This document shows positions 1 through 39,150 of a DNA stretch of 39,150 nt, in pieces (position 1 is the first letter of the stretch; each line of letters begins with the position of its first letter). The notes beneath the pieces are model-generated. The model was not told the origin of the DNA, ran no database searches, and saw only the letters and a list, made by a program, of their open reading frames with translations. The DNA comes from Octopus bimaculoides (Eukaryota). The stretch covers positions 15,536,519-15,575,668 of the forward strand of contig NC_068992.1 in the NCBI RefSeq assembly GCF_001194135.2, in the 5' to 3' direction. A program made the translations under genes and the position numbers.

Positions 1-24
1 ATATATATATATATATATATATAT

Positions 25-137
25 ACGACGGGCTTTATATATATATATATACTCACAAGGCTTTGGTCGACCCGAGGCTGAAGTAGAAGACGTGATTGGA
101 AGACAAACTTCTTACCACATAGCCACGCCAGTGCCTA
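25..137 (-). mobile_element. SINE family A (tRNA-type head), internally deleted
   Basis: Reverse complement of the head of the full copy at 26287 (cttaccacatagcc; ctcacaaggctttggtcgacccgaggct; tacgacgggcttt), with deletions. Confidence 0.75.
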
Positions 138-1289
138 TGCATATAAAACTCACACACACGAATATATATACATATAAGTATGTATGTATGTAGTTTATTG
201 GCGTGTTGTCCTACAGAAGACCTCAATACACTGAATTATGGAAGGTGTATCTGATTGTAAAAAATTTGTGTTATAATATCCATGTATTTCGTTGAGCACT
301 TCAAAATTTAGTCTGATCGCAGTTACGTCTTCCAAGAGGCTGATGTGTGTAGTCAGCCAATCATGGCCTCTCTACAGAATTATGGTTTTGTTATTCAATT
401 ATCCATAATCACAGACACAAACTCTCTTAATTCGTTTGTTTCTTTCTTCATAAATTTCTTACTTCCTTCAATATTTCTGAGTGTTACAAAATTTATTAGC
501 GCTACGTATACATAGTAAGTAAAAGACATTTTCACACCACCGCAAATAACTAGGCTGCCATTTTAATATAGTCATTTCCCTCATCAAAATAATCATTACT
601 AATTTACACAATTACTTCTTCGTCATTATCATCTTTTTCTTCACTGTCGTCGCAATTTTTAATTTCGCGCATGCGCATGAAGACATAATGTTGAAGACGA
701 GTATTATACATCTTCAAAATTTATTTTTCTTTCTTCGCATTACGTTCCAATTCGTGTTTCTTCTAAATTGGTTCCTTAGTTTCCTTTGATACAACAGCTT
801 TCTGCATTTCATCTGTTTATATTAAATCGACTGTAGTGTATGTTCTAATCCAAAGGTCGACAATCCTACCCAGCTTTATTCAAGGTGTTTCCCATACGGG
901 TGGATGGAGTGAACTGAAGCTGCAAGTATTAAGTATAAGTTTCTAAAATATATTCTTGGTGAAGGATTATAAAAGATTAGGGCAAAAGACGATGGAAATA
1001 ATATTGAATTATGATAGGTCCATAGTCCTGGTTTCATTTAATCTTTGAATAACTTCTTCAGACACCAAGGAAACAGATTACTATATTACGCTTAGTAGTA
1101 GAAAACCCCTTTAATAAGTCAGGATATTTTAACATCACTGACCGCTCGTACTAAAAATTATATAATATAATTTTAATTAAATTGACAGATTTAGAAAATT
1201 GAAACAAATGAGATAATAGTTTTCTTTGGGCAACTTGACTTATCCATAACAAGAGAATATTATAATACTCTTTCTGTGTTCCATCTTCA

Positions 1290-1725
1290 TATCAGACTTC
1301 TGACTCCTTGCTTCAATTGTATGATCAATTTCTATGGAAAAATCCAATCAAATTCTGCAAGTATCGTTCAGCGTGAAGGCTCCCAGATCGTCTTCATACC
1401 ATTTTCTCTCACGTCAAATTCGCAATCATCATTTTGTCGCCACAGTCATGCCGGCATTTATACTCTTTTTGCACCAGTGCATTGCACTCGGTTAGCAGAT
1501 GGTTAATTCTTTCATTCAGTTTCTATACATTCTATAACTATTATTTGTGTAAATCTTATCACTCTGTCTTATCAATTTTGTTCTATCGGTTTATTCCTGA
1601 GTGGCAATGATTGGTTATTAAGTTCTTCTTTTCAAATCTTTTTCTCTGAACTACAACCAGCATTCTTCACATCCAACTTCCTCGATTTATGAATTGGCCA
1701 TTTAATTCCTTCTTCTTCCAGTTAT
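1290..1725 (-). pseudogene. R4/Dong-type (RLE-clade) non-LTR retrotransposon C-terminal fragment
   Basis: Translation across stops and frameshifts gives WKKKELNGQF, WL*FREKDLKRRT**PIIATQE, ERINHLLTECNALVQKEYKCRHD and RI*LDFSIEIDHTIEAR. These match, in order, the R4/Dong motifs W..K.LHGQF, WL..G.LK.ETE..I.AAQEQ, ETI.HI.S.C..LA..EY..RH (CCHC knuckle) and ILWDF.IQTDH.I.ARRPD. Confidence 0.8.
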
Positions 1726-2434
1726 TTTTCTTGTGGTTCTTTCTATTCTGAAGTGTGCAGAAAATATGTTTTCTGTTTTTTTTTTGCTATTTGAGATAAT
1801 TGATTTTGTCTTAAGATTAAGAAACAAAAGTCAGTTACTTACAACTAGTGTATAACAAAAGAAATATTTTAATCGCTGTATTGATTTTTCTATATACCAT
1901 TATTTAATCATATTTTTACTTTATTTTGTAAATTATATTAGGCTAAAATAAATTGTTGTTTATGTATTATATTTAACATAAAAAATTTCATACAAAAAAA
2001 CAAAACCACTTTTACTAGAAAATATAATAATAATTCCTTTGTTGCTATGTCAAATATTAAAATAAAAAACACCAAGTCTGTAAACATTCAAATAAAAAGA
2101 AAATTGGCAAGTCTGCAAAACCTTACACGAACATTCGAATTGTCAGAAGGTTGTTATTATTCATCTGAACATTGTATTTTTCCATTATGTGTAAACCTCT
2201 TAGAGGTTGATTTCCTTTCGTTTTACCCCGTAAAAACCTGACCAGACGACATTCCTGCAATAAATTGCATCAAACTACATTCTTTATTCACGATCAACAC
2301 TTGCAACATAAAATGCTGCTTGTATATCAAGAAGCAGCGAGATGATATTACGACTACGTGCATGTTTTGTACTCTAGGCTACCACTTTCTGAGATGGTTT
2401 CAAGAATTTTGTTTAAATTTGGGGTTATTAAATA

Positions 2435-2620
2435 TTGGTTTCAACTTTTGACACAAGGCCAATAGGTTTAGCGGAAGGGGTACATCAATTACATCAACTC
2501 CACTGCTCAACTGGTACTTATTTTTATCGACCTCGAAAGGATGAAAGGCAAAGTCGACCTAGACGAAATTTGAACTGAGCATTTTTCCCGGCGTGCATAC
2601 GTTTCTGCCAGCTCGCCGCC
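2435..2620 (-). mobile_element. SINE family B, internally deleted
   Basis: Reverse complement of ggcggcgagctggcagaaacgt...gtcgactttgcctttcatcctttcgaggtcgataaaaataagtaccagtt, matching the copy at 4919. Confidence 0.85.
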
Positions 2621-4082
2621 ACTTGGAGTTAATAGAATATTAGAAATCCTTGTATAGGATTACAAGAACCTCACAAATACCATGCTATCACAGTCTCTTG
2701 AGCCGTTTATATTTTTCAACTAGAATTTATCCTATAAAGCCAAAGATTATAGAAAATTTCTTCAGGCGTAAAATAAAGAATTCAAACACAGACGATATTG
2801 CATGGAGTTTTGCTGGAAACGTTTCCCCAGATGCGCAAACATCACTGAAACAAACCAATCTTTATTTTAAACATCTGCTTCCCTTCGGAATGAAATTATT
2901 TTCAACAGCTTTCTCTGGATAGTGTTTTCTTATCGGGCAAATCACTCCTTTATTCTGAAGTACACTTTCAACTGAGGATTAAACTATTTTTTATTTTTAA
3001 CTTTTACATATTTCATTTTCTACAGTACTTAACATTTTTGCTCTTTATTTTCATATCTTCAATTTCCAACTGTTTTAGAAAGATTTCATCATTTAGATCT
3101 ATTGCTTTGAAGACCAGATGTCTTGAGAACATTCGCGTCTCATCAAGACCACGAATAGTAAAGTCTAAAATGTTATAATTGGTTACTTCTTCAAACTACT
3201 TATAGACTATCTTGAATAAAATTTCTACATCTTTCACTATTGTAACAGTATTCCAAATATCGGTTGTAAATAAATCTTCAGAATATGTGACACATCATTA
3301 CTGCATCAGATCAGAACTTACTTGTTTGAATCACGTGACCATTTATTGTTTTTGTTTTTCTCTTAGCATTACAGATAGACTATCTGAACTAGACATCACT
3401 ATTTTTTATATCTAACTGATTGATCTTATAGAAATCGTTGATCTCATTTGTAATTGATTCTTAATTGAAAACTGAAATCGTACCCTAGATTTTAGCGGCT
3501 ATTTTCCTGAAAGGAATATTTTTCATCAAAATTTTACTAGTAAAAATATCCGTTCTTTCATCAACCGTTAATGATTCACTTTTTTTAATTGCAGAACTTC
3601 AGACATACTTTCGCGATGAGTGACATAATTTATCGATTCCGCTAACTCAAAAGCATAAATTTTACTACGTCAGCTTATTGGAAAGGTTTCATATTCAGCC
3701 ATATGATTATTTTAATAAATCCTTGATTTTTCGTTTTTATATGTTTTCCCGTAGTCCTCTGGATTTTTTCTTTTTAACGCTCGGTTTACACACCCATAGT
3801 TTTTTGTATTTGTCTTATTTTTTCTTGTTCATTCTTGTCTTTCATATTCGCTCTCCAAACTTCAGCAGCTTTTTACTACAATTCGCCCCGCTCGCCATCA
3901 ACCCACCACCAAAAATAGAACTATATTATCAATACGTTTTCGAAATTATGATTTCTGGTCAATAACTGATGAGGGATGAGTGTGTCTATCAAGCACATTG
4001 TATTGTTTTTTCTTTCCCGTATGTTCCTTTGCCATACCCCGATGCAACATTACATATATAGTAGCACAGGGGGGCGACAAAT

Positions 4083-4127
<45 letters not shown>

Positions 4128-4918
4128 AACATGGTGTATACCTATCTATAACTGAACTATTATGAACTTTTCACATTCCGGACGCTTTCTGATTTGCTTT
4201 TATACATATTTTTATAAAAAGCTTGCATTTCTCTTCATTATGTTATATAGATTTAAGTAGGTTATAAATTGATTTATTGACGTGGTACCTCTTGATTGCG
4301 TGATTGACACTTTATGAGTTTCTTCCAGTGTTTATTCATATATATATGGATTCATATATATANNNNNNNNNNNNNNNNNNNNNNNNNNNNNNNNNNNNNN
4401 NNNNNNNNNNNNNNNNNNNNNNNNNNNNNNNNNNNNNNNNNNNNNNNNNNNNNNNNNNNNNNNNNNNNNNNNNNNNNNNNNNNNNNNNNNNNNNNNNNNN
4501 NNNNNNNNNNNNNNNNNNNNNNNNNNNNNNNNNNNNNNNNNNNNNNNNNNNNNNNNNNNNNNNNNNNNNNNNNNNNNNNNNNNNNNNNNNNNNNNNNNNN
4601 NNNNNNNNNNNNNNNNNNNNNNNNNNNNNNNNNNNNNNNNNNNNNNNNNNNNNNNNNNNNNNNNNNNNNNNNNNNNNNNNNNNNNNNNNNNNNNNNNNNN
4701 NNNNNNNNNNNNNNNNNNNNNNNNNNNNNNNNNNNNNNNNNNNNNNNNNNNNNNNNNNNNNNNNNNNNNNNNNNNNNNNNNNNNNNNNNNNNNNNNNNNN
4801 NNNNNNNNNNNNNNNNNNNNNNNNNNNNNNNNNNNNNNNNNNNNNNNNNNNNNNNNNNNNNNNNNNNNNNNNNNNNNNNNNNNNNNNNGCAATAAAGAAA
4901 CATATAACTTGACATAAA

Positions 4919-5148
4919 AGGCGGTGAGCTGGCAGAAATGCTAGCACGCCGGGCGAAATGCTTAGCGGTATTTCGTCTGCCGTTATGTTCTGAGTTCGAA
5001 TTCCGCCGAGGTCGACTTTGCCTTTCATCCTTTCGGGGTCGATTAAATAAGTACCAGTTACGCACTGGGGTCGATGTAAACAACTTAAACCCTTTGTCTG
5101 TCCTTGTTTGTCCCCTCTATATTTAGCCCCCTGTGGGCAATAAAGAAA
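4919..5148 (+). mobile_element. SINE family B, full length
   Basis: ggcggtgagctggcagaa head, B-box-like gagttcgaattcc, central gtcgactttgcctttcatcctttcggggtcgattaaataagtacc, tail gggcaataaagaaa; homologous to more than 10 other copies in the window. Confidence 0.9.
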
Positions 5149-5277
5149 CATATAACTTGACATAAAGCATATAGTGATATATATACATATAAATATATGT
5201 GTCTGTGTGTATCGATATCTATATATATTTGGATATATGGTTATATATGCATGTATGTATCTATCTATCTATCTACC

Positions 5278-5720
<443 letters not shown>

Positions 5721-6801
5721 TGTGTATGCTGCTAATAGTAAATACGCTGGAAACTTTTTAGTGTCATTACAAATTGTCTTGATTATACATTAAGCTGCGT
5801 TCTATTGGAGGATTTTCTTTCAATTGAATTACTGTACAATACTTTGACTTAATGTTCCTCCTCGAATTTTTGACGGTAATGGCAAATCTTCTTTAAACTG
5901 AAACTAGACATTTTATGAGAATGTACTTTTACTACACTCTCTACTTGATATTTTTTATCTTACTCTGCCATCATTACGACTCATTGCATTTATTACCATG
6001 CGTATTTCTATGATTATTTTTATTGTATTTATGCTGCAAAAACTCTGTGTGTGTGGGGGGGGGGGTTTATTGAAACCCAAGGAGTACTTCATATTTTTTC
6101 CTCGGTCTTTCATATATAATTTAGTCGAGCAACGAGATACTGCCCTTTGTTACGCGCGTCTCTCACACCTTCCTTTTTTCGTCAAATGCTTCTTGTCGAG
6201 TTACTCATTTTGCTCGAAAGTCTTAAGAAATAATGGAATATCGCAGATGTTTTGGAAATTGCTTTTACCTTTTACCTATATTTTTTTCTTACACTTCAAA
6301 TATTGTTTCTAACACTAGTCCATTAATGTCTTCTATTTCCCATGTGTAAGTATCTATGTTCAAACCTTTCTTTAGATTTCGCTTATAATTTAAAGTTGTG
6401 TCTGTTAAGTTAGTACTCTCAATATTGAAGCTAACACTGCTTCCCACAATTTCTGGGGCAGTCAACTTGCAAACATTTCCTCAGCTCCTGACAATAGAGT
6501 AGGCATTCAAATATACTGAAGGTATCACTCCTTTTGGTACTGAGAAGGGCATTGTCTCTGTGAATTTTCTTTCTTCCTTCCCCTTTATTTTATTTGTTTA
6601 CTTTTTATTTTTTTTAGTTTTTATTTTTTATTTTTCTTTGCCTTCCTCCTTTTCTCTCTCACATGACTTTGTAATTGAACAATCTGGTGTGTTTATTTTA
6701 ATGGCCTACCAATGTATACAGTACATTTCTCTGCCCTAGGTGTCATGAAGACCCTCGGCAAGAAATGGAAATAGAATTGAAAGAAGATGCTAATGAAAAT
6801 A

Positions 6802-7491
6802 CTAGGTTGAGGAAACAGTTCGTGTGCTGTATTAAAATAATGATTTTTTATGTAAGAATTTATTCAACAACTATTCTTCAAAATAAAGACCATCATTTTC
6901 CACGACCTTCTGCCAATGATCTGCAAGCTTTCAGATTTGGTCAAAGTACCAATCCTTCGGATTTGATTTGAAAAATTCTTGACAAGCTTCTACTTCATTG
7001 AATGACTCAAATTTATTCAAAAACAACAGCTATTCTTCAAAATTAAGACCATCATTTTCTGCGACCTTCTGCCAACGATCTGCAAGCTTTCGGATTTGGT
7101 CAAAGTACCAATCCTTCGGCTTTGAATCGAAATATTCTTGACAGGCTTCTTCTACTTCATCGAATGACTCAAATCGGTGATCTTTCAAAAAGTGCTGCAT
7201 TTTTCATAAGAGACCGTAGTCAGATGGAGCAACGTCTGGACTATAGGCTGGATGCAGCAGAACTTCCACAGCATCCAATTCTTCAATCTTGTTGCTGGTA
7301 TTTCTGGCGGTATGCAGCTTTGCATTGTCTTGTTGAAACAAAGCGCGTTTTCGACGAACGAGTCTTGGGTATTTTCCAACAGTGACTCCCCATTGAACAT
7401 GACATGAACTGAATGAACACACACACCACAAAATATATTTTTAAAAAAGGCATTATTTTAACACAGCGCACGAAATTTTTCCTCGACCTAA
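6802..7491 (-). mobile_element. Internally deleted mariner (Tc1/mariner) DNA transposon
   Basis: About 50-bp TIRs (TA|CTAGGTTGAGGAAACAGTTCGTGTGCTGTATTAAAATAATG and CATTATTTTAACACAGCGCACGAAATTTTTCCTCGACCTAA|TA) with a TA target duplication; encloses the transposase C-terminus. Confidence 0.9.
7030..7365 (-). pseudogene. Mariner transposase C-terminal remnant
   Basis: KYPRLVRRKRALFQQDNAKLHTA...HPAYSPDVAPSDYGLL*KMQHFL...QIRKLADRWQKVAENDGLNFEE*; contains the diagnostic YSPDLAPSD-like motif and an in-frame premature stop. Confidence 0.92.
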
Positions 7492-7529
7492 TAATAATAA
7501 TGATAATAATAATAACAATAATAATACCT

Positions 7530-7672
7530 TTCCCTATGAGCACAAGGCCTGAAATTTAGTAGGTGGGGTCTAGTCTATTACATCGATCCCAGTTATTGAC
7601 TGGTATTTATTTTATTGACCACGACAGTAAGCAAGTCAAAGTCGACCTGGGTGTAATTTGAACTCAGAACAT
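7530..7672 (-). mobile_element. SINE family B, 3' part, diverged
   Basis: aaagtcgacctgggtgtaatttgaactcagaac and gcacaaggcctgaaattt match the family B reverse complement. Confidence 0.75.
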
Positions 7673-7889
7673 GCGATATTACATTCGTATTTCGAATCAA
7701 ACGAACGAAAGAAGTTTTTGACCGCATTGACTGTGACAATGGGATCATGAATGACAACAATAGTAATAAAGAATGCCTAACAACAACAACAACAACGTGT
7801 AATGAATCACAACAGTTTTAGTACCAAAAAAAGAGTTAAGTAACAACTAGAAGAACGATAATGACAAAGAATACATTAAAACAACTACA

Positions 7890-8720
7890 ATAGCAAGGTT
7901 GTTGGTGGGGGGATGCGTGGTGGTGGGGATGCGTGGTGGTGGCGGGGANNNNNNNNNNNNNNNNNNNNNNNNNNNNNNNNNNNNNNNNNNNNNNNNNNNN
8001 NNNNNNNNNNNNNNNNNNNNNNNNNNNNNNNNNNNNNNNNNNNNNNNNNNNNNNNNNNNNNNNNNNNNNNNNNNNNNNNNNNNNNNNNNNNNNNNNNNNN
8101 NNNNNNNNNNNNNNNNNNNNNNNNNNNNNNNNNNNNNNNNNNNNNNNNNNNNNNNNNNNNNNNNNNNNNNNNNNNNNNNNNNNNNNNNNNNNNNNNNNNN
8201 NNNNNNNNNNNNNNNNNNNNNNNNNNNNNNNNNNNNNNNNNNNNNNNNNNNNNNNNNNNNNNNNNNNNNNNNNNNNNNNNNNNNNNNNNNNNNNNNNNNG
8301 CGTGGTGATGGTGGTGTTGGTGGTGGTGGTTGTGGTGGTCGTTGTTTTTGTTGTTTCTTGTTTTTGTTGGCTTTATTGTATTTCCTGTCGTTGTTGTTGC
8401 TTTCTGTGTTTTTTGTTGCTGTCTTGTTGTTATTGTTGTTGATATTCTTGATGTTACTGTTTTATTTTAGCTGTTCCTGCTTTTTTGTTTTTTTTTTGTC
8501 GTTATTGTTGGTTTGTTTTGTTGTTGTCATTATTTCTTTTGCTATTGTTGTGATTTTTGTTGCTGTTGTTGCTAAATGCTGTTTGTTACCAACAAACGCA
8601 GGATCGGAAAACGGTTAAGAACACCCACCTATTACAAAAACAACAACAACAACAACAACAACTAAGAAGTGCTCCACCGCAACAACAACAACAACAACAG
8701 CATCAACAACAGGACAAACA
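7890..8720. repeat. (GGT)n/(GTT)n/(CAA)n trinucleotide tracts around a gap
   Basis: Direct inspection; source of the poly-V/L and poly-Q pseudo-ORFs. Confidence 0.85.
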
Positions 8721-9184
8721 ACACAAACTTAAAATCGTAAAGTCTTTCCATCTCACGTTAATCTTCATAATGCATTCAACAATATGTTCTTGGCAATGTT
8801 TAGTAGCCATTTATGTGAATAATCATTGGTGGCTCGTATAAATCAGAATATCTTAACGACAATTCATTCAGCGATCGATCTATCGATCGATCGATTTTTT
8901 TTTTTTTTTTTTGTGGAGGGGTAGTTTTCTTTTCTTTTCTTTTTTTTTTTTTTTCGACACCGTAAATCTCTCTTTTGCACCAGAGAAATGGGACTATGAT
9001 CAGCAGACATCTTGATAAAATATGTTCAGCTCTCACATATTCTTCATACCTCGCTTTCACCTTTGCTTGGCGTTGGCCAATCATTTGAAAGGGATTAATC
9101 ACCTGATATACGTCAATTTTTTCTTTTTTCATTTCTTTGTTTTTTTCTTTGCTTTCGTATGTCTTTCAGATTTCCCACTCATAC

Positions 9185-9660
9185 TTCATGCACACACACA
9201 CACACGCGCACATAGGCACTTACACACTCATCTTAAACACATACATACACACACACACACACGGACTTACACATCTCATACACACATACACAAATCACAC
9301 CCACACATCTTTACACTTACACACACGTACGCACTCACACATACATATACATTCTAACACACACATGCACACTCGAACATACGTAAACTTTTACTCACAT
9401 ATCCACTTACACACGCGTTGGCACTCACACATACATATATACACGCATATACTCACGCACATATACACGCTCGAACATACATACACACTCGCACATGCAC
9501 ACTCACACACACGCTCACACACATATATACACTCGCACGTACATACATACTCGCACACACATGCTCACTCGAACATATATATACACTCGCGTCCACACAT
9601 GCACACTCACGTGCATATACACAGACACTACCAATCTAACACATGTACGTATACACAAAC
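9185..9660. repeat. Degenerate (CA)/(CACATA)-rich low-complexity tract
   Basis: Direct inspection; source of the His/Thr-rich pseudo-ORFs. Confidence 0.9.
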
Positions 9661-9780
9661 ACTTAATACAGCAATCCCTCGACAATCGGGAGTGTTACGT
9701 TCCAAAACCTCTCACAGAAATAATTAAAATATAAAAAATATAAATACTTATCGGTCGCAGAAACCCGCGTTATAAATTTA

Positions 9781-9901
9781 AATTTATTTCTTTATTGCCC
9801 ACAGGGGCTAAACATAAAGGGGACAAACAAGGACAGACAAAAGAATTAAGTCGATTACATCGACCCAGTGCGTAAATGGTACTTAATTTATCGACCCCGA
9901 G
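9781..9901 (-). mobile_element. SINE family B, 3' half
   Basis: tttctttattgcccacaggggctaaacataaaggggacaaacaaggacag is the reverse complement of the tail at about 5095-5148. Confidence 0.85.
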
Positions 9902-10202
9902 AGATAACTAGATAAAGAGAGAGAGAGAGAGAAAGAGGGAGAGAGATAGGTAGATAGATAAATAGATAAAAATAAAGAGAGAGAGAGAGGGGGGAGAGAT
10001 ACATACAGATAGATAGATAGATTGATTGATTGATTGATATGGCCGTTTTCTTAATAGTTTAAATATGTATGAAATGCTTGGTTACTGACCGGTTATATCG
10101 AGTAAAGAATTGAAAATTATATCAAAATACATATATACCCACGCACGCAAGCACACACACATAAACACAGACACACATATTGACTCTCTCTCCCTCTCTC
10201 TG

Positions 10203-10245
<43 letters not shown>

Positions 10246-10788
10246 TAGAAACATAGTAACCAGGAATCATGCAAGCGAAGCAAGTGTTTTTATTTTCTTC
10301 AGCATTTCTACAGGAATATAACAGCAAAGATATCGATGTGTTATTTCGTTATTTAGTCGTAAATTAGTTTTTTTCTTTCCCTATTGCTTAATACAGACAC
10401 AACTACCGCTAACCACAGGAAACAACTCCACCCAACCATATTCACAAGAGTACTCGCGACATTCAGGCACATTTGTGGCACTTCCTTCCAGGCTCATTAT
10501 CGCCATTAAAATTGTAGAACACAATGATATTATGTCTCAAGACTCAGATTAACGTTCTTTTCACTGGAATCTCATAATTATGACTCATTAAAGATCGATA
10601 AATAAACGTAATTGAAATGGGCAGAGAAAGATATGTCAAGATAGCTTTACAGAAATTATTCTCACACATTTTCTATTCACTGAAAAATTTCCTGTTACTC
10701 ACGTATAAATACACAAAAACATACACACATACGTACATATACTTATTTGTGTGAGTGTGCGTACGTATGTAGTGTTTCTCTCTCTCTC

Positions 10789-10827
<39 letters not shown>

Positions 10828-11639
10828 ACTTTTTGTTTGTAGATCAATAATGTAAACATTAACAATGATACCAATTTAATGTTCGCGTGTTTTGAAACTC
10901 TTGTAGCTGCGGTATTTCGTCTTAGGGAGGCCTCCTTTAAAGACATATAGTGTATACCCCCAAAGATACGTGAACCTACACCAACGCCGGAAATGAACGA
11001 GAATGGCATATATCGATATTTTGCAGTATTTTCTGCTCAACAGTGTCATATACTCGCTTGACCTCCGAAACTGTTGTAAAGCGGTCTTTTGCCACTGTTG
11101 TATGTCTTTTGACGACCGTTGTCGCTCTGACAAATATTATTATATTCCGAAGTCGTCGATAGAATGGTTCTATCTGGCACTGTACGACCCGCGGTCGTAG
11201 TGTTATTATCCTCAAAAGGTTGGATCATTATAACGTCCACTCAATAGTACAATATAATTACTATATCAGCACAGACACGACTATCAACACAGTCTACACG
11301 TACTCTCGATCTTCTGACCTTCTTTCTGTCGACCGGCTTTTGATCTATTTATAATGGCTGGTTACTACCACTTTTTACCGAGTGGGGTGTACAGTTTCGC
11401 TATACGTCTCCCCTTTTCATTTTTTATTTAACAATCAATTTCTTTTATTCACCCTACCTCCTCCTTNNNNNNNNNNNNNNNNNNNNNNNNNNNNNNNNNN
11501 NNNNNNNNNNNNNNNNNNNNNNNNNNNNNNNNNNNNNNNATATATATATATATATATATACTCAATATCTTTTCTTCATGGGGCCTACTTTTAGGAATTC
11601 AGTGTTATTCCTTTTCCTTGTACGTGTGGTTTCGACTTC

Positions 11640-11895
11640 TTGTAACGGTGTTGAACCTGAAAAGTGTCATATAGCCAATCCCTCGGCATTTCTACTCTTG
11701 TTACTTCCTTTTCTATGACTCTTTCCTTAAGCTGATTTCTATGTCTCCTTTCCATTCCAGTTCTGCTTCTTACACCATACATTATTCTTCTTATGTATGT
11801 TACAATTTCTCCTTCTTCCCAGTATTGCTTACTATTTTTGTACATTCCTACATATACTTTATCACCGATTCTAAAGTACGTATTATATTTTCGAA
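11640..11895 (-). pseudogene. Ty3/Gypsy-type Pol post-integrase fragment
   Basis: FRIGDKVYVGMYKNSKQYWEEGEIV...MYGV...RRHRNQLKER matches the F..GD.V....Y....W..G.I...Y.V.....RH.NQL..R pattern found C-terminal to Gypsy integrases; no RT or integrase core is visible. Confidence 0.65.
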
Positions 11896-11926
11896 GAAGA
11901 GCATTTAGCACCCCCACTCAGCTCAA

Positions 11927-11987
11927 AACAATATCTGTGTATCGCGATTTCCGGGTTATTTCCTTTCATCAGCACGGAATAATTGTT
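11927..11987 (-). ncRNA. Minimal type I hammerhead-ribozyme-like motif (Penelope-like element type)
   Basis: Minus strand reads aacaattattccgtg-CTGATGA-aaggaaataacccg-GAAA-tcgcga-T-A-cacagatattgtt. Core is conserved, helix III is a palindrome (ATCGCGAT), helix I flanks are near-complementary, helix II is weakened. Confidence 0.65.
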
Positions 11988-12559
11988 CAGCTAGAGGTGG
12001 TGCTGCCAAATTCCTGTTCGAAATATATAGCTTTCAAAGGGACAACTAGTCACTGATCTACTTTAATTTTCTATTGAAATATTCGTCGCATAACTACGAG
12101 CTGGTCTCTGATACAGTTTCAAAAATACAGTCTCAGATCACGTATAACTAAAAGGAAAACAAACAAACAAAAAACAAGAAAGAGAAAAAACAGATTCTAA
12201 ACATTCGAAAAAGGAATAAAGAAACGCAATAAATCTGTAGTCATCTTTAGAGATTGATTGCACTGTTAGGGGGAGATAACTTTCTCATCTTGACGGAAGA
12301 GGAAACGGTACACTGTTATAATTTTTTTCTTTTTTTTTTTTCAAAAACGTATTTGAATTAGAAAGCTTTATCAGATGATTACTGTTACGCAGATTGTAAC
12401 CACGATAGAAAATCTGTTGTTATTACAGACACGTCTGTGTGTATGTGTAAGTGTGTGTGTGTATGTGTGTGTGTGTGTTACGTGTGGGCGTGTGTGCGTC
12501 TGCGTACAAAAAGACAGAAAGAAACAGACAGACAAGTAGACAGAGAGGCAGACATACAA

Positions 12560-12597
<38 letters not shown>

Positions 12598-13665
12598 CAC
12601 GTGGCCGCAAACACACACACACACACGCACACACACACACACACACACGTAAACAAACAAACACGCACACACATTACGTATTTGTATTAAATTCCATATA
12701 TTTTTTAATACTGTTATCAAATCTGGCAGAAACTGTGTACAGGCGTGTGATGATTTGGAGGATGTATGTATGTGTGTATGTAGGTATTTATGTACGATGC
12801 ACGTTCGCGTATTTATGTGTGTATATGTGTATGATTCTATACGTGTATTTCTCATTGCTGTATTTTATTATTAAAGTATATTTCCCATTTATAATCACTT
12901 TGATCATCCATAATGTTTTCGTTGTTACATTTTTTTTTTTAAACTCAGTTGACAATCAGAATTTTTTTTTTTTTTTGTTTTTAAATATATTCATGTCAGA
13001 TGTATATCTTTCCAATCTAGATTACTTCAAAAACATTTCTCTTTTACTTCACTCTGCTTCTAACTGTCTCTGTGTGTGCGTGTGCATGTGCGTGTGTGTG
13101 TGTGTGTGTGTGCGTGTGTGTGTGTGATATCTGAAACTTCATTTTAAAGATAACGCAGCCGTTCTTCTTGTTCTTATACCACAATTTCTATTCTAGATAT
13201 TGTTTTGAATTTGTTGCTTCGTCAAATCACAATCAGAACATATGTTACATTAATCGCATCAGCCGCACTTACGTGTCGGTCTGCGAAAGCATAGCAGCCA
13301 AATCTCCCTCAAATCCCATTCTTCTCCCTAAGCTTGTGAATATATCCTGAGATAGTTTACAGGCCCTACAATGCAGTTATCAACGATATACATCAAATCG
13401 TCCGAGAGCCATTTATAAAACCTCGCGACTATCGAAACGATACACATCTCTGGCCAGAGACGAAAATTATGTTATCAACATTATATATATATATATATAT
13501 GTATCCATCTTCCGGGGCCAATGATATAATTATCTACATTATATTAAGAATGATAAACAGATTTGTGAAGTATTCCGTATTTTAACAAATTGAACTCAGG
13601 CATGGGTGTATTGCTAATATATGTGTGTGTTTGTGCTTGTGCGTGTGTGTGTGTCAGTTCAAATT

Positions 13666-13991
13666 GAGGGAATGGAGCAGGTAAAATTCAAGCTACATGT
13701 GTTTCCTAGCTAGTAGATCCTCGGAAGTAATAATTACTCAACGTAGGATATCCCACTAGCTAGTCATCAGGCCAAAGATACCTTAGTTGTATGAAGGTTA
13801 CAGTGTCGTTAAGGAATCCTAAGTTAACACGCCGCAAGGATTCCTTAACGACAATGTAACCTTCGTATAACTAAGATATCTTTGGCCTGATGTGTTGCTA
13901 GTGGAACACCCCTTGTTGAGTAGTTATTACTTCCGATGATCTGCTATCTAGGAAACATATGTATCCTGGATTTTACCTGCTCTGTTTCCTC
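13666..13991. mobile_element. Foldback/palindromic MITE-like element
   Basis: 155-bp arms (13666-13820 and 13837-13991), about 85% identical by manual alignment, no indels, 16-nt spacer. Confidence 0.85.
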
Positions 13992-14211
13992 TGTTGGATT
14001 TTCATTCGCATTCGTAGCAACCTTAGTTGCTAACCGTGAATTATAAGAAACCTTTTTTTTTTTAGCTAATAGAACTTCGATATGGGAAAAAAACCTACAA
14101 CTATTACGCCAATAAACTATTGCTGTTCCTGATTTTTTTTTATACCTATCACAGAATGCTCAAAGCTCACTAGCTCCCTAGACCTAGATCTTTGGATCTT
14201 ACGATTTCATA

Positions 14212-15669
14212 TCTATAATACATAAACCCNNNNNNNNNNNNNNNNGTGTAAAAGACGGCCGTATTTTTCAATTGCTTGCGCTGAAATTTTGCACAGTGAG
14301 TGCACCAGTTAAATTTCATAACTGAATCGTTAGTTTCAAAGTGAAATTGGGCGATCAATCAACTGAGTGAATGTTTTCTCACAACAAAATTCAATTGGCA
14401 GTAGAAGCAACAAATTGATTGATAGTTGAACGTGGAAATTTGGGTGGCAAATATCTAAAACTTTAGCTAACAGTTTCTTATACAAAACACAAAATGAGTG
14501 GGGTTTTTCAACTTTTGCGTGACTCGCTTGATTTGACAAGTACATGCCCATTGTGTATTCTTTAATTCCATTTCATGAAGAACGAATATTAGTATCAACA
14601 TTTCCAATGATGAATTATTTTTTATCAGTAATCATAATTCATAATTGAACGATTTTTTGGCAAATTCTTATCATTTTTACGAATTTTACAGATCAAAGTT
14701 ATCGGTTACATTCTAAAAAAAAAACGCACACTTCGGTCGGTTCCGATAGATTATTAATCCACATTGCTACTTTATCGGTCAACATCACATATTGCCGAAC
14801 CCTATATTCCATTTAAAGTCTTCTGGTTACGTAGACTTAAATAATCTTATTTATAAAGAATTTTCATCACTTCCAAATTAATATAAGGTAATTTTAATGC
14901 TAACATCCTTTTTTTCCCAAAGGAAGCTCGGTTTTGGCTGTCTTTCATTTTCAGAGAAACTGTTTCGATTGGCACATTCTTTTTATTTAAACTTCGAACT
15001 TACGTGGGATATTTCTTCGAAACACCCTTTACCTTCTGCTACCTGTCAGTGCACTGGTGTTTGCATCGCTCGTTTACATTTTATCACAATTGCACTGTTG
15101 GTCGATAGAATATCGATTTTCTCGAAGTACGTTCTGTCCACACAAGCTTATAGATGTGAATGCTCATTCACAACTGTCCGCATCCACGTGCGATTTGGTG
15201 CTTACAATACAATTACAAATAATTGTGCGCTTTAGCGTTGTGGGAATTTTTTGTGTTAAAATATTATATTTAGTGCTTGCAAACAGCAACGAGGTAAATT
15301 TAATTGATTTTTTTTAAAGATTCATTCAATTACAGATTTTCGATAGAATGTTTCGAAAAAGCAAGGCTCACATTGACAGAAAAACAACAACAAAATGCTT
15401 CCGTTTTGCGTTCCTTGCGGGCAAACGCGAGAGAAGAACAATGTGTGCATCGGTGTGTTCGTAATGCTGCTTCTAATTCAAGCACCAGAACATCGCAGAC
15501 AGCTCAACAAGCAGAACTCCGGCGTGCTCGCAATCCTGCTTCTAATTCGATCGCCAGAGCATCACAGACAGAAACATAGATAGAGGCGGAACTACACACT
15601 GTAATTGATTCCAGTCCTATCACGAACTTACACTGTAAGCATAACTGGGGGATGGGGGACGTTTGCTAG
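14212..15669 (+). mobile_element. Non-autonomous Helitron with both termini
   Basis: 5' A|TCTATAATACATAAA followed by a short gap (likely microsatellite) and a ...gctgaaattttgcacag subterminal tract; 3' GC-rich degenerate tract then TTTGCTAG|T; lies between host A and T. Confidence 0.65.
15340..15600 (+). pseudogene. Helitron RepHel N-terminal-like remnant
   Basis: RLTLTEKQQQNASVLRSLRANAREEQ...RNAASNSSTRTSQTAQQAELRRARNPASNSIARASQTET: repeated R/A/E-rich helical units like those at Helitron ORF N-termini; lies inside the Helitron termini. Confidence 0.5.
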
Positions 15670-15799
15670 TCAACATATATATATATAAGTTCAAAAAAGG
15701 AAAAAGACAAAAAAAAACAACAACAAAAAACAACAACGTGAGGACCTGATACAGATTGTCTTACTAGACGCTCGGGAAAGGAAAGAAAGAGAATTTGAG

Positions 15800-15823
15800 G
15801 TTTCGAGCGGAGCTCTTCGTCGG
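15800..15823 (-). ncRNA. Degenerate hammerhead core in a Penelope-like terminal fragment
   Basis: Minus strand CCGACGA-A-GAGC-tcc-GCTC-GAAAC; U4 to C change; helices I and III are not intact. Confidence 0.4.
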
Positions 15824-16542
15824 AAACAAAGAAAGTCCAAAGAAGGGAAAAACGGAGGAAGAAAATATCGCCACCGATATCCACGAGGTTACACATATAT
15901 ATATATATATATATCAACATATATACATATATCTATCTATCTATCTATCTACTGACTTGGGATTCATATTTACCATAAAGTTTGAGGTCATCCATGAATA
16001 ACAAGTGGTTGGCTTTTTGTTGGCGGTTTTTGAATACAAACCCAGCCTTCTTTGCTTTCCTCATAATCAGTGTTAGTGGTATCATGCACAATACAAAGAC
16101 CAGTGGGGACAGGCAGTCTCCTTGGAAGATGCTCCTCCTGATTTCTATTGTCCTTAAACCTCTTCCATATGCTGACAGTTCCGCCCTCCACTTTGCTCAA
16201 CATTTGATGTAATACAAAATAGGTTCATACATTCCATATTCCAAGAATGTGGGATCATATCGTACGTCTTACGATAATCGATCCATGACATGGCTAAATT
16301 AGTTTTTTTTTCCTCTTGCAGTCTCTAAGTACAGTTTTGTCTACCAGGAGTTGATCCTTGGTACCTCTGTAGTTACGCTTGCAACCCTTCTTCTCATGTG
16401 GCAGGACTCTATTTTTTCCAGATGTCCGTACATTGACTCTACGACTATTCCAGTCAATAATTTCCACTTTATTATTATTATTATTATTATTACTATTACT
16501 ACTATTATTATTATTATTACTATTACTATTATTATTATTATT

Positions 16543-16757
16543 AAGGCGGTGAGCTGGCAGAATCGTTAGCACGCCAGACAAAATGCTTAGCGATGTTTCG
16601 TCTGCCACTAAGTTCTCAGTTCAAATTCCCCCGAGGTCGACTTTGCCTTTCATCCTTTCGTGGTCGATGAAATAAGTACTAGTTATGCACTGGAGTCTAA
16701 TTTAATCGACTAGCCTCCTTTCCCAAAAATGTTCAATACCTTGTGCCTAGAGTAGAA
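16543..16757 (+). mobile_element. SINE family B, near full length, after (TAT)n
   Basis: aaggcggtgagctggcagaatcgttagcacg...gaggtcgactttgcctttcatcc. Confidence 0.9.
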
Positions 16758-16828
16758 ATAATAATAAGAAGAAGAAGACGAAGAAGAAGTAGTAGTAGTA
16801 GTATGTGATATACACTGGGATTCCACAC

Positions 16829-16905
16829 AATATCCGTCTGCCAAATTTATTCACAAGTCATTGGCCGGTCCAGGGCTATAGTAGGGGATACTTGCGGACG
16901 TCGCC
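16829..16905 (-). mobile_element. SINE family A fragment, diverged
   Basis: ccgtctgccaaatttattcacaag...gggctatagtag. Confidence 0.6.
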
Positions 16906-17679
16906 AATCTTTCACTTCCGCTCTCACTGGTTTCTATTTCAAATCCCTGGAAGACTACCTTTCACTCTTCTTCTACTTACCATGCAATACCACTTCCCTA
17001 CACTCACACAAACTCACACACACACACACACCATCACCGCCACTCATAGATTTGTGATCACGTGCTAATGTGTGAAATCAATACATTTGTTAGTTTGATT
17101 CGTTCACAGAATCAGTAGCACAGTGGACTAAAGGCCTTAACGTGTTTTGTTTTCTTTCTATCTATCTATCTTCTCATTAATAACTTTTGCCTCTTCATTA
17201 ATATCTTTTGCAGACATCAAACAACTATTTTCAGTTCTCCACGCTACGTTCTGTATTCATTGATAATTCCAATTACAAAAAAAAAAATAGAGAAAAAGAA
17301 AAATAGAAAAAAAACGTGTACCGTGTATTCCTCAGGTGGTAGGTTTGTATTCCACGGGATCGCTTGTGTAAAGAAAACAGACACGAACAATCAAGGTAAT
17401 TATGAAAAGAATGACCAAGATCAGAGAGAATGTATAATAATTTGATCAACACAAAGTACACATAATTACGCTAGACACAAACCAAACACACAACCAAATC
17501 AAAAGAGACATAATTAACCTGCAAGAACGGTAGACCTGTCTTCCTAATTTTATTGTTAGCTACGTACATGAAGAGCTGAATATATGGCTAGGGGTATTCA
17601 GACAATGCCGGTCAAGGCGTGGTTTATGGTTCGTTTTACGGCAAACGTACGGCCTGTCTAAGACTCTTAGGTACCTTGG

Positions 17680-17760
17680 ACAAGTGGCTTCAGCTAAAGC
17701 CACGGGCTGACCAATTCCTTGCGAGTAAATTTGATAAACGGAAACAGAGTGAAAGCCCCT
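17680..17760 (+). mobile_element. SINE family A fragment
   Basis: ccttggacaagtggcttc...gagtaaatttgataaacggaaac. Confidence 0.6.
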
Positions 17761-17804
17761 CATATATATATCTTTATCTATCAGTTTTGGGGGGGGTTTT
17801 TTGT

Positions 17805-18670
17805 TTTGTCACTGGACTGCGACCATACTGGGGCACGTCCTTGAAGAGTTTTAGTCGAACAAATCAACTCCGGTACTTATTCTAGTTTTGTCATTTGCTA
17901 AATCGCTTAGTTATGGTGACGTAAACAAACCAACAAAGGTTGTCAAGCAGTGGTGGGGAGGCAATACTTTCTCACTCACACATACATATATACATTCTTG
18001 TGTGTATGTGTGGATGTACGNNNNNNNNNNNNNNNNNNNNNNNNNNNNNNNNNNNNNNNNNNNNNNNNNNNNNNNNNNNNNNNNNNNNNNNNNNNNNNNN
18101 NNNNNNNNNNNNNNNNNNNNNNNNNNNNNNNNNNNNNNNNNNNNNNNNNNNNNNNNNNNNNNNNNNNNNNNNNNNNNNNNNNNNNNNNNNNNNNNNNNNN
18201 NNNNNNNNNNNNNNNNNNNNNNNNNNNNNNNNNNNNNNNNNNNNNNNNNNNNNNNNNNNNNNNNNNNNNNNNNNNNNNNNNNNNNNNNNNNNNNNNNNNN
18301 NNNNNNNNNNNNNNNNNNNNNNNNNNNNNNNNNNNNNNNNNNNNNNNNNNNNNNNNNNNNNNNNNNNNNNNNNNNNNNNNNNNNNNNNNNNNNNNNNNNN
18401 NNNNNNNNNNNNNNNNNNNNNNNNNNNNNNNNNNNNNNNNNNNNNNNNNNNNNNNNNNNNNNNNNNNNNNNNNNNNNNNNNNNNNNNNNNNNNNNATATA
18501 TATATATATACACAGATAAGACGTGCTTCTTTCAGTTTCCGTCTACCAAATCCACTCACAATCAATCTCACAATGCTTTAGTCGGCCCGAGACTATAGTA
18601 GAAGAGTCACACAGTGGGACTGAACCCGGAACCATGTGACTAGGAAACAAACTTCTTATCACACAGCCTC
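17805..18670 (-). mobile_element. SINE family A spanning a gap
   Basis: Tail (ttagtcgaacaaatcaac...ggttgtcaagcagtggtgg) left of the gap; head (ttcagtttccgtctaccaaatccactcaca...gggactgaacccggaaccatgtg) right of it. Confidence 0.8.
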
Positions 18671-19518
18671 TGTAGCTTAACGGTTCGGCTAAATAATTAT
18701 GGCCTAAACTCTTACAAACTCAACCAATCAACAAGCATCGTGGTCACATGACTACATGTTCGACACACGGACATACGTTTAGTGAATAACACATGTCCAC
18801 ACATTCAGAGCAGGAAATGTATGATTGATTATCGAATTGACAGTGTGTATGAATGGAATGATAATTATACAGTGCTGTTCCCCAGAGATACAAAGTCAGC
18901 GATTTGCAAAGAGATGGCTGTTGCATAATTAAGCGGATTTACTCAGAACGTTTTAAGAGGAAACTAAATACTATGATGTCCGACAGTTTGTGCTACTCTA
19001 ATACCTTAATTAGCAGCAAACAGTAATTAACAAGAGGTTCGTTATTTTATAGAAAGAAATTTATGAATTGTCTAAGTTTATGAGTCGTGTGGGGAATAAC
19101 ATGGTAATGTTTCAGAGCCTGAGATTTCGTCTGTGGCAGATGACAAAAACAGAAAAGAAAAGGGAATTACTACTATTTTTACCGACTCTGAGAAGCGTTT
19201 CTTAGTATTCTTTATCTCACTCACACACAGACACACACACACACACATAGCACACATACATACACACATTCAAACACACAAACATAAACGAGAGAGTGAT
19301 GAAAATTTCCAGGCTTTGGGAAAAAGAAATTACAAGAGAATCGGTTAATTCTGATTTTATTCAACATATTCCCCTTCTCAGACTCAGACACTTGTTGCAG
19401 TGGTCCTTCAGTTTTTCTAAGCTCTGTAAAAGAACTCGGAAAGTTGGGGCTACAACCAGTCCTTTTGCGACACCCTTAAAGACAGGAACTTTTCAACACC
19501 CTTTTGTGCGTGTGTATG

Positions 19519-19556
<38 letters not shown>

Positions 19557-19764
19557 GAGGTGTGTATGATTGTGTATAGAAGAATATATTACTCAAAGAA
19601 ATTTCAACTTTGATTTTCACGTTTTATTTACAATCTTATAATAATATAATATATGATAAGATAATATGATGAAATGATAGAATATTAAATGTCCATTCTA
19701 ATTGAACTAGTACTTTCATGCATTAAACTATGTAATCTTCAGGTTCATGTAGTGGTGGTGACTA

Positions 19765-20023
19765 CTGAAAGAAGTCCGTCGTATATATGTGTGTGTGTAT
19801 GTGTGTTTTTGTATGTCTGTGTTTGTCCTTCCTCCACCATCGCTTGACAACCGATGTTGTTGTGTTTACGTCCCTGAAACTTAGCGGTTCGACAAAGGAG
19901 TCCGATAGAATAAGTACTAGGCTTACAAAGAATAAGTCCTGGGGCCGATTTGTTTGACTAAGGGTGGTTCTCCAGCATTGCCGCTGTCAAAATGACTGAA
20001 ACAAGTAAAAGAATAAAAGAAGA

Positions 20024-20025
<2 letters not shown>
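19765..20025 (+). mobile_element. SINE family A, 3' part
   Basis: ctgaaagaagtccgtcgtatat(TG)n...ccaccatcgcttgacaaccgatg...gatagaataagtactaggcttacaaagaataagtcc. Confidence 0.9.
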
Positions 20026-20055
<30 letters not shown>

Positions 20056-20056
20056 T

Positions 20057-20196
20057 TATACGACGGACTTCTTTCAGTTTCCCTCGATCAAATTCACCTG
20101 TACGGTTTTGACTGGCCAAGGTCATAGAAGAAGCCACATAGTGGGACCGAACCCAGAACCATGTGGTTGGGAGGCAATCTTCTTACCACACAGCCC
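20057..20196 (-). mobile_element. SINE family A head
   Basis: tacgacggacttctttcagttt...gggaccgaacccagaaccatgtgg...cttaccacacagcc. Confidence 0.85.
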
Positions 20197-20796
20197 CACG
20201 ATTGCGCCTATGTGCAGAAATTCTCAAATATTTCGTGTTGATAATCACCGAGTGGATCTCGGTAATATACGAGCCTTGATGATAGGCAGAGAGTCGGGTA
20301 GAACAGCAACCACCTTGAAACGGTTTTGGAACTCGAAAGACAGATAAACAGTAACAGACGCAAGGAATGTATTTATACGAAGAATTACGTATCACGTGAT
20401 TTGTATATGAAATTTTGCTTATAAACACATTCCTTACACCTGTTATTGTCGATCTGTCTTTCTCTGTATAAGTGTATACGTGCAGGTATGTGTATAAGTA
20501 TGTGTGCACGTACGTGTTTGTATCTGTGTGTGCAAGCGCGTGTAGTTAAATATTTCGTAGAGCAGCGGAGTTGTGATATGGGCCTATAAAAGATAACAGT
20601 AGACTGTTCCATATTTCGAACCCTGAGGCGGAATTCTTCAACGCCTCCGTCAAACACCTAACGACCTTTACGTGGCGTATCGCACTTGCTAAAAATAGTA
20701 ACCAAATTTCCAAAAGTAACCAAAATTTCCTATAAATCATCCTCTCGTCTTCAGAAAAAAGGCACACCTCGAATAATATGATCTAAAGTTTCTTAT

Positions 20797-21005
20797 AATT
20801 TGGTTTCAAATTTGGGCACAAGGTTAGAAATTTCGGAGTAGGAGTTAAGACGATTACATTGACCCCACTATTCGATTATATCGATCTCAGTACTCGACCC
20901 CCGAAAGATGAACGGTAAAGCTGACTTTGGTGGAATTTGAACTCAGAACCTAAAGACAAACGAAATGTCGATAAGCATTTTGCCCGGTGCTCTATCGATT
21001 CTGCC
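20797..21005 (-). mobile_element. SINE family B, diverged
   Basis: cgacccccgaaagatgaacggtaaagctgactttggtggaatttgaactcagaac...gcattttgcccggtgc. Confidence 0.8.
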
Positions 21006-21126
21006 AGGTTTCCTACATATTTGAAAAAAGGATGTGATGGTGAACGCTGGAAGGCCTCCGGTCATAAGGTTTCCAACATATTTGAAAAAAGGATGTGATG
21101 GTCAACACTGGAAGGATTCTGGTCAT
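21006..21126. repeat. Two-copy tandem duplication of about 62 bp
   Basis: aggtttcctacatatttgaaaaaggatgtgatggtgaacgctggaaggcctccggtcat, then aggtttccaacatatttgaaaaaaggatgtgatggtcaacactggaaggattctggtcat. Confidence 0.9.
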
Positions 21127-21359
21127 ATTTCTGCTTCATATTTCTTTATAAGTACAGAACAATCAACTGTCATTCACAAGCATATGTATGACTTACTAAC
21201 TTGTACCATGCTTTCGATAATTGTTTTAGGTGCCCGTATAGTCACAAGCAAACATTTACAAGCTCCCCGCCATCCCAACATTGAACCAACAGAATATCCT
21301 TTCTCTTGTGACAGTTGTGGAGGGCGGTGGGACCGAGGGTTGAACCAGCTTTTTTAAAT

Positions 21360-21500
21360 TACTCATTTCCAGCTGAACAGACTAGAGTGCCTTGAAAAAA
21401 AATATTCTAATCAAGGACAAAACGTGCTATCCGGGTCCAGGAATTGAACCCACCACCTTATGGTCATGAGCTGAACACGTCTAATCACTAGGTCACGTAC
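21360..21500 (-). mobile_element. tRNA-derived SINE head (third family)
   Basis: Minus strand cgtgacctagtgattagacgtgttcagctcatgacc...gtgggttcaattcctggacc: A-box- and B-box-like motifs, then ttgtccttga. Confidence 0.55.
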
Positions 21501-21810
21501 CTTCACTATCATTTTAATACAAATGTTCCTTTCTATTATAGACACTAGGCCTGAAAATTTTGCGGTAAAGTATTCAAGTATGTCTAAAAAACAGATTTCT
21601 TCCTTCACAATGACATTTGACGATTTCTAGGGATATCATGTTATAGGCATATAATTTGCAGATTTTGTGTTCTAGATTCTGTATCAATAGAATAGACCGA
21701 TCCTAGGTCATCTTTTGTATTTTCTTTATCATGGGCAAAAAATATCCCCGTTTCTGGCCGAAATCTTACTACAATTAAACTACCTATACACAAAATTAAG
21801 CAATGGAGCA

Positions 21811-21862
21811 GTACTACTGATGAGCTTTGATTTCAAGCGAAATTGGCTTGCCAGTTTAGTAC
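21811..21862 (+). ncRNA. Complete type I hammerhead ribozyme
   Basis: GTACTA-CTGATGA-GCTT-tgatttc-AAGC-GAAA-TTGG-cttg-CCAG-T-T-TAGTAC: intact CUGANGA/GAAA/UH core, 6-bp helix I, 4-bp helix II, 5-bp helix III (A-U, U.G, U-A, G-C, G-C). Confidence 0.85.
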
Positions 21863-23245
21863 CCTCACTCGCTATGGGGCGATTAACTCCCCTGTCGGTA
21901 CATTGGCTTGTGCTATGGTTTCTGGCTATAAGGGTCTTTAATTCTTATTTCTAGCGATGTAGGGGTTACAATGCAGCATCAGTCACAATTAGTGACAATT
22001 GAATTCTTCTTGTTTGGTTTTATATTGCGTCTCGCCACCTTTATCATTTTATGCACAAAATTATATACGTTCATAATTTTATTATACTTTACTTAAGGGA
22101 AAGTTGATAATGAAGCATTTTTCACACTTTGGCCAACTTCTCCATAGCTAGATCAGGACAACACCAATCAAAATTACATTTCTTGTGAAAAATCAAGGTA
22201 GTGTGTATACCAATATCTTGACTTGGTTTCTTAACCCATTACCTCCCATAATTCTATTAACTGGAATTTTTTATGAAACTTTGATTTTTAGCATAAAACA
22301 GCCCTAGAAACACGCTGGAATGATCAAAATAACATTTCAAAATAACGTTTTAAATAGAAATAACCAAGATATTGGGTGAAAAATTAGCAAACCTAATTTG
22401 AATATCAGAGAAATATACCTAGTAGATATAGAAAAGAAGTTAGATGTGTGTAAATATTGACAGATAATTACGAAATTTGTAATTTTTAAGTGATCCCATA
22501 TGGATTCAGCTCGAAAAAAGGTCCAGGAAACATGTCTATTCAGCAGGAGCCTTTCCGTTTCCAAATTCTGCAAGCTTGTGTTATAGAGAGAACATGAAAT
22601 GCTATTTATGGTGGTGCTTCAGGATGGTCTTCACCGTGATGGTTAAAACAAATATGCACGTCATCAGATCCCAGAAAATATCCAAACCCGGATACAATAT
22701 AATGCCTTTCACGCCCACACCTCTTCTTAGGGGCTTTAGGTGCAAGTGTTTGGCGGTGGAGGGGGATAAGCTTATATTATACCTCCGTGCTGGAACTGAA
22801 TCGTTTCCAGTGTTGGTTAATGTGAGAAGAAAAGTGATGAGAGAGAGAGAGAAGAAGAAGAAGAAGAAGAAGAGTGAAATATTGAGAGGGGGAGGCAGAG
22901 GTGATGCGGAAGAACAGTCAGAGATTAATGTAATATCTTGTCATTTCCTATAATGTGTGTGTATGCATGTGTGTTTTTTCATATGTATATGCTTTGGTAG
23001 AAACGTATATGTGTGCATACGTGTATATGTATGCTTGTGTGTGTGTGTCTGATTATTTGGTTGCCTGTGTGTGTGTGTGTGTGTGTGTGTGATCGTATGT
23101 GTAGAAGATTGGGAAGCACGATCAAATTGTTTCATTAATGGGACCGGAGAGGTTTCTAACGCATTACATGCCTCATTTCAGAGAATTAAGGCTAACAGAC
23201 CTGATCGAATCAGCATTTACAACTTTACCATTCCTCATTCATCCG

Positions 23246-23315
<70 letters not shown>

Positions 23316-24099
23316 ATATATATATATATATAATCTTTTCTCCTCTCTCGTATTCAGCTGCTTGTCCATCTTTTCACACTCACGTAGCAACTCCACCATC
23401 AATCACCACTCATTAGTAGCAAACAACCAAATGGACATTCTCTGTTCGCAAATCCGGCATATTAATGAATGGATTACGCTATTAAGTCCCAACAGAACGA
23501 AAGCCAAAAACATAAGACAAAGAACAAAATTCCCATCAACATTAAATTCTAGTTACTATTGTCCAGCATTGTATTAACTTGCAATTTTATTTATTGCACC
23601 ATAAAATACCGAAGATTGTCACTTAGGATTTTTTTCTCAAATGTCAGCCATTATTCTCACGTGACCTCCGAACGCAGATGATCTCGTCTTTATTGAGCGA
23701 AATGAAAGAAGATTCCGACAAATATGAGAAGAACGTCATGCTTGTTTGTTTGTTTTTTGTAGTTGTTTTTGCTGTTTTCGTTTCGTTGCTGTTGACTTTG
23801 TTTTTCGTAACTTTTCTGGTTCAACTTCAGCTTTTAATTCTGACGTGCATTAATTGATATGTAACGCGTAGTAATTTAGGATTTATGCCAATGGTTATTA
23901 AAGAAAGACGATTCTGTGCCAAAGGTACAAATCAAAATTCTTGTGATAAAGCTAAGTTCCTTTCGATTTGAATTTCGAGGAACAGTTTCGATTCCCACTT
24001 ACATCTATTTCACATCGCGATTTCCGTCACTAATTTTCTAAATCGTCTGAAGTTTGTCAGAATCAGAAAATATTTGTTCCTGTTACAATTCCTTCAAAT

Positions 24100-24228
24100 G
24101 TTGGCACAAGGCTAGGAATTTTAAGAGGAAGGGGTTAGTCGATTGCATCGACCCCAGTAACTGGCTGGTACTTTATTTTAGCGCCCCCAAAGGGATGAAA
24201 GCCGAAGTTGTTTTCGGCGGGATTTTGT
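24100..24228 (-). mobile_element. SINE family B, 3' part
   Basis: ggcacaaggctaggaatttt...agtcgattgcatcgaccccagt...ctggtacttt. Confidence 0.75.
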
Positions 24229-24369
24229 ACATTATCCCTCGATTTGCACGGTAGATTGGTTCCATTAGTCCCCAATCAAATCGAAATAGTACAAAATGAG
24301 GGATGTACATTTTAATCGATATTAGTGATAAAAAGAACATACAAGTACAATATAAATATTTATTGAATT

Positions 24370-24520
24370 GAAGGTGGTGAGCTGGATGAATCGTTAGCAC
24401 ACCAGTCAAAATGCTTAGTGGAATTTCATTCCATCTTCATATTCTGAATTCAAATTCTGCCAAGGTTGACTTTGCATCCCATATTTTAGGGGTCGATAAA
24501 ATATATACCAATTGAGCACT
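24370..24520 (+). mobile_element. SINE family B, 5' part, truncated by the next insertion
   Basis: aaggtggtgagctggatgaatcgttagcacac...aggggtcgataaaat. Confidence 0.8.
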
Positions 24521-24800
24521 TGTTGTTGTTGGCACTCCGTCGCTTACGACGTTGAGGGTTCCAGTTGATCCGATCAACGGAACAGCCTGCTCGTGAAATT
24601 AACGTGCAAGTGGCTGAGCACTCCACAGACACGTGTACCCTTAACGTAGTTCTCGGGGAAATTCAGCGTGACACAGTGTAACAAGGCTGACCCTTTGAAT
24701 TACAGGCACAACAGAAACAAGAAGTAAGAGTGAGAGAAAGTTGTGGTGAAAGAGTACAGCAGGGTTCGCCACCATCCCCTGCCGGAGCCTCGTGGAGCTT
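24521..24800 (-). mobile_element. 3' end of a non-LTR retroelement with a (CAA)n tail, running into a gap
   Basis: GC-richer non-coding segment ending ...gacggagtgccaacaacaaca on the minus strand, abutting a truncated SINE B; family not assignable from sequence alone. Confidence 0.5.
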
Positions 24801-25744
24801 NNNNNNNNNNNNNNNNNNNNNNNNNNNNNNNNNNNNNNNNNNNNNNNNNNNNNNNNNNNNNNNNNNNNNNNNNNNNNNNNNNNNNNNNNNNNNNNNNNNN
24901 NNNNNNNNNNNNNNNNNNNNNNNNNNNNNNNNNNNNNNNNNNNNNNNNNNNNNNNNNNNNNNNNNNNNNNNNNNNNNNNNNNNNNNNNNNNNNNNNNNNN
25001 NNNNNNNNNNNNNNNNNNNNNNNNNNNNNNNNNNNNNNNNNNNNNNNNNNNNNNNNNNNNNNNNNNNNNNNNNNNNNNNNNNNNNNNNNNNNNNNNNNNN
25101 NNNNNNNNNNNNNNNNNNNNNNNNNNNNNNNNNNNNNNNNNNNNNNNNNNNNNNNNNNNNNNNNNNNNNNNNNNNNNNNNNNNNNNNNNNNNNNNNNNNN
25201 NNNNNNNNNNNNNNNNNNNNNNNNNNNNNNNNNNNNNNNNNNNNNNNNNNNNNNNNNNNNNNNNNNNNNNNNNNNNNNNNNNNNNNNNNNNNNNNNNNNN
25301 NNNNNNNNNNNNNNNNNNNNNNNNNNNNNNNNNNNNNNNNNNNNNNNNNNNNNNNNNNNNNNNNNNNNNNNNNNNNNNNNNNNNNNNNNNNNNNNNNNNN
25401 NNNNNNNNNNNNNNNNNNNNNNNNNNNNNNNNNNNNNNNNNNNNNNNNNNNNNNNNNNNNNNNNNNNNNNNNNNNNNNNNNNNNNNNNNNNNNNNNNNNN
25501 NNNNNNNNNNNNNNNNNNNNNNNNNNNNNNNNNNNNNNNNNNNNNNNNNNNNNNNNNNNNNNNNNNNNNNNNNNNNNNNNGGCCAGTGTAAATGGAGTAA
25601 TTAGAAAGAAAGAAAAAAAAAACAGTGAAATCAATCAAAATTGTTGTCATGAAATTCAGAGAATGCATCGTTCTTATTTCTCATTCGTAAGTTTACTGGG
25701 GACTTCAATGCTTTTTATTATTCGCGTGTTTTATAATCTTTTCT

Positions 25745-25872
25745 ACTTTAGGCACAAGGCCCGAAATTTTAGGGGAAGGAGCCAGTCGATTAGATCGACC
25801 CAAGTATGCAACTACTTAATTTATCGACCCCGAAAAGATGAAAGGCAAAGTCGACCTCAGCGGAATTTGAAC
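25745..25872 (-). mobile_element. SINE family B, 3' part
   Basis: tttatcgaccccgaaaagatgaaaggcaaagtcgacctcagcggaatttgaac. Confidence 0.85.
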
Positions 25873-26116
25873 GCGTGTTTTATAATGCAATGTTTGTTTG
25901 TTTTTTTTCTTTTTTGACAAACGAGAACTAAATTCAAATCCACATATTCATACTGCTAAAATTGGAATGAGAACACTGTTTTTGCTCATAATCACTGATG
26001 TGTAAATTCCACGTATTTAGAATAATAGGGTTCTAGGTATGCCTAACAGAATAAATTTATTCTTAAGGGCGAGTTCATAATTTTTGTTATGAACAGCGAT
26101 TTTAATAAAGTATATA

Positions 26117-26457
26117 CAGTAATCCCTTGCCATATCACGGTTCACCTATCGCGATTCACCTATCGCGGTTCACCTATCGCGGTTTATTATTATTTAAGCT
26201 TACGTCGATTCCTCTGTGGTGTTGTTTTGCATTTATAACAAAATAAATATATACAAATTATAAAAATAAAAAAAGGAAAATATACAGGCGCAGGAGTGGC
26301 TGTGTGGTAAGTAGCCTGCATACCAACCACATGGTTCCGGGTTCGGTCCCACTACGTGGCTTCTTGAGCAAGTGTCTTCTACTATAGCCTCGGGCCGACC
26401 AAAGTCTTGTGAGTGGATTTGGTAGACGGAAACTGAAAGAAGCCCGTCGTATATATG

Positions 26458-26492
<35 letters not shown>

Positions 26493-26777
26493 CTGTGTTT
26501 GTCCCCCTAGCATTGCTTGACAACCGATGCTGGTGTGTTTATGTCCCCGTAACTTAGCGGTTCGGCAAAAAAGACTGATAGAATAAGTACTAGGCTTACA
26601 AAGATAAGTCCCGGGGTCGATTTGCTCGACTATAGGCGGTGCTCCAGCATGGCCGCAGTCAAATAACTGAACCAAGTAAAAAGAGTAAAGAGTACTGTAC
26701 TGTTTCTACTTCGCGAATTTTCACCTATCGCGGTGGTGGGGTGGAACGTAACATCCGCGATAGTCGAGGGATTACTG
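26117..26777. mobile_element. pogo/Tigger-like MITE interrupted by a SINE
   Basis: TA|CAGTAATCCCTTGCCATATCACGG ... CCGCGATAGTCGAGGGATTACTG|TA: TIRs of about 23 bp with a TA target duplication. Confidence 0.85.
26287..26692 (+). mobile_element. SINE family A, full length, with internal (TA)n(TG)n
   Basis: A-box-like TGGCTGTGTGG, B-box-like GGTTCGGTCCC, central cttgagcaagtgtcttc, internal microsatellite, (aagagta)-type tail. Confidence 0.92.
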
Positions 26778-26914
26778 TACTTTCCCCTTTCGATGTACTC
26801 CCAAATGGTGCAGGCACTCTAGGTTAGGACTCCCTACCCTGAAGACACCGATTTCGTCCTATACTAAAACTAGATATACAAAGCTTAAATGCTCCGACAT
26901 TCACTAATATATAG

Positions 26915-27062
26915 AATTGTTTCGTAAGCAACTGTTCTGAGTTCAAATATCACCGAAGTTGACTTCACTTTTCTTCTATTTCGGGGTCGATAAAATCAAT
27001 ACCAATTGAGAACTGGTATCGATATAATCAACAGATCAACTTGTGCCAAAATTTGAAACTCT
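26915..27062 (+). mobile_element. SINE family B, partial
   Basis: ttctgagttcaaat...atttcggggtcgataaaat...cttgtgccaaaatttgaaac. Confidence 0.7.
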
Positions 27063-27078
27063 TGTTACTTAAGCAAAT

Positions 27079-27239
27079 AGGCGCAAGAGTGGCTGTGTGG
27101 TAAGTAGCTTGCTTACCAACCACATGGTTCTGAGTTCAGTCCCATTGCGTGGCACCTTGGGCAAGTGTCTTCTACTATAGCCAAGGGCCGACCAAAGCCT
27201 TGTCAGTGGATTTGGTAGACGGAAACTGAAAGAAACCTG

Positions 27240-27275
<36 letters not shown>

Positions 27276-27284
27276 TTTTGTGTC
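27079..27284 (+). mobile_element. SINE family A, 5' part into a gap
   Basis: ggcgcaagagtggctgtgtggtaagtagcttgc...ccttgggcaagtgtcttctactatagcc. Confidence 0.9.
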
Positions 27285-27652
27285 NNNNNNNNNNNNNNNN
27301 NNNNNNNNNNNNNNNNNNNNNNNNNNNNNNNNNNNNNNNNNNNNNNNNNNNNNNNNNNNNNNNNNNNNNNNNNNNNNNNNNNNNNNNNNNNNNNNNNNNN
27401 NNNNNNNNNNNNNNNNNNNNNNNNNNNNNNNNNNNNNNNNNNNNNNNNNNNNNNNNNNNNNNNNNNNNNNNNNNNNNNNNNNNNNNNNNNNNNNNNNNNN
27501 NNNNNNNNNNNNNNNNNNNNNNNNNNNNNNNNNNNNNNNNNNNNNNNNNNNNNNNNNNNNNNNNNNNNNNNNNNNNNNNNNNNNNNNNNNNNNNNNNNNN
27601 NNNNNNNNNNNNNNNNNNNNNNNNNNNNNNNNNNNNNNNNNNNNNNNNNNNN

Positions 27653-27715
<63 letters not shown>

Positions 27716-28210
27716 CGAAATTTGTGTTTATATAAATCTGAGATTGTGTTCTACTTTTGCTAAACAGCATAACATTAAAGTAGAAACTGTACGCAATAAA
27801 GTGTTTCTTTTACCGATATGATTTAATCGGAATAATTATCATTATAGAGTCTTTAATGTATTAATAATAATCTGATTCATTCAACCAATCTTATTTACGG
27901 GGAAAATAATAATTAAGCTCAATTCTTGTATGACGAATTTAATGCAGCGAAATGGAGAAATAGAATGACATATCGCGTAATTAGTTTCCGACAAAAGGGA
28001 AGTAAATCTGCTCACCTACAGTTACCATTCAATTTGATTATTTGAGTTTGTTCAATTTAAAATACTTTAGATCTCGGAAGTTATTTTACGTATTAGATTT
28101 CAATCAAATACAGTGGTTTGATAAAGGTCGAAAGCAGTACAGTACCTCAGTGATAAAACATTAATCGCGGACTGCCGGGCTCGAGATATACGATACTCTT
28201 GCTATTTTAG

Positions 28211-28250
28211 GTTAATCCGGCACTGAAATCGTATACTGTTTCTACAAATG
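28211..28250 (+). CDS. Candidate internal exon (VNPALKSYTVSTN), unknown gene
   Basis: ttttag acceptor, gtacgt donor, single open frame (phase 0 to 1); no homology recognised. Confidence 0.22.
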
Positions 28251-28420
28251 GTACGTTATAGGGACATAAACAAACGAACAAGTGGTGGAAGGGAGAACAC
28301 ACACACTCACAAAGACCGGCCTTCCCCATTTTTAATATACACTGCTCTACATCTTAGAGTGTGCTTCTTTTTTCGGATTTATGTTTTCTACAAACGACAT
28401 ACACACACACACACACACAC

Positions 28421-28565
28421 AATGGGCTTCCGTACAGTATCTGTTTTCCAAATTCACTGACAAAATATTGGTCAGTCCGGGTATAGTCGAAGACACTCTC
28501 CCGGGGTAAGGTGCTGTGCAGAGGGGCTGAACCCAAAACCATATGGTTACGAAGCAAGTTCTTAA
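28421..28565 (-). mobile_element. SINE family A head
   Basis: tttccaaattcactgac...gggtatagtcgaagacact...gctgaacccaaaaccatatgg. Confidence 0.75.
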
Positions 28566-28694
28566 TCCCAAATTCTGAGATATCTTTTAAAAAGTTGGAA
28601 TTAGCCCTTGGATAAGTCATTCTGAAACACCGAAGTTTCGCAGTAACCCTTTGAGAATATAGAGACAACTGAAAATTTCGTTCCACTTTCGTAG

Positions 28695-28757
28695 AAACTT
28701 GTAATCAGCTCGCTTATGCAAGTGCTGTCAATCGAAAACTCTACATAACAGACGCCA
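28695..28757 (+). CDS. Candidate exon (TCNQLAYASAVNRKLYITDA), YWTD-repeat-like
   Basis: ttccactttcgtag acceptor, gtagga donor, single open frame (phase 1 to 1); LAY...NRKLYITDA resembles the LDLR class B pattern LAVDWxxxKLYWTDA. Confidence 0.3.
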
Positions 28758-29764
28758 GTAGGATTCAAGGGTCATCAGGAGAGAATGCGCACCATTTCAT
28801 GACCTTCCTCTTGATAGCTTTACAACATATCGGCACTCCTTGCTAGGTCGACTGACAAGTATTTTCCAAAAGATAGACATTTAATTTTATGCAAAGGAAA
28901 TCAACTTGGTAGAACCAGTTGCCTGAGACCTACGCCCACAAGTAGAGTTAAATAAATCATTGCATGCAAACGAAACACAAGTTGTATTATTCGCTCAAGT
29001 GTTTTATACTCCATTTTTTTCTTTTGAGATACAACGCAGAAATAATGTGGTGATACGAACCAATGATCTTTTGGTTCATTGTAGTGTTTATTGCCTATTT
29101 ATTCAGTCGAACACGCTGTGCCATATATACTTATAGCCTCATAAAGTGGAAATAAAATACAAAATCAAAAAGGAAAAAAAAAACCTTATGACCAATCGAA
29201 TGGAAGAAAATTGCTTGTAACCAATATTCTACCTGACCAGACAAAGCAAGAAGAGATCAAGAAAAGAAACTCAACATTGATTGGGGTTTGTAATGTTAGA
29301 TACAGAAGATTATTTTACTGTTTTATAACATCAAAGCTTTCTCATAAAAAAAAGAAAGAAAGGAAAGGAAAAACACGTTCTGAAGCCGACATGAGAATTA
29401 AGCTCACAACATGAGATAACTATGAGACGATTATTGACTCTGCTTATCACAATACTCTAAATTACTTACAGAGAAATGGTTCATACATAGACTCTCGCAC
29501 GCGCACACACATATACATAGCCACACACACATAGACACACACACACACACACAGAGGAATCGAATTCAGCTTTTATTACATCTCTGCGCCAGATATATTG
29601 GTTAAGAATGTTGCTAGAATATGTTAAGTTTGAAGATTGTGAGTTCGAGCCCTAACCTCTTTTAATCGACAATAAACCTATTTGTTAAATACTGTTAAAT
29701 AAACAAATGTCAAAATATATGTTATTTTAAGCAAATATTTATGTATAAATTTTATAAGCGTTTA

Positions 29765-29833
29765 TAAGGGGGTCCCTAAGGTAAAGCCTGAAATATAAAG
29801 GGGTCCGCAAGTCAAAAAGTTTGAAGACCCCTG
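29765..29833. mobile_element. hAT-like MITE terminus (partner end not found)
   Basis: Reverse complement CAGGGGTCTTCAAACTTTTTGACTTGCGGACCCC resembles hAT/Charlie termini. Confidence 0.55.
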
Positions 29834-30089
29834 CTTTAGGCGACTGTCTACATCTGTAACATCGTGTTGACTAATAAATGTGAATAAATTTTAGCAGAAG
29901 AAAACTGAAGAGGCTTCAGTACGTGTATGTATTCGTGTTTATATTTACTGGTGTAAAACAAGTATTCGGTTAAGAAGCGTGACTTAGCCATTCGATACAT
30001 AGAGAGCAATGAAATAAGTAAATGGATCTCTGTCGTAACAAACTGATTTCCTCCCTAAATAGTCAGGTAATTTATATGCAAATGGATTT

Positions 30090-30309
30090 CTCTTTAGCAT
30101 TCACATTAATCTATCAAGCGTAATGTTTATTTACTCACATTGTTTTAAATTAATTATGTATTATCTTGTAGCTTCGAAATTTTAATGATGGGATTATATA
30201 TTTTTAGAATGATATTGTAGGGTAGGTGTGAGAGGCTGGATCTAGCTGGTTTGAACTTAAAACAGGTAGAATATTTTGGCCTGATGCGAGCGGTTTAAAT
30301 ACTAAATGG
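30090..30309. mobile_element. piggyBac-like MITE
   Basis: CTCTTTAGCATT ... AATACTAAATGG|TTAA imperfect TIRs; TTAA on the right, left TTAA decayed. Confidence 0.55.
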
Positions 30310-30354
30310 TTAATTAACTAAAGTTAATTTACTATGGAACTTGTATTAGATTAA

Positions 30355-30482
30355 CGACCCAAGTAACAAGAAAGGGTGAAAAGCAAAGTCGACTTCAGTG
30401 GAATTTGAACTCGGAACGTACAGAGCTGGAAGAAATGCCGCTGATTTTTTTTTTTTTTTTCGACTGGCTAAAGATTCTGCGG
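30355..30482 (-). mobile_element. SINE family B, diverged
   Basis: gcaaagtcgacttcagtggaatttgaactcggaacgta. Confidence 0.7.
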
Positions 30483-31144
30483 ATCTTTTTTAAAACGGGG
30501 GCCACATTTTTCATTAACGAAACACTTTGAAACTTGGAACACTGGTAGAATGTGTCATATAAAACATCTTTTTCTCTTAGTCTTCTTAAAAAAAAAAGAA
30601 ATCCCNNNNNNNNNNNNNNNNNNNNNNNNNNNNNNNNNNNNNNNNNNNNNNNNNNNNNNNNNNNNNNNNNNNNNNNNNNNNNNNNNNNNNNNNNNNNNNN
30701 NNNNNNNNNNNNNNNNNNNNNNNNNNNNNNNNNNNNNNNNNNNNNNNNNNNNNNNNNNNNNNNNNNNNNNNNNNNNNNNNNNNNNNNNNNNNNNNNNNNN
30801 NNNNNNNNNNNNNNNNNNNNNNNNNNNNNNNNNNNNNNNNNNNNNNNNNNNNNNNNNNNNNNNNNNNNNNNNNNNNNNNNNNNNNNNNNNNNNNNNNNNN
30901 NNNNNNNNNNNNNNNNNNNNNNNNNNNNNNNNNNNNNNNNNNNNNNNNNNNNNNNNNNNNNNNNNNNNNNNNNNNNNNNNNNNNNNNNNNNNNNNNNNNN
31001 NNNNNNNNNNNNNNNNNNNNNNNNNNNNNNNNNNNNNNNNNNNNNNNNNNNNNNNNNNNNNNNNNNNNNNNNNNNNNNNNNNNNNNNNNNNNNNNNNNNN
31101 NNNNNNNNNNNNNNNNNNNNNNNNNNNNNNNNNNNNNNNNNNNA

Positions 31145-31303
31145 GATCGACCACAGTACACAACTGGTATTTAATTTATCGACACCAAGAGGATGAAAGA
31201 CAAAGTCGACGTCGGTGGAATTTGAACTCATAAAGTAAAGACAGACGAAATGCCGCTATGCATTTTGCCCTGTGCGCTAACGTTGCTGCCAGTTTGCCGC
31301 CTT
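31145..31303 (-). mobile_element. SINE family B, 5' part
   Basis: ggatgaaagacaaagtcgacgtcggtggaatttgaactc...ctgccagtttgccgcctt. Confidence 0.85.
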
Positions 31304-31331
31304 AGAAAATAATAAATATTGTGAGGTATTT

Positions 31332-31374
<43 letters not shown>

Positions 31375-31526
31375 TAGTATGTGTCCGTAGTACGAAGATT
31401 ATGAAAATTGGAAGTTCGCCTTTGCTTGGGCCACTTTCCAAGGAACATCACAGTGGACATTGCGAATGAGAAATGTCAACATCTCCAACCATAGAAAAGA
31501 GGAAAATGCAAGTTAATGTTTTGCAG

Positions 31527-31600
31527 GTCGACAGAGAATCGAAACTGCGTCGCAAATACCGAGGCTTCTCGCCGCTTTACAAACCTTATTTTCATCAAAG
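31527..31600 (+). CDS. Candidate exon, frame ambiguous
   Basis: ttttgcag acceptor, gtataa donor; all three frames are open. Confidence 0.22.
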
Positions 31601-32120
31601 GTATAAAATACGTAATTTGATGAACCAACGAAGGAGCTTATTACCAGTCGCTTGACCTGCAATAAATAGTTGTTAAATCCCCACTAAAACCACACACTAC
31701 CAGCTTAAAAAATGGAACATTGTGTATCATGTAGTCTAAGGTTTACTTTAGTCGCTAAATAGTCGTTATAGTCATAGCTGTAATGTTTTTTATCGTAAAT
31801 ATGTGTGGTCCGTGCCACATTGGAGTTAAACAATAACAAATTTACTTACCTTATATAATTAGTGTTGATTATTTTGTCCACCTCTTTTTCTCTTATAATA
31901 TCCGTTGCCATCTACAAGAGCTTTTCCTTATTTCACGAGAATCTCCTTTATAATCATCAATAAAGTGTTTAAGAAGAAAAACCTCAAAGTCAGTTAGAGC
32001 TTTAGAAAAAAAAAACGACGCTATCATTATTATTATGATCAAACTGCAAATATCTGACGACGACAATTCCTTGGAGTACGGATGGAATTGCAGAGTTAAT
32101 GATAACTGTGTGCTTTACAG

Positions 32121-32157
32121 CCAGGTGGTTGTATATAGTGCCAAAATAATACCTCAA
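32121..32157 (+). CDS. Candidate micro-exon (QVVVYSAKIIPQ)
   Basis: tttacag acceptor (alternative ccag at 32124) and a consensus gtgagt donor. Confidence 0.22.
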
Positions 32158-32766
32158 GTGAGTTGCGTAAACATGAAAGGAAAGTTCGATCGATGTGTGT
32201 GATAGCGTCAGTTTTTCAGAAAATTAATTTAGGAGCTCAATTCGTACCACTAAACAAACAAAGCACTCGTTAAACTTATAACTACATACAACGAAGGTTG
32301 TAAAATTTTTCTTTAGATCTTCTTTTTTTTTTTTCTGAAAGTTTCGGGAATATTTTGACCTTTCAGTTTCACCTGATCAAAGAAACTTGTAAGTTGGTTT
32401 ATATTCTGTTTTTATTCATTTAGCTTTGAAAAAAAAACAAAAAAAAAACAAATTCCATCAACTTTATGTGAAGCGAACTGTTAACACCTTCAACAGTAAC
32501 AGCAGTTTGTCTAAATAATTAGAATGTTCCAGTACCATAAACCAATGAATTACCGAGCTCAGATATTTTATTTGAGGTTTAATACGAGAGAGATTTAAGA
32601 TGTTATTTGTGCTTTGCTTACATAGTTTAACTAAATGCAGCAAGCAATTTTTAAAAAAAACAGAAAAGAAGTAGTGATTTAATGGAAATATCAGTCAGAG
32701 ACCTACTGAATCGATAGAGCCGATCGGAGAGGTTATGTCTACATATCGATTCATGTATACGTGCAT

Positions 32767-32965
<199 letters not shown>

Positions 32966-33009
32966 TTAAAATAGTTTGATTCGGCCCTATGCGACTTAAA
33001 GTTTCGCAG

Positions 33010-33123
33010 GCTTCTAACCTCGTTAGGTTCAGATTACCGAATGGAGAAATACAAGAAGTCGAAACCGGCTACTGGAAAAATGGGATGCTATTGGTCAAGG
33101 CAGATAACATGATTTTGTTAGAA
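33010..33123 (+). CDS. Candidate exon ASNLVRFRLPNGEIQEVETGYWKNGMLLVKADNMILLE
   Basis: tttcgcag acceptor, gtgaga donor, 114 nt, phase 0 to 0, protein-like composition; family not recognised. Confidence 0.3.
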
Positions 33124-33235
33124 GTGAGATCTGCATTTCAGCGACACCAGATGCATTAGAAAGAAGAATTTCTTGGAACACGTGGCTGATGTCTAGCGAG
33201 CCTTTGGAGTATATGGATTTGTAATATGTTACTGG

Positions 33236-33672
33236 TGCAGGCCGGGCTATATGGTAAGACGTTTGCTTCAAAACTCACATCGTATCAGGTTCGCTACCAC
33301 TGCACAGCACTTTGGTCTACAGACTTGTGGGTGAATTTGGTAGAAGGAAACTGAAAGAAGTCACTCACGTGTACATGTATGTGTGTGCATGTATATGTTT
33401 ACGTGCGTATGTATTTTTATAAATAGGAATATGTACACACACGCACCCGCACACATACATACATACATACACATATATATATGTGTATATATGAGTGTGT
33501 TTGTGTTTGCACTTATTCCCCACCACCGCTTGACAACCGTTGTCAGTTTGTTTACGTCTCCTGTAACTTGGCAGTTCAGTAAAAATGAGGACGCCAGAGT
33601 ATTGGGGTCGGTTCGTTCGACTAAATCCCTTCAAGGCGATGCCCGAACACGGCCGCAGTCCACTGACAAGTA
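33236..33672 (+). mobile_element. SINE family A, diverged full length
   Basis: gtgaatttggtagaaggaaactgaaagaag...ccaccaccgcttgacaaccg...cggccgcagtc. Confidence 0.8.
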
Positions 33673-34037
33673 AAAAAAAAGTTTAAATATCTGTTTCTGT
33701 CTATATTTTCTCCATTATTTTGTATTTTACCTTTGTAATATGTTCTCATACATCACCTTTCTGGCAGATAAATTACATTATTACTGCAGTTATTCTTCCT
33801 TATTTATTATGAACGGTTTGTACCTTATACATGGCTGGTAGATCCACTTCTATTTGTCGAGTTGCAGCAAAATGTTTAGACATCAGTTTCTGAGTATACC
33901 TTATCCCCCATTCAACTGGCAACGTGCTGCCGGAACTGCTAAAATGATTATTGCTTTCATTGTATTTTTGAGACGCTTTGCACAGCCATTCTGGCATCAC
34001 TGATTCGACGCTGACTTAATTGACAGATGTTTCAATG

Positions 34038-34055
34038 TTCTTCACGTTCCCTTAC

Positions 34056-34095
<40 letters not shown>

Positions 34096-34102
34096 ATCTC
34101 TA

Positions 34103-34156
<54 letters not shown>

Positions 34157-34158
34157 AA
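34038..34158. repeat. (TC)n microsatellite
   Basis: Direct inspection. Confidence 0.95.
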
Positions 34159-34439
34159 TCTGTACATGTATACTTCTGCACACGCGCACGCGTGTGCGTT
34201 TGTCTCCAGAGCCAATTCGCTATCGCCCAAACAGCCACGCCAAATCGTCTCATTCTTATGACCCTCCCAGTTCGTTAAATACATTCCTTGCTACATAGTC
34301 CTCAAACTCTAGGGGGCTGAATCTACTTTTTTTCGTTGAATCCCTATAGAGCTATAAATTCTTAATCACTTTAATATCTGACATCTTTCATCGTTAGGTA
34401 TTAGTGACCTGTTTAACTAGTCATTCCTTTTGTTTCAAG

Positions 34440-34589
34440 TTACCCGTAATAACAATGACAAGATATTCAGAAGCTTCTGTCCCGAGTGTGCGACTCGCTA
34501 CAGCTCTGAAGATGCTAACAAAAATACACCGCCTTATCTTCAGTGCCAGGAGTCGACGACCAGGAAGTCTAAGTCCTTCTTCCCAGTAA
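34440..34589 (+). CDS. Candidate terminal exon (LPVITMTRYSE...PGSLSPSSQ*)
   Basis: ccttttgtttcaag acceptor; GC-richer island; another plus frame and one minus frame are also open. Confidence 0.18.
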   Translation, partial: LPVITMTRYSEASVPSVRLATALKMLTKIHRLIFSARSRRPGSLSPSSQ

Positions 34590-34719
34590 TACCGCTCCAT
34601 AGCACGCCGGTTGTAGGGGTTACACATGAGAATTGGAGAGGATGGGAAAACCGTCATGGAGAAGGGAAAAAGTGGAAGAAACAGAAGATTTTTATCAAGA
34701 GAAAGAATTTTTTTTTAAT

Positions 34720-34870
34720 GATTAATGATGAAGCTGGTGGTGCTGGTGGGTACTGTGGTAACTATAGTGATGATGAAGATGCTCATGAATTTTGATGGTG
34801 CTGGGGATTATGATGATGATGGTTACGAAGACGACAACGACGACGATGATGATGGTGATGGGTATATTGG

Positions 34871-34903
<33 letters not shown>

Positions 34904-34985
34904 TTATGTTGGTTTTGAAGATGATGATAGTGGTGGTGATGGTGATGATGGTGGTGATGATGAGGATGATGATGGTGATGATGAA
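34720..34985. repeat. (GAT)/(GGT) degenerate trinucleotide tract
   Basis: Direct inspection; source of the poly-D/H/M pseudo-ORFs. Confidence 0.9.
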
Positions 34986-35689
34986 TACATAAGCTGTCCA
35001 AAGATTAAGGACTTAAATATAAAATCTCCTATCACAAAGGTAGTAGAACATTCGCTGGATGTGGTTTTAACTATTACAATGACGAAATCGATCGTATAAT
35101 GGAAGCTCCATGGATTAGTCGCAAAAGAAAGAACAGGTTTCCATCTGATAAACAAACCTAGAAACTTGTTTGGTTTCGCAACATTAGAAGACAAGGAAAC
35201 TTTTGGGGAAGAAGAGGAGGAAATATGAAGACGAAAATGATAAAACCATTATTAGACAAATATACGAAATCTAGAATGAATGGGAATGCATCGGAAACCA
35301 GAAACGTAATGAAATAAAACTACTTCGTATTTGATTTTAATTCTAGTATGTGTAGCTTTCGTACAAATCAGTAAATGTTTTGTTTACCGGTTTCTATATT
35401 GGAGCAAGTATTTTTCGGTTTAGTTCAGACCTTCCGAGGTATTCATCACTGAGGAGTATCAAGTTAAGCCGATACACCGTGTCTGGCTTTCTTCGTGACA
35501 CACTGTGTTTTTAACACTAAAGTCATTTTGGGAAGTTTCTCTCATACAAAGTATTACGAGTCGTGCCGTTCCGTGTTTGTATACGTCATATACACCGGTC
35601 TTCTAAAACTATTTCTCTATTATTTTTCATCTTGTATTTGTTTCAGTCGTTACACTGCGGTCATTCTGCAGCACCACATTGGTGACTTT

Positions 35690-35748
35690 TTAGCCGAATG
35701 AATCGACCGCAGTACTCATCGTTCTTTAAGCTTCGTACTCATTCTATT
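35690..35748 (-). mobile_element. SINE family A tail fragment
   Basis: ttagccgaatgaatcgacc...aagcttcgtactcattctat. Confidence 0.5.

Positions 35749-39150: not shown

What the first reader, a model, noticed from the sequence alone, without database searches (positions are those of the whole stretch)
21811..21862. Structurally complete type I hammerhead ribozyme in unannotated non-coding DNA
Seen: helix I GTACTA(21811-16)/TAGTAC(21857-62); core CUGAUGA(21817-23); helix II GCUU/AAGC closing a 7-nt loop; GAAA(21839-42); helix III closed by a CUUG loop; U16.1 at 21855 and H17 at U21856 (GUU triplet). Helix I can extend past a small internal loop (GAG 21806-08 with CTC 21864-66), as in natural type I hammerheads where that loop docks with loop II. 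Established: type I hammerheads occur in Penelope-like elements and in small non-coding retrozymes that make circular RNAs in several invertebrates, including a mollusc. Inference: this is a self-cleaving RNA of a retrozyme-like family, or a domesticated intronic ribozyme. It differs from the usual GAAAC/GUC form by two C-to-T changes, so it may be slower or ageing. No ORF or known repeat in the window explains it.
Basis: partly seen in the sequence, partly recalled or inferred. Interest (0 to 1): 0.9.

Follow-up and report, generated by a model that had tools for sequence, protein, structure and literature searches.

The report
Lone hammerhead ribozyme motif, invertebrate DNA
A complete, textbook-shaped hammerhead self-cutting RNA motif really is present at 21806-21866 and is too good to be a likely accident. 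It stands alone in transposon-rich non-coding DNA, so it is best read as one more ordinary, unproven member of a ribozyme class already known to be common in animal genomes.

Summary
Positions 21811-21862 (+) spell a type I hammerhead: helix I of 6 bp, CUGAUGA, helix II of 4 bp with a 7-nt loop, GAAA, helix III of 5 bp with a CUUG loop, then U16.1 and U17. Helix I has a distal GAG/CUC extension.

It passes the published filters (Perreault 2011 criteria; de la Peña's CUGANGA/GAAAY/RUH). It scores 8 on Perreault's RNAMotif type I descriptor, which accepts scores up to 10. In 3.8e10 random strand-positions with the window's composition, nothing scored 9 or better. That is under about 6e-6 per window and under 0.5 per 2.7-Gb genome.

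Nothing beyond the motif could be shown:
- There is no Rfam match at gathering score; the best is RAGATH-1-hammerhead at 16.6 bits.
- There is no second copy or tandem repeat in 39 kb.
- No homologue was found in any reachable database.
- The classical loop-loop contact sequences are absent.
- It carries two rare variants (U15.2•G16.2 and U17).
- A competing hairpin is 9 kcal/mol more stable, but an active mussel hammerhead shows a similar gap.

The most likely reading is a stranded single copy of a hammerhead-bearing retroelement. Retrozyme membership is not met locally, and domestication is untested.

The parts
21806..21808 (+). Distal part of helix I, 5' strand (GAG). It pairs with CTC 21864-66.
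21809..21810 (+). Internal loop of helix I, 5' side (CA), opposite C21863. This is the position where natural type I hammerheads carry the loop that docks with loop 2.
   Evidence: The geometry (6 bp, then a loop) is the same as in the active coral and mussel controls.
21811..21816 (+). Helix I, 5' strand GUACUA (positions 2.6-2.1).
21817..21823 (+). Catalytic core C3-A9, CUGAUGA. G5 is 21819 and G8 is 21822.
21824..21838 (+). Helix II, GCUU/AAGC (G10.1-C11.1 present), closing the 7-nt loop 2, UGAUUUC (21828-34).
21839..21842 (+). Core G12 A13 A14 A15.1 (GAAA).
21842..21855 (+). Helix III, 5 bp: A15.1-U16.1, U15.2.G16.2 wobble, U-A, G-C, G-C. It is capped by the CUUG loop 21847-50.
21856..21856 (+). 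U17. The predicted self-cleavage is 3' of this base, between 21856 and 21857.
   Evidence: Position. Cleavage chemistry is inferred from the established hammerhead mechanism.
21857..21866 (+). Helix I, 3' strand UAGUAC (1.1-1.6), then bulged C21863, then distal CUC 21864-66.
21785..21798 (+). TATACACAAAATTA. This is the left copy of a 13/14 direct repeat that, with 22050-63, brackets a 251-nt stretch. It could be a target-site duplication, but the signal is weak.
   Evidence: Between 6 and 8% of window positions have such a bracket, so it is not significant.
22050..22063 (+). TATGCACAAAATTA, the right copy of the same direct repeat.
21799..22049 (+). Possible inserted unit carrying the hammerhead at its 5' end. 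Its GC is 0.42, against 0.31-0.33 in the flanks.
   Evidence: It does not fold better than shuffled sequence (z -0.99).
21715..21954 (+). A 79-aa open frame running over the motif. It is judged spurious.
   Evidence: It has no homologue in 5.8 billion or 1.84 billion protein sets.

Best explanation
This is a genuine hammerhead ribozyme sequence of type I topology, descended from an evolved hammerhead rather than arising by accident. It most likely sits here as a stranded single ('monomer') copy left by a hammerhead-carrying retroelement of the non-LTR retrozyme / Penelope-like lineage.

The inferred mechanism runs as follows:
1. The + strand is transcribed, for example as part of a longer read-through or intronic RNA.
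2. Positions 21806-21866 fold into the three-helix junction.
3. G12 (21839) and G8 (21822) act as general base and acid.
4. The 2'-OH of U21856 attacks its own 3' phosphate.
5. The chain breaks between 21856 and 21857, leaving a 2',3'-cyclic phosphate and a 5'-OH.

Cleavage is expected to be slower than for a GAAAC/GUC hammerhead, for three reasons: the U15.2.G16.2 wobble, U17, and a competing extended hairpin. With only one ribozyme at the locus, no unit-length RNA or circle can be released. The copy would therefore be a dead end for mobility. At most it would cut whatever transcript runs through it.

Shown here: the motif, its completeness and its improbability by chance. Inferred: transcription, cleavage and origin from a mobile element.
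For: - The motif is complete and unique in the window.
- It passes Perreault 2011's three false-positive filters and the CUGANGA/GAAAY/RUH perfect-helix rule of Cervera & de la Peña 2020.
- It scores 8 on the published RNAMotif type I descriptor, which accepts scores up to 10. Random sequence gave 0 hits at <=9 in 3.76e10 strand-positions.
- G10.1-C11.1 is present. Only about 9% of chance hits have it.
- Both loops are compact. Only about 5% of chance hits have this.
- The architecture matches experimentally active coral and mussel type I hammerheads: helix I of 6 bp then an internal loop, and helix II of 4 bp with a 5-7 nt loop.
- The energy gap to the competing fold is 8.8 kcal/mol, similar to the 7.4 of the active mussel ribozyme.
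- GUU is an accepted active NUH site.
- Invertebrate type I hammerheads typically have a stable helix III and cut as monomers.
- Solo monomer derivatives of retrozymes are documented, with the monomer fraction ranging from 0 to 1 between families.
- The setting is transposon-rich non-coding DNA.
- There is a weak TSD-like bracket and a GC step around a 251-nt unit.
Against: - There is no Rfam hammerhead match at gathering score. Only RAGATH-1-hammerhead appears, at 16.6 bits against a gathering score of 56.3. Hammerhead_1, HH9 and HH10 are not listed at E<=10.
- There is no second copy, tandem repeat or decayed copy in 39 kb.
- No related sequence was found in the protein or metagenome collections.
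- U15.2.G16.2 and U17 are both rare in natural hammerheads (my knowledge of the family).
- Loop 2 (UGAUUUC) and the helix I loop lack the classical contact sequences seen in the HH9 consensus.
- The nearest-neighbour ensemble gives the hammerhead fold a probability of 1.5e-7.
- The putative 251-nt unit is not unusually structured.
- The TSD-like repeat is not significant.
- Helix III (5 bp with a non-palindromic CUUG loop) is unlike the retrozyme and PLE hammerheads used as controls.
Confidence: 0.5

Rival explanations
1. It is a chance motif. An AT-rich, hairpin-prone stretch happens to satisfy the very small hammerhead consensus. It might even cut weakly in vitro, but it has no evolutionary history as a ribozyme.
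For: - The hammerhead consensus is tiny, and the literature warns that database hits include many false positives.
- Under loose criteria, about 38 to 450 chance motifs are expected per 2.7-Gb genome.
- There is no homologue, no Rfam hit and no repeat context.
- The two positions next to the cleavage site carry the rare variants.
- The sequence prefers a 21-bp hairpin at -20.6 kcal/mol, against -11.3 for the hammerhead fold.
Against: - With the published scoring fixed in advance, random sequence produced nothing as good in 3.76e10 strand-positions. That is under about 0.5 per genome and under 6e-6 per window.
- The strict class with compact loops also gave 0 hits.
- G10.1-C11.1, the compact loops and the 6-bp/4-bp geometry are features of real type I hammerheads and are each uncommon among chance hits.
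Confidence: 0.22
2. It is a domesticated, single-copy host ribozyme, for example in an intron or a long non-coding RNA. It would cut a host transcript in cis to control processing or stability, as proposed for the amniote HH9/HH10 and rodent Clec2 hammerheads.
For: - It is single-copy in 39 kb, not in a tandem array, and has a stable monomer-type helix III.
- All 18 pairs are intact, and both unusual bases are of the tolerated kind.
- There is precedent for domesticated type I hammerheads.
Against: - No exon or gene was recognised in the window. The surroundings are SINEs, mariner, LINE and Helitron fragments.
- There is no similarity to HH9 or HH10.
- No orthologue could be retrieved, so conservation is untested.
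- The weak-activity variants at 15.2 and 17 are not what selection for cleavage would favour.
Confidence: 0.13
3. The functional unit, if there is one, is the extended hairpin (21806-21866). It would be a pre-miRNA-like or transposon-derived stem-loop, and the hammerhead reading would be incidental.
For: The MFE is a near-continuous hairpin at -20.6 kcal/mol, and it is also the centroid structure.
Against: - The z-score is only -1.9, and 9 of 200 shuffles fold as well.
- Three of the pairs are G.U, so it is not a DNA-level inverted repeat.
- There is no Rfam miRNA or other family match.
- Active natural hammerheads show similar competing folds.
Confidence: 0.04

Closest known systems
Type I hammerheads of invertebrate non-LTR retrozymes (Acropora Amil224, Mytilus Mg353; Cervera & de la Peña 2020, PMC7229834)
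   Same: - Same topology and identical CUGAUGA...GAAA core.
- Helix I of 6 bp followed by an internal loop.
- Helix II of 4 bp with G10.1-C11.1 and a small loop.
- Low-GC setting.
- Like the mussel ribozyme, it lacks the classical loop-loop contact bases and has a large gap to the MFE fold.
   Different: - Helix III is 5 bp with a non-palindromic CUUG loop, against 2-3 bp with palindromic tetraloops.
- GAAAU/GUU instead of GAAAC/GUC.
- No tandem repeat and no second copy in 39 kb.
- The flanking unit is not strongly self-paired.
Schistosoma Sm-alpha SINE-like element hammerhead
   Same: It is a type I hammerhead with a stable, multi-base-pair helix III that can act as a monomer, carried by a short non-autonomous element.
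   Different: - No pol III-type head lies upstream on the same strand. The nearby tRNA-like SINE head is on the opposite strand.
- There is no sequence match to Rfam Hammerhead_1.
Amniote intronic hammerheads HH9/HH10 (Rfam RF02275, RF02277)
   Same: Type I, single-copy, with a 6-bp helix I plus a loop and a 4-bp GCUN/NAGC helix II. The HH9 consensus is shown.
   Different: - Loop 2 is UGAUUUC rather than CAAAAA.
- The helix I loop has no UAC motifs.
- There is no CM match at E<=10.
- The host is an invertebrate, and no intron context is shown.
Penelope-like element / Terminon minimal hammerheads
   Same: Type I topology, and occurrence in invertebrate retroelement-rich DNA.
   Different: PLE hammerheads are minimal variants lacking helix III and sit in pseudo-LTRs next to an RT/GIY-YIG ORF. 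Here helix III is 5 bp and no such ORF adjoins.
RAGATH-1 hammerhead (RF03152)
   Same: It is the only Rfam model that aligns end to end: type I with a long helix III.
   Different: The score is 16.6 bits against a gathering score of 56.3. The 5' accessory hairpin is missing. That family comes from metagenomes and phage-like contexts.

Membership tests
Hammerhead ribozyme (class) | Invariant core C3 U4 G5 A6 N7 G8 A9 ... G12 A13 A14 A15.1 ... U16.1 H17 | tested here: met
   CUGAUGA 21817-23, GAAA 21839-42, U21855, U21856.
Hammerhead ribozyme (class) | Standard pairs directly next to the core in all three stems (1.1-2.1, 10.1-11.1, 15.1-16.1), with no multiple mispairs in short stems | tested here: met
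   U21857-A21816, G21824-C21838 and A21842-U21855. All 15 pairs plus 3 distal pairs form, with one G.U.
Hammerhead ribozyme (class) | Accepted by a published structure descriptor (Perreault 2011 RNAMotif type I; accepted scores 3-10) | tested here: met
   The score is 8. Random sequence gave 0 hits at <=9 in 3.76e10 strand-positions.
Hammerhead ribozyme (class) | Match to an Rfam hammerhead covariance model at gathering score | tested here: not met
   There are 0 hits at gathering score. The best is RAGATH-1-hammerhead at 16.6 bits, E 2.3. Other apparently genuine hammerheads from metagenomes also scored below gathering, at 25-44 bits, so this test is strict.
Hammerhead ribozyme (class) | Conservation or covariation of the three helices in homologues | tested here: inconclusive
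   No homologue could be retrieved. The source genome is not searchable with these tools.
Hammerhead ribozyme (class) | Site-specific Mg2+-dependent self-cleavage | not testable with these tools
   This needs in vitro transcription. The predicted cut is at 21856/21857.
Classical metazoan type I hammerhead (Schistosoma / newt / HH9 type) | Conserved loop 1 - loop 2 tertiary contact nucleotides | tested here: not met
   The HH9 consensus has loop 2 CAAAAA and UAC loops in helix I. The candidate has UGAUUUC and CA/C. The active mussel hammerhead also lacks them, so this does not argue against activity.
Metazoan non-LTR retrozyme | Tandem repeats of about 150-450 bp, each carrying a type I hammerhead | tested here: not met
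   There is no direct repeat of the region and no second motif, exact or decayed, within 39 kb.
Metazoan non-LTR retrozyme | Unit RNA predicted to be stable and highly self-paired | tested here: not met
   For 21799-22049 the z-score is -0.99, and 33 of 200 shuffles fold as well.
Metazoan non-LTR retrozyme | Multi-copy family in the genome, expressed as linear and circular RNA | not testable with these tools
   Neither the genome nor transcriptomes are available here.
Penelope-like element hammerhead | Minimal hammerhead without helix III, inside a pseudo-LTR next to an RT/GIY-YIG ORF | tested here: not met
   Helix III is 5 bp. The nearest RT fragment is 5.5 kb away on the other strand, and no GIY-YIG was seen.
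Amniote intronic HH9/HH10 | Sequence and structure match to RF02275 or RF02277, located in a conserved intron | tested here: not met
   Neither model is listed at E<=10 on 271 nt. No exon was recognised in the window.

The most novel reading that the evidence does not exclude
A single-copy, monomer-competent type I hammerhead that is conserved in cephalopods and cuts a host transcript in cis. It would be a domesticated ribozyme in a mollusc, independent of the amniote HH9/HH10 cases. The U15.2.G16.2 / U17 variants and the competing hairpin would then act as a built-in brake or switch on cleavage.
Probability: 0.1. Interest if true: 0.6.

Novelty: new member of a known kind. Interest (0 to 1): 0.33.

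Why it matters
If it cleaves, it adds a hammerhead with a stable helix III and an unusual GAAAU/GUU junction from a lineage (probably cephalopod) for which I found no hammerhead report in the searched literature. It would be a handle for asking whether that genome carries a retrozyme-like family or a domesticated ribozyme. On present evidence it is one unvalidated instance of a class already known from tens of thousands of animal copies. Its value lies mainly as a candidate for a cheap cleavage assay and a genome-wide copy search.

Tried and rejected
1. Rfam at gathering score and at E<=10 gave no usable family assignment.

2. I looked for other copies in the window with blastn word 7, the repeat finder, a relaxed or one-mismatch descriptor, and Smith-Waterman against both flanks. 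Nothing rose above chance. A 14-mer resembling helix II at 22279 is at chance level.

3. I tried to reach orthologues through spurious ORFs:
- exact look-up of the 79-aa ORF;
- a word-indexed search of that ORF;
- a full HMMER search of the 87-aa frame (one irrelevant weak hit);
- a 652-aa chimera of all open frames from 21414 to 22950.
All were empty. This used all three protein searches.

4. Two metagenome pattern scans were run. The first found nothing. The second found three unrelated microbial or viroid-like hammerheads that merely share the GCUU/AAGC helix II.

5. I first took the 9 kcal/mol competing hairpin as evidence against activity. I rejected that after the active mussel hammerhead showed a 7.4 kcal/mol gap.

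6. I considered the 14-nt direct repeats at 21785 and 22050 as a target-site duplication. I demoted this because 6-8% of window positions have an equivalent bracket.

7. The unit 21799-22049 as a retrozyme-like structured RNA was rejected on its z-score of -0.99.

8. Organism identification rests only on a Helitron helicase fragment. Its best hit is Octopus bimaculoides at 73% identity, followed by a mantis shrimp at 69%. It is therefore tentative.

Full report
**Observation.**
- On the + strand, GUACUA (21811-16) pairs with UAGUAC (21857-62).
- CUGAUGA occupies 21817-23.
- GCUU (21824-27) pairs with AAGC (21835-38) around the loop UGAUUUC.
- GAAA occupies 21839-42.
- Helix III is A-U, U.G, U-A, G-C, G-C (21842-46 with 21855-51), closed by CUUG.
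- U16.1 is 21855 and U17 is 21856.
- GAG 21806-08 pairs with CUC 21864-66 across a CA/C internal loop.

My own descriptor scan of both strands finds this site and no other. That holds at I>=4, II>=3, III>=3 and with one core mismatch allowed.

**Is it more than chance?** I simulated hammerhead cores embedded in first-order Markov sequence with the window's composition (4.3e10 strand-positions).

| Criterion | Expected per 39-kb window | Expected per 2.7-Gb genome |
|---|---|---|
| Relaxed descriptor | 6.6e-3 | about 450 |
| At least 15 pairs in total | 5.5e-4 | about 38 |
| I>=6, II>=4, III>=5 | 6e-5 | about 4 |
| Same, with both loops <=10 nt | 0 hits seen | 0 hits seen |

To avoid tailoring the thresholds after the fact, I took the annotated RNAMotif type I descriptor and scoring of Perreault et al. 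2011.
- The candidate scores 8 on a scale where 3 is best and 10 is the worst accepted.
- Random sequence gave two hits at score 10 and none at 9 or better in 3.76e10 strand-positions.
- That corresponds to under about 6e-6 per window and under about 0.5 per octopus-sized genome.

Real genomes are not Markov chains. The literature explicitly warns of false positives for this tiny motif. Chance is therefore reduced, not excluded.

**Published filters.** The candidate passes all three false-positive criteria of Perreault 2011: an intact core, pairs adjacent to the core, and no multiple mispairs. It also passes the CUGANGA / GAAAY / RUH perfect-helix rule used by Cervera & de la Peña. GUU is listed among active NUH sites.

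**Rfam.**
- There is nothing at gathering score.
- On 271 nt at E<=10, only RAGATH-1-hammerhead appears, at 16.6 bits against a gathering score of 56.3.
- Hammerhead_1, HH9 and HH10 are not listed at all.

As a yardstick, three hammerheads pulled from metagenomes by a shared helix II scored 25-44 bits. Those scores are also mostly below gathering. The models are strict, but the candidate is clearly not close to any curated family.

**Folding.**
- The nearest-neighbour energy of the hammerhead secondary structure is -11.3 kcal/mol.
- The MFE is -20.6 kcal/mol, an extended hairpin that swallows the core.
- I first read this as evidence against activity. I then extracted two experimentally active type I hammerheads from the supplement of PMC7229834 as controls.
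- The gap between the hammerhead fold and the MFE is 3.6 kcal/mol for the coral ribozyme, 7.4 for the mussel ribozyme and 8.8 for the candidate.
- The competing fold therefore does not disqualify the candidate.
- A hypothetical C15.2/C17 version would have a gap of only 4.1 kcal/mol. The two unusual bases thus both weaken the ribozyme fold and strengthen the hairpin.

**Architecture.**
- Helix I of 6 bp then an internal loop, and helix II of 4 bp with G10.1-C11.1 and a small loop, are exactly what the coral and mussel controls show.
- Helix III differs. The candidate has 5 bp with a non-palindromic CUUG loop, where the controls have 2-3 bp with palindromic tetraloops.
- Loop 2 (UGAUUUC) and the helix I loop do not resemble the classical contact sequences visible in the HH9 consensus.
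- The active mussel ribozyme also lacks those sequences.

**Context.** The window is a draft animal genome.
- It has eight N gaps, abundant microsatellites and about 32% GC.
- It carries tRNA-like SINEs.
- It carries a mariner-type DDE fragment, a reverse-transcriptase fragment and a Helitron PIF1 helicase fragment.
- The helicase fragment's best hit is Octopus bimaculoides at 73% identity, then a mantis shrimp at 69%. The host is an invertebrate, probably a cephalopod, but this is tentative.
- No host exon was recognised.
- A 79-aa frame runs over the motif but has no homologue anywhere.

**Is it a retrozyme?** The defining features are tandem 150-450 bp repeats each with a hammerhead, many copies, and a highly self-paired unit RNA.
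- Locally none is met. There is no repeat of the region, and no second or decayed motif within 39 kb.
- A 13/14 direct repeat (21785-98 and 22050-63) brackets a 251-nt stretch whose GC is 0.42, against 0.31-0.33 in the flanks.
- That would fit a target-site duplication around a monomer insertion. However, 6-8% of window positions have an equivalent bracket, and the unit does not fold better than shuffles.
- Solo monomer derivatives of retrozymes are documented.
- Penelope-like hammerheads lack helix III and sit next to RT/GIY-YIG ORFs. That does not fit this site.

**Comparative evidence.** I could not obtain any.
- The source genome is not in the DNA collections.
- Four protein-space attempts to catch spurious ORFs from orthologous or paralogous copies were empty.
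- Two metagenome pattern scans gave nothing related.
- I found no report of hammerheads in cephalopods in the searchable literature.

**Verdict.** The motif is real, complete and improbable by chance.

| Reading | Probability |
|---|---|
| Stranded single copy of a hammerhead-bearing retroelement, probably able to cut itself slowly at 21856/21857 if transcribed | about 0.5 |
| Chance motif | about 0.2 |
| Domesticated host ribozyme | about 0.1 |

Membership of the hammerhead class is met on sequence and structure criteria, but it is untested on activity and conservation. Membership of the retrozyme, PLE and HH9/HH10 families is not met. The finding is a new candidate member of a well-known kind and is of modest interest.

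Noticed in passing
L005 (metagenome contig Ga0247550_100195, 1399 nt): 1198-1256 (+) and 176-251 (-): A type III hammerhead (44 bits, just under the gathering score of 48.5) lies on one strand. A Hairpin-meta1 ribozyme (59.8 bits, above the gathering score of 40) lies on the other strand of the same short contig. This is the signature of a viroid-like circular RNA replicon with ribozymes of both polarities. It is unrelated to the window.
   Followed up: partly
L003 (metagenome contig Ga0187893_10200748): 89-116, 395-464 and 825-912, all (-): Three hammerhead-like sites sit on one strand of a 1.5-kb contig. Two are sub-threshold RAGATH-1-hammerhead matches at about 25 bits. The third is the pattern match, which appears to have a GUU cleavage triplet like the candidate. 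This may be a multi-hammerhead array.
   Followed up: no
window 21400-21510 (-): A tRNA-like SINE head lies on the minus strand, about 300 nt from the hammerhead. It has a B-box-like GGTTCAATTCC (first base at 21450) and a CAT anticodon-like loop. ARAGORN does not call it a tRNA. It is on the opposite strand, so it is not a promoter for the ribozyme.
   Followed up: partly
window 21006-21127 (+): A 61-nt unit is duplicated in tandem at 90% identity, next to a SINE tail (family D5).
   Followed up: no
window 20894-21007 and 24382-24496: Two SINE-like copies in inverted orientation, 71-76% complementary and about 3.4 kb apart, enclose the hammerhead region (pairs I2 and I4).
   Followed up: no
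window 7033-7440 (-), 15948-16324 (-), 36574-37405 (+): Three decayed transposon coding fragments are present: mariner/Tc1-type DDE_3, a reverse transcriptase (RVT_1) and a Helitron-type PIF1 helicase with a 2B domain. The helicase's best hit is Octopus bimaculoides at 73% identity.
   Followed up: partly
window 21842-21850 and 21902-21910 (+): The 9-mer ATTGGCTTG, which forms the 5' half of helix III plus its loop, recurs 60 nt downstream. Its significance is unknown, and it is probably chance.
   Followed up: no
window 4363-4888, 7949-8299, 11467-11539, 14230-14245, 18021-18495, 24801-25580, 27285-27652, 30606-31143: Eight assembly gaps (runs of N, 3127 bases in all) are present, several of them next to microsatellites. 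A repeat copy hidden in a gap cannot be excluded.
   Followed up: no
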